The notes: generated by a model from the sequence alone, not told the origin. Shown: positions 1 to 64,000, counted from the first letter of the stretch. The stretch is 64,000 bases of DNA from Mustelus asterias (GCF_964213995.1 NC_135806.1:139686001-139750000), one strand, 5' to 3'. Numbers and translations: made by a program.

Positions 1-130
1 CTCTTCACTTCAGGGATCATTCTCGTGAACTTTTCTGAAAGGGTCCAGAGAAGGTTCACCTACAGAAAGTTAATATCTGGACAAAAGGAGCAGGAGAATG
101 AGTAAGGAGTTGGGTGCGGGGAGCTAGTCA

Positions 131-470
131 TTTCTTTTATTCATTCGTGGGAAATGGGCATTGCTGGCTGGCCAGCATTTATTGCCCATCCCTAGTTGCC
201 CTTGGAGGGCAGTTGAGAGTCAACCACACTGCTGTGGATCTGGAGTCACATGTAGGCCAGACCAGGTAAAGACGGCAGATTTCCTTCCTTAAAGAACATT
301 AGTGAACCAGATGGGTTTTTCCGAAAATCGACAATGGTTTCATGGTCATCAGTAGATTCTTAATTCCAGATTTTTTTTAATTGAATTCAAATTCCACTAT
401 CTGCCGTGGTGGTATTCGAACCCCGGTCCCCAGACTTTCTGGATTAATAGTCTAACGATAATACCACTCG
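131..470 (-). mobile_element. tRNA-derived SINE, family C (ggttcactaatgtcc...ggcctacatgtgactccag core)
   Basis: B-box GGTTCGAATACC on the minus strand; core and tail gggcaactagggatgggcaataaatgctggcc recur near 4775-4920, 38890-39145 and 47655-47915. Confidence 0.75.
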
Positions 471-589
471 ATCACTTACTAATTAACACATGTTGACATG
501 AGAATGTGAGTTTGGTTCATCTGCCTTGAGTCTCGTTTGCACACAGACTCAGTAAAAGTGGATGGACAGGTACAAACACAATGTAATAT

Positions 590-1090
590 CTTTCACTGCG
601 AGGGGAGCTGAATACAAAGGATGGGAGAGGATGACTGTGGTGTAAATACCCTATGTGGAGTAGCTGCTTTCAGTCTGGCACTGCATCTCAGCAAGGACAT
701 ATTGACCATGGAGGGGGTGCAGCACAGATTTACTAGAATGTTCCCTGGGCTAAAAGGGTTAAATTCAGAGCACAGTTTGCAAAGACTAAACTTGTAATCC
801 CTTGAGTACAGGAGATTAAGGGGTGATCTAATGGCAATGATGAAAGGAGTTGGCGGGTGGATAGAGAGGAACATTTTCCTCTGGTGCGGGCAGTCCTGAA
901 CACAGGGACACTATCTCTGAGATTGTCAGGAATCACTTCTTGATACAGACAGTAGTGGAAATCCGAAGCTCTCTCCCACACACAGGCTCTTAGTGCTGAG
1001 GGGCATTGGGATATTTAAGAAGTGATGGATAGATTTTTATTAGGCGAGGATAAGAAGGGTTTCGGAGGCAAGGTGGGTGGAGCATGTTGA
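590..1090 (+). mobile_element. Old degenerate CR1 LINE 3' fragment
   Basis: Decayed match to the CR1 ORF2 C-terminus (gagggggtgcagcacagatttactagaatg). Confidence 0.65.
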
Positions 1091-2042
1091 GGTGCAGAGC
1101 AGCCATTTGGGGTGCCCAGACTGTGGGATGAGACCTTGGGGTTAGGGCTAGGGTACTGAGTGAGTCACTAGTGAATGTCAGAGTGAACCACACTGGTATG
1201 GGAGTGGCGTCATACTGACAACAAACTGAGCAATGATGGCATGTTTCCTTCCCTAAAGAGATATTAGAGACTGGGAGGATTTCCCAGCCGTCTGATAGCT
1301 TTGTGATCACAGACTGATAGCCAGCTTTTGTATTTCAGATTGATTCAAACTGAATTCAGATTCTCAAACTGACCCAATTCGATTTGAACTTGGCTTCTAG
1401 TCCAGTGACAGAACTTATTTTTAAAATTCATTTGTGGGCTGTGGGTGTCGCTGGCTGGCCAGCATTTATCGCCCATCCCCAGTTGCTCTTGAGAAGGTGA
1501 GCTGCCTTCATGAACCGCTGCAGTCCAAATCAGAGCACTGTCGGATGTCCTGGATGTGAAATGGTGTCCTAACTGACTGCATCTTTTAATCTCTGTGTAT
1601 TCACGGCAGATTAAGATTAGCCACACTTGAATGCAAAGCTAACGAGGTTCCATCTCCCATGTAAAGTCTTATCAGTGCAGCACACAGTGCAAACTCTGTG
1701 CAGTGGTCCTGCTGTTCTACAAAAGGTACAATGTGATGAGACATTTAATGGTCAGCTCATGAAACTGCCCCACTTTTTCTAAAGATTCTCCTGTCTGTTG
1801 GTTCCTTGCTTGGGTTCTAAAGGTCGCTATCAGATTAAATAAACTATCAGTGCTCAGTTTATCTTCATTCTGCAGAAATTAATTGTTAAATTAAATTGTT
1901 CTCTGGATTCTGAGGAGGTGACCGAAACAGATCTAAATGCTGGGCATAAAATACAGGAGACTATTCAGCTTATCGCACCCATGCCAACCCTTGGAATGAA
2001 TGATCCAACTCGTCCCATTCCCCTGCACTCTTCCCCAACCCA

Positions 2043-2380
2043 CAGCGGTGGCACAGTGGTTAGCACTGCTACCTCACAACTGCAGGGACCTGGGTTCAAT
2101 TCCGTCTTTGGGTCACTGCCTGTGTGGAGTTTGCACGTTCTACCCGTATCTGGGTGAGTTTCCTCCGAGTGCTCTGATTTCCTTCCACAGTCCAAAGATG
2201 TGCGGGTTAGGTTGATTGGCCATGGTAAATTGTCCCTTAGGTCCCGGGATGTGTAGGTTAGAGGGATTAGTGGGGTAAATATGTGGGTTATGGGGATAGG
2301 GCCTAGGGTGGGATTGTTGTCAGTGCAGACTCGATGGGCCAAATGGCCTCTTCCTGCACTGTAGGGATTCTATGATTCTA
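2043..2380 (+). mobile_element. tRNA-derived SINE (HE1/V-SINE-like) with CR1-type tail (type A)
   Basis: A-box gtggttagc, B-box gggttcaattcc, core gtgtggagtttgcacgttctc, tail gggccaaatggcctc...gattctatg. Confidence 0.85.
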
Positions 2381-2829
2381 CAGCCCTGCAAATGCTTCCT
2401 TTGCGAGGAATATCCAATTCCCTTCAGAAAGTTACTGTTTGACCTGTTTCCACTGTCTTATCAGGCAGCCTGTTCCGGATTGTCAAATTGTTCCTCCTCT
2501 TCCCCCTCTGGACCTTTTGGCAGTTGCCTTAAATCTGTGTCCCCTGGTGGAAACCTCTATCCAGTTCATTTTCCACAAGTAAACATCGTGTTCTCGACTG
2601 AATCTCAAAACTTAACAGTTCTCTAGGAAATGATGGCATTTATCGGAAAGGTCTCCATGATACAGGCACCGGACCCCTAATGCGGTGTCCCAAAGTCCGG
2701 AGTCAAAGCCAGGTCCTGTGCTGGGAACTGAGGATTATGATGTCCTGGACAATATCCTGCCTTTGTGTTGTTATACAGTTGGAGAATGTGAGAAAAGGGT
2801 GGTGAACTGTGAGGAAAGAATAAACAGGG

Positions 2830-3135
2830 ATGCGCAGTGGCACAGTGGAACTGCTGTCTCACAGCGCCAGAGACCGGGTTCAATTCACTGTCTGTGTGGA
2901 GTCTGCACATTCTCCCTGTGTCTGCGTGGGTTTCCTCTGGGTGCTCCAGTTTCCTCCCACAGTCCAAAGCGTTAGGTTGATTGGCCACGCTCAACTGACC
3001 CTAGTGTCAGAGGGATTAGTAGGGTAAATATGTGGAGTTACAGGAAAAGGGTCTGGGTGGGATTGTGGTCAGTCCAGACTCGATGGGCCGAATGGCCTCC
3101 TTCTGTACTGTAGGGATTTTATTCTATTCTATTCT
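2830..3135 (+). mobile_element. SINE type A
   Basis: Same head, core and tail as 2043-2380. Confidence 0.85.
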
Positions 3136-4209
3136 AACAGATGCACTAACCATAGAGAGGGAATAAACGCAAGTTACTTAAACGCTACTCAATAAAAGAC
3201 AGTTCAATGGAATAAGGATGACCAGTTTCCCCCACTCCAGAAACGAAAATCCAAAAAATCATTGTATCGGTACATGGCCGGTCCCGAGCTTGCTTGATGC
3301 GGGGTCTGGTACCTGTACAGGGACACAAATACCTTGCTTCATTCGGCACCTTTCGAATGGCTATGATACCTCGGGATATCCACAAACATTTAACAGCCAA
3401 TAAAGTGGTTTCAAAGTGCTCTAACAAGTAACCAGTTTGTACACAGCAAGGTGCCACAAATGGTAACATGACAATGACCATCCAGTCTGTTAGTTGGCTG
3501 GGGAATAAATATTGATGAGGATATTGGGTGAAATCCTCCGCTCTTCAAATCATACCGTGGCGTCTCCCACCTCCCAGCAGACAAGGTCTGTTTAATTTAG
3601 CCTCTGAAAGCAGCACCTCTGACAGTGTAGCCTTCCCTCAGCACTGTACCAGAAGGATCAGTCTGGACTTTATGTTTAATTCTCTGAATGGGCTGCATCA
3701 CAAGGCTTTGTGTGTTAGAATAAGGCAACATAACAGACTGAACTACCCGCAGATTCATTATTCTAATACAAATAATGGAATTGGTTGCTGCGAACAAGCT
3801 CGGGAAAGTAACCCAGTCATGATGGTTTTCGAAAGGGCAAGATCCAACGTGACTAACTTCTCTCTGAGGAGGTGATGTCCCAAGATGGCAGTGGGAACTC
3901 CAACACTTTCCGAAGGATGTTTGATCGTGTTCCACATTGACCAGTAATCACAGTATTTATGGAACAGCCTTGATATTGGCTGACAGTGTCGTGAAAATTG
4001 CGACACATCGGCCAATGCAGCACTTCTTCAGTACAGCGTGGAGCTGTCGGCACTCACGCCCAGTGAGGTTTGAACTTAAGTGGCAGAAGGGGGCATGAGG
4101 AAAAGCTTTTTTAAGCAGAGGGTGGCGGGTGTCTGGAATTCGCTGCCCGAGTTGGAGGCAGAGACCCTAAACGTGTTTAAAACGTATCTGCACCTCCATC
4201 TTCAGATCG

Positions 4210-4645
4210 CGTTGAAAGTAAGCGCGCAGGTACAGCAGGCAGCATAGCAGGCAGCATAGAAGGCAAATGTTGTCCTTCATAGCGAGAGGATTTGAGTAAA
4301 GGGATAGGGGTGTTTTGCTGCAATTGTCTAGGGCATTGGTGAGGCCACACCTGGAGTATTGTGTGCAGTTTTGGTGTCCTTATCTGAGGAAGGATGTCCT
4401 TGCTATAGAGGGAGTACAGCAAAGGCTTACCAGGCTGATTCCTGGAATGGCAGGTCTGTCATATGAGGAGAGACTAAGTCAGTTAGGATTATATTCACTG
4501 GAGTTTAGAAGAGTGAGAAGTGATCACATAGAAATTTATAAAATTCTAACAGGAATTAGACAGGATAGATTCAGAAAGAATGTTCCCGATGGTGGGGGAG
4601 CCCAGAACTAGGGGTCATAGTTTGAGGATAAGGAGTAAACCTTCT
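4210..4645 (+). mobile_element. CR1 LINE ORF2 fragment
   Basis: [13 protein letters not shown] and GLSYEERL motifs (ORF 4315-4611). Confidence 0.85.
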
Positions 4646-4978
4646 ATTAGAAAGGACACGTGGATGTCTTTGGATCAGCATGGATAAGATGGGCCGACTG
4701 GCTCCCTTCTGTGCTGCATCATTTCAGTAGTCCAATGGTACAGACTCAGCGGTAATAATGTAATTTTTAAAATTTTCTTTTATGGGATATGGGTGCCCCT
4801 GGAATGGCCAGTATTAATAGCCCTTGAACTGCGTAGATTGCACGGGCTATTTCAGAGGGCAGTTAAGAGTCTGCCACATTGTTGTGTGTCTGGAGTCACA
4901 TGTAGGCCAGACCAGATCTGCTTGTTACGAGGGGGAGTTTTTTTAATGGTAATACCATTTTCCCTCTTCTGATTACAG

Positions 4979-5030
4979 GTGATTTACATGGGAGTGGTGC
5001 TCTACGCACCAGCACTGGCGCTGAATGCAG
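4979..5030 (+). CDS. slc5a6: SLC5A6/SMVT coding exon (first in window)
   Basis: ttacag|GTG...GCAG|gtgggt; translates VIYMGVVLYAPALALNA, nearly identical to human SMVT VIYMGVVLYAPSLALNA; 52 bp, phase 0-1. Confidence 0.95.
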
Positions 5031-6614
5031 GTGGGTTAAAGTAAGATCAGTGAAATGACAAAGAGCACTTGAAGCTTCCCTGTCTGGATGGGATCCCCCT
5101 CAGGCCTGAGCTGATCTTCCTAAAGTCACTAAAGTAAAACAATTAATGACTTCTTTTCACAAGACAACAAACTGTTGGAAAAGCTAGATTTCTAAACCCA
5201 GACCGGATTTTTAAAAAATTCATTCATGGGACATGGGCGTCATTGGCTGGCCAGGATTTATTGCCCATTCCTCGCTGCCTTGAGAAGATGTTGGTGCATT
5301 GCCGCCTTGAATCGCTACATTGCCAGGATTCCTGGTTTTCAGCTGTCTAAGGTTGTTAGAATCTAATGAGTTCCAGTCCATATAAAGCAGGAGCAGTCTG
5401 AGTTTTGTCTGATAAAGGGTTTAAGAAGGGAATCGATAGAATTCTAGACTCTAAACCTGTCAAGGGGCATGGGGAGAGTGTGGGAGATGTTGAGATAGAG
5501 GACCAGCCATGATTGTGTTGAATGGTGGAGCAGGGTTGAAGGGCTGAATGGCCTACTGCTGCTCCTATGTTCTATGTTTCTCTGAATGGTACATAGCAAT
5601 TTGACCCAGCAAGCCATTGCCAAGTCTTTGAAAGAGCTATCCTACTAGCCTTGCTCACTCACTCTTTCCCCATAAACCCACAAATTATCTTTCCCAAACC
5701 CGGGATAGTCAGGCTGGTGAATCTTAACTTGTGGCTTTGCTGAATTTCCTGCCCTGTGAAGCTGGAATGAGATCCCGGACTAGCGTAGGATTTAATTGGA
5801 AGGACTGCTAAACCACTTAAAAGGCCACCGAGTCCGTGGCAAAGCGATTAAATCAGTCCCGTGCCTAACCAAATCCTACAAAATGAACATGCCCAGTGGA
5901 AGACCAAAGTAATTAAATGTTTCCAATCAACAGCATGGAAATAAAGCAGGAAGAAAATAACAAAATCAAAAGATGCTGGAGGAATAAGAACAGAAAAAAC
6001 TGGCAAACACTGGGCAGGTCAGGGCGACTGTTTCAGATTAATCTTTCAATCCTCACAGTTAATTAAATCATGGGAGATTTATTTTTTACAGAAATGCTTA
6101 ATTATTGTAGAGAAACATGGGAGACAGACGGCATTCATATCGGTTGCTTATTAACAACGGGAGTAATTGCCCTTGAGACTCTGTTGAATCACCAAAACAG
6201 GCCTTCCCTTTGTTCTGCCTGAACTCTGCCATTGTGGGGAATTGTTGTTATTCCATAACATGTTATGTTGGTGGGGAATGAGGAAATGGTGGGGTTAGGT
6301 GTGCGTCTTCTCATTTCTGAAATAAAACAGATCTTATTAAGGAAATAAAGCGTGGACCTTAAGTAGAATTGAGATCTTAGACATCTGGAAATGATTTGAC
6401 CAGCCCTGAAGGCGTAGCAACCTAAAATGGTTTCATTATGACCAAGAGACAAAACTCGCCCCACCAACAGGAGTGGGAGAGCTGGGGGCGGGGGGCGGGG
6501 GGGGGGCGGAGGGGAGAAATGTCACAAGGTGAAGGGAGGCAGCAGAGCGTTAACTCGATGTGCTGGTTGGGGAAGTTAAAACGAGAGAGGGGACAGAGTG
6601 CGGAGGAGGCTGTG

Positions 6615-6905
6615 GACAGCACAGTGGCACATTGGTTAGCACTGCTGCCTCATAGCGTCAGGGACTCGGGTTCGATGTGCGGAGTTTGCCCGTTCTCCCC
6701 GTGTCTGCGTGGGTTTCCTCCGAGTGCTCTGGTTTCCTCCCACAGTCCGAAAGATGAGCTGGTTAGGGTGCATTGGCGGTGCTAAATTCTCCCTCGGCGT
6801 ACCTGAACAGGCGCCAGAGTGTGGCGACTGGGGGATTTTCACAGTAACTTCATTGCAGTGTTAATGTAAGCCTACTTGTGACACTAATAAATAAACTAAA
6901 CTAAA
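6615..6905 (+). mobile_element. SINE type B (same head and core, tail cacagtaacttcattgcagtgttaatgtaagcctacttgtgacactaataaa)
   Basis: Multi-copy in the window. Confidence 0.85.
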
Positions 6906-7485
6906 AGTGAGAAGGAGGATAGATAGTGATGCTTGGGGGATCAGTGAGGGATCGCGGGAAGGGACAAGATTGCAGCGAGGGGGAGGCAGGGCATGGAGGG
7001 AGGGGCAGCGGGAAAGGTGACAGTCAAAGCACGAGAGGAAATTTCAACAGATAAAGTTAGACTTAATTTGCTCACATTCGCAGTGATTTAATTTGATTTA
7101 TTATTGTCACATGTATCAGCGTACAATGAAAAGTATTGTTTTTTACGTGCTATACAGACAAAGCATACCGTTCATAGAGAAGGAAAGAAGAGGTTGCAGA
7201 ATGTACTGTTACAGTCATAGCTCGGGTGTAGAGAAAGAAAAGGGTTAGAATAGAGTTTTAGATGCACAGAACAAGAGTAAAAGGTAGAATTAGAGGGTAT
7301 GCTGGGTACAGCTCGCAAGAAGTTGCCTCGCCCGGACGCCATCTTGAAAATACAGTGAAATGGTGTCCATCCATTTCCATGATTTTTGTTGGTTCATCAG
7401 TTCTCATCGTGGTTCTCTGGCGAGCTGCCGCTCTGCCCTTCTGAATCTTACTGTGTAAGTAATAAGAGCTGTGTTTGTTTTCCAG

Positions 7486-7553
7486 TAACTGGCTTTGATT
7501 TATGGGGAGCGGTGCTGACTATGGGACTCGTTTGCACGCTGTACACGGCATTG
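7486..7553 (+). CDS. slc5a6: SLC5A6 coding exon
   Basis: ttccag|...|gtgagt; (V)TGFDLWGAVLTMGLVCTLYTAL; 68 bp, phase 1-0. Confidence 0.95.
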
Positions 7554-8439
7554 GTGAGTAACCAATGGGCTAGAGAGTTGGAGCTTTCCAAACAGCATTG
7601 ATCGTGAAATCTTGAGTCTTGCCTCTATGCAATGCCTCGGTGAACCTCAGGATGGCCCCTCTAGCCAGTGTTGTAATGTAGGAAACGCATAGCAAGATCC
7701 CACAAACAGCAAGGTTTGAGCGGCCTTTTTCTAATATTGGGCAGGATGTAGGAAGGTGAGAAGGCCCCTCAGGCTTGTTCTACCATTCAGTTAGAATCAA
7801 GGATGATTTGTATCTTAACTGTTAATTTGCCTGCTGTAGTTCCAGTTCCCTTCATATCCTTGCCAAATCTATTATTGTCTGTATTAAAATTTTCAATTTT
7901 CCCCCAGGCTCTCAGCTTTGTGGAAGCGGAGATTCCTGACTTGAACACAATGGAGATCTCGCCTGCCCCCCTTCACGTCAGTGTCCTGAGGGGCCAGGCA
8001 GAGGTCTCGGTTCAACATCTCATCTGAAACACAGCGCTCCCTCGGTGCTGTGCTACCCCGCCCCAACATCAACCTAGATCATGCGGTTAATTGTCTGGAG
8101 CATGATCTGGTGCACAGCACGATCCCAGAACAACAATAACAATGAAATAAAAGACAGATAGTCTGTTTCATGGTTTTGGTTGAGGGATAAAGAATGACCA
8201 CATAGGAACAAGTGGAAGCCATTCCGCCTCTGAAAGCTGTTCTCCGGTTCAGTTAGATCAGAGCTGGTGTGAATCCTAACCCTTGCCTATCCACACTGGG
8301 AGTGTCAGCCAGGGTTTTCTGCTCGAGTCTCTGGAGTAGGGAGTTCAATCTCTGACTGCGAGTGGCGAGTGTCAGCCACTGACGCAGGCTGCTTCCCTGT
8401 CTCAGTCCTGTTAACCACACCTCTCCACTTGACCCTCAG

Positions 8440-8594
8440 GGTGGACTCAAGGCCGTAATCTGGACGGATGTCTTTCAGACACTGGTAATGTTTTCTGGAC
8501 AGCTGGCTGTCATCATCATCGGAGCGAGGCAGGCGGGAGGGATCAGTGAAGTGTGGCGAATCGCCAAAGAAAACGGCAAGATCGCAGGGATTGA
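8440..8594 (+). CDS. slc5a6: SLC5A6 coding exon
   Basis: cctcag|...|gtaagt; [51 protein letters not shown], containing the sodium:solute symporter signature; 155 bp, phase 0-2. Confidence 0.96.
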
Positions 8595-8929
8595 GTAAGT
8601 GCCTTTGTAAAAAAAATTAAAACAGGGGGAATCAAATTAAATCGATAATGACCTTACTGAACATGTGGCGAGGAAGGAACCAGAGGAACCAATTTAAAAT
8701 AATTGAAGGCTGTGATGGCCATTTTTACTGCAGTAAGCTATTTAATGTGGACCACACTGGCTGAAAGAGCTGTGGATGCAGATTCAATACAAACTCTCAA
8801 AGAGGAATTGGATAAACTCTTGAGTTGAACCTTCCAGGGCTCTGGGGAGTGGGACCAATTCAGAGAGTGTGGTGTTACAGTGTGTGGGGAGATTAGTCTG
8901 TATTGCTAATGTGTCCTTGTTTTCCGCAG

Positions 8930-9070
8930 CCTGAACCCTGACCCCTTTGAGCGTCACACCTTCTGGACGCTGAGTTTTGGCGGCGTGTTCATGATGCTGG
9001 CACTTTACGGTGTGAACCAGGCCCAAGTACAGCGGTATCTAAGCTCACGCACGGAGCATCAGGCGATATT
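8930..9070 (+). CDS. slc5a6: SLC5A6 coding exon
   Basis: ccgcag|...|gtgagt; (D)[46 protein letters not shown]; 141 bp, phase 2-2. Confidence 0.96.
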
Positions 9071-9151
9071 GTGAGTGACTGAATCAAACCAGACTGCGCC
9101 ACAAACTTGGCCTGGTCATTGTTTATTGTTTTACAACATTATTCACAAATC

Positions 9152-9445
9152 CGGTGGCGGCACAGCGGTTAGCACTGCTGCCTCACGGCGGCAGGGACCC
9201 GGGTTCGATTCCCGGCTTAGGTCACTGTCTGTGTGGAGTTTGTACGTTCTCCCCGTGTCTGGGTGCTCCGGTTTCCTCCCACAGTCTGAAAGACGTGCTG
9301 GTTAGGTGCATTGACCATGCTAAATTCTCCCTCAGTGTACCCAAACAGGCGCCGGAGTGTGGCGACTAGGGGACTTTCACAGTAACTTCATTGCGGTGTT
9401 AATGTAAGCCTACTTGTGACATTAATAACTAAACGTTAAACTTAA
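9152..9445 (+). mobile_element. SINE type B
   Basis: A and B boxes, core and type B tail. Confidence 0.85.
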
Positions 9446-10014
9446 ATCCAGGAGAGGGATCTCACAGACATCATGACTTAATACTGATTATAAACTGTGG
9501 CATGACCTTACCTTGAGCTAGAATAATGGGAAGAGGATGTGGCCATTCAGCCCCTTGCTCCTGTTTGCTCATTCAGTTATACCATGGCCAATCTATATCT
9601 TAACTCCATTTATTCACCCTTAATATCCTTGTTGCCTTTGTTATTGACTGTTCATACCATAGCCTAACATGAACCTGTCAATCTTTATTCTGAAGTTTTC
9701 AATGGCTCCCCTTCCCCACCCTCAGCAGTTTCTTGGAGGAATGAGTTCCAGATTTCCACAGCCCATTGTGTTTCCTGCTAGTGTCCTGAATGGCCTGGTG
9801 TTCATTTACCCGTTATTCTGGACTCTTGCCCCCACCGGAGAAAATAGTTTCTCACCATTGACCCTATCCAATCCTTCAATCATCCTGAATATCTCGAGTT
9901 TAATCACCTCTTAAATCTTCTAAACTCGAGGGAATACATGTTCAGTCCATGCAACTTGTTCTCCTTATTCAACTCTTTTAGCCCGGATAGCATTCTGATG
10001 AATCTAGGCTGTTA

Positions 10015-10285
10015 GTTAAAGTTTAAAGTTTATTTATTAGTGTCACAAGTAGGTTTACATTAACACTGCAATGAAGTAACTGTGAAAATCCCCTAGTCGC
10101 TACACCCTAGCGCCTGTTCGGGTACACTGAGGGAGAATTTAGCATGGCCAATGCACCTAACCCGCACGTCTTTGGACTGTGGGAGGAAACCCACGCAGAC
10201 ATGGGGAGAATGTGCAAACTCCACACAGACCGTGACCCAAGGCGGGAATCGAACCTGGGTCCCTGGCGCTGTGAGGCAGAGGTTA
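10015..10285 (-). mobile_element. SINE type B
   Basis: Reverse complement of type B. Confidence 0.85.
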
Positions 10286-10681
10286 GCCCTGAATTCACAA
10301 TGAGGTGGAGTGGAATCTGGTACCGCACTCTGCTGCCACTTCAGCCTGTGGGTTTACTCTGCTCCTTTTGGTATCCCTGCATATCCAAATTGTTTGGCAT
10401 TAACAAACCTGCGCTGAAATTCAAGTTCCCCTCCAGGGACTTGAGTCCGCGATCCAAGCGCACTCTGCAGCGCAGAGGGAATGCTGCACTTTTCGAATGA
10501 AATGTTAAACCCGGGTCCTGTCTGCTGTCGCAGGTGTAAAGGCCCCAGGGCATTTATTCCAAAGAAGAGTATGAAGTTCTCCTGGGGTGTACTGAATGAT
10601 ATTTATCCCCCATGCAACATCACAGCAACAGTCATTGTCACGTTGCTGTCTATGGGAACTTGCTGTGTGCAAATTGTTTAA

Positions 10682-11000
10682 GGGCGGCACGGTGGCACAA
10701 TGATTAGCTCCGTTGCCCCTCAGCACCAGGGACCCGGGTTCAATTCCCAGCTTGGGTCACTGTCTGTGTGGAGTTTGCACATTCTCCCCGTGTCTGCAAG
10801 GGTTTCCTCCAGGTGCTCCAGTTTCCTCCCACAGTCCAGAAATGTGCAGGTTACGTGCAGTGGCCGTGCTAAATTGCCCCTTAGTGTCAGGGGGATTATC
10901 AGGGTAAATACATGGGGTTAGGGCGATAGGGCCTGGGTGGGATTGTTGTCAGTGCAGACTCGATGGGCCGAATGGCCGCCTCCTGCTCTGCAGGGTTTCT
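10682..11000 (+). mobile_element. SINE type A
   Basis: A and B boxes, core and CR1-type tail. Confidence 0.85.
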
Positions 11001-11354
11001 ATAATTACTGTATTTCAAATATTACAAAAATACCTAATAGGCTGTAAAGTGTTTTGGGGTATCCTTGTGAAAGGTGCAGTAAAGATGTGTGTTTTGATCT
11101 GTATTGCACCATAAACACAGTGAGGTTCCTGACATTTACAGAGACCACAGCATCAGCGGAAAACATCCAACCCATTCCAGCACCAGGGACCAATGGAATG
11201 TCCACCCACTTCCCTCACCAGGGAATTTACGGGGCATATAACGGAATCGTATTTTTAAAAGCCAGGGTGACCGGCGTGAAGTCAGTCTCGAATGTGTCGG
11301 ATATCTTTTGTTTCTGCTTGTTACCTCTCCCCGTCTGTTCACCTCCCCCTGTAG

Positions 11355-11484
11355 GTCGTGTTATGTGGTGTTTCCGTGTCAGCAGATAGTTCTGGCCCTG
11401 GGGTGCCTGATGGGCCTGGTAATGTATGCTCGCTATGGAGAGAATGGCCCACTACAGCAAGGTTATGTCAGCGCCTCGGATCAG
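11355..11484 (+). CDS. slc5a6: SLC5A6 coding exon
   Basis: ctgtag|...|gtacca; (L)SCYVVFPCQQIVLALGCLMGLVMYARYGENGPLQQGYVSASDQ; 130 bp, phase 2-0. Confidence 0.94.
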
Positions 11485-11605
11485 GTACCACCTACTTTAT
11501 AAAATCCAAACCGGGTGAAAGCAACAATTAGAATTATGTTTATCTCTCTGCCTTTCATGGCCACACGATGTCTGAATCTATTTTACTGCCAATGCATTAC
11601 ATCAA

Positions 11606-12150
11606 ATTTACAGCACAGAATCTCGAAATTATTAGGCCATTTGGCCCATCGTGTCTGCACCGGCTCTCCGAATGAGCATCATGGTTTAGGGCCGTGCCCC
11701 TGCTTTTTCCCTGTACCCCTGCACATTGTTTCTATTCAAATAATCATCGAATGTCCTCTTGAATGCCTCGATTGAAGCTGCCACCACCACACTTCCAGGC
11801 AGTGCGTTCCAGACCCCAACCACCCACTGAGTGAAAAAGTTTTCTCCAATATCACATTTGCTTCTTTTGCAAATCACATTAAATCTGTGCCCTCTCGCTC
11901 TCGATCCCTTTACGAGCGGGAACAGTTTCTCTCTATCTCCTCTGCCCAACTCTTGTCATAATTTTGAACATCTCTATCAAATCTCTCAGCCTTCTTCTCT
12001 CCAAGGAGAACAGTCCCAACCTTTCCAATCTATCCTCATAACTGAAGTTTCTCATCCCTGGAACCATTCTTGTAAACCTCTTCCGCACTCTCTCCAATGC
12101 GTTCGCATCTTTCCTGTAGTCTGGCACCCGGAACTGTGCACAATCCTCCT
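11606..12150 (-). mobile_element. CR1 LINE 3' fragment
   Basis: ORF2 C-terminal motifs ([34 protein letters not shown]). Confidence 0.88.
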
Positions 12151-12451
12151 ACGGACAAGAGTGAATACATTTCCAAAGTTACTTAATGGCTCTGGAGCAA
12201 ATGGGTGTCCTAAGGTTGTGAGAGGCACTGTATAAATCATAGAGTGATTAGAACACAGGAAGAGGCCATTCAGCCCATCTATCTAGCCTATCAGAGATTG
12301 CCAGTTCTCTGTCGAGCCAATCCAATCAGTCCAATTCCTCCACTCAATCCCTGCAAGTCACTGTTTGTTTTTCCTTACTGTATGTTTGCAGTGTTGTGAA
12401 GTTTTGCTGTCTAGATAGAATGTATAAAAAAGGGGATAAAAGGGGGGACTG

Positions 12452-12738
12452 AAACCAAAAGAGAAAATGCTGGAAAATCTCAGCAGGTCTGGCAGCATCT
12501 GTAAGGAGAGAAAAGAGCTGACGTTTCGAGTCCGGATGTTCCTTTGTCAAAGCTAAAATGCAGAGAAAGTAGCTAAGACTCATCTTTCATTCCCTCACCC
12601 ACAGTATAAAAATCTCCCACTTTCTATGTCTTTTAGCTTTGACAAAGGGTCATCTGGACTTGAAACGTCGGCTCTTTTCTCTCCTTACAGATGCTGCCCG
12701 ACCTGCTGTGAGATTTTCCAGCGTTTTCTCTTTTGGTT
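12452..12738. mobile_element. Penelope-like terminal sequence as an inverted repeat
   Basis: Arms of about 105 bp (12452-12558 and 12631-12738) are reverse complements; contains gatgctgcc..acctgctg..gattttccagc. Confidence 0.7.
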
Positions 12739-13071
12739 AGAGAGAATGTGTGCTGGCTCTGGTTAAATTGACCGGTTTAGGGAGCTACCCCTTGCGAGAA
12801 AACTACAAATACTTTTGTTTTTTATGTTGAGGTGATAAATAGCCCCAACATCCAGATGTCAAACATTAATAGCGCAGTCGGAGTGGGAGTTTAATGAAGG
12901 TATGGATGAGGTGGGAGTATTTGTGCTTACCGGGATCAGGGGGGATGAAATCGATTGGATTTGGGAGTATGTGTAGGGTCGAGAGGATTGAGGGATCCTG
13001 CTTCCTGAGGGTCGAGTGGGAGCTGGAGGTGATGAGAGCCAGAACTGAGAGGGCAAGCAGCACACACTCCC

Positions 13072-13073
<2 letters not shown>

Positions 13074-13106
<33 letters not shown>
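13074..13106 (+). repeat. Poly-G run (33 nt)
   Basis: Read directly from the sequence. Confidence 0.95.
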
Positions 13107-13107
<1 letters not shown>

Positions 13108-13322
13108 GAGAGACTGGAGCAGTCTGCAGAAGTGGCCAGAAGATGAGGCAACTTGTAATTGGGTCTGGGATCTTGAATTTGGTAAGTGGGAGGGGGCTGC
13201 GTAGAGTCTGTGGGGGTCGGTGAGGACAGGCCAGGGCTGGTATTTGGGTTCATACCTGTGATTCTTGCCATACATTTGTGCATTTACCTGATCAGCAATG
13301 TCACGTCTGGTTTGAATTGCAG

Positions 13323-13411
13323 ATGGTTCTCTATTTTGTTATGGATGTCCTTCAGCATTATCCTGGTTTACCTGGACTTTTCATCGCTTGTCTGTTCAGT
13401 GGAGCACTCAG
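13323..13411 (+). CDS. slc5a6: SLC5A6 coding exon
   Basis: ttgcag|...|gtactt; [29 protein letters not shown]; 89 bp, phase 0-2. Confidence 0.95.
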
Positions 13412-13584
13412 GTACTTTCACAGATACTCAGCGAAACCTTTCTGAAATAATGGGCCCTGGACTGATGGCAGGTTAAGGTCTGCTATGTTCCTAAGGTTTG
13501 AATAGTACACAAGTTGGTGGTGAAATTAATAAAATATATGGAAAAGCAACATAAATAAGTGAATAATATAACTGAGCCATTATT

Positions 13585-14480
13585 TAAAACACATTAGGGA
13601 TGGTAGGACAGGTGATGTGTCAACGCTGCAGCATGTGGGAGCTCCAGGATAATATTGTGATCCAGGGTAAACACTCCTGCAGGGAGTGTTTGTGGCTTGA
13701 GGAACTTCGGCTCAGAGTCACCGAGCCAGAGGCTGAGCTGCAGACACTGCGACACATGGGGGAGATGGAAAGCCACCTGGATGCTTTGTACCGGGAGGCA
13801 GACGCACCTCTTAGGATAGGGTCTTTTGATTTGGTCAGTAGTCAGGGACAGGAGGCTGTGACTGAGAGTGAGGCAGGTAAGGGGACCCAGAGGGCTGGAG
13901 TGTCAGCCTCTGCAATTGTCCAATAGGATTGAGGTTCTCTCAGCTTGTTTGGATCGGACGAGGTGGATGAGCCAGCTGACTACGGCAATACAATACAGGG
14001 AGCCATTCAAATTGGGGAGCAAAAAGGAATGTGGTGGTAGTAGGGGACAGTATAGTGAGGGGGTTGACACTGTTCTCTGCAGCAAAGAGCAAGAATCCAG
14101 AAGGCCTGCCCAGTGCCTGCCCAGTGCCAGGGTTTGGAACTTCTGTTCAGGACTGGAGAGGAACCTGCAGTGTAAGGGAGAGAATCCAGTGGTCATGGTC
14201 CACGTAGGTACCAACGACATACGTAGAACTAGGAAAGAGGTTCTTAGAAAGTATGAGAAGCTAGGCACTGCATTATAAAGCAAAAGCTCAAAGATTAGAA
14301 TCTCTGGATTGTGACCTGGGCCATATGCAAATTGGCAAAAGGTACAAGAAATTAGAGAGATGAATATGTGGCTCAAACGGTGCGGGAGAAGCGGGTTCTA
14401 GTTTGTGGGCCACTGGAGGCAGTACTTGGGGAAGGGGGTGTATTCTAGCGAACCCCGTGACTAGGGAAGTAGAGTGTTTT
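13585..14480 (+). mobile_element. Degenerate CR1 ORF1 (zinc finger/leucine zipper plus SGNH esterase)
   Basis: CQRCSMWE...CRECLWLEELRLRV..EAELQTLR; CLPSARV; VVMVHVGTNDI; frameshifted. Confidence 0.8.
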
Positions 14481-14529
14481 CAACTAAATAATGGAGGCAA
14501 AGGATCAAATTTGGAAAGATGTGATAAAT

Positions 14530-15100
14530 CACTTGATCGCTTGACCTAATGACCCACCTCATTTCCAAGAACCAGGTCTAACAGTACCTCCTGCCCTGTT
14601 GGACTGGACACATACAGCTGTTGAAATTTCTCCTGAACATACCCTAGGAACGCTTGTCCTCTTTGCATCTATATTTGGGTAATTAAAGTCCCTCATAACT
14701 TTAAAAAAAGTTGACACCTCTCAGTAAATTCCTTGCAAATTTGTTCTCCTGCATCCTTCTCACTAGTTGGTGGTCTATAAACCACAGTGAGCAATGTCAT
14801 TTTTGCTCCTTAGCTCTAGCCAACTAAGTTCTCTTCTTGACCCCTCTGGGACATCCTCTTTTGCCAGCACTGCAATGCTCTTCTTAACCTATGCCGCCAA
14901 CCTTCCCCATGTTACTTCCTTTCCTATCTTCCCTGAACACTTTGTATCCAGGAATATTCCACACCCGGTCCCTTCTTTGAGCCAACTCTCTGTTATAGTC
15001 ACAACATTGTATTTCCGCATGGCAATACGCCTAGAACTCACTGATTTTATTTGCCACATTCCCGTGCATTCACATACATGCACAGTAACCCTGACTTAGA
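14530..15100 (-). mobile_element. Degenerate CR1 ORF2 endonuclease fragment
   Basis: KYNVVTITESWL motif in ORF 14889-15083, typical of the APE domain N-terminus. Confidence 0.65.
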
Positions 15101-15739
15101 ACCTATAGCTTTCTCCCTTTCTCTAACCTCGCCTATTAATTTGCGAGTGTCTTTGTTATTTTAGTGTTACCGACCTCCCCAAATATTCTGGGCACTTGAT
15201 GTTCTTCCCTGATGTTATCTCCTGGTTTGCACATCCCTGCAAAGATAATTTCAATCCTAGCATATATTAGAAGTTTATATTTAGGCGCAGCAGTGAGGTG
15301 AGAATTAGTTTAGACTACGTCCGCGCTGATAGCATTTCCCGATCGTCATGTTTCTGAGATAGTGCAGAGTGCTGGCAGCAATGGGAACCTTGGTGAATCC
15401 AGCACATTTGTTGAATTATTTAAGGGACCATAAAAAGGCCAATGAAGCAAGAATGAAAATGCAGTAGAAGAGGGTTCAGAACTTTGGTTACATCAAATGC
15501 AGGGTATTGTAGACTGCCTGGATGGTGCCTCACTGCGGTGGAGTTCTTGATGCAGGAATTGCTAGATATACCACACTGCTTCTGCTACAAAGCTGATGTT
15601 AATTGTTAGATTTATTGCTTACTGTCTCTCGTTTTCAGGTACCTGTTACTAACAGCATGAGAATTATTCCACAATAGCTCTCTGTACAAATGGAAGCCAT
15701 GTTAGGCTCTCTATTCAATGCTGAATTGTCTCTCTTTAG

Positions 15740-15852
15740 TACGATATCATCAGCATTCAATTCACTGGCTGCCGTGACTATGACAGACCTGATTAAACCT
15801 CACTATCCAGACATGACTGAGGCTCGAGCCACGCTGGTATCCAAGGGACTTG
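15740..15852 (+). CDS. slc5a6: SLC5A6 coding exon
   Basis: ctttag|...|gtaagt; (S)[37 protein letters not shown]; 113 bp, phase 2-1. Confidence 0.95.
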
Positions 15853-16129
15853 GTAAGTGACAGTGGAAAATAACAATACTTTCTGTGTGTGCGCGCGTGC
15901 GTGCACTTGTGCTTGATGTATGTACGATGTTTCAAGCTGCTTCACAGCATAATTATCAGACAAAATCAGATATTAGGGCAGGTGACCAAAGTCTTGATTG
16001 AAGAAATGGATTTGGAGAGGCTTCTTAATGGAGAGAGAAATAGAGTCGGAGAATTTTATTTAGGGAATTCTGGAACCAAATGCATGGCCGCCAATGGTGG
16101 AGCGATTAAACTTGGTGATGCGCCAAGGC

Positions 16130-16670
16130 AAGAACAAAGAACAGTACAAAACAGGCCCTTCAGCCCACCAAGCCTGCGCCAATCACATTGTCCTATCTAG
16201 ACCAGCCTGTATCCCTCTATTCCCCATCTGTTTATGTGCCTATCCAGATAAGTCTTAAATGTCACGAAAGTACCTGCTTCAACCACCTCACTTGGCAGTG
16301 CATTCCAGGCCCCCACCACCCTCTACTTCCCCTACACATCTCCACTGAAACTTTCCCCCCTTACTTTGAACCTGTGCCCCTTTGTCATTGTCATTTCTGC
16401 CCTGGGAAAAAGCTTCCAATTGTTAACGCTATCCATACCCCTCATAATTTTATAAACTTCTATCAGGTCGCCCCTCAGCCTCAGTCTTTCCAGGAAGAAC
16501 AATCCCAATTTATTCAATCTCTCCTCTAGACCAGGCAACATCCTGGTAAACTTTTTCTGTGCCCTTTCCAATGCCACCATGTCCTGGCGACCAGAATTGA
16601 ACGCAGTATTCGAAATGTGGCCTAACCAACGTTTTATGTAACTAACATAATTTGCCAACTTTAGAGACTT
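16130..16670 (-). mobile_element. CR1 LINE 3' fragment
   Basis: [25 protein letters not shown] motif plus ttctttgttctt tail. Confidence 0.88.
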
Positions 16671-17149
16671 GCTGCCTCTGTACGCCGGTGTGTTCCAGGT
16701 TGCGGGGGGAGGGGGGGAATGGGCCAGTGCGAGTTGGGGTACCGAGCAGCCGAGCTAGGAATTTGCTGCTCTCAGAGTCAGGGGTCTGTTTGAAGTGAAT
16801 GTGGCATTGTTCACTCAGCCATGGGTGAGGGTTTAAATAACATGTATCCGACAGTTTCCATCTCGTGCTTGCCAAGGTATCCGAGCAGTGAACCCGGCTT
16901 AGTGAGATTGCTTTTAATCAGCTTTTGCCTTGTGATGGATTTCTTGTGATGCGATTTTCCCAGCCTGGAATCCAGCTACTTAATATGTTGGCAGCAATGG
17001 ACACCCTCCAGTGACTGACTCAGGGGGAGCGAAGCCAATACCTGAGGGCCGAGGGAATCTTAGAAGAAAGAAAGACTTAGTTTCTGTAGTAAGGACTGCA
17101 GTGTTGAAAAGATTAGCTGAGTTATTCATGCAAGGAGTTCCAGACACTC

Positions 17150-17560
17150 AACCCTCAGAGAGAAGAAATTCCTCCTCATCTTCGCCTTCAATTGGTGCCC
17201 CTTTATTCTGAGACTCTGTCCTCTGACCCTAGACTCTCCCATGAGGGGAAACATCCTCTCGGCATTTATCCTGTCAATCCCCATAAGAATCCTCTATGTT
17301 TCAATGAGATCATCTCTCGTTCTTCTAAATCCCAATGAATCGAGTCCCAACCTGTTTAACCTTTCCTCATAAGACAATCCCTGCATTCCGGGGATCTCCC
17401 TAGTGAATCTTCTCTGAACTGCTTCCAATAAAGTAATATCTTTCCTAAAATGAAGAGACCAAAACTGCACATAGTTCTCCAGATGTGGTCTCTCCAGTAC
17501 CTTGTACAGTTGCAGCAAGACTTCCCTCCTCTTATACGCCAAACCCCTTGAAATAAGGGC
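17150..17560 (-). mobile_element. CR1 LINE fragment
   Basis: RPHLENYVQFWS and GLSYEERL motifs. Confidence 0.85.
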
Positions 17561-18492
17561 CTCTGTAATTCTATAAGTACCTCAAAGTGTGGTTGCTGTT
17601 GTAATGAGGGAAATGTGAAATGCGTTTTAAGCTCAGCAAGCTCCCACAGACAGCATAATGACAAGATGAAGCTGGTTTTAGTTATGTTGGTTGAAGGATA
17701 AATAGTGGTGAGGACACTGGAGAGAACTCCCCGGTTGCCTTCACAATAGTGCCACGGAATCTTGCACTTTCACTGAGAGAGCAGGCGGGGTCCAAGTTTT
17801 AGGTGTCTTCTAAAAAATAAGGCCTAATTTCCGCCAGCATCCTCTCGTGCCTGGGACCCGCACCCTTCCCAGTTCCCCATCACCAGAAGGACTTTCAAGT
17901 CATCACGTTAATCTGGTCTGGAATCTCCCTCTTCACCACCTCTCCTGCAAACTCCTACAGCTTTCTGCTTCTCTCCTCACCTGTTCCTGCCTGGCCATCC
18001 CGCAGTCACCTCCCCTTATTCTACCCTGAGCGAGGGACTCAGTGTATCTGCAGTTTAACGGTAGGTGTTGGAAAGGAGATGTCGGATTAGAATAACGACG
18101 GGGTGAGGAGTAGGGAGGCACTAGTTTATTTTTAAATTTAGACTGTCTTTCTGTGGCGCGGCATCACTGTACAGGATCCTCCCTCCAGCGCTGAGTGAAT
18201 GGAACCATTGTTCTGACTCACAATAGCTCAGTGGGACGATGCACAATTTACAGTTCAGAAACAGGCCATTTGGCCCAGTTGATCCATGCTGGTGCTCAAG
18301 CTCCACACCAGCCTCCTGCTATCCCTCTGCATCTCACCCCATAAACATAACAGAAACAGTTACAGCAGAGAGGGAAATCATTTGGCCCATTGTGTCCAGA
18401 CCAGCTCTCAGTGAGAGTAACTCACCTCGTCCTATTCCCCTGTGGTCCTGTAATTTATTTGTTCTCAGAAAATTATCCAATTGCCTCAATTA

Positions 18493-18806
18493 AATCTGTC
18501 TCCACCACACTCTCAGACAGTATATTACAGATCCTGACCACTTGCTGTGTGAATCTGTCTCCACCACACTCTCAGACAGTACATTCCACATCCTAACCAC
18601 TCGCTGTGTGAATCTGTCTCCACCACACTCTCAGACAGTACATTCCACATCCTAACCACTCGCTGTGTGAATCTGTCTCCACCACACTCTCAGACAGTGC
18701 ATTCCAGATCCTAACCACTCGCTGTGTGAATCTGTCTCCACCACACTCTCAGACAGTATATTACAGATCCTAACCACTCGCTGTGTGAATCTGTCTCCAC
18801 CACACG
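18493..18806 (+). repeat. 59-bp minisatellite, about 5 copies, CR1-derived
   Basis: Unit aatctgtctccaccacactctcagacagtacattccacatcctaaccactcgctgtgtg. Confidence 0.92.
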
Positions 18807-18807
18807 C

Positions 18808-19085
18808 TCGGCGTCAGGGATTCGGGCTCAATTCAGTCCTTGGGTGACTCTGTGGAGTTTGCACATTATTCCCGTGTCTGTGTGTGTTTACTCCGGGTGC
18901 TCTGGTTTCCTCCCAAAGTCCAAAGATGTGCGGGTTAGGTTGATTGGCCATGCTAAATTGACCCTCAGTTTCAGGTGGATTATCAGGATAAATATGTGGG
19001 GTTACGAGGATAGGGCCTGGGTGGGATTGTTGTCAGCGCAGGCTCGATGGGCTGAATGGCCTCCTTCTGTACTGTAGTGATTCTA
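18808..19085 (+). mobile_element. SINE type A with eroded 5' end
   Basis: Core and CR1-type tail. Confidence 0.8.
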
Positions 19086-21140
19086 AGTGGGAATGTTTGC
19101 TGATGACTGCACAATGTTCAGCACCATTCACGATTCCTCAGATACGGAAGCAGTCCATGTTCAAATGCAGCAGGACCTGAACAATATCCAGGTTTGGGCT
19201 GACAAATGGCAAGTGATGGGATCTACCCCAGAATACTGAGAGAGGCAAGGGAGGAAATTGCTGTGGCCTTGAGAGAAATCTTTGTATCCTCACTGGCTAC
19301 AGGGGAGGTCTCAGAGGATTGGAGAAGAGCCAATGTTGTTCCTTTGTTTAAGAAGGGTAGCAAGAATAATCCAGGTAATTACAGGCCGGTGAGCCTTACA
19401 TCAGTGGGTGGGAAATTATTGGAGAGGATTTTTCGAGACTGGGTTTATTCCCACTTGGAAATAAGTGGACACATTAGTGAGAAGCAACATGGTTTTGTGA
19501 AGGGGAGGTCATGTCTCATGAACTTGATCGAGTTTTTCGAGGAAGTGACGAAGATGATTGATGAGGGTAGGGCAGTGGAGTTGTTTACATGGACTTCAGT
19601 AAGGCCTTTGACAAGGTCCCTCATGGCAGACTGGTGCAGAAGGTGAAGTTGCACTGGATCAGAGGTGAAGTTGCACGGGATCAGCGGTGAGCTGGCAACT
19701 TGGATACAAAACTGGCTCGGTCAAAGAACACAGAGGGAGCAGTGGAAGGGTGCATTTCTGAATGGAGGGCTGTGACAAGTGGCGTTTCTCAGGGATCAGT
19801 GCTGGGACCTTTGCTGTTTGTAATATATATAAATGATTTGGAGGAAAATGTAACTGGTTTGATTAGTAAGTTTGCGGATGACACAAAGGTTGGTGGATTT
19901 GCAGGTAGCAATGAGGACCATCAGAGGATACAGCAGGATATAGATCGGTTGGACACTTGGGTGGAGAGATGGCAGATGGAGTTTAATCCGCACAAATGTG
20001 AGGTAATGCATTTTGGAAGGTCTGATACAGATAGGAAATATACAGTAAATGGCAGAACTCTTAAGAGTATTGATAGGCAGAGGGATCTGGGTGTACAGGT
20101 ACACAGGTCACTGAAAGTGGGCAATGCAGGTGGAGAAGGTAGTCAAGAAGGCATATGGCATGCTTGCCTTCATCGGCCGGGATATTGAATTTAAAAATTG
20201 GCCAGTCTTTATAGAACCTTAGTTAGGCCGCACTTGGAATATAGTGTTCAATTCTGGTCGCCGTACTACCAGAAGGATGTGGAGGCTTTGGAGAGCGTAC
20301 AGAAAAGTTTTGCCAGGATGTTGCCTGATATGGAGGGCATTAGTTATGAGGAGAGGTTGGAGAAACTTGGTTTGTCCTCACTGGAACGACGGAGGTTGAG
20401 GGGTGACCTGATAGAAGTCTACATGATTATGAGTGGCATGGATAGAGTGGATAGTCAGAAGCTTTTTCCCAGGGTGGAAGAGTCAATTACTCGGGGGCAC
20501 AGGTTTAAGGTGCGAGGGGCAAGGTTTAAACGAGATGTATGAGGCAGATTTTCTACACAGAGGGTGGTGGGTGCCTGGAACTCGCTGCCGGGGGAGGTAG
20601 TGGAAGCAGCTAAGGTAATGACTTTTAAGGGGCGAACAGACAAATATAGGATGGGACTTGAAGGATATGGTCCCCGGAAGGGTAGGGGGTTTTAGTTCAG
20701 TCGGGCAGCATGGTCGGTGCAGGCTTGGAGGGCCGAAGGGCCTGTTCCTGTGCTGTAATTTTCTTTGTTCTTTGACACTCATGCCACACAAGTGCCAGGC
20801 AATGACCATCTCCAACAAGAGAAAATCTAACAATCGCCTCTTGACTGTCAGTGGCATTACCATCGTTGAATCAACCTCTCATCCTGGGCATTACCATTGA
20901 CCAAAAAATTAACTGGGGCAGCTATATAAATACTGTAGCTACAGGAGCAGGTCAGAGGCTAGGAACCCTGCAACGGCACCTCCTGACTCCCTAATGCCTG
21001 TCCGCTATCTACAAGGCACAAGTCAAGTGTGTGAAGGAATACCCTCCATTTGCAGCTCCAACAACACTCAAGAAGCCCAACACCATCCAGGACAAAGCAG
21101 CCCGCTTCATAGGCACCCCATCCACAAACACTCATCCCTT
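19086..21140 (+). mobile_element. Older LINE RT fragment split by a younger CR1
   Basis: ...tgggctgacaaatggcaagtga at about 19216 resumes as acactcatgccacacaagtgccaggcaatg at about 20774 (FADD...WADKWQV / PHKCQAMTIS). Confidence 0.7.
19215..20773 (+). mobile_element. 5'-truncated CR1 LINE with frameshifted RT
   Basis: PGNYRPVSLTS, QGSVLGP and FADD motifs; tail tgtaattttctttgttctttg. Confidence 0.93.
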
Positions 21141-21314
21141 GAACGAATAAAATAAAATTCTCCCTCGTGTTTGACTTGGTTCTCTTTAAATCTGTCGATG
21201 ATATTTGCCTCAATCATTTCATGTAGTAGCCAGATCCAGATTCTAGCCGCTGTCTGAATGCACCAGTTTTTTACCTGTGATGTGCAGTAAATGAGAGTTC
21301 CTGTGTTTTTGCAG

Positions 21315-21382
21315 CACTGGGCTATGGGTTGCTGTGTCTCGGAATGGCCTACATCGCATCACTGATGGGCTCGGTGTTACAG
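21315..21382 (+). CDS. slc5a6: SLC5A6 coding exon
   Basis: ttgcag|...|gtgctg; (A)LGYGLLCLGMAYIASLMGSVLQ; 68 bp, phase 1-0. Confidence 0.95.
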
Positions 21383-21470
21383 GTGCTGTATCACACCCCT
21401 CCCTCTCAATGTATTTGTATCATTCCCGATGGCCTGGAATTTTTCACATGCTCCTTTCCTTTAAACTCAG

Positions 21471-21557
21471 GCGGCGCTAAGTATTTTCGGGATGGTTGGT
21501 GGTCCACTGCTTGGAGTCTTTTGCCTCGGAATGTTTTTCCCCATGGCTAATTCTACG
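21471..21557 (+). CDS. slc5a6: SLC5A6 coding exon
   Basis: actcag|...|gtgagt after an 88-bp intron; [29 protein letters not shown]; 87 bp, phase 0-0. Confidence 0.95.
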
Positions 21558-21894
21558 GTGAGTTTTGCTTTTGAGTATTTCTTTCTTTCTTTGGCTACAT
21601 TTTCACGTTGGGGTGGGATCATTAACGGACTTGGTAGCAGTTTGTTTGAAGGCTTTTCCAATGAGAGGGATAACGCTGAGTAAGAGCCATCATTGCCTTG
21701 AAAAGAGTTCCTTCAGTAAGTTGTAGACCTCGATGTTTCGGGATGTGTATTCTGTCTGGGAGAATGACGGGACAGCTGAGGGATATGATTCCATCCACCC
21801 TCAACTATGTATAACTACCTCTTTCACTTGTTCCTGTCATTCCCCACCAGACAACAAGCACAGCACACTGTCAGGGCCCACCAGATCATCTAGA

Positions 21895-22203
21895 GTTTAA
21901 AGTTTTAAATCTTAAAGTTATTAGTGTCACAAGTAGACTTACATTAACACTGCAATGAACTTACTGTGAAAATCCCCTAGTCGCCACACTCCGGCGCCTG
22001 TTCGGGTACACGGAGGGAGAATTTAGCATGGCCAATGCACCTAACCGGCACGTCTCTCGTACTGTGGGAGGAAACCAGAGGACACCCATGCAGACACGGG
22101 GAGAATGTGCAAACTCCACACAGACAGTGACCCGAGCTGGGAATTGAACCTGGGTCCTTGGCGCTGAGGCAGCAGTGCTAACCACTGTGCCACTGTGCCG
22201 CCC
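21895..22203 (-). mobile_element. SINE type B
   Basis: Reverse complement of type B. Confidence 0.85.
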
Positions 22204-22350
22204 TATCATCTAAGGAACTCTTAAGATAACAGTAAGAAGTCTCACAGCACCAGGTTAAAGTCCAACAGGTTTATTTGATATCCCGAGATAACAATTGCTC
22301 TTTCAGAGCATATTTAATAGACGTGGTCTAACCATTCAATCACTTTCCTT

Positions 22351-23168
22351 GTGGCTGAAAAATGGCAAATGGAGTTTAACCCTGATAAATGTGAGGTGAT
22401 TCATTTTGGTAGGACAAATTTAAATGTGGATTACAGGGTCAAAGGTAGGGTTCTGAAGACTGTGGAGGAACAGAGAGATCTTGGGGTCCATATCCACAGA
22501 TCTCTAAAGGTTGCCAGTCAAGTGGATAGAGCTGTGAAGAAGGCCTATAGTGTGTTAGCTTTTATTAACAGGGGGTTGGAGTTTAAGAGCCGTGGGGTTA
22601 TGCTGCAACTGTACAGGACCTTGGTGAGACCACATTTGGAATATTGTGTGCAGTTCTGGTCACCTCACTATAAGAAGGATGTGGAAGCGCTGGAAAGAGT
22701 GCAGAGGAGATTTACCAGGATGCTGCCTGGTTTGGAGGGTAGGTCTTATGAGGAAAGGTTGAGGGAGCTAGGGCTGTTCTCTCTGGAGCGGAGGAGGCTG
22801 AGGGGAAACTTAATAGAGGTTTATAAAATGATGAAGGGGATAGATAGAGTGAACGTTCAAAAACTATTTCCTCGGGTGGATGGAGCTATTACAAGGGGGC
22901 ATAACTATAGGGTTCGTGGTGGGAGATACAGGACGGATATCAGAGGTAGGTTCTTTACGCAGAGAGTGGTTGGGGTGTGGAATGGACTGCCTGCAGTGAT
23001 AGTGGAGTCAGACACTTTAGAAACATTTAAGCGGTTATTGGATAGGCACATGGAGCACACCAGGATGATAGGGAGTGGGATAGCTTGATCTTGGTTTCAG
23101 ATAAAGCTCGGCACAACATCGTGGGCCGAAGGGCCTGTTCTGTGCTGTACTGTTCTATGTTCTATGTT
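22351..23168 (+). mobile_element. Young 5'-truncated CR1 LINE
   Basis: Open 245-aa ORF2 C-terminus with (ttctatg)n tail; near-identical to the 3' part of the copy at 44847-46482. Confidence 0.95.
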
Positions 23169-23594
23169 CCTTGGTGTTGATTTAATGCCATTAAAAACAC
23201 TCACTCAGTGAGGGGGCTGTGTTTATAGATACCTTTATGATGATGTGGGTATGGTGGTGTACTGCAAATGTTACTAGATTAATATTCTAGAGAACACAAG
23301 TTCGAAGCCCACCCTTTACATCACTTTGAGAGTTTGGATCCCATTTCTCATTTTAAAAAAATCTGTAAATAAAAGGCTGGTGTCAGTAAAAGCGACCAAT
23401 AAGCTGCCAGATTGTTGCAAAAATCCAACTGGTTCGTTACTGTTAAAGAATCATGGAATTGTTACCCCACAGAAAGAGACCTTTCAGCCCTTGCTGTCCC
23501 TCTGAATAAACAATTCACCAAGTGCCACTCCACGGCCCAGCACATTCTCCCTTTTCAGATAACAATCCAATTCCTAGCTGAATGTCTGGACTGA

Positions 23595-24047
23595 ACCTGT
23601 CTCCACCACACTCTCAGACAGTACATTCCACATCCTAACCACTCGCTGTGTGAATCTGTCTCCACCACACTCTCAGACAGTGCTTTCCAGACCCTAACCA
23701 CTCGCTGTGTGAATCTGTCTCCACCACACTCTCAGACAGTACATTCCAGATCCTAACCACTCGCTGTGTGAATCTGTCTCCACCACACTCTCAGACAGTA
23801 CATTCCACATCCTAACCACTCGCTGTGTGAATCTGTCTCCACCACACTCTCAGACAGTACATTCCAGATCCTAACCACTCGCTGTGTGAACCTGTCTCCA
23901 CCACACTCTCAGACAGTGCATTCCAGACCCTAACCACTCGCTGTGTGAATCTGTCTCCACCACACTCTCAGACAGTGCATTCCAGACCCTAACCACTCGC
24001 TGTGTGAATCTGTCTCCACCACACTCTCAGACAGTACATTCCAGATG
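23595..24047 (+). repeat. 59-bp minisatellite, about 7.5 copies, CR1-derived
   Basis: Same unit as 18493-18806. Confidence 0.92.
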
Positions 24048-24664
24048 CAAACCTCTCGCAGCTTGAAGAAGAATTTCCTCGTGTCGCCATTGCTTCTTCT
24101 CCCCATTATCTTAAATCCACCCTTTTGAAACATGCCGTCCTTATGTATTCTGACGTCGATGTGACTCCAGTCCCACACCAATGTGGTTCATGCTTAATTC
24201 AAACACGAAACTCCGTATGCCTGGCTCTTAGCTTCTCTCTCAAATAACACTCAGGCAGGACAACTAGGACAGCTATGTTCAGGCATGGATGGGAATCGAA
24301 CATGCGATTTTTGGTTAACAAGACCAACACTTGGCCACTGCGCAAATACTTTTATTAGCAACAGGCATGTCATAGAACCAAGGAGTCCCTGCACTGAGTC
24401 TGCACTGACAACAATCCCAACTATCCCGTAACCCCATGTATTTACCCTGCTAATCTCCCTTACACCATGGGGCAATTTAGCATGGCCAGTCCACCTAACA
24501 CACACACCTTTGGACGAGGAACCTTTCTTATATTCGTTGTGAGTGTTCTAGTTTTGGTTTTATCAGTGGGGGACTGGTATATTTATATCTTTCTCTTTGC
24601 GATTTAGCTTTCTCACAGACTCTCGGTCCTTCCTGGTGACTGTTCTTTGTGTTGTCTCCAACAG

Positions 24665-24846
24665 GGTGCAATCTCTGGGCTGGTGGCGGGGTTGATAATG
24701 GCATTCTGGATCGGAATCGGCAATTTCATTTCTAGACGACAGCCTCTTTCATTCGTAAATGCGACCACCATCCAAAACGTTACCACTACCTTGGCAACCG
24801 CTACCATGGCAACAGTCAACCTTACGACAGTGGCATCAAGTGCAAG
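24665..24846 (+). CDS. slc5a6: SLC5A6 coding exon (TM plus glycosylated extracellular loop)
   Basis: caacag|...|gtacat; GAISGLVAGLIMAFWIGIGNFISRRQPLSFVNATTIQNVTTTLATATMATVNLTTVASSA; 182 bp, phase 0-2. Confidence 0.93.
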
Positions 24847-25199
24847 GTACATGCAGAGCCAATCACTGCACTGTATTTCGCTGATGGGATTTGGGAAGGG
24901 TGGGTGCAAGAACAAGAGAATGAAAAATGTCCGTCTCCCTTATCCAGGTAACAGTTACATTTTGCATCAACTACTATTCCCTGTCTTGCCCCATAATGTG
25001 AACCAGCAGTGGGTAGGAATTACCGTCGGCGATTTGCGTATTGATCACCACAAACATGTATCTCAAAGAACCATTGAATGGTTAAAGCACAGAAAGAGGC
25101 AACTTGGCCGATTGGGCCTGCACAGGTTCTCTCTAACAACTCAGCTAATCGCAATTCTCCTGCTCTCTTCTGTACCCCTGTAAGTGTTTCCTTTTCAGA

Positions 25200-25530
25200 T
25201 AAGGTGAGGTGAGAGTGACTGCCCTTAACATCAAGGCAGCATTTGACCAAGTGCAGCATCAAGGAGCCCGAGTATAACTGGAGTCAATGTGCATCACCCT
25301 ATTGGAGTCATACCTGGCACACAGGAAGATAGTTCTGGTGGTTGTGGAGGGTCAATCATCTCAGCTCCAGGACATCTCGACAGGAGCCCCTCAGGATAGT
25401 GTCCTCGGCTCAATCACCTTCAGCTGCTTCATCAATGACCTTCCCTCCATCATAAGATCAGAGTGGGGATGTTCACCGATGATTGCACAATGTTCAGCAT
25501 CATTCGCGACTCCTCAGATACTGAAGCAGT
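25200..25530 (+). mobile_element. Older LINE RT fragment
   Basis: APQDSVLGS..FSCFINDLPS and MFTDD motifs; ends abruptly at a CR1 tail. Confidence 0.7.
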
Positions 25531-26138
25531 CAAAGAACAAAGAACAGTACAGCACAGGAAACAGGCCCTTCTGCCTGTGCCGCTCCTTGGTCCAACTAGA
25601 CCAATCGTTTGTATCCCTCCATTCCCAGGCTGCTCATGTGACTATCCAGGTAAGTCTTAAACGATGTCAGCGTGCCTGCCTCCACCACCCTACTTGGCAG
25701 CGCATTCCAGGCCCCCACCACCCTCTGTGTAAAAAACATCCCTCTAATATCCGAGTTATACTTCGCCCCTCTCACCTTGAGCCCGTGACCCCTCGTGAAC
25801 GTCACTTCTGATCTGGGAAAAAGCTTCCCACCATTCACCCTATCTATCCCCTTCATAATCTTGTACACCTCTATTAGATCTCCCCTCATTCTCCGTCTTT
25901 CCAGGGAGAACAACCCCAGTTTACCAAATCTCTCCTCATAGCTAAGACCCTCCATACCAGGCAACATCCTGGTAAACCTTCTCTGCACTCTAACGCCTCC
26001 ACGTCCTTCTGGTAGTGCGGCGACCAGAACTGGACGCAGTACTCCAAATGTGGCCTAACCAGCGTTCTATACAGCTGCATCATCAGACTCCAGCTTTTAT
26101 ACTCTATACCCCGTCCTATAAAGGCAAGCATACCATAT
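25531..26138 (-). mobile_element. CR1 LINE 3' fragment
   Basis: Near-identical to the 3' part of 49038-50435. Confidence 0.93.
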
Positions 26139-26264
26139 GGGAATCCTGTGGTGAGTAACTGCGGAAGGGCCATCCAGACTCGAAACATTGGCTGTATTCT
26201 CTCTCCACAGATGCTGTCAGACTTGCTGAGATTTTCCAGCATTTTCTGTTTTTGAGAAAGAGAA

Positions 26265-26822
26265 TCCAACTTTATAGGACCCTGGTTAGACCCCACTTGG
26301 AGTACTGCGCGCAGTTCTGGTCACCTCATTACAGGAAAGATGTTGAAGCCATTGAAAGGGTGCAGAGGAGATTTACAAGGATGTTGCCTGGATTGGGGGG
26401 CATGCCTTATGAGGATAGGTTGAGGGAGCTTGGTCTCTTCTCCCTGGAGAGACGAAGGATGAGAGGTGACCTGATAGAGGTTTACAAGATGTTGAGAGGT
26501 CTGGATAGGGTAGACTCTCAGAGGCTATTTCCAAGGGCTGAAATGGTTGCTACGAGAGGACACAGGTTTAAGGTGCTGGGGGGTAGGTACAGAGGAGATG
26601 TCAGGGGTAAGTTTTTCACTCAGAGGGTGGTGGGTGAGTGGAATCGGCTGACGTCGGTGGTGGTGGAGGCAAACTCGTTGGGGTCTTTTAAGAGACTTCT
26701 GGATGAGTACATGGGATTTAATGGGATTGAGGGCTATAGATAGGCCTAGAGGTGGGGATGTGATCGGCGCAACTTGTGGGCCGAAGGGCCTGTTTGTGCT
26801 GTGGCTTTCTATGTTCTATGTT
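26265..26822 (+). mobile_element. CR1 LINE 3' fragment
   Basis: Open ORF2 C-terminus and ttctatg tail. Confidence 0.93.
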
Positions 26823-27255
26823 AACTAGTTCCTGATCAGTGGTTGCAGTTGAGTTTGTGCAGTGCTCTGGATTGTGGTATGATGGACTTACTCCAGCTGG
26901 TCACATAGGGATCAGCAATACTAATATCGTACAGTGTGATTTGACAAGCTAGTCGATTGTCCATCATTCCTGTATAGAAACATTGAGTCTCCCGGCTGGT
27001 AGATACCACGATGATAGAAATGAAAAGCAATGGAAGAATTGCAGTACGTATCTCAGCTTCCCAGTATTGGTGCCGTGTTATAACTGGAGTTCCACTCACT
27101 CTTGCGTTTAGTCTGAAATGATAAGAGCGTGTGAAATAGGAGCAGGCGTAGGCCATTCAGCCCCTCGAGCCTTCTCTGCCATTCAAGTATCAGGGCTCAT
27201 CTGTTTGTTTTGAATTCCACGATCCCACCTACCCTCAATAACCGAAATAAAGCAT

Positions 27256-28210
27256 GTCAGGACGTCAGTGCTGAGGGAGTGCCGCACTGTCAGAGGGTCA
27301 GTACTGAGGGAGTGCCGCACTGTCAGAGCGTCAGTACTGAGGGAGTGCTGCACTGTCAGAGGGTCAGTACTGAGGAAATGCTGCACTGTCAGAGGGTCAG
27401 TACTGAGGGAGTGCCGCACTGTCAGAGCGTCAGTACTGAGGGAGTGCCGCACTGTCAGGGGGTCAGTACTGAGGGAGTGCCGCACTGTCAGAACATCAGT
27501 GCTGAGGGAGTGCCGCACTGTCAGAGGGTCAGTACTGAGGGAGTGCTGCACTGTCAGAGGGTCAGTACTGAGGAAATGCTGCACTGTCAGAGGGTCAGTA
27601 CTGAGGGAGTGCCGCACTGTCAGGGGGTCAGTACTGAGGGAGTGCCGCACTGTCAGAACATCAGTGCTGAGGGAGTGACACACTGTCAGGGGGTCAGTAC
27701 TGAGCGAGTGCCGCACCGTCAAAGGGTCAGTACTGAGGGAGTGCCGCATTGTCAGAGGGTCAGTACTGAGGGAGTGCCGCATTGTCAGAGGGTCAGTACT
27801 GAGGGAGTGCTGCACTGTCAGAGCGTCAGTACTGAGGGAGTGCCGCACTGTCAGGGGGTCAGTACTGAGGGAGTGCCGCACTGTCAGGGGGTCAGTGCTG
27901 AGGGAGTGCCGCACTGTCAGCGGGTCAGTGGTGAGGGAATGCCGCACTGTCAGAAGGTCAGTGCTGAGGGAGTGCCGCACTGTCAGAGGGTCAGTGCTGA
28001 GGGAGTGCCGCACTGTCAGAGGGTCAGTGCAGAGGGAGTGCCGCACTGTCAGAGGGTCAGTGCTGAGGGAGTGCCGCACTGTCAGAGGGTCAGTACTGAG
28101 GGAGTGCCGCACTGTCAGAGGGTCAGTGCTGAGGGAGTGCTGCACTGTCAGAGCGTCAGTGCTGAGGGAGTGCCACACTGTCAGAGGGTCAGTGCTGAGG
28201 GAGTGCCGCA
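27256..28210 (+). repeat. 33-bp minisatellite, about 29 copies
   Basis: Unit gagggagtgccgcactgtcagagggtcagtact; gives 11-aa periodic ORFs. Confidence 0.95.
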
Positions 28211-28276
28211 ATCTGTCTGCTTGGGAACATCAAAGATCCCGAGCTGTTACTTTGAAACAGAGCAGGGGGACATTCT

Positions 28277-28855
28277 CAAACAAAAGTGCAGCACAGGAAC
28301 AGGCCATTCGGCCCTCCAAGCCTGTGCCGAACATGATGCCCTCACTGAACTAAAAAAAACCTTCTGCCCTTACTCAGTCCGTATCCCTCTATTCTCTCCC
28401 TATTCATGGATCCATCCAGATGCCTCTTAAATGTTGCTAATGTGCCTGCTTCCACCACCTCCTCTGGCAGCGCGTTCCAGGCACCCACCACTCTCTGCGT
28501 GAAAAACTTCCCTCGCACATCTCCCTTAAACTTTCCCCCTCTCACCTTGAACCTGTGCCCCATTGTAATTGACACTTCCACCCTGGGGAAAAAGCCTCTG
28601 ACTATCCACCCTGTCTGTGCCTCTCATAATTTTGTAGACCCTCTATCAGGTTTCCCCTCAGCCTCTGTCTTTCCAGTGAAAACAATCCTAGTTTATTCAA
28701 CCTCTCCTCATAGCCAACACCCTCAAGACCAGGCAACATCCTGGTGAAGCTTCTTTGCGCTCTCTCCAAAGCTTCCACGTCCTTCTGGTAGTGTGGTGAC
28801 CAGAACGGCACGCAATACTCCAAATGCGGCCTAACCAAGGTTTTATATAGCTGCA
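28277..28855 (-). mobile_element. CR1 LINE 3' fragment inserted in a DeuSINE-like element
   Basis: ORF2 C-terminal motifs; the flanks join into a Deu-like domain. Confidence 0.9.
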
Positions 28856-29095
28856 ATGATGTCCTGACCAATATTTAGCTCTTACTAAAAAACATTATCT
28901 GGTCAGTGTCACATTGCCACTTGTGGGATCTTGCTGTGCACAAATTGGCTGCCAGGTTAAAACTTCAATGAAAGGACGTTATTGGTTGTGGAGTGCTTTG
29001 AGTCGTCCTGAGGTGGTGACAGGCGCTGGGTAAATGCAGCTCGTCCCTGTGTAGCTGATCCAATTCGCTGCTCTAATCTTCCTTCTGTCCTTTAG

Positions 29096-29199
29096 CCCCA
29101 CAGGACTGAAGAAGTTCTACTCTCTGTCCTACCTGTGGTACAGCGGGCACAACGCAGCCACCGTGGTCATCGTGGGACTGCTGGTCAGCTTCTTAACAG
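29096..29199 (+). CDS. slc5a6: SLC5A6 coding exon
   Basis: ctttag|...|gtaagg; (S)[34 protein letters not shown]; 104 bp, phase 2-1. Confidence 0.95.
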
Positions 29200-30012
29200 G
29201 TAAGGTTCAGTGTGTCAGCGCCTTGTCCCAGTAATGTCCTGATTCAGCGACCCACCTCGAGCATGGCACTGTGGGGGTTACTTCACTGAGTGAGTAACTC
29301 GCAATGTGAGTTCAGATGGTAGTTTGTCAATTTGAATTCAGTTTCAATGGCAGGTATCAGTAAGAGTGGCCCCAGAGATTATCGTACCTGGCTCACTAAT
29401 GTTTCTTAGTGTAGGTAATCCAACCATCATTAACCGGTCCGGTCTGTAAGTCCCATGCCTGACCCTAAACTGATCTCGGACTTGGTGTCAGTTGTACCAA
29501 ACTGCTACAACACAGCAGTTCCAGAAGGTCTACCACCATCTGCTGAAGATCATGCAGAGGTGGACAGTGAATGGGTGGAACCCAAGAATGCTGAATTAGT
29601 GCAAACAAAATCCCTTCAGCTCTTTAACCAGCGGAGGAACTGTTTGTGGTCGGGGGTGGGGGGATGTTATTAACCAGAGGGCACAGCGGTTGACAAAAGA
29701 ACCAGAGGAGGAGATGAGGAGAAACATTTTAATGCAGTGAGGTGTGACTGCAATCCTGTAACAGAGTGGTCGACTCTTAACTGCCCCTGAAGTGACCAAG
29801 CAGGAGACTGTCCATATACGGTACAAAATACATACTACCTGGCAGAGTGTGTGTGTGTACCCATCTGTATTAGTGTGTGCTCGTCTGTATTAGTGTGTGT
29901 GTGTGCGTCTGTCTGTCTGTCTGTAATAGTGTGCGTCTGTGTGCGTCAGTGTCTACAACATCTTTTATAGAGAGACACTGAACTGTGTGGCTGACCTCTG
30001 TTCATATTCTAG

Positions 30013-30134
30013 GTCCAATGAAAGGGGAGGATGTGAATCCCTCGACTGTTGTTCCAGTTCTGCGTTACCTGCTCTTCTTCCTTCCTGAGCGATGCAAGGA
30101 GAAGCTGAGCTGTGGGGTTCGCTATCAGCCAGCG
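30013..30134 (+). CDS. slc5a6: SLC5A6 penultimate coding exon
   Basis: ttctag|...|gtaagt; (G)PMKGEDVNPSTVVPVLRYLLFFLPERCKEKLSCGVRYQPA; 122 bp, phase 1-0. Confidence 0.92.
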
Positions 30135-30476
30135 GTAAGTACAAAACCGTTTGTTCTTTATTTCACTCACTCCCTCCTTGTGTTGGCTAAACCCATCAAT
30201 TGGCTAAGCACTCAAAACCTTCCCACAGGCTACAGCTTTGTTGTCCTTTGAGTGAGGGCCCAGTCTATCAGTTCACTTTGATAATGTTTCTCAGTGCTGT
30301 ATGCCAATAGGATCGCTCTTATTCCTGTGAACTCCACATGTTCTACATCATTTATCATCCTTCCCTGGTTCCATTCTGAAGGAAGAATCTTGAAACATTT
30401 TCCCAGTTGTGTGCAAAGGTACAATTGAAGTGTCAGTTTGCTGTGAAGCCTGATTCCTCATCGTCCTTTTCCCGTA

Positions 30477-30790
30477 GGGTGACACGGTGGCACGGTGGTT
30501 TAGCACTGCTGCCTCACAGCGCCAGGGACCCGGGTTCAATTCCAGCCTCGGGTCACTGTCTGTCTGGAGTTTGCATGTTCTCCCGTTTCTGCGTGGGTTT
30601 CCTCCGGGTGCTCCGGTTTCCTCCCACAGTCTGAAAGATGTGCTGGTTAGGGTGCATCGGCCATGCTAAATTCTCCCTCAGTGTACCCGAACAGGCGCCA
30701 GAGTGTGGCGACTTGGGGATTTTCACAGTAACTTCATTGCAGTGTTAATATAAGCCTTACTTGTGACACTAATAAATAAACTTTACTTTA
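30477..30790 (+). mobile_element. SINE type B abutting the last slc5a6 acceptor
   Basis: Full head, core and tail; ends about 16 nt before the AG at 30807-30808. Confidence 0.88.
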
Positions 30791-30808
30791 TATTTCTCAC
30801 CCGCGCAG

Positions 30809-30970
30809 CACGATGAACCCAGCTTCCAGCGTTCTCTGGTGCCGACCAAAGAGCCAAACGGTGTGATAAGCAAGGAGCTTGCTCCAGGGGGAGAAGCTGA
30901 GCCATCGAAGGCGATGGGAATCGGGAAGGAAGAGCAGGTGGCGGTGGTTCTGCAGGAGACGTCTCTGTGA
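30809..30970 (+). CDS. slc5a6: SLC5A6 terminal coding exon
   Basis: gcgcag|CACGAT...CTG TGA; HDEPSFQRSLVPTKEPNGVISKELAPGGEAEPSKAMGIGKEEQVAVVLQETSL*; LQETSL matches the human SMVT C-terminus. Confidence 0.93.
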   Translation, partial: HDEPSFQRSLVPTKEPNGVISKELAPGGEAEPSKAMGIGKEEQVAVVLQETSL

Positions 30971-32229
30971 GGGTGGATCCCACACGATTACTTAATCCAG
31001 ACGTAGACGGTGCTGGGAGAGTGAAACATTTTGACCATCTTTGAACAGCAAGACGCTTGCAGGATAACAACAGACCCACTCTTTGCAGGTTGTTGGGGGT
31101 CTTGTATAGCGCTTTGTCTTTGCTACCGTTTGGAGCAAATACAGAATTGGATGAATAATAAATGGGGGGGCGGTGGAGGGATGACCTTAGCTAACTAATT
31201 GCCACTGAGCCAAGGAACAGCTCGAATTAACAGGTGGTGCTTTGCCAGCCGGCGGGTTTCAGCCGGGCAGTTAAATGTCACGACTGTCCCTGTTGCTGAT
31301 ATCTGCTCGGGGACCGGGTATTTTTTTTGTGACATTTTCATCGCTCAGGAAACTTTCTGAAAAGTTGCCCCTCGACCAAATGTGATTTTGGAGTTGGGGG
31401 TGGGTGTTGGGTGGGGGAAGAGAGAGGGGCAGCCCAGGCATTTCCTTGTCCCCAGTTTTCGGGCCGCATGTTGGGTGGGCAGTTTGTTTCCTCTTTAATT
31501 TGGTACTTTGTGGTTTTCTGAATTAAGACCCACGAGTGTCAGCAGCGACAGGTGGGAACTGTCCTCCTGCTGCCGGCAGATGTCTGTCTCTTGTGGTTTT
31601 GAGTTCGGTTCCAAACTCACTATGATTTTTGTTGTACCTGAACCCAATCCAGGGACCCTCACCGGCCCGAAATTTCCATTATTGCTGCTTTGTAATCTGT
31701 TGAGATGAGACGTAAGCACAACCTGAACTGCATATCGCCTCTTGCCCTTTCTGATTTATCTCCCCCACCCTGTCTGTATCTGTTCTGCTGACCGAGGTGA
31801 GATTGCGGGTGTTTGAGATAGTGGGGGATCTGCCAATTCCCTTCAGTCTACAGTGCAGCACTTCCAAAGCTCCCGTTGAGTTATAAATATATTTTAAGCA
31901 TTAGATGTCAGCCCTGACTCTGTGGAAAACACTTGGCCTCTCAGTAAGAAGGTCATGGGATCACATCCCACCCCCAAAGACCCGAGCAGAAGTTCCAGGC
32001 TGACGCTGCCAGTGCTGTGCTGAGGAACCGCTGCACTGTCGACTGAGCCGCCTTTCAGATTGCACTTTAAACTGATAGCACTCACCTGGATGTGAAGGGC
32101 TTTGCAGAAGGGCAGGGGAGTTCTCCCCATTGCCCCGCAGCCAGTATTTGATGGAACAGGCTCGAGGGGCTGAATGGCCTTCTGTTCCTGTGTTCCTCAC
32201 ACATCTGAGCTAGCGGAGAAAGGAGGAAT

Positions 32230-33030
32230 AACAGCAGAAAATGCTGGAAATACTCAGCAGGTCTGGCAGCTTCTGGGGAGAGAGAAACAGAGTTAACAGA
32301 GTAAAGGGCCTGGGACCTTTCACCTGAATGAAAAATAGTCGAAGATGTAATGGAGAAGTGAAAGAGGAAGGCTGGGTAAAAGAGGAGAATGGTGATGAGC
32401 CGGAAAGCAGCAGAGATTAAATGAAAAAGGTTTCGTGTCGCAAGACCCAAGGGAATGGGTAATGGGACAAGTAAAGGAATAAAGATATGACTAGAAGAGG
32501 TGTGAATGGCAGGTGGAATACCTGCCATCCAGAACCAAAGGAAATCAGTGAGAAAATAGAGGGAAGTAAAACAAGCCAACAGAGAGAAGAAACAAAATGA
32601 GGGCAGAGATTAGGATCTAATATTGTTGAACTTAAAGATGATAGAATCCCTACTGTGCAGGAGGGGACCATTCAGCCTCTTATTCTCCGATAGAGCATCT
32701 AACCCATGCCTTACCCACCCTATCCCCGTAATTCCACACGTTGATCATGGCCAATCCACCTAACCTGCACATCTTTGGACTGTGGGAAGAAACCGGAGCA
32801 CCCGGAGGAAACCCACGCAGACACGGGGAGAATGTGCAAATTCCACACAGACAATTACCCGAGGCCGGAATTGAACCCGAGACCCTGGCGCTGTGAGGCA
32901 GCAGTGCTAACCACTGTGCCATTGAGTCCAGAAGACTAAGTACCCAGTCAAAAGATGAGGTGATGTTCCTCGAGCTTGGTTGAGCTTTGTTGGAACACTG
33001 TAGCAGACCAAGGGCACTGTAGCAGACCAA
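32230..33030 (-). mobile_element. Penelope-like fragment interrupted by SINE type A (about 32640-32920)
   Basis: Minus strand reads KLEEHHLIF-like GIY-YIG C-terminus on one side of the SINE and ..KFNN on the other; terminal gctgccagacctgctgagtatttccagc. Confidence 0.6.
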
Positions 33031-34710
33031 GGGCAGAAAGGTCAAATTGAGAGTAAGGTGGAGAATTAAAATCACCCGTCAGTTTTGCACAATTATCGTG
33101 CTACTGGAGGAAGCCATTTGGTCCATTAAGTCCATGTCTAGCTTTCTGCAGAGCAATCCTGCCAGTCCCATTTCCCCGCGGTATCTCAGTAGCCCTAACT
33201 TATCCCAGCTCTGGTCATAGGCCTGAAAGGTTAACTCTCCTTCTCCCTCCATAGTTGCTGCCAGACCTGCTGAGGATTTCCAGCGTTTTTAGTTTTTATT
33301 TCAGATTTTTAACGTTCGTAGTATTTTGCTTTTTGTGTTTGAAGAAAGGCAGCGAAGTTGTTAACGCAGCGTCCTTCATTCAGAATCCCATCCTGAAGCC
33401 ACTCCCAAGTCTGTGAATCCAACAAACTCGTTATACTCCAGGCACAGATCACATCAACAACCTCAGAGACATTCTAGATTTCTGTGCAAGTCATAAAAGT
33501 GTTGCAACTTTGGGTGTGTCTTGGGTATGACCCCAGTGTGATCATTTGCTGCCTTTTCAGTGGTCTGATAGAAGTTTGATACCCACTGCCCTGTGTGTAT
33601 GAGCCCGGGTAGTACAATAACTAAACTCTTCCTGAGATCCTCTGATCTCTCTGGAGCCAGACCAACAGGCTCGATTGGTCAATTTGCATTTTCTGTTTGC
33701 TTTATTCCGATTGTTTAGGAAGCGAGATGGGCAGATCTACAATTTCCAAAAATAAAGAAGCTGCTTGCTAAAGCAGAAAGCGCAAACTCTCCCTGAGCAG
33801 GGAGTGATGCCCTCCCCTGTCTGCCAGGCTGACTTCCTGCCCCCCGATTCTCGTGCTTCTGCCTGACTCGTTAAACTCAGAGTCGTTTGCTGCTAAACTT
33901 CATCTCAAACGGCCAGCTGCTGCCTCTGAATTGGTCATTGCCCAGAATCTGTACAAAAATAAACAGCTGCCCGCCCCACATTTAATTCACTCCTCGCCTT
34001 CCTGTGCCTCACCCTGAGGCTATCTGGGGAAATTAACCCACTTTTTCTGGCACCTCGTTAAGGAACAATTTCTCCTGGGGAAATGGCGATTATTGATCGT
34101 GTTGCATTTAGCAAGCGTTCAGTGGACCATGGTAATTATGCTTGGAGACTGCAGGTAGTGTCAGAGGTTAATGTCATCTCATTATTAAATCAGGAGGGGG
34201 GGGTGGTGCTGTGTTGACGCTCCTGTCACACTTGTCTTCACGATACACCGGTATTCAGCGAGCATGTTCACTGCACCAGGCTTCCCTCGACATTGAACCA
34301 TAACACGAGGCACTGAATGGAGACCTGCTTTGTAACTCCCGTCGAGTGCAATGTCAGTTCCTGACAGTCCCGTCCTGCACACTTCAGCTCTGACTTCTCC
34401 CCAGTGTGAGCAAGAGGTGATACCAGCACATGGAGGGACACTAAACACCAGACAGAGGTCTCACCTTTCGCCCACTTCTGGTCTCTGCAATTTTTGGCAA
34501 TGTGGGAAGTAATTTTCTCACAGTGAGAATCTTTATTGTTTGTAGATTTGTCTCATCCCTGGTCATAAATGCGGGTTGTGGTAACACTATTGTTACTGGA
34601 CTATAATCCAGCAAATCCCGCCGTGACATTTGGAAAATATAAACTGGGAATATAAAGCTTAAATCAGTAAAAATGATCAGATTGATCTAAAACCAACCTG
34701 CCCTAAACCC

Positions 34711-35005
34711 GGGCGGCACGGGGCCTCACAGCGCCAAGGAACCAGGTTCGAATCTGGCCTCGGCTCACTGTCTGTGTGCAGTTTGCACATTCTCCTCGTG
34801 TCTGCGTGGGTTTCCTCCGGGTGCTCCGGTTTCCTCCTGCAGTCCAAAGATGTGCGGGTTAGGTTGATTGGCCATGCTAAATTGCCCCTTAGTGTCAAGG
34901 GGATTAGGAGGGTAAATGGGGTTGTGGGGATAGGGCCTGGGTGGGATTGTGGTCGGTGCAGTCTCGATGGGCCAAATGGCCTCCTTCTGCACTGTAGGAA
35001 TTCTG
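34711..35005 (+). mobile_element. SINE type A
   Basis: B-box, core and CR1-type tail. Confidence 0.85.
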
Positions 35006-35749
35006 AAGTTCATTCATATTCTTTAGAGGAGGAAGGGGTAAGGGCGCCTCCTTACCCACTCTCGGCTTATATCTGACCACTTCACAGCAAAATGCTTGAT
35101 TCGTAACTGGACCCTGAAGTGGCCGAGAGAACCACTCGGTCACCATTGTCCAAGAAGGAGGGCCTGCACCACCTTAAGGCCACACTAGAGTTGGGCAGTC
35201 AATACAAGTCTTGCCAGTGATGCCCATCATCCAGGGAGCAATTGTTCATCTTAAAACAACGATGCTGCAAGAAATTCAAACCCAGCCCTCAACCCTTTTG
35301 TCTGCATTAGCTGAGGCCCTTTCACACTTGCCCAACATCACCAGTAAAGGGGTGGAACACTGAAAGCAAAGGAGTGTTTAAAACCCAAAGATTCTCAGCC
35401 AATACTCGCCCACATCAGAGGCCAAGGAGTCAAACTGTGAACCCATTGCTGGGCAAAGTTTAAACCAGACTTACGTCAAAGAGAAGCTTTTCTCACAAGG
35501 CACAGATAATTTAATTTTAATTTATGATACATTTAATTATTGTTTATCTGCACACTTTAGAATAATATGCTGTAGTTTACAGATACGATTTAAATCTTAT
35601 TCTGTGCAGATTTTTAAATTTGTCTTTAACAAGAGCCACATTGAGTTTTATTAAGTAATGTGGCTCAACAGTTTTAAGATAATTAATTTGTTCAGAGCGT
35701 ATGGATGTATCATGCCAATATATTACTTTGTATGTGGACTTGTAGACAG

Positions 35750-35945
35750 CATACCGTGTGTGTACACAGCATGGCGTACCATGTGCACACACACACTGTG
35801 ACATACTGTGTGCGCATACAGCATTGTGTACCATGTGCGTGTACATTGTGGTGTTCTGTGTGCGCGCACAGCGTGGCGTATCGTGTGCGTGAACAGCATG
35901 ACGTTCTGCGTGCACGCACAGCGTGGCATGCCGTGCGCGCACACA
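35750..35945. repeat. Degenerate alternating purine-pyrimidine tandem repeat
   Basis: Recurring acagcatggcgtaccatgtgc-like units rich in TG, CA and CG. Confidence 0.7.
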
Positions 35946-36624
35946 GTATCATAATGTGTATTTGTGTTCAAAGTATATTGTCTGGTCTAACCAAGTTGTT
36001 AAATTTCAGTGTGTATATGTAGTGTTTATGATTCCATGTGGCTGTGCTGCTGGCACTAGCATTTGGTGTATTTTATGTTTTGTTGTCCTGCATGTTTGGG
36101 GAAGGTTTTGTAATGGTGTCCGGACTCTCAGAAGGACATGTTGAACACAGAGTCGATGGTGGATAATCAATCAGCACAGTATCTGGGCTGGCACCGGAGT
36201 GAACAAAAATGACCTTGAAAGCTGTAAGCTTGCTCTAACAGGCCAGGAGTTTGGTTAAGAGTACAGTAATGTAGAGGTCATGTTAATGCACTAACAATCC
36301 AGAAAGCTGAACTGATGAGTTTAAATCCCAACACTGCAGCTGAGATTTAAACTCAGTTGATAAATTAATCAGGAATACAGAATTAATCTCAATAATAACG
36401 GTGACCATGAAACTGCCGGATTGCTGCCTAAATCCACCTGGTACAATAATGGCGGCAGATTCCCATCCCTAAAGGACATTTGTGAGCGGTATGGGTTTTT
36501 ACAACAATCGATAGTTTCATGTCACCAAGTACAGATTTTTAAAAATTCATTAAATTTATTAACTGAGTTTAAATTCCACCAGCTACCATGGTGGGATTCG
36601 AACCCTGAGAATTAGTCTGGGTGA

Positions 36625-37610
36625 AAGTAAAATACTGCAGATGCTGGAATCTGAAACAAAAACAGAAAACGCTGGAAAGTCTCGACAGATCTGACGGCAT
36701 CTGTGGAGAGAGAATAAAGCCAATGTTTCGAGTCTGGATGACCCTATGTCAGAGCTAAAGACAAAGAAAATAGAATGAGATATATACTGTGGGGGAGGGA
36801 GGGATGTGGTTGTGTAACTGACCGAGATATATCCAAAAAGACAAAGGGAATGTAAATGGTGGTGATAAAGGCCGGGAATGGTGCTAATAGCGTCCATTAA
36901 GAGATCGGAATGTGTAAATGGCAGAAAAATGGTGCAGAGTGTGGAAGGACAACCTGAGGAACGTGGCAGATGGCCCCAGTGGGATAGGGGACAAGATGGA
37001 AAGCAAGATTTAGAAGTGGACAAATAAAGCGAAGAAAGAAATTAAAAATGTATAGTAAGAGTATAAAGTAATAAAAATAGATTAATAAGATAAAAAGAAA
37101 TGAAATAAAATAAAACAAATGGAGTGGAGGAGAGAGTTCATGCTTTGAAGTTGTTGATTTCAATTTTCAGTCTTGAAGGCGGTAGGTGAGATGCTGTCCC
37201 TCCAGTTTGGGTTGGGATTCACTAGAACATTGCAACCGGCCAAGGATGGACATGTGGACAGGATGGTGTGTTGAAATAACAAATGACAGGAAGATTTGGG
37301 TCCTGCTTGTGGACTGACTAGAATGCCTTTTTTTCTTACCCCACCAAGTGGGGCCATCTGCCACGTTCCTCAGGTTGTCCTTCCACACTCCGCACCACTT
37401 TTCTGCCATTTACACATTCCGATCTTTAAATGGACGCTATTAGCATCATTCCCGGCCTTTACCACCACCATTTACATTCCCTTTGTCTTTTTGTCTATGA
37501 CATCTTGGTCAGTTACACAACGTCTCACCCTGACAGTATAAATCTCATCCTATTTTGTCTTTAACACTGACGAGGGGGTCATCCAGGCTCAAAGCGTTGG
37601 CTCTATTCTG
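36625..37610. mobile_element. Penelope-like element with long inverted arms
   Basis: About 36710-36985 is the reverse complement of about 37345-37610; the spacer carries KLEGQHLTYRL and EINNFKA on the minus strand. Confidence 0.7.
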
Positions 37611-38620
37611 ACATAAACTGCGACAAACTTGACTTGTCTACCCTTGGACTTTTAGAAGATTGAGGAGTGACCTGATTGAAGTAGATACAGAAAAACTGTC
37701 GTCTCTGGTGGTGGAATTGAGAGCAAGGGGTCACAATCTTTAGAGTGTTTTGGGAGGATATCAGGAAGCATTTTTTCACACACGGGCCAGTGGAGATCTG
37801 AAACACACTCCAAAATACCCCAAATCAGCGGGAGCTTTAAAACTGAGATAAGTAGATCTTTGTAGTTAGGCCATCGAGAGCCTGTTCATATTTTTTCAAC
37901 TCTGGTTCAGAGTCTGTTTATTTAATTATTAGATATTAATCATTGGGGCCAAATTTTGACAACTCGTTTCAGTTTGCCATCCCTGACAGCCAAGCTTTGA
38001 AGTATTTTATTGATGACAGAAAGCCTGAGGAACCTTTTATATGTGTGTACCTCTGAAGGAGGCCTCTTTTAAACAGCTTCATTTAATCATTTATTTTGGG
38101 GGAGGCAGTGGTTTTGTGGTAATGTAAATAAAGTAAAGTTAATAAAGTTTATTTATTAGTCACAAGTAAGGCTTACATTAACACTGCAATGAAGTTACTG
38201 TGAAATTCCCCTCGTCGCCACATTCCAACACCTGTTCGGGTCAATGCACCCTAACCAGCACATCTTTCACTGGATTAGTAACCTGGAGGCTCTGGAGACA
38301 TGGGTTCAAATCCCATCACGGCAGCTTGTGGAATTTGAATTAAATCAGTAAGACCATGAGAAATAGGAACAGGAGTTGGCCATTCGGTCCCTCGAGCCTC
38401 CTGCACCATTCAATAGGATCATGGCTGATCTGACATTCCTCACTTCCACTATCCTGGCCTTTCCCGTAACCCTTGATTCCCTGACTGATCAAAAATCTAT
38501 CTCAGCCTTAAATGTACACAAGGACTTTGTCCCTACAGCTCCCTGTGACAAGGAGTTCCAAAGACTCAACCCTCAGAGAGAAGAAATTCCTCCTCATCTC
38601 AGTCTTCAACTGACGCTCCT

Positions 38621-38888
38621 GGGTGGCACGGTGGTTAGCACTGCTGCCTCACAGCACCAGGTTCAATTCCCCACTTGGGTCACTGTCTGTGTGGAGTTTG
38701 CATGTTCTCCCCGTGTCTGCGTGGGTTTCGTCCAGTATCCTCCCACATTCTGACAGATGTGCTGGTAAGGTGCATTGACCCGAACAGGCGCCGGAGTGTG
38801 GTGATTAGGGAAATTTCACAGTAACTTCATTGCAGTGTTCATGTAAGCCGTACTTGTGGCTAATAAAAAAAACTTTAAAAAACTTTAT
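38621..38888 (+). mobile_element. SINE type B
   Basis: Head, core and tail; nested with a CR1 tail fragment inside a family C SINE. Confidence 0.82.
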
Positions 38889-40844
38889 TCTGAGAATCTG
38901 CAGTGAAAAGCTGGCCTCAGTGATAGTGACCGTGAAACCATTGTCGATTGTTGGTTCACGAATGTCCTTTAGGGAAGGAAATCTGCCGTCCTGACCTGGT
39001 CTGGCCTACATGTGACTCCAGAGCCACAGCAATGTGGTTGACTCTCAACTGCCCTCTGAAATGGCTGAGCAAGCCATTCAGTTCAAGGACAACCAGGGAT
39101 GGGCAACAAATGCCCACATCCCATGAAAGAATATTTAAAAATAAAGTAAGCAAGCAACAGTAAACACTGCACTGATTCTGGTGAATCGTGTGAATCTATG
39201 ACCAGGACTTTTAGGAAGTCACTGATAGAGGTGACCCTCACTGCCTCCCCCACACATACACCATCCCACCCGAAGTCTGAGCGAAGTTATTTTCCGGGCT
39301 TCCCAGCTGCTGTTGAACGACTCCCCCCAGCCTGAAGGTTGAGGCTGGGCAGGAAAGGGTCTTCAAGTAGTCATTAGTGGGCTTCAACTGGGGCAAGAGC
39401 AGGTGGCGGGTCAAGGCCTGGCCTGCCCCACTATAAAGTTGCAAAGAGTTTGTATATGTTATACAAACACTTTGTAATTCTTCTGCAGTTTGTATCTGAA
39501 TGTGTAGAGTTTATATTTTTATTTATTCACAGGGATGTTCTGGCAAGGCTAGTATTTATTTTCTATCGCTAATTGCCCCCTTGCATGAATTGTCACACTC
39601 ATGGAAAGATCAGTTTAACAACAAGCTGTGCCCTTTCAGACAACATGAGTTTTGACCCAAGGTCATGTAAGGGGATGGAAGCCACAAGAAGGCTGTTATC
39701 ACCCGTCCCCATCCCTTGACAAGGTGGTGGTGAGCTGCCTTCTTGAACCGCTGCAGTCCATGTGATGTAGGTACACCCATAGTGCTGCGAGGCAGGGAGT
39801 TCCAGGATTTTGACCCAGCGACAGTGAGGGAATGACACATTTCTGAGTCAAGATGATGACTGACTTGGAGGTGTTCCCAGGTTATCTGCTGCTCTTGTCC
39901 TGAGTGGTAGAGTTCCCAGGTTTGGAAGGTGCTGTCTAAGGAGCCTTGGTGAGTTGCTGAAGTGCATCTTGTTTTGGTACATGTTGCATATATGTGTACA
40001 ATATGTACCAATCTAGAGGTCTCGCCAACATTCTGGGGCTGAGGAAATTCTCCACAAATGCTGTCCCAGTTATATCCAGACTTTTGAGTTTAATTTCAGA
40101 TTTTCAGCAGCTGCAGAATTGAAACTTTGCTCTGTTTTTATTGTTTCTTCAACTTGTGATTAAGGCCTGCACTTGGTCAGAAAAGTAAACTGGACTAATG
40201 AGGAAGCAGGCTTTAATCCACAGCCAACTCCAGTATCATGTTTGCCCGTTTTTTTAATTTTCTCCCATCATTCTCACTAAATGACTCATTGAGTTGATGT
40301 TTAACCTGCTCTGTTATTGCCATACAGTCTAGAGACCGTTCTGGCCTGTGCTATCTTAGAGAATCACAGCCAGAGAGGCTCACGTTGAGACTCAGGACAA
40401 CATTGCTGCTGCTAAAGCTGGCAATGGCTGGAAAAGGTGTGTGTTGTGAGGAAAGAGTAAGCTCAGTTGTGGAATCTTGGCAATCAAATAATCTTTGCTC
40501 AACTTGAAGGAACCTAGTTTATGATATCAGAGAGTTGCAAAGGAGCGTTGGGATGGTTCTATGGAGTGGAGGGGGAAGAAAATTAGCAACCAAAATTAAA
40601 CATTAAAACTGGAAGCTCCCCTGGCGCCTGACCGCCATCAAACACCATTTGTTGGGAATCCGTGTCAAAGAACCTCGAGTTGGAAAGTATCTTGGCTTAC
40701 CAACTCAGGACATATTTTCTTTGTGTCATTACGTTACTTCATGCTTCTCTAGCCCTCCCATCAGTGGCTGTCATAAGACGGTACCCAATCAGGAATGGAA
40801 TCGAATCTTCCTTACCTGATTGGGTGATGTAGTGAATGTCAGTG

Positions 40845-42345
40845 TCATAGAGGTTTACAACATGGAAACAGGCCCTTCGGCCCAACTTGTCCATGCCGCC
40901 CCTTTTTTTTTAAACTCCTAAGCCAGTCTCAATTTCCCGCATTTGGCTCATATCCCTCTATACCCATCTTACTCATGTAACTGTCTAAATGCTTTTTAAA
41001 AGACAAAATTGTACCCGCCTCTACTACTACTTCTGACAGCTTGTTCCAGACACTCACCACCCTCTGTGTGAAAAAATTGCCCCTCTGGACACTTTTGTAT
41101 CTCTTCCCTCTCACCTTAAACATACATATGCCCTCTAGTTTTAGCCTCCCCTACCTTTGGGAAAAGATATTGACTATCTAGCTGATCTATGCCCCTCATT
41201 ATTTTATAGACCTCTATAAGATCACCCCTCAGCCTTCTGCGCTCCAGAGAGAAAGTCCCAATCCATCCAGCCTCACCTTATAACTCAATCCATCAAGTCC
41301 CAGTAGCATCCTAGTAAATCTTTTCTGCGCTCTTTCTAGTTTAATAATATCCTTTCTATAATAGGGTGACCAGAACTGTGCACAGTATTCCAAGTGTGGC
41401 CTTACCAATGTCTTGTACAACTTAACAAGATGTCCCAACTCCTGTATTCAATGTTCTGACCGATGAAACCAAGTATGCAAATGCCTTTTTCACCACTCTG
41501 TCCATCTATGACTCCACTTTCAAGGAGTTATGAACGTGTACCCCTAGATCTCTTTGTTCTGTAACTCTCCCCAACGCCTTACCATTAACTGAGTGAGTCT
41601 TGCCCTGGTTCAATCTACCAAAATGCATCACCTCGCATTTGTTTAAATTAAACTCCATCTGCCATTCGTCAGCCCACTGGCCCAATTGATCAAGATCCGG
41701 TTGCAATCCGAGATAACTTTCTTCACTGTCCACTATGCCACCAATCTTGGTGTCATCTGCAAACTTACTAACGATGCCTCTCATATTCTCATCCAAATCA
41801 TTAATATAAATGACAAATAACGGTGGACCCTGAGGCACCGCTGGTCACAGGCCTTCAGTTTGAAAAACAACCCTCTACAACCACACAGAAGCCAATTTTG
41901 TATCCATTTAGATACCTCACCCTGGGTCCCGTGAGATTTAATCTTATGCAACAACATGTGGTACCTTGTCAAAGGCCTTGCTAAAGTCCATGTAGACAAC
42001 ATCAACTGCACTGCTCTCATCTACCTTCTTGGTTACCCCTTCAAAAAACTCAATCAAATTTGTGAGACATGATTTTCCACTCACAAAGCCATGCTGACTG
42101 TCCCTAATCAGTCCTTGCATCTCTAAATGCCTGTAGGTCCTGTCTCTCAAAATACCTTCCAACAACTTACCCACCACAGATGTGAGGCTCACTGGCCTGT
42201 AGTTCCCAGGCTTTTCCCTGCAGCCCTTTTTAAACAAAGGCACAACATTTGCCACTCTCCAATCTTCAGGCACCTCACCTGTGACTATCGATGATTCAAA
42301 TACCTTGGCTAGGGGACCCACAATTTCCTCCCTAGCCTCCCACAA
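40845..42345 (-). mobile_element. 5'-truncated CR1 LINE, frameshifted
   Basis: PGNYRPVSLTS, YMDFSKAFDKV and FADD motifs across several ORFs. Confidence 0.92.
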
Positions 42346-42499
42346 CTCTGGGAGTAATGCTCCATTGACAAATAATCTATTTTCTTTATGTTGAAATAGC
42401 ACCTGCCACATCCTCAGGACATCCCAAAAGCACTTCAATGGCCACGGAGATTCTTGTAATGTTGGCACAGCAAGGTCCCACAACGAAAAGTTTTTTAAG

Positions 42500-42945
42500 G
42501 ATTCAGCTGTAGTCAGTGAGTAGCGCGAGCACCTCAGAATCAGAATGTTCTAGGTTCAAGTCCCACTCCAGGGCTTCAGCACAGAAATCAAGGGCAACCG
42601 TGAGGGAGTGCTGGACCTTCTGAGGTGCTGGTTTTTAGTTGAGAATGAAACTGAGGCCCAGACTGTTCCCTTGGGTTGACGTAAAAAGGACTTGCAGCAA
42701 CATTTTGAAGTAGAGCAGGGGCCTTTTCTCGTGTGTCCCGGCCAATATTTACCCCTCGTCAACGTCACAATGAAATACATTACCTGGTCGTTATCACGAT
42801 GCTGTTTGTGGGATCTTGCTGTGTGCAAATTGGTTGCTGCGTTTCCATTACAACAGTGAGTACACTTCAAACCGTACTTAATTTGTTGTCAAGCACTTTG
42901 GGATGTTTGGTTGAGAGTCACTTTATAAATGCAGGTCTTTTTCTT
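42500..42945 (+). mobile_element. DeuSINE-like (SacSINE1-like) element
   Basis: B-box ggttcaagtccc; Deu-like domain ggccaatattta...tgtttgtgggatcttgctgtgtgcaaattgg; L2-like tail tataaatgcag. Confidence 0.7.
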
Positions 42946-43689
42946 TCTAGGCAAAGTTGGTTGTTAATGTGACATTGCTCAGCCTGGTTCCAGGCGATTA
43001 GACTGGCTCGCTGGAGTCCTAGACCAGCTGAAAGGTTCTTCCTGTCAAACCCGGGTTCTAACCAGTTGTTGAGATATTCAGGAGGTCAGAGGAGGAAAAA
43101 CAATCAGCACAAAATGTTGTGAAGTATAACTCCTGATCCATCTGATGTTGCAAAGGTGGCCTTGGGATGTTTGACAGAAGTTTGTTATTCATTGCCCAGT
43201 GATATCAGAGGAACCTTTTTATCAGCTGATTGTTAAAGAATTGTGTCTAACATTTTAGTCAAGGATTACAGTAATTGTATAACCTAGTAACAATTTCTAC
43301 AGTGTTGCTCTATGTTATATGTAATGAAACCTTCAGTGTAAACTATTGGTCTGGTCCCAATGAGTGTACTGATGAGAATTCTTGCGTTTATATTTTGATT
43401 ATTGTTTCAACAAATATGCCTTAATATAAAATGAGATTACTGCCATTCCATGATCTGCACCAAGGAAACATTAAAAGACTATCTTTGGAGAACATGCCAA
43501 CATTTTCTGTCCTGTTGCAGCCACTGGGATTAAACCTTGTAGTGTCAGCATGAGCCATGTACCTTTATACACTTGGAAAGGGAGGAGGGTGTGTTAACCT
43601 TTACAGTTCCATACACCCCAGGGAGTCATGTACCTTGCATGGACACTGTGGGGGAAGTGGATAGAGAGAAGGGGTGAAAGTAAGAACAT

Positions 43690-44130
43690 TAAGTAGGAAC
43701 AGAAGACTATACGGCTCCATGACCCTATTCTGCTGTTCAATGTGATAATGGCTGATCATCTATCTCAATCCATGTTTCCTACTCGCTCCCCATATCCCTC
43801 GAGTACCAGCAAGACGAAAATATCTCTGTCTCGGTCTTTAACATATTCAAGGATGGAAAATCCATAACCTTTTGGGGTAAAGAATTCCAAAGATTCACGA
43901 CCCTTTGAGGAAAGAAGTTTCTCCTCATCTCAGTCCCAAATGATCATCCTCTTTTCCTGATACTGCTAGATTCCCCAAACAGAGGAAATAAACTCTCATC
44001 ATCTACCCAGTCAAACTCCCTCACAATCGTATATAGTTCAATGAGATTGCGTCTCATTCATCTAAACTCCAGAGAATATAAACCCAATTTACTCAGCCTC
44101 TCATCATAGGACAACCCACTCATCCCAGGT
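43690..44130 (-). mobile_element. Old degenerate CR1 3' fragment
   Basis: Decayed ORF2 C-terminus and 3' UTR. Confidence 0.65.
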
Positions 44131-44846
44131 GTGAATCCTTGTGGTGCCTGCAGTTGCAAAGAACTCTCCGACTCCAATACACGCAGGCTGCCTGAGGGAG
44201 GGCGAGAGAGGAGTCATATTAACACAAGCTGGGAAACAGGAAGTGAGAGGGCAGGAGTTGTTAACTCTTGTAATGCCACCCTGTCCAGGAAATCCTGTGC
44301 CTCCCTTAATGAGGTGTCTGGACGCTGTATATTAGAGAATTCTAATACATTGGATGCCACTTGCAATCACCTCTAATGTAGTAGATTCTTCTGCAGTGAA
44401 GTTTTCTATGAAATGCACCAGAGAATTGGGGTACCTGCCATTGTGTGGATCCGCTTGATGACATCCTCAGCCCTTTTTGGTGGCTGCCCCCTTCCAGACT
44501 TCAGGTCTCAAAACCAAGGTACATCGGGACAGCTGTTTGGCACCCACCAGCTTGTCAAATTACAAGGTTGGGGCCTCGGAGTGTTAACATGAGAATGTTG
44601 AACATGTTGAAATTGATCCAATGACGTAGAACTTAGAGCACAGAACGATTCAGCTCCAACTGGTGTTGCTTGTTTATGCTCCACCTCAGCATCCTGACAT
44701 TACTTAATATCCTTCTAATCCTTTCTTGTCTTTACGTAGTTTTTCCCTTCAATGTCTCTATTTAATTCAGCTTAACTGAACCCTGTGGTAGCAAGTTCCA
44801 TGCTCTAACATTCTTGAGGGCAACTAGGGATGGACAATAGAACATA

Positions 44847-46482
44847 GAACAGTACAGCACAGAACAGGCCCTTCGGCCCACGATGTTGTGCCGACCTTCA
44901 TCTGAAACCAAGATCAAGCTATCCCGCTCCCTATCATCCTGGTGTGCTCCATGTGCCTATCCAATAATCGCTTAAATGTTCCTAAAGTGTCTGACTCCAC
45001 TATCACTGCAGGCAGTCCATTCCACACCCCAACCACTCTCTGCGTGAAGAACCTACCTCTGATATCCTTCCTATATCTCCCACCATGAACCCTATAGTTA
45101 TGCCCCCTTGTAATAGCTCCATCCACCCGAGGAAATAGTCTTTGAACGTTCACTCGATCTATCCCCTTCATCATTTTATAAACCTCTATTAAGTCTCCCC
45201 TCAATCTCCTCCGCTCCAGAGAGAACAGCCCCAGCTCCCTCAACCTTTCCTCATAAGACCGACACTCCAAACCAGGCAGCATCCTGGTAAATCTCCTCTG
45301 CACTCTCTCCAGCGCTTCCACATCCTTCTTATAGTGAGGTGACCAGAACTGCACGCAATATTCCAAATGCGGTCTCACCAAGGTCCTGTACAGTTGCAGC
45401 ATAACCCCACGGCTCTTAAACTCCAACCCCCTGTTAATAAAAGCTAACACACTATATGCCTTCTTCACAGCTCTATCCACTTGAGTGGCAACCTTTAGAG
45501 ATCTGTGGATATGGACCCCAAGATCTCTCTGTTCCTCCACAGTCTTCAGAACCCTACCTTTGACCCTGTAATCCACATTTAAATTTGTCTTACCAAAATG
45601 AATCACCTCACATTTATCAGGGTTAAACTCCATTTGCCATTTTTCAGCCCAGCTTTGCATCCTATCTATGTCTCTTTGCAGCCTACAACAGCCCTCCACC
45701 TCATCCACTACTCCACCAATCTTGGTGTCATCAGCAAATTTACTGATCCACCCTTCAGCCCCCTCCTCTAAGTCATTAATAAAAATCACAAAGAGCAGAG
45801 GACCAAGCACCGATCCCTGCGACACTCCGCTAGCAACCTGCCTCCAGTCCGAAAATTTTCCATCCACCACCACCCTCTGTCTTCGATCAGATAGCCAGTT
45901 ACCTATCCAATCGGCCAACTTTCCCTCTATCCCACACCTCCTTACTTTCATCATAAGCCGACCATGGGGGACCTTATCAAACGCCTTACTAAAATCCATG
46001 TATATGACATCAACCTCCCTACCTTCATCAACACACCTAGTTACCTCCTCAAAAAATTCTATCAAATTTGTGAGGCACGATTTGCCCTTCACAAATCCGT
46101 GCTGACTATCCCGGATTAATCCGCATCTTTCTAAATGGTCATAAATCCCATCCCTAAGGACCTTTTCCATCAATTTACCAATCACCGAAGTCAGACTAAC
46201 TGGTCTATAATTACCAGGGTCATTTCTATTCCCTTTCTTAAACAGAGGAATAACATTTGCCACTCTCCAGTCCTCCGGCACCATCCCCGTGGACAGCGAG
46301 GACCCAAAGATCAAAGCCAAAGGCTCTGCAATCTCATCCCTCGCCTCCCAAAGAATCCTAGGATACATTTCATCAGGCCCAGGGGACTTATCGACCTTCA
46401 GTTTATTCAAAACTGCCAATACATCCTCCCTCCGAACATCTATTTCCTCCAGCCTATTAGCCTGTAACACCTTCTCTTCCTG
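44847..46482 (-). mobile_element. Young 5'-truncated CR1 LINE with uninterrupted RT domain
   Basis: 518-aa open frame with PGNYRPVSLTS, YMDFSKAFDKV, QGSVLGP and FADD; (ttctatg)n tail. Confidence 0.96.
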
Positions 46483-46624
46483 AAAAACGCTGGCCTAGCC
46501 ACTGATGCTGCAACCTGTAAATGAATTTTTTTTAAAAACACACGGTTAAAGGAGTTTCTCTCGAATTGTTTCTGCTGGGGCTTGGTTAGACACCTGCAAT
46601 AACCACACCGAGTTTGTACGAGAA

Positions 46625-46920
46625 AGCTTTTAAATTTATTAGTGTCACAAGTAGCCTTGTATTAACACTGCAAATAATTTATTGTGAGAATCCCCTATTC
46701 ACCGCATTCCGCCACCTGTTTGGGTACACTGGCTATGCTGCATTCTCCCTCAATGTACCAACCAGCACGTCTTTCAGACAGAGGAAACCAGATCATCCGG
46801 AGGAAACCCACGCAGATATGGGGGGAACGTGTAAACTCCACACAGACAGTGACCCAATATGGGAATCGTAACCCGGCTCTCTGGCCCTGTGAGGCAGCAG
46901 TGCTAACCACTGTGCCACCA
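46625..46920 (-). mobile_element. SINE type B, diverged
   Basis: Reverse complement of type B. Confidence 0.8.
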
Positions 46921-46929
46921 CATTTGACA

Positions 46930-47630
46930 ATTTCTTAGCTTATTCACTTAACCTATCAACATTTCTTTGTAAACTTTGTATTCCTCTCGCAACTTGCCTT
47001 TCCACCTATTTTTGTGTTGTCTGCAAATTTGGCTACAGTACATTCTCTTCCTTCCACCAAGTCATTAATATATATTGTAAACAGTTGCGGTCCCAGCACT
47101 GATCCCTGTGGAACCCCACTGGTTACAGGTCACCAACATGAAAAAGGACCCCTTACCCCCGCTCACTGTTTCCTTCCCATTAGCCAATTTTCTATCCACG
47201 CCAATATATTCCATCCAACACCATGGGCTCTTATGAGTTACCCTTTTGTGAGGTACTTCATTGAACACCTTCTGGAAGTCCAAATACAACACATCATCTG
47301 GTGCCCTTCTCTCCACTCTGGTTGAGATTTTCTCAAATAATAAATTAGACACGATTTACCTTCCATGAAGCTGTGTTTGATTAGATTATGATTTTCCAAA
47401 TCTGCAGCTATTACTTCCTCAATAATTGATTCCATTGTTAGCTGCTTTTTGCCTCCCTCTATTTTTGAATCGGGTTGTCACACTGGCAGTTTCCAATCTT
47501 CTGGTACTTCTCCAGAATCCAAGGAGTTTTGGAAAATTACAACCAATTCATCTACTATTTCTGTAGTTGCTTCTTTTAGGATTTTCGGATGCAAGCCATC
47601 AGGGCCAGGGGACTGCCTTTAGCCCCATTA
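46930..47630 (-). mobile_element. Old degenerate CR1 RT fragment
   Basis: YLDFQKVFNEVPH and GKSCL motifs. Confidence 0.75.
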
Positions 47631-47959
47631 ATCTACAGACCCGTAATGCTTTGGCGACCTGGGTTCAAATCCCAGCATTTAAATTTAATAAAAATCTGGA
47701 ATTAAAAGTCTAATGGCCATGAAATGATTGTCATAAAAGCCCATCTGATTCACCAATGTCCTTCAGGAAAGGAAATCTGCCATCCTTACCTGGCCTGGCC
47801 TACATGTGACTCCAGAGCCACAGCAATGCCCCCTTAATGGGCCCAGTCAAAGGGGAATTGGAGAAATAAATCCTGGCTCAATCAGTGATGTCCACATCCC
47901 ACGAATGAATAAAACAAGAACGAGTCCAACCAGCTCCCCTCACTATCGAGTGTTCAATA

Positions 47960-48500
47960 TACAATTACCATAACTGAATCCCCCACTATCCAATTTCCTG
48001 AGAGGCACAATTGACCAGAAACCTAATTGCACCTGACATATAAATATCGTGGCTACAGGAGGAAATCAGAGGCTGGGTAACTTGCCTTTTGACTCCCCAA
48101 ATCCTGTCCACCATCTGCAAGGCACAAGTCAGGAGTGTGATGGAATACTCCCCACTTGCCTGGATGGGTGCAGCTCCAACAACACTCAAGAAGCTCAACA
48201 CCATCCAGGACAAAGCAGCTGTTTAATTGACACCCTATCCACCACCTTTAACATTCACTTTCCAGTGCTTTGACAGAATTTTCCAAAACTGTGACCTTTA
48301 CCACATAGAAGCAGTTGGATGGGACCACCCCTCCAAGTTACTCACCATCCTGACTTGGAAATGTCGATGTTGCTGGGTCAAAATACTGCAATTCCCTCTC
48401 CAACAGCACTGTGGGTGTACCTACACTTCAGGGACTGCTGCTGTTCAAGAAGGCAGCTCACCATCACCTTCTCAAGGGCCAACAAGGGATGGTCTAGCCA
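47960..48500 (+). mobile_element. Older LINE 3' fragment
   Basis: ctgcaaggcacaagtcaggagtgtgatggaatactc...ttctcaagggc, shared with 20900-21140 and 54740-55100. Confidence 0.65.
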
Positions 48501-49037
48501 GGCACTCTGTCATCGCATAAACCAATAACCCAAACAAATTGGCTAGATCTGTCAAAGAGCTGACACATATGATGGGCTGAATAGCCTCATTTCGTTCTGA
48601 TTGATATGTAGTGCAAGTTGATGCTAAGAAGGAGTCAATGTATATACACAACCAATTGTTTATTTGATGCACTGTTGACAATCATTGCAGCTCCATCATG
48701 CAACTTTGATAGACTGACAATTAAAAGCATAGGTTCACTCTGGGATCAGTTATTGAAAGCTGGCTGACCTCCAGTAGAATCTCCCGTCATAGCCGAAGAG
48801 TTGGAAACAGCAGCCAGTTCCCTGAGCAAAGCACCTGTAATAACTGGCGGTTTAAACCTGTCCTTCTCACAGTCACTCACCTCCTTCCGACTATTTACAC
48901 CAGAGATAAAAGCTGTGGTTTGTGAATTGATCTGTGCAGTGCCTGTTGCGCGCTAATGGCTGAGCCACCCATTTGGATAAAAGTCCTGCAACTCCCTCCC
49001 TAACAGCACTGTGGGTGTACCTACACCTCAGAGACTG

Positions 49038-50435
49038 CAAGAAGGGTAGCAGTGATAACCCAGGAAATTATAGGCCGGTGAACTTGACGTCCGTGGTAGG
49101 GAAGTTGTTGGAGAGGATTCTTAGAGACAGGATGTATGTGCATTTAGAACGGAACAATCTCATTAGTGACAGACAGCATGGTTTTGTAAGAGGGAGGTCG
49201 TGCCTTACAAATTTGGTGGAGTTTTTTGAGGAAGTGACAAAAACGGTTGACGAAGGGAGGGCCGTGGATGTTGTCTATATGGATTTCAGTAAGGCATTTG
49301 ACAAAGTCCCACATGGCAGGTTGGTTAAGAAGGTAAAGGCTCATGGGATACAAGGAGAAGTGGCTAGATGGGTGGAGAACTGGCTTGGCCATAGGAGACA
49401 GAGGGTAGTGGTCGAAGGGTCTTTTTCCGGCTGGAGGTCTGACCAGTGGTGTTCCGCAGGGCTCTGTACTGGGACCTCTGCTATTTGTGATATATATAAA
49501 TGATTTGGAAGAAGGTGTAACTGGTGTAATCAGCAAGTTTGCGGATGACACGAAGCTGGCTGGACTTGCGGATAGCGAAGAGCATTGTCGGGCAATACAG
49601 CAGGATATAGATAGGCTGGAAAATTGGGCGGAGAGGTGGCAGATGGAGTTTAATCCGGATAAATGCGAAGTGATGCATTTTGGAAGAAATAATGTAGGGA
49701 GGAGTTATACAATAAATGGCAGAGTCATCAGGAGTATAGAAACACAGAGGGATCTAGGTGTGCAAGTCCACAAATCCTTGAAGGTGGCAACACAGGTGGA
49801 GAAGGTGGTGAAGAAGGCATATGGTATGCTTGCCTTTATAGGACGGGGTATAGAGTATAAAAGCTGGAGTCTGATGATGCAGCTGTATAGAACGCTGGTT
49901 AGGCCACATTTGGAGTACTGCGTCCAGTTCTGGTCGCCGCACTACCAGAAGGACGTGGAGGCGTTAGAGTGCAGAGAAGGTTTACCAGGATGTTGCCTGG
50001 TATGGAGGGTCTTAGCTATGAGGAGAGATTGGGTAAACTGGGGTTGTTCTCCCTGGAAAGACGGAGAATGAGGGGAGATCTAATAGAGGTGTACAAGATT
50101 ATGAAGGGTATAGATAGGGTGAACGGTGGGAATCTTTTTCCGAGATCAGAAGTGACGTTCACGAGGGGTCACGGGCTCAAGGTGAGAGGGGCGAAGTATA
50201 ACTCAGATATTAGAGGGATGTTTTTTACACAGAGGGTGCTGGGGGCCTGGAATGCGCTGCCAAGTAGGGTGGTGGAGGCAGGCACGCTGACATCGTTTAA
50301 GACTTACCTGGATAGTCACATGAGCAGCCTGGGGATGGAGGGGTACAAACGATTGGTCTAGTTGGACCAAGGAGCAGCACAGGCTTGGAGGGCCGAAGGG
50401 CCTGTTTCTTGTGCTGTACTGTTCTTTGTTCTTTG
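49038..50435 (+). mobile_element. 5'-truncated CR1 LINE with two frameshifts
   Basis: RT motifs in ORFs 48973-49503, 49487-50071 and 49969-50361; gttctttg tail. Confidence 0.94.
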
Positions 50436-50736
50436 CTTGCCATCACCTTCTTAAGGAGCAACTAAGGATGGGTAATAAATGCTGGCCTAGCCCGTGACGC
50501 CCACATCGTGTGAAGGAATAAAATAAATAGCAGACAGGAGGATCATTTCATTTCCAACCAGCGACATGGTGCCCATCATATTGTTGAAGGTTAAAACAAC
50601 AAAGCAATCAGCCCTTAACCAGGGAAATAAGGACCTGGTCACCTGTTTGAAGCCCCACTTTAACACTGATTATTTAAGTGAAACTAACTCTGTGTCCCAC
50701 AAAATCAGTTCTGGAATTCATTGACCTGATTCATTG

Positions 50737-51038
50737 GGTGGCACGGTGGTACAGTAGTTAGCATGGCTGCCTCACAGCGCCAGGGACCCAGGTTCGATTC
50801 CCAGCTTGGGTCAGTGCATGTGTGGAGTCTGCACATTCTCCCCGTGGGTTTCCTCCGGGTGCTCCAGTTTCCAAAGGTGTGCGGGTTAGGTGGATTGGCC
50901 ATGCTAAATTGCCCCTTTGTGTCAGGGGGACTGGCTAGGGTAAATGCATGGGGTTGTGAGGATAGGACCTGTGTGGGATTGTGGTCGGTGCAGACTCAAT
51001 GGGCCGAATGGCCTCCTTCTGCACTGCAGGATTCTATG
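50737..51038 (+). mobile_element. SINE type A
   Basis: A and B boxes, core and CR1-type tail. Confidence 0.85.
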
Positions 51039-51409
51039 AAAGTGGTGCCAGTTGATTAAGGAGGTTCATTCCACATTACCCGCTCCCTCTGCATTTACCC
51101 TCCCGAATTTCCCCGCTTCCTGCATCCCTCCATCCCACAATTCCATTTCCCTACCTGCCACATTCCAATGCTCACATTCTTCTCCCCCATTCCTCCTGCA
51201 TCCCCCTCCTTCCACATTCCCAGTCTCAAGTCATTCCACCTCCCCCTCATTTCCATCAACGCCCCCTCTCCCGCCCCTATCCACCTCCTCCCGCATTCCC
51301 ACTGCAAATCCCCCTCAGTTTAAATTTCCCAGACCGGACTGGGGATTGGCTCCGAATGCTCACATGGGGCAACTGATCGACAAGTGGGAGAGAGCCAGAA
51401 CTTCCGTCA

Positions 51410-51815
51410 CCAGTGGAAAAATACTGGAATGTGGGAGAAAATTCCAGGAAAGTGAGAGAAAACCTCGGGAATGTGAGATAAAATACCAGGAATGTGAGGG
51501 AAAACATCAGGAATTTGGGACAACCCTGGGAATGGGAGAGAAAACACCGGGAATGGGAAATGCCAGGAATGTGAGAAAATACCGAGGACATGAGTGAAAG
51601 TGCTATAAATGGAGGAAAATACTGGAAATGGGAGAGAAAAGATTGGGAATGTGAAAGAAGATACCAGGGAAGAGATAAAATAGCAGGAATGGGAGAGAAA
51701 ACACTGAGAATTACTGCTCAAATACTGAGAAAATGAGTGAAATGCTGGAAAAAGGAGAGAAAACACTAGGGATGGGAATGCAAACATTGGGAATTTGAGA
51801 ATGCTGGGAATTGGT
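51410..51815 (+). repeat. Degenerate purine-rich tandem repeat, unit about 21 bp
   Basis: ggaatgtgagagaaaacacca-like units. Confidence 0.7.
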
Positions 51816-51934
51816 GGTTTAAACTTGTCCTACTCACAGTCACATGAGCTCTCCCACTATTTACAGTATTAAGAAAACATTATAAAGAGAGTGTTTATAC
51901 AGCCTTATAGTGAGAATAGTCAAATTCCTTTCAG

Positions 51935-52700
51935 AGTATTGCATTTTGGAAGGTCTAATACAGATAGGAAATATACAGTAAATGGCAGAACCCTTAAGAG
52001 TATTGATAGGCAAAGGGATCTGGGTGTACAGGTACACAGGTCACTGAAAGTGGCAACGCAGGTGGAGAAGGTAGTCAAGAAGGCATACGGCATGCTTGCC
52101 TTCATCAGCCGGGGCATTGAGATTAAAAATTGGCAGGTCATGCTCCAGCTGTATAGAACCTTAGTTAGGCCGCACTTGGAATATAGTGTTCAATTCTGGT
52201 CGCCACACTACCAAAAGGGTATGGAGGCTTTGGAGAGGGTACAGAAAAGATTTACCAGGATGTTGCCTGGTATGGAGGGCATTAGCTATGAGGAGAGGTC
52301 GGAGAAACTTGGTTTGTTATCACTGGAACGACGGAAGTTGAGGGGCGACCTGATAGAAGTCTACAAGATTATGAGAGGCATGGACAGAGTGGATAGTCAG
52401 AAGCTTTTTCCCAGGGTGGAAGAGTCAATTACTCGGGGGCACAGGTTTAAGGAGATGTACGAGGCAGATTTTTTACACAGAGAGTAGTGGGTGCCTGGAA
52501 CTCATTGCCGGGGGAGGTAGTGGAAGCGGATATGGTGGTGACTTTTAAGGGCGTCTTGACAAATACATGAATAGGATGGGAATAGAGGGATATGGTCCCC
52601 GGAAGGGTAGGGGGTTTTAGTTAAGTCGGGCAGCATGGTCGGTGCAGGCTTGGAGGGCCGAAGGGGCTGTTCCTGTGCTGTAATTTTCTTTGTTCTTTGC
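51935..52700 (+). mobile_element. CR1 LINE 3' fragment, same subfamily as 19215-20773
   Basis: HFGRSNTDRKYTVNGRTLKSIDRQRDLG shared; same tail. Confidence 0.92.
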
Positions 52701-53127
52701 ATTGGGGTCATGTGGACTTTGTACGATTGTATAAAATAGCCAATCAGCAGCTGCTTTATATCTTTCCCCGTTGTTATTTCAATTCCAGCCAATAGCAGAG
52801 ATTTTAATCAGGCTGTTGATTCACAATCACCCTGTCCCACCAAGACTGTAACATCACCAGTGTGATGTAGAACTGTGTCCAATGGCTGATTAACAGGAAG
52901 AATTTTGCTCTCAGAACCCAGCATAGAGTTTTAGAGGATTACAGCACATAATTACGACTGGTCCATGCCGACCATGGTGCCCTCCCAACTAGTCCCAATT
53001 GCTCGGGTTTGGCCCATAAGATCTCACAGTGAGTGATCATTAAAGCAAGTCCAGCTTACACTGCAGTTTGAGATTCAGCGCAGGGTGAGTGGGGACAGGT
53101 TTATATTGAGATTATACATTAGGCTTC

Positions 53128-53161
53128 TCAGCTTCCTGCGTTGGGTCTGTCTTGCTCCTTT
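53128..53161 (-). CDS. Candidate terminal exon (short cytoplasmic tail) of Siglec-15-like receptor
   Basis: tttgtgtttccag acceptor; read in phase 2 gives (R)KEQDRPNAGS*; no homology support; an alternative acceptor near 54625 would also give a short tail. Confidence 0.55.
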
Positions 53162-53460
53162 CTGGAAACACAAATAAAATCTATTAAAATAAGCCAAATT
53201 AACAGTAAAATAAGAGCATTTTCAGCACCTCCAGATATAACCAGCACATGTTTAAGTAGGATTCCCCACACATTTTAAAACAGATCTAATTACCAATGTG
53301 TGTGTGAAATACTGAAAGTATGTGGCTGATTGTCCCTGTTTCTGAGGACAAGTTATGCCTTTAAGTTAACAATGATGTGGATTTGCCAGCGTTGGACTGG
53401 GGTGAACACAGTAAGTAGTCTCACAACACCAGGTTAAAGTCCAACAGGTTTATTTGGTAG

Positions 53461-53495
53461 CACGAGCTTTCGGAGCGCTGCTCCTTCATCAGGTG
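53461..53495 (-). ncRNA. Minimal hammerhead ribozyme motif
   Basis: cac CUGAUGA a ggagc agc gcucc GAAA g c U C gug: intact core, 5-bp stem II, palindromic stem III, 3-bp stem I. Confidence 0.65.
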
Positions 53496-53621
53496 AGTGA
53501 AGAGTTCGGTTCACAAACAGGGCATATATAAACACAAACCCAATTCCATCGCATTCCAACCATTATCTTGTAATTGAGATTGTGTCTATATATGCCCTGT
53601 TCGTGAACCGAACTCTTCATT

Positions 53622-53656
53622 CACCTGATGAAGGGGCAACGCTCCGAAAGCTCATG
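53622..53656 (+). ncRNA. Minimal hammerhead ribozyme motif with stem I mismatch
   Basis: cac CUGAUGA a ggggc aac gcucc GAAA gc U C aug. Confidence 0.5.
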
Positions 53657-54376
53657 CTTCCAAATAAACCTGTTGGACTTTAAGTTAACAAAACATCCCA
53701 AGATGTTTCACATCAGTGTAATCTGTGCAACACAACACTGAGGCACATAAGGAGATACCGGGACAGGTGACCAAAACACTGGGATTATCTAAAGGGACAC
53801 AACCAATCAAATCCACATTCCTGCTGTTCCCAGCTGCGGGATCTTCCGTTCTCTGCCACCGTTCCCCGGCGACGGAGGGTGTGAACAATGGGAAACCCCG
53901 TTGATGGTGATGGGACTGGAAGATCTCCCGGCCTATGACGGGTCGCCTCCAACACTGTAATACATGCCGAGGGGTTGGGAGGGTGCGGGGAGGGAAATCC
54001 CGTCCATTATCAACAAAACTAAGGGTAATGTATCAATTAAATCATCATTTCTTTTGTATACAGTGCATTTTCTCTTCTTTAGCCACTCAGGATGACACTC
54101 TCAGTATCAAACAAAGTAAAACCAATTGAATTAAAGTGGATTAATCTTTATTGAAGGATACAAACATCCACCAAATTATAAATAAAGAAAGGAGACTTAT
54201 CAAACTGAGTCAGAATATTAGTACTGTGTCTCTGCTCTAGACATCAGTTACATGCAATATAAATTCGAGTGTCGGGTGAGTATAAAGCCCTCCAGTGATA
54301 TGTTTTGCTCACTGAGCAGAAACTGAAATGGACCAGCCAGATAAATACTTTGGTCACAATAGCAGATTGAAGATTA

Positions 54377-54505
54377 GGGGCAGGATTTACCGGCCGCACT
54401 CGCCCCATTGCTGGAAAATCCCGCCCGAGGTCAATGGATCTTTGCCTGGTCAGTGTCCCTCCTGCTACGATTCCCGTGGAGGGCGGGATGGGAAAATTCC
54501 ACCCC
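54377..54505. mobile_element. Short MITE-like element
   Basis: Imperfect terminal inverted repeats ggggcaggattt / aaattccacccc; no clear target-site duplication. Confidence 0.4.
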
Positions 54506-55487
54506 AGGAATTTCTTTTTGAAATTTCAAGGGATGGCGAAGACAGCATTTTTATGGCCCATCACTAATTGCCCTCGAGAAGGTAGTTGCGGACAAGCTTT
54601 GGAGAGTCAGGAGCTGGGTAAATCTCTGCAGAAAGAACTCACCCCCCCAACTCAGTATTTCACAGTAACTTCATTGCAGTGTTAACGTAAGCCCTACTTG
54701 TGACTAATAAATAAATTTTAATTTTAACTCCTCTAAGCCAGTCAACCATCTACAAATCACAAGACAGGAGTGTGATGGACAACTCTCCACTTGCCTGGAT
54801 GAGTGCAGCACTCAAGAAGTCTGAGATTATCTAGGATGAAGCGGCCAGCTTGACTGGTGCCCCATGCATCACCTTCAATTTTCACTGCCTTCACCACCAG
54901 CACAATATGGCAGCAGTGTACACCATGTACAAAATGCACTGCAGCAACGGGCCAAAGCTCCTTCGACAGACCATCCCAAATTTAAAACCTATACTATAAG
55001 AACATGGGCAGCAGACTGATGGAGCATCACCTGCGAATTTCTCTCCAAACTACACACCATTCAGGGTCAAAAACAAATCTCCCTAACAGCAGTGTACAAA
55101 TTACACTAGACCCCAGTGAATAGAGGTGGTCTGGGGGTTTTAAACAGGTCTCCAATACCTCAGCAGGTTCAGGCTGTGAGGAGCCGAATCATACAGACCA
55201 TGAAGGGATCCGTTTCAGTCCTCGATCTGGACTGTTTTAGACAATCCTAACTGGGCTGCAGTAGGGACTCTCCATTGGTCTAACTGCTACAGGAGTTGGG
55301 GATGAAATATTGCTCTGGGTTCCTGCTCCTGTTGGTATCCAGTGACCTCTGCTGGACATGTACTGTGTGACTCAATCAGAATGACCCAAATGTTTGAATC
55401 ACCTGCCAAGGCACACGGACCACAGTTCACCCATGAATCGAGCTTTAGGCATTTAAAGGCAAGAATCTTCCAGTGAAAATCCCATAC

Positions 55488-55587
55488 CTGGTTCTGTCCC
55501 TGTATAAAACGATCCACATCACGAGAAGGGGAAGGAGTTTCACTCCAAGTGGAATGCACAGTATCACGATGGGGAAAGTCTCTGCAG
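55488..55587 (-). CDS. Transmembrane exon with intramembrane Lys, Siglec-15-like receptor
   Basis: ttctgttcag|...|gtatgg; (A)AETFPIVILCIPLGVKLLPLLVMWIVLYRDRT; 100 bp, phase 1-2; LGVKLL resembles the Siglec-15 TM LGFKAL. Confidence 0.82.
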
Positions 55588-57127
55588 CTGAACAGAAAGT
55601 GAAAGAGATCAGATCAGAGACAAGAAAAGCTGAGAGACCAACAACGTAGAGACAATAATCCAAGTCTGTAAACAATTGTGGAACTCGATTGCAGATTAGA
55701 AATATTAAGTTAATGGAGCTGAACTTGGCAAAGAGCATGGACTGTGGATGAAAAACAACAAATAGACAGTATCAATAATCATAGAATCCCTACAGTGCAG
55801 AAGAGGGCTATTCGGCCCATTGAGTTTGCACCGAGTCTCTTAACCAGGCCCTCTCCCCCACCGATTGGTGGGGGAAGGGAAGGGGGCCCACTGCCACTTT
55901 GCAGCTATGATCAGTGGGGGAACACAATCTGTCTGGGTGGTGGGGACGATATTTTTGGGCATTGTGGGGCTCACGATCAGTCGCGGACCACCACAATAAT
56001 GTCGGGAGAGGCTGGGTTGAGGCTAGCTGCAACGGCAGAGGCCTGACAGCTTTCCCTTTGTCTATTGCAAACCCGCAATAGTTCCCTCTGCTGCTAGAGC
56101 AAGCTGGCTGGTGAATTAATCCCCACCCACTGCCTCTAGTAGCTAGAAACAGTCTAACCTATTTTTCACGCACTAAGTGCATAAGATTAGGAGTAATGTT
56201 CACCCAAAAATCGGATCTGTAACTCTCCCATTTTAATGCTAGCTGGCCACTTAGAATTTTTCTCCTAAAATTCCACCCATAGTCAAAGCGAGATTGGTTG
56301 ACTCACAGTGGTGACTGACATCTGGGTGGGGTGCTGAAAAATCCTTGGGCTCTGTCTTGGTCAAATTTGCCATATAGGGTGCAGTGTGCTGTGTCTGACC
56401 ACAGTTCGCCTGTTAATTCACATATACCTGATATTAACCCTGAATGTTAGAGAATAAGATGGGCGTTATAAATGTTATTTTTTCTTTCTGACATAGTTGA
56501 GGTTAAAAGCCTGCTTGTTACCAGCCTGCTGGTGTTTATCTGTCGGTGTGTATACGTGTGCTATGAGAAAAAGCAGCTGGAGGGTTTCCACACAAAACAT
56601 GTCTGATACAGTAACTGAGACAGGAAAATAGCCTTCTGCACCAATATCTTGAAACTCTCTCTCTGACTGTGGAAGTTAATCAGCCAGAAGGATTGCAGCT
56701 GGAAAAAGAATTGAAATCTCCCTACCAACCCACAGAACATCTGAATTGAAGAGTCAACTACATGCCTGCAGAGGCCAACAATACTGGAATCAATCCATAA
56801 CGTCCGCAATGCTCATCTGTTCCTTGCATGTCAAGGACTATTCTGTATAACGTTTTATTTATATTTCCTTACTATTGGACACAAATCTTACTTCTAATTT
56901 GTATGAATGCAGATGCATGTGTTTTACCATTTCTCCTGACTATTTTAATAGTTAATTTTAACTCAAGAAAGCCTGGTTAATTTGGCTCAATTTTAAACAT
57001 AGTTATTGGGTCTAGAAAAGGTTTCCAAGGGAAAGGAAACATTGTTTGATTAAACCTTTGTTGCTGCCAGCACAGGGTGAATTGAATAAAAACACTGTCA
57101 GTCACCCCTTGCCACAGGTTTGTAACA

Positions 57128-59020
57128 GAGAACCATGGATGACCAGAGACATTCAGGATACAATTCGAAGGAAAAGAGAGGCTTTTAACAAATATAAGGG
57201 GAGTAAGTCTGCAGAGGCATTAGTGGAGTACAGAAGTGCAGGATGGAGCGTAAGAAATCAAGTAGGAGAGCAAAGAGGGGATATGAGAAAGCTCTAGCTG
57301 ATAAAAGCAGGAAAAATTCTAATATATTCTGTAAGTATATCAATGGGAAGAGGATAACCAGGGAAAGAATAGGACCCATTAAGGATCAAGGGGGAAATCT
57401 GTGGGTGGAGGCAGAGGACATTGGTTGGGTGTTAAATGAATATTTCATAACAGTCTTCACCCATGAGAATGAGGAGGCAGTTATGGAACTCGGGGAGAGA
57501 GACTGTGAGGCTCTAGAGAAAATTATCATAGGGAGTGGCAAGGTATTGGAGGGCTTAAAAGTGGAGAAATCTTCAGGTCCGGATGAATTGTGTCCCAAGC
57601 TGTTGTGGGAGGCAAGGAAGGAAATTGCAGGGGCTCTGACCCAAATTTTTAATTCCTCCCTGGCCACTGGTGAGGTGCCAGAGGACTGGAGAACAGCTAA
57701 TATTTAAGAAAGGTTGTAGAGACAAGCCTGGGAACTACAGACTAGTGACCCTCACGTCTGTGGTTGGGAAACTACTGGAGAAGATTCTAAAGGAGAGGAT
57801 CTATTTCCATTTGGAGAGGCAAGGTTTGATCAGGAATAGTCAGCATGGTTTTATCAGAGGGAAGCCATGCCTAACAAATTTGATTGAAATTTTTGAGCAT
57901 GTAACCAAGTGTGTGGATGAGGGGAGTGCGGTTGATGTAATTTACATGGATTTCAGCGAAGCCTTTGACAAAGTTCAACATGGGAGACTTATTAAAATGC
58001 ACATGGGATACAGGGTGATCTGACAAGGTGGATACACAATTGGCTTAGCAGTAGGAGACAGAGGGTGATGACAGACGACTGCTTTAGTGACTGGAGGCCA
58101 ATGACCAGTGGCGTACCACAGGGATCCGTGCTGGGCCCCCTATTGTTCGTCATTTATATAAATGACATAGATGACTATGTGAGGGTTAGGATCTGTAAGT
58201 TTGCCGATGACACAAAGATTGGCCAGGTGGTTTACAGTGAGGTTGAGTGTCTTGGGTTACAGGAAGATATAGACAAGATGGTCAAATGGGCGGATAAGTG
58301 GCAGATGGAATTTAACCCTGAAAAGTGGGAGGTGATGCACTTTGGAAGGAGTAATTTGACAAGAATTATGCTATGAAAGGTCTGACACTGGGAGGTTCCG
58401 AAGAACAAAGGGGCCTCTCCCAACTCCCCCTCTCCCCCCATAGATCTCTGAAGGTGGAAAGGCAGGTTAATAGGGTGGCGAAAAAGGCAAATGACACACT
58501 CACCTTTATCAATCGGGGTATAGATTACAAAAGCAGAGAGGTCGTGGTGGAGTTGTATAGAACTTTGGTGAGGCCACAGCTGGAGCACTGGGTGCAGTTC
58601 TGGTCGCCACATTATAGGAAGGATGTGATCGCACTGGAGGGGACGTAGAGGAGATTCACCAGGATGCTGCCTGGGATGGAACATTTTAGTTATAAAGAGA
58701 AGTTGGATAGGCTTGGGTTGTTTTCGTTGGAGCAGAGAAGACTAAGGGGCAACCTGATCAAGGTGTACAAGATTATGAGGGGCATGGACAGGGTGGATAG
58801 GGAGCAGCTGTTCCCCTTAGTTGAAGGGTCAGTTACGAGAGGGACACAAGTTAAAAGTGAAGGCTAGGAGGTTTGAGGAATAACATTTTTACCCAGAGGG
58901 TGGTTACAGTCTGGAATGCGCTGCCTGGGAGGGTGGTGGAGGCGAGATGTCTCACCTGGATGAGTACTTAACACACCATAACATTCAAGGCTGTAGACCA
59001 AGTGCTGGCAAGTGGGATTA
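57128..59020 (+). mobile_element. 5'-truncated degenerate CR1 LINE
   Basis: PWMT, PGNYRLV, QGSVLGP and FADD motifs with multiple frameshifts; lies in the V-TM intron of the receptor gene. Confidence 0.92.
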
Positions 59021-59562
59021 GAGTTTTTTTTATCTCAGAGGGTCCTGAGTCTATAGAATTCTCTTCAGAGAGTGATGGAGGGTGAGTCATTGCATATTTT
59101 TCAAGTTAGCACCACAAGGGCCAAAATCAGATGACCCTCAATCATATTGAATGATAGAGCAGGTTCAAGGGGATGGATGGCTGACTCCTGCTTCTAATTT
59201 GTATGTATTATATTGGCCACAATGTCAGCGATAACTCCCATTCTCTTCCTCAAGATAGTGCTTCCTCAAGATAGAATCTGCTACATGCATCTCAGAAGAT
59301 AGCAAGGGCCTCCATTTAATAACACTTCTGAATGATGCCAACTCCAACAGTGCAGCACTCCCTCAGTAGTAGACTGGAATGTCAGTCTTACCTCCTACTC
59401 TCTGTTTGCGCCCAAATCTCTGCAGTGGGATTGAACCCATGGCTTTCTGATTCAGAGTGCGAGCGTTACCAATTGATGCACAGCAGCTGACAACTTGTCA
59501 TTACCAGCCGCCATTACTGTTACACTCTCTATTCACTGGAGAATGCAGCAATGATTTCTTAC

Positions 59563-59910
59563 CACGTGTGACCTGCAGACGTGTCTCATTCAGGATCAGA
59601 TGATGAGAATTGGACGATGTGTACTCCACCAGACACAGGTAAGTGTAATCGTCATTCACACTCAACTGGTTTATCCTAATTGAGGCATTTCCCTCATTTA
59701 GATTCCCAATGAACTCGTATCGATTTCCACCATTTACAGTTGTCCATGATCCATCTGATTGGACTCTAAATGTGACCACGTGTTGGTAGGGCTCCTTCCT
59801 CATCCAGCTAACAGTGGTCATGGAGTAGTTGCTGTGGGGTGTGAACATACAGGGCAATGTAACCGAAGCTCCCTCAGTCCCATTCACCACGAGGTCATTT
59901 CCACTCGCAT
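59563..59910 (-). CDS. Ig V-set exon of Siglec-15-like receptor
   Basis: ctttcctcag|...|gtaaga; 348 bp, phase 1-1; VTLPCMF, SWMRKEPY, RYEFIGN, ASIRI, DDYTYLCLVEY and RLQVT parallel Siglec-15 VLPCTF, IWRAGEPY, RFRLLGN, LSLRV, DDRRYFCRVEF and RLHVT. Confidence 0.9.
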
Positions 59911-60275
59911 CTGAGGAAAGGACAAACAACAGAATGATCAATGTCTGGATGATGTCCTGATTCCATTAGAGGTTGTTAACATTTCAAATAAGATCCCAAT
60001 ACCTTGTTTTAACCAATCAAACTACGCCACAAGATTTAGCGAATAACTTAACAATATGGTTTATAACTAGAGACATTATGCACTCAGGTTTACTTCATAC
60101 TTTCCCCAAGAATTCTCTTATAAGACACATCAATCTTGGAGTCATTAATTTCTGTGGGGACCATCCAAAAGGATGCCACATTCCTCCAAAAAGTTCTCTT
60201 CAGCTCCAGCTATTCTTAGAGGCAAATCTTTCTCTTACCCTTTTCTTAATTGTGGAGATCTCAGCCCCTAAGGCA

Positions 60276-60585
60276 TGACGGTGGCACAGTGGTTAGCACT
60301 ACTGCCTCACTGCACCAGGAAACTGGGTTTGATTCCCGGTTCGGGTCACTGTCTGTGCGGAGTCTGCACGTTCTCCCCGTGTCTGCGTGGGTTTCCTCCG
60401 GGTGCTCCGGTTTCCTTCCACAGTCCGAAAGACATGCTGGTCAGGGTGAATTGGCCGTGCTAAAATTCTCCCTCAGCGCACCCGAACAGGCACCGGTGTG
60501 TGGCGACTAGGGGATTTTCACAGTAACTTCATTGCAGTGTTAATGTAAGCCTTACTTGTGACCTCAATAAATAAACTTTAAAAAC
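60276..60585 (+). mobile_element. SINE type B
   Basis: Head, core and tail. Confidence 0.85.
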
Positions 60586-61429
60586 TTGTTGTGTTACTTC
60601 TCCAACATTCCCAAGCTAATTTGCTGGTTACTTTCTTTTGCAATAAGAGACTGAGAACAACAGTAGATTCTCCCACAAACTCCAAACTCGCAGCTCCTCA
60701 TCAGATTCAAACTGAGAATAAGTCACACGTGCTTTCCAAGTGATCAATAATGAAGTTAATGGTTGGGATTCTCCCAGCCGCTGCGCTGCTTGAGCAGCGC
60801 AGCAGGCCGGGAAACACCAGCGGCAGCCATTTCGTGGGATTCACGCTGGGCCCGCGGGCCTCTGCGCGTTGCCCAGGCTACGTTTTTTAGCGTCATCAGC
60901 TCCATGCCAGAAATCGCTCCGGAGCAGATTAGCATATTGAAATCTGAATTTCAATATGATTAGCGAGCCCAGGACAGTATTCTCCGGACTCGCTAGCATC
61001 TGCCCCGCCACCGGGAGTGGTTCCTTCCAGTGGTGTTTACAACTGCTTCCCACTAACAGGGAACAGGCGCCCGACTCCACTGGATAGAACAGAGACCATT
61101 GAGGCCCCCCAGGGAGGTCGGGGTAAGGTGGGGTGCCCCTTGGGCAGCTTGACACTCTGGCACTGCCCAAGGAACAAACTCGCACTGCCCACTGGGCAAC
61201 TGGCAGTGCCAAGGAGGCAGGATCAGAAGGGGCAGGGCATTCTGGGGGGAGGGGAGAGCCGCTCGCTGCTAGTCTGCAAGAGAATCGGTGGGGGAGGGAG
61301 GAAGTGAGGGCTATCGGGGTTGACCATTGGGCTGGAGGGGAGGGGGAGGGGGAGGGGGAGGGGCTACCACACTAGCATGTGGCATAGGGAGTAATCCAGA
61401 GGTGAGGGGAGAGGAGGAGGGGAGTGTGG

Positions 61430-62099
61430 GGATGTGTCCCCTCCCCTCCCCCTCTCTCTCCTCCCCCTCCCTCCTTCCCCGTGCCTTCTCTCTCCCCTCC
61501 CCCTCTCCCCCACCCCTTCCCCTCCCTCTCTCCCCCACCCCTTCCCCTCCCTCTCTCCCCCACCCCTTCCCCTCCCTCTCTCCCCCAACCCTTCCCCTCC
61601 CTCTCTCCCCCACCCCTTCCCCTCCCTCTCTCCCCCACCCCTTCCCCTCCCTCTCCCCCACCCCTCCCCCTCCCTCTCTCCCCCACCCCTCCCCCTCCCT
61701 CTCTCCCCCACCCTCTCTCCCCCACCCCTCCCCCTCCCTCTCTCCCCCACCCCTCCCCCTCCCTCTCTCCCCCACCTCTCCCCCTCCCTCTCCCCCCTCC
61801 CTCTCCCCCCCACCCCTCCCCCTCCCTCTCCCCCCCACCCCTCCCCCTCCCTCTCCCCCCCACCCCTCCCCCTCCCTCTCCCCCCCACCCCTCCCCCTCC
61901 CTCTCTCCCCCACCCCTCCCCCTCCCTCTCTCCCCCACCCCTCCCCCTCCCTGCTCTAACCCTGCTCTAACCCTCCCCCCTGCTCTCCCCCTCCCCTTCC
62001 CCTCGCTCCCTCCCACTCTCCCCTCCCTGCTCTCCCCATTCCCCTCTTCCCCTCCCTGCACTAACCCTCCGTGCTTTGGCCCCTCCCCCTGCTCCCCCC
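61430..62099 (+). repeat. Polypyrimidine/polypurine minisatellite, unit about 25 bp
   Basis: ccccacccctccccctccctctct-like units running into the gap. Confidence 0.9.
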
Positions 62100-62299
62100 N
62101 NNNNNNNNNNNNNNNNNNNNNNNNNNNNNNNNNNNNNNNNNNNNNNNNNNNNNNNNNNNNNNNNNNNNNNNNNNNNNNNNNNNNNNNNNNNNNNNNNNNN
62201 NNNNNNNNNNNNNNNNNNNNNNNNNNNNNNNNNNNNNNNNNNNNNNNNNNNNNNNNNNNNNNNNNNNNNNNNNNNNNNNNNNNNNNNNNNNNNNNNNNN
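62100..62299. other. Assembly gap (200 N)
   Basis: Run of N. Confidence 1.
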
Positions 62300-62844
62300 C
62301 ACAACATCCGCTACTGTCATTGACCAATCATTCAGAGAATGTTCTGTGGAGAGAGAGAGAGAGAGAGAATATTAAACCAGCGCAGGGACAGACATCAGTG
62401 TTTCAATATCAAACTGCCAGTCTCAGCGGTGAGGTGGATTCTTCCAACACACCACGGGGGAAAGGTTACAATAGTTTATTCATGATTCGTATCGGGATTG
62501 CCCCAGAGATTGCCCCACCTTCCTCTGATACAGCTCTAACACAGCATGCTAATCACAGGGAGAACATTCTAATGCAACTCTCTGCTCCAAGTCACAGATA
62601 CAAATTGCTTATACAATTAGTCAGTACAACGAACATTTTTTGTTTTAAAATTTCAATCTTGCTTACAAAGGTGTATTATTAACCCTTCACCCAAAAGCGT
62701 GTCCGCAGTTTTCTAACTGGTAAATGTCTGTTTCTCCTAACCAGTTTCTCCTCACCTTGCTGACAAGTTCTGCTGGTATCAGTTAGGACCTTGAGGTATA
62801 AGCATTTGTCTAACATGTGATTTTACTCTAAATGTTTACTCTAA

Positions 62845-63112
62845 ATAGCTGTTCTGTCTGGAGACAATACACATCTCTTTAACCTGTGTTGAATGCTCCC
62901 ACCACCCACATTGTCTGTACATTTAAGACCTGGCTGGCTGTAGAGATTTGCATTCTAATCAGTATTCTGTAATTTGATTTCTGTCTCTGTATGCCCTGTT
63001 TGAGAACAGATATCCACTCCATCTGACGAAGGAGCTGTGCTCCGAAAGCTTATGGTATTTGCTACCAAATAAACCTGTTGGACTTTAACCTGGTGTTGTG
63101 AGACTTCTTACT
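62845..63112 (+). mobile_element. Penelope-like 3' terminal fragment
   Basis: Shares the atgccctgtt...ctga.gaaggagc...gctccgaaagct...aaataaacctgttggactttaa tail with 53375-53683. Confidence 0.7.
63019..63055 (+). ncRNA. Minimal hammerhead ribozyme motif
   Basis: ccau CUGACGA a ggagc ugu gcucc GAAA g c U U augg: intact core, 4-bp stem I, AAGCUU palindrome. Confidence 0.65.
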
Positions 63113-63712
63113 GATTTTACTCTAATGCAGGGGTCTTACAACCATTCCCCTATACTAAACATGTTAATTTAACTCTTACACTCAATATACTGAGTCTGTC
63201 ATTGAGTGAACATAGGTCTTTCACAGTCAGATTTGAGATAGTTTGCAGACTGACATTGGGCAATATGGAGTGAGTTACAGGCTGGAATCCAATTGAAGGG
63301 TTTCAGAGTCCAATCTTGATGCAGCAACAGTGCAAACTTCCTCTTCAGAAACAATGTTGAAACTTTGGTGAAAATTGGAAAATCTCTCCCTCAAATGCTG
63401 TGGGGTCAATTGAGAATCTCAGAATTGAGATGGATTGTTTTCTGTTTGGTAAGGATATGAGAGATGTGGGACCAAGGCAAGTCAATGGAATTAGGATACT
63501 AATCAGCCTTGATCACATTGAATCTGAGCACAGGCTGGAGAGCCTGAATGTTTCATGTTCTTTGTACCTTGCTGGAAACCTGACAATCTTTCTCTACTCT
63601 GTTCCTCAAACTCTGCATTAGACATTCACCCACTCTCAACCCTACAGCGAAGTAGTAAAAAGGACAATTTAGGCAACAAGATAAATTTGATTAATTATTA
63701 AAAAGCACCTAC

Positions 63713-63773
63713 TGAGACCCCGTACTGAGACCGACAGCAAGACAGTGGAAAGCCAAACGTAAACAGAACCCAT
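63713..63773 (-). CDS. Signal-peptide exon of Siglec-15-like single-Ig receptor
   Basis: gagATGG Kozak context; MGSVYVWLSTVLLSVSVRGL plus 1 nt, then gtaggt donor; the phase-1 end matches the V exon. Confidence 0.75.
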
Positions 63774-63841
63774 CTCCAATTCTTCAGTGTTTTGTCTTTC
63801 TCACTCAGAGGTCCTTGTCTTTTGACACCAAAATACAGAAG

Positions 63842-63923
63842 TTGCTCAAAATGTTTCTTCACTTCTCGTGAAATCACCCAAAACTGATAAAAATCTCTCT
63901 AAATCTACTGTCTAACAGGAAGT
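63842..63923 (-). promoter_or_regulatory. Putative proximal promoter motifs of the Siglec-15-like gene
   Basis: TTGCTCAA (C/EBP-like, 63842-63849), TGATAA (GATA, 63885-63890) and CAGGAAGT (ETS, 63916-63923) lie within 150 bp upstream of the ATG; motif match only. Confidence 0.3.
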
Positions 63924-64000
63924 CTGTTTAATTTTAGAAAAGTGTCAGAAAAACTCTGTCAGCAACTGTGGAGAGAGAAACAGTTTCAAGTCCTCTTCAG

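Follow-up and report, generated by a model that had tools for sequence, protein, structure and literature searches.

A probable activating member of a Siglec-15-related receptor family in the starry smooth-hound, with a V exon interrupted by an assembly gap

Does the immunoglobulin-type receptor gene in the 64,000-nucleotide stretch of Mustelus asterias DNA analyzed here (the window) encode a single-domain activating receptor, as a preliminary description proposed, or is one of its exons missing from view? The four minus-strand exons of that description were recovered at its positions, with GT-AG borders, compatible phases, lengths of 61, 348, 100, and 34 nt, and the peptides that it quoted. 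Exon 1 (63773-63713) contains the start codon and signal peptide (ATG...CA before the donor GTAGGT) and comprises 20 codons plus one base, ending in phase 1. Exon 2 (59910-59563; cctcAG before the exon, CGTG at its end, donor GTAAGA) is a phase 1-1 exon encoding a V-set domain, referred to below as V2. Exon 3 (55587-55488; ttcAG before the exon, CCAG at its end, donor GTATGG) encodes the transmembrane (TM) segment, and exon 4 (53161-53128; tccAG before the exon, TGA at its end) encodes the last 11 residues of the cytoplasmic tail, without tyrosine, and the stop codon. Their reading frame is free of stops and frameshifts, and their eight splice signals are all intact, as is the acceptor of a further exon described below. 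LINE/RT fragments fill the introns of the locus. The gene lies tail-to-tail with slc5a6, as previously stated, which we take not to be the neighborhood of mammalian SIGLEC15. NCBI names the locus Siglec-15, and its model (P0001) matches exons 2-4 residue for residue; the gene can therefore not be called hidden among repeats.

The TM and tail exons identify a gene for a type I immunoglobulin receptor that has a TM lysine and a short, tyrosine-free tail, in agreement with the preliminary description. The lysine lies in the context ILCIPLGVKLLPLLVMW (the TM segment is also given as CIPLGVKLLPLLVMW), and the whole cytoplasmic tail has 21 residues and lacks a signalling motif of its own. At 27 of 34 positions, the peptide of exon 3 matches the TM segment of P0170 from Heterodontus, which belongs to a different shark order, and it aligns around LG[VI]KLL with the TM segment of a lungfish protein named Siglec-15 (P0033, E 2e-4) and with that of whale shark P0075 (E 7e-4). 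Narcine P0017 and catshark P0168 have tails resembling the last exon (RKEEDRSITGS, RKDQDRHIAG..), and the signal peptide of exon 1 is 15/20 identical to that of a Mustelus paralog, P0004, and 16/19 to that of P0170. The exon peptides show no stalk rich in Ser, Thr, and Pro between V2 and the TM segment.

The V2 exon encodes a V-set domain far above chance (Pfam PF07686, E 6.8e-16, 58.9 bits, cut-off 26). Its W..EPY and DD..Y.C motifs align with human Siglec-15 (chain 7zoz_A, 37.9-39.1 bits), which, together with the lungfish TM alignment and the NCBI name, upholds the description of the locus as Siglec-15-like. In the 7zoz_A alignment, V2 has Leu opposite the sialic-acid Arg of Siglec-15 YFCRVEF and lacks the extra Cys (FRV versus FRC). 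By sequence, the solved relatives that rank first or nearly first for V2 are the V domains of CD276 (B7-H3), TIM-1, TIM-2, TIM-3, and TIM-4, with E 4.7e-11 for CD276 (the sum of two domains scoring about 21 bits apiece) and E 1.6e-9 (41.2 bits) for TIM-2. Identity to the V2 domains of other sharks is 62-76%, including 69% to P0168 (Scyliorhinus torazame) and 68% to P0170 (Heterodontus francisci), with AAETFP...LGVK conserved.

A fifth exon starts on the minus strand at 62343, between exons 1 and 2. Its acceptor AG occupies 62345-62344, its phase matches the remainder of exon 1, and its start reads KHSLNDWSMTVADVV, identical at 14 of 15 positions to residues 21-35 of P0004, where its first V domain (V1) begins. 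With the base left over from exon 1, positions 62343-62300 (44 bases) translate as K+HSLNDWSMTVADVV (K+HSLN...), and the first 15 V1 codons are readable before the exon reaches its first N at 62299. The 11-residue V1 core at 62332-62300 has a tblastn E-value of 0.39 alone. What lends weight to the assignment is its strand and its placement after exon 1 and before exon 2, along with the acceptor, the matching phase, and four additional identical residues. The assembly gap, an N run at 62100-62299 of unknown true length, lies in intron 1 of the four-exon model, overlaps none of its exons, and interrupts the V1 exon. Because V1 has about 136 residues in P0004, a complete V1 exon must have its other ~360 bases inside the gap; that remainder may be absent or broken, which would count against the five-exon gene favored below. 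On the other side of the gap, from 62099 downward, lies a C-rich 25-nt tandem array of the plus strand (61438-62099), intronic and non-coding, within which arrays were delimited at 61438-61951 and 61494-62037 (about 20 copies, GC 0.70-0.755, GC skew down to -1.0). This array, which adjoins the gap, is the likely cause of the assembly break. In tblastn searches of the whole window, no other piece of V1 was found, nor was a C2 exon (queries: the C2-bearing P0075, P0033, P0217, and P0212). The terms "four exons" and "single domain" are not upheld, as the exon 1 to exon 2 splice skips the visible start of V1; both the earlier model and the NCBI model probably look single-domain because the assembly gap breaks the V1 exon.

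The two sides of the gap were joined by scaffolding, and the piece at 62300-64000 could derive from another copy. If so, the signal and V1 start would belong to a neighboring paralog, and V2, TM, and tail would have their own 5' exons elsewhere. The position of the join beside a tandem array is in keeping with such an artefact, as are the 23-residue exon outside the window with which P0001 starts, skipping exon 1 and V1, and the existence of a multi-copy family on the same chromosome, with copies 95-96% alike in the sequencing runs X3 and X4. However, the strand and order of the signal, V1 start, V2, TM, and tail match the gene structure of the family exactly, and the first exon of P0001 encodes no signal peptide. 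We regard a scaffolding artefact as highly improbable.

Relatives of the locus were found in 20 shark and ray species, with the architecture signal-V1-V2-TM. Among 217 collected proteins, 60 score as V1-V2 and 6 more as V1-V2-V1-V2. The family has two TM/tail types, as read by eye from the TM strings of 58 proteins, truncated models included: a ..PLGxK.. TM with a short tail (20 of 58), and a purely hydrophobic TM followed by a tail of ~70-130 residues with ITIM-like motifs such as VTYAAV and ILYAEI (19 of 58). The window locus, which has a V2 of the YLCLVEY type, belongs to the TM-lysine type of this elasmobranch family. Both V1 and V2 are present in 14 of 14 TM-lysine relatives, in a crude pattern classification of a set selected for matches to both domains. 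Full-length TM-lysine models with V1 and V2 come from Scyliorhinus (P0167, P0168), Heterodontus (P0170, P0177), Hemiscyllium, Chiloscyllium, Mobula, Hemitrygon, Hypanus, Rhinoraja, and Narcine. P0168, annotated as "Siglec-15 isoform X2", and P0170 share the V2, TM, and tail types of the window gene and have a complete V1 and signal peptide.

A 180-residue activating receptor with a single V domain would still be encoded here if V1 were lost or regularly skipped. Skipping V1 keeps the frame because both V exons are phase 1-1, the NCBI product P0001 is likewise single-V, and domain-skipping isoforms with only one V are annotated in relatives (P0201, P0188). Nevertheless, the V1 exon start has a good acceptor and is nearly identical to that of the paralog, the scored TM-lysine relatives all have both domains, and P0029 and P0031, two short models truncated at the N-terminus, nonetheless end in a V1 tail, which makes the four-exon gene very unlikely. 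Like TREM, PILR-beta, and CD300 receptors, the locus has a TM lysine, a short tail, and a presumed DAP12-type coupling; unlike those receptors, which have one V, it contains the start of a second V exon at 62343 and its relatives have two V domains. For this reason the TREM/PILR-beta-like architecture suggested earlier was not retained.

The domain closest to Siglec-15 in this family is V1. The best solved relative of the V1 of P0014 is human Siglec-15 (7zoz, E 3.7e-12; the next, 6e-7), and the family V1 shares the W.M, LPCTFTHP, FxC, RFRxxGN, and CRVE motifs with it. In paralogs and orthologs, V1 is thus a V-set domain of the Siglec-15 type, additional conserved cysteines included. The sialic-acid Arg is present in V1 in 8 of 14 TM-lysine forms and replaced in 5 of 14, and it is present in 16 of 18 V1 domains of ITIM forms, according to a crude classification that left 33 of 63 proteins unclassified. 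At the window locus, the corresponding V1 position falls within the N run. These results indicate that V1, whose Arg is found in paralogs, and not V2 as first supposed, would be the Siglec-15-type lectin domain.

The Mustelus paralog P0004 (XP_078071345.1, LOC144495190) is of the ITIM type and lies on the same 147,988,225-bp chromosome record as P0001. Its V2 is identical to the window V2 at 110 of 114 residues, and the proposal of a paired-receptor family with ITIM-bearing members is borne out by this paralog. At the nucleotide level, the V2 exon differs from that of the paralog at 5 of 344 bases (59647, 59693, 59696, 59814, and 59830). Logan contigs of runs X1-X4 were compared with window positions 54000-59999. 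In runs X1 and X2, RNA-type contigs stop at 59912 and 59569, near both borders of the V2 exon, and the borders were thereby confirmed by RNA contigs derived from the paralog. A spliced X2 contig carries exactly the five differences of the paralog and is therefore the mRNA of the paralog, giving no support to the window locus. In X1-X3, the TM exon has no matching contig at 95% or more, and its coverage in X4 is confined to unspliced sequence. Across 54000-59999, the contigs provided no RNA evidence for the window locus and confirmed none of its junctions.

These contigs bear on the possibility that the locus is decaying or silent, as an activating partner whose V1 was lost or whose expression has ceased. 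The uncovered TM exon is consistent with silence, given that spliced mRNA of the paralog is present in X2, and the LINE/RT-rich introns and the lack of a signal peptide in the NCBI model point in the same direction. On the other hand, the reading frames and splice signals of the locus are intact, V2 has remained almost the same as in an expressed paralog, the TM exon is conserved across shark orders, and Logan contigs lose weakly expressed transcripts, in runs of unknown tissues. Therefore, we consider a decaying or silent copy unlikely.

The domain tree comprises 71 rows and leaves out mammalian TIM, PILR, CD300, and TREM sequences. The window V2 joins the V2 of P0004 (100/99) inside a 26-row V2 clade (99/99), and the V1 clade (100/100) groups with lungfish, gar, catfish, and coelacanth proteins, three of them named Siglec-15 (98/86). 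V2 falls outside this group of V1 and bony-fish proteins named Siglec-15. The V+C2 protein P0217 of S. canicula groups with a catfish Siglec-15 (86/91, long branches), and a CD276-like row of hagfish lies inside the ingroup on a long branch. V1, V2, and the proteins named Siglec-15 form a 67-row group that excludes a frog TIM-3-like protein, the one TIM-like row, and three unnamed relatives (95/81). Membership in the TIM family was rejected on the separate position of that single row and on the lack of a mucin stalk in the window gene, which also distinguishes it from TIM proteins. The locus is likewise not the ordinary SIGLEC15 ortholog, as elasmobranchs also have distinct V+C2 forms (P0217, P0075, P0076); the position of V2 and the neighbor slc5a6 do not fit one-to-one orthology either. 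Activating and inhibitory rows interleave by species: for V1 and V2 alike, the 25 rows show 8 changes of type, compared with 1 expected from a single ancient activating/inhibitory split. Clustering of the ectodomains by species suggests gene conversion.

Taken together, we interpret the window locus as an activating, TM-lysine member of a Siglec-15-related pair or small cluster in the starry smooth-hound, with a V1 broken by the gap, and give this reading a probability of about 0.62. The true gene would most likely have five coding exons (signal, V1, V2, TM, and tail) and a two-V type I membrane product of ~315-340 residues, like its counterparts in catshark, bullhead shark, and rays. The distal V1 would be the ligand-binding domain, of the Siglec-15 type that has the sialic-acid Arg in most relatives, and V2 would form a non-lectin stalk domain. 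The intramembrane lysine may pair with an Asp in an adaptor of the DAP12 or DAP10 type, and this adaptor would supply an ITAM or YxxM signal, since the short tail has no motif. The ITIM-bearing LOC144495190 would give the opposite signal through a nearly identical ectodomain, and the ectodomain exons of both types are probably kept alike within each species by gene conversion.

Siglec-15 has been described as an activating receptor, whose TM lysine pairs with DAP10/12 and whose human R143 functions in sialic acid binding (PMC7226832). Siglec-15 of bony vertebrates (human 7ZOZ, lungfish P0033, gar P0099, catfish P0216) is likewise a type I protein whose TM contains a lysine and whose tail is short. 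However, its membrane-proximal domain is C2-set, whereas that of the window gene is V-set, with Leu for Arg and no extra Cys, and the elasmobranch family is multi-copy, includes ITIM-bearing members, co-exists with V+C2 forms, and is represented in the window beside slc5a6.

Paired activating and inhibitory receptors are known from Siglec-5/14 and Siglec-11/16 of primates. The elasmobranch family resembles them in combining near-identical ectodomains with a charged TM and short tail in some members and with an ITIM tail in others, in the clustering of ectodomains by species, and in the loss of Arg in some activating members, but it is Siglec-15-like and not of the CD33-related lineage, has a V-V architecture, and occurs in elasmobranchs. 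A broader interpretation, for which we see roughly even odds, is that the Siglec-15 lineage, elsewhere usually regarded as a conserved activating receptor, expanded in elasmobranchs into a clustered family of two-V activating (TM-lysine) and inhibitory (ITIM) receptors. In such a history, the TM/tail exons would predate the shark-ray split, gene conversion would homogenize the ectodomain exons within each species, and the sialic-acid Arg of V1 would be lost preferentially in activating members. If this is true, the Arg loss is the pattern expected of activating copies serving as decoys against pathogens that exploit inhibitory ones, and the window gene and LOC144495190 are the Mustelus pair.

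In the literature searched, we found no description of a matched activating/inhibitory Siglec-15-like family in elasmobranchs. Another cartilaginous-fish multigene family of activating and inhibitory immunoglobulin receptors, MDIR of skate, has been described as CD300/TREM/pIgR-like (PMC3031540); it shares with the V1-V2 family, in a comparison by description only, the multigene activating/inhibitory organization. Members of the V1-V2 family carry diverse automated names, including Siglec-15, -12, and -10, pIgR-like, JAM-like, A33-like, sialoadhesin-like, CD33-like, and uncharacterized.

The minus-strand gene at window positions 53128-63773 contained four exons, encoding a signal peptide (63773-63713, 61 nt), a V-set domain (59910-59563, 348 nt), a transmembrane (TM) segment (55587-55488, 100 nt), and the end of the tail (53161-53128, 34 nt), all on the minus strand. 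The exons had AG/GT borders, pyrimidine-rich acceptors, and compatible phases (1, 1, 2), and their coordinates, splice borders, phases, and peptides were all as claimed in the preliminary description, which had proposed a Siglec-15-like activating receptor with a single V domain. Exon 2 encoded a V-set Ig domain (PF07686, E 6.8e-16, 58.9 bits; cut-off 26), the exon 1 peptide was the signal peptide of the family (15/20 residues identical to P0004, an ITIM-tailed Mustelus paralog, and 16/19 to Heterodontus P0170), and exon 3 was identical to the TM segment of P0170 at 27 of 34 residues. Chance ORFs were ruled out as an explanation of the exons, the homology being far too strong. Using tblastn, no further copies of the four exon peptides were found within the window (self-matches only; next best for exon 2, E 0.20).

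The NCBI RefSeq model of the locus (P0001) holds exons 2, 3, and 4 residue for residue, and the part of the gene from the V-set domain to the tail is thus a gene model already in NCBI. This model starts with a 23-residue exon that lacks a signal peptide and is absent from the window, and it omits exon 1 and the first V domain considered below. Spliced comparison of the locus was made through P0001 itself. A word-index search with exon 2 returned three proteins among five candidates, including P0001, the NCBI name of which is common to models from two further sharks. In the last-exon region (53059-53180, minus strand), the NCBI models of different sharks use three reading frames: one in the locus, catsharks, Narcine, and Rhinoraja, a second in Cetorhinus P0003, whose TM exon is also read out of frame, and a third in Heterodontus P0170 and Heptranchias P0008 (..SKTDPTQEAEKPNV). 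This means either weak constraint on the tail or errors in some of the models.

The close relatives of the gene share a plan of signal peptide, a distal V-set domain (V1, ..Y.CRVE..), a membrane-proximal V-set domain (V2, ..YLCLVEY..), TM segment, and tail, and exon 2 is of the V2 type. An N run at 62100-62299 falls within intron 1, clear of all four exons. Just upstream of it on the gene strand, an acceptor (..tccacAG, AG at 62345-62344) opens a frame from 62343 that reaches the first N at 62299. Joined to the leftover base of exon 1, this frame encodes K and then HSLNDWSMTVADVV, with 14/15 residues identical to residues 21-35 of P0004 (KHSLNDWSMTVADEV), which follow the signal peptide of P0004 and form the start of its first V domain. 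The 11-residue core of this match is weak by tblastn alone (E 0.39). What lends the match weight is that its strand and its order between exons 1 and 2 are those expected, that it has an acceptor and the fitting phase, and that four more residues are identical. As V1 spans about 136 residues in P0004, about 360 nt of the exon would be missing at the locus, which is no contradiction, since the 200 N are a placeholder. Neither the remainder of V1 nor any C2 exon was found in the window with 14 family proteins as queries.

Full-length relatives with a TM Lys, for example catshark (Scyliorhinus) P0167 and P0168 and Heterodontus P0170, have both V1 and V2. The simplest reading is that the locus would be a signal-V1-V2-TM-tail gene whose V1 was lost in the gap, and the single-domain receptor of the preliminary description does not hold up against the V1 exon start at 62343 adjoining the gap. 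Because Ig exons are of phase 1-1, that description and the NCBI pipeline both arrived at single-domain models that are plausible but probably wrong. The practical lesson of the locus is that an Ig-domain exon was interrupted by an assembly gap lying beside a tandem array. This array, located below the gap (61438-62037), is a non-coding, C-rich (plus strand) 25-nt repeat of about 20 copies with GC up to 0.755. The surrounding region (61311-62099), which terminates at the N gap, has long ORFs rich in Gly and Pro on either strand, and these are spurious.

An exhaustive HMMER search with exon 2 retrieved 504 representatives at E<=1e-3, including 93 at <=1e-10 and 23 at <=1e-30. Among 217 stored proteins, 60 had a V1-V2 and six a V1-V2-V1-V2 architecture. 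Reading the type by eye from the printed sequences of 58 proteins, we assigned 20 to a form with a ..PLGxK.. TM segment and a short tail and 19 to a form with a purely hydrophobic TM segment, in which ITIM-like motifs lie in a tail of about 70-130 residues, and the other 19 were soluble, truncated, or unclear. The family was represented in 20 species of sharks and rays, frequently with more than one member on a chromosome record, under automated names such as uncharacterized, Siglec-15, -12, -10, pIgR-like, JAM-like, A33-like, sialoadhesin-like, and CD33-like. The V1 F-strand Arg (Y.CRVE) was retained by 16 of the 18 V1 domains found in ITIM forms (two unmatched by the pattern), and 5 of the 14 TM-Lys proteins had H, H, Y, S, or G in its place, these counts resting on crude regex classes with 33/63 proteins unclassified and on isoforms and kin that are not independent. 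At the locus, the corresponding residue falls within the gap.

The proteins of this family are already in RefSeq, and full-text searches retrieved no publication dealing with Siglec-15-like genes in either sharks or rays. Reports said to deal with Siglec-15 (Angata et al. 2007) and MDIRs (Cannon et al. 2006), as well as a 2018 review reportedly on Siglec evolution, may bear on novelty. If the reading is true, the Siglec-15 lineage is not single-copy in cartilaginous fish, which are not mentioned in the available portion of a paper on fish Siglecs (PMC7226832). Skate MDIRs are a known activating/inhibitory Ig family according to PMC3031540.

Among solved structures (1022 sequences at E<=10), the best relatives of V2 were CD276 (E 4.7e-11, from two domains scoring about 21 bits apiece), TIM-2 (E 1.6e-9, 41.2 bits), and the human Siglec-15 structure 7zoz (E 6.9e-9, 39.1 bits). 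The V-set motifs that the preliminary description took as marks of Siglec-15 were present in the alignment of V2 with 7zoz, in which Leu of YLCLVEY lies opposite Arg of YFCRVEF and V lies opposite the extra Cys after FR. According to PMC7226832, Siglec-15 is defined by a DAP10/12-binding TM Lys, R143, and conserved V-domain cysteines. For V1 of the family relative P0014, Siglec-15 led the solved structures by a clear margin (E 3.7e-12, 49 bits, with the next match at 6e-7 and 27 sequences in all at E<=1e-3), and W.M, LPCTFTHP, FxC, RFRxxGN, and RVE were common motifs. The TM segment of the locus matched those of the lungfish 'Siglec-15' P0033 (10/25, core LG[VI]KLL, E 2e-4) and whale shark P0075 (13/26, E 7e-4).

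A careful maximum-likelihood tree covered 71 domain rows, with few outgroups and without mammalian TIM, PILR, CD300, or TREM, human, mouse, or zebrafish Siglec-15, or MDIR; bridging to bony-vertebrate Siglec-15 by word-index search gave only six proteins among 39 candidates. V2 of the locus joined V2 of P0004 (100/99, starred) inside a 26-row V2 clade (99/99, starred), and all V1 domains formed another 26-row clade (100/100, starred). The V1 clade grouped with S. canicula P0217 and with proteins from lungfish, gar, coelacanth, and catfish, of which three bear the name Siglec-15 (98/86, starred). This group, the V2 clade, and an elasmobranch V+C2 clade (P0075, P0067, P0076, and P0085; 99/97, starred) met in an open polytomy. 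This phylogeny, which covers part of the one proposed in the preliminary description, sets V2 apart from a frog TIM-3-like protein, which split off with three unnamed proteins (95/81, starred), and leaves V2 in a polytomy with the Siglec-15-named group. One CD276-like row, from hagfish, was placed within the ingroup with a long branch. The reading of the gene as a TIM or CD276 relative was rejected, since these are no more than V-set matches of equal rank and the tree keeps V2 apart from the TIM-3-like row.

By sequence comparison, the locus is related to Siglec-15, but tests for a C2 domain and for orthology came out negative, in agreement with the earlier proposal that it is not the ordinary SIGLEC15 ortholog. 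Other elasmobranch genes, P0217 and those of the P0075 type, are better candidates for that ortholog. Tandem V domains of the Siglec-15 type, at least two per protein, also occur in bony-fish proteins named Siglec-15 or SIG15 (P0033 and P0023 from lungfish, P0099 from gar). The lungfish plan is V-V-C2-TM(Lys), and P0023 has seven V domains. V-domain duplication in this lineage is therefore not confined to elasmobranchs.

An ITIM-bearing counterpart, the existence of which had been raised in the preliminary description, was identified as P0004 (XP_078071345.1, LOC144495190), a protein of 409 aa that shares a 147,988,225-bp record with P0001. Its V2 is identical to that of the locus at 110 of 114 residues, and it has no TM Lys and a long tail with VTYAAV and similar motifs. 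Activating and inhibitory rows grouped by species or genus in both V1 and V2 subtrees, with eight type changes among 25 rows for each domain, against one for a single ancient split, and the TM-Lys segment is conserved between sharks and rays. This pattern is consistent with gene conversion having acted on ectodomain exons across old TM/tail types.

Four sequencing runs of one study (X1-X4), none recorded as RNA, contained exon 2, and their contigs were mapped to 54000-59999, which covers exons 2 and 3. The X1 (1164 nt) and X2 (2091 nt) contigs matched only 59569-59912 in this interval, and their remainders (820 nt in X1; 520 and 1227 nt in X2) matched nowhere in it. These contigs are spliced transcripts ending at or near both V2 exon borders. 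The X2 contig differs from the window at five positions, which account exactly for the four residues changed in P0004 and for one silent change; therefore, this contig is the mRNA of the paralog. The X1 contig, which terminates exactly at 59569, carries two of the five differences, with paralog letters at 59814 and 59830 and window letters at 59647, 59693, and 59696, and could stem from an allele of the locus, from a third copy, or from chimerism in the assembly graph. Over 59521-59891, the X3 and X4 contigs comprise the V2 exon and intron flank at 95-96% identity (17 and 12 differences), which hints at further genomic copies or divergent alleles. The TM exon was covered by no X1-X3 contig and by X4 only in unspliced form. 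The splice junctions of the locus predicted earlier were thus neither confirmed nor refuted by contigs over 54000-59999, as contigs drop rare transcripts and the junctions 63713/62343, 63713/59910, and 55488/53161 extend beyond this interval.

The locus encodes a leader, the V1 start, a V2 that lacks the lectin Arg, a Lys within the TM segment, and a tyrosine-free tail of 21 residues. From the Siglec-15 literature (PMC7226832) and knowledge of receptors with charged TM segments, V1 would be the ligand-binding domain, the TM Lys would pair with a DAP12/DAP10-type adaptor supplying the signal, and the ITIM partner with its almost identical ectodomain would give the opposing signal. If this is true, cartilaginous fish have paired activating/inhibitory Siglec-type receptors with concerted ectodomain evolution. 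The family is of moderate biological interest, and the locus and LOC144495190 provide a defined pair for comparative immunology at the base of jawed vertebrates, suited to questions of adaptor coupling and sialic-acid recognition.

Two plus-strand ORFs matched human SMVT (SLC5A6, 26va) at residues 425-483 (21465-21680, E 3.9e-11) and 495-533 (29055-29231, E 1.8e-13), and both matched the sodium-dependent multivitamin transporter more strongly than SMCT1 or NIS in the PDB sequence search. Pfam gave no match on either putative slc5a6 exon. The tail-to-tail arrangement with slc5a6 described earlier was thus borne out, with about 24 kb from the last identified slc5a6 exon to the stop codon of the receptor, and this neighbourhood presumably differs from that of mammalian SIGLEC15. 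No Rfam family matched 50000-64000 at the gathering score, so that back-to-back hammerhead motifs in the last intron (53434-53683) are not supported at this threshold. LINE-fragment reverse-transcriptase-like ORFs were located in introns and downstream of the gene (51891-52487 and 57046-58867, plus strand), and both stretches showed very high contig depth in the runs mapped.
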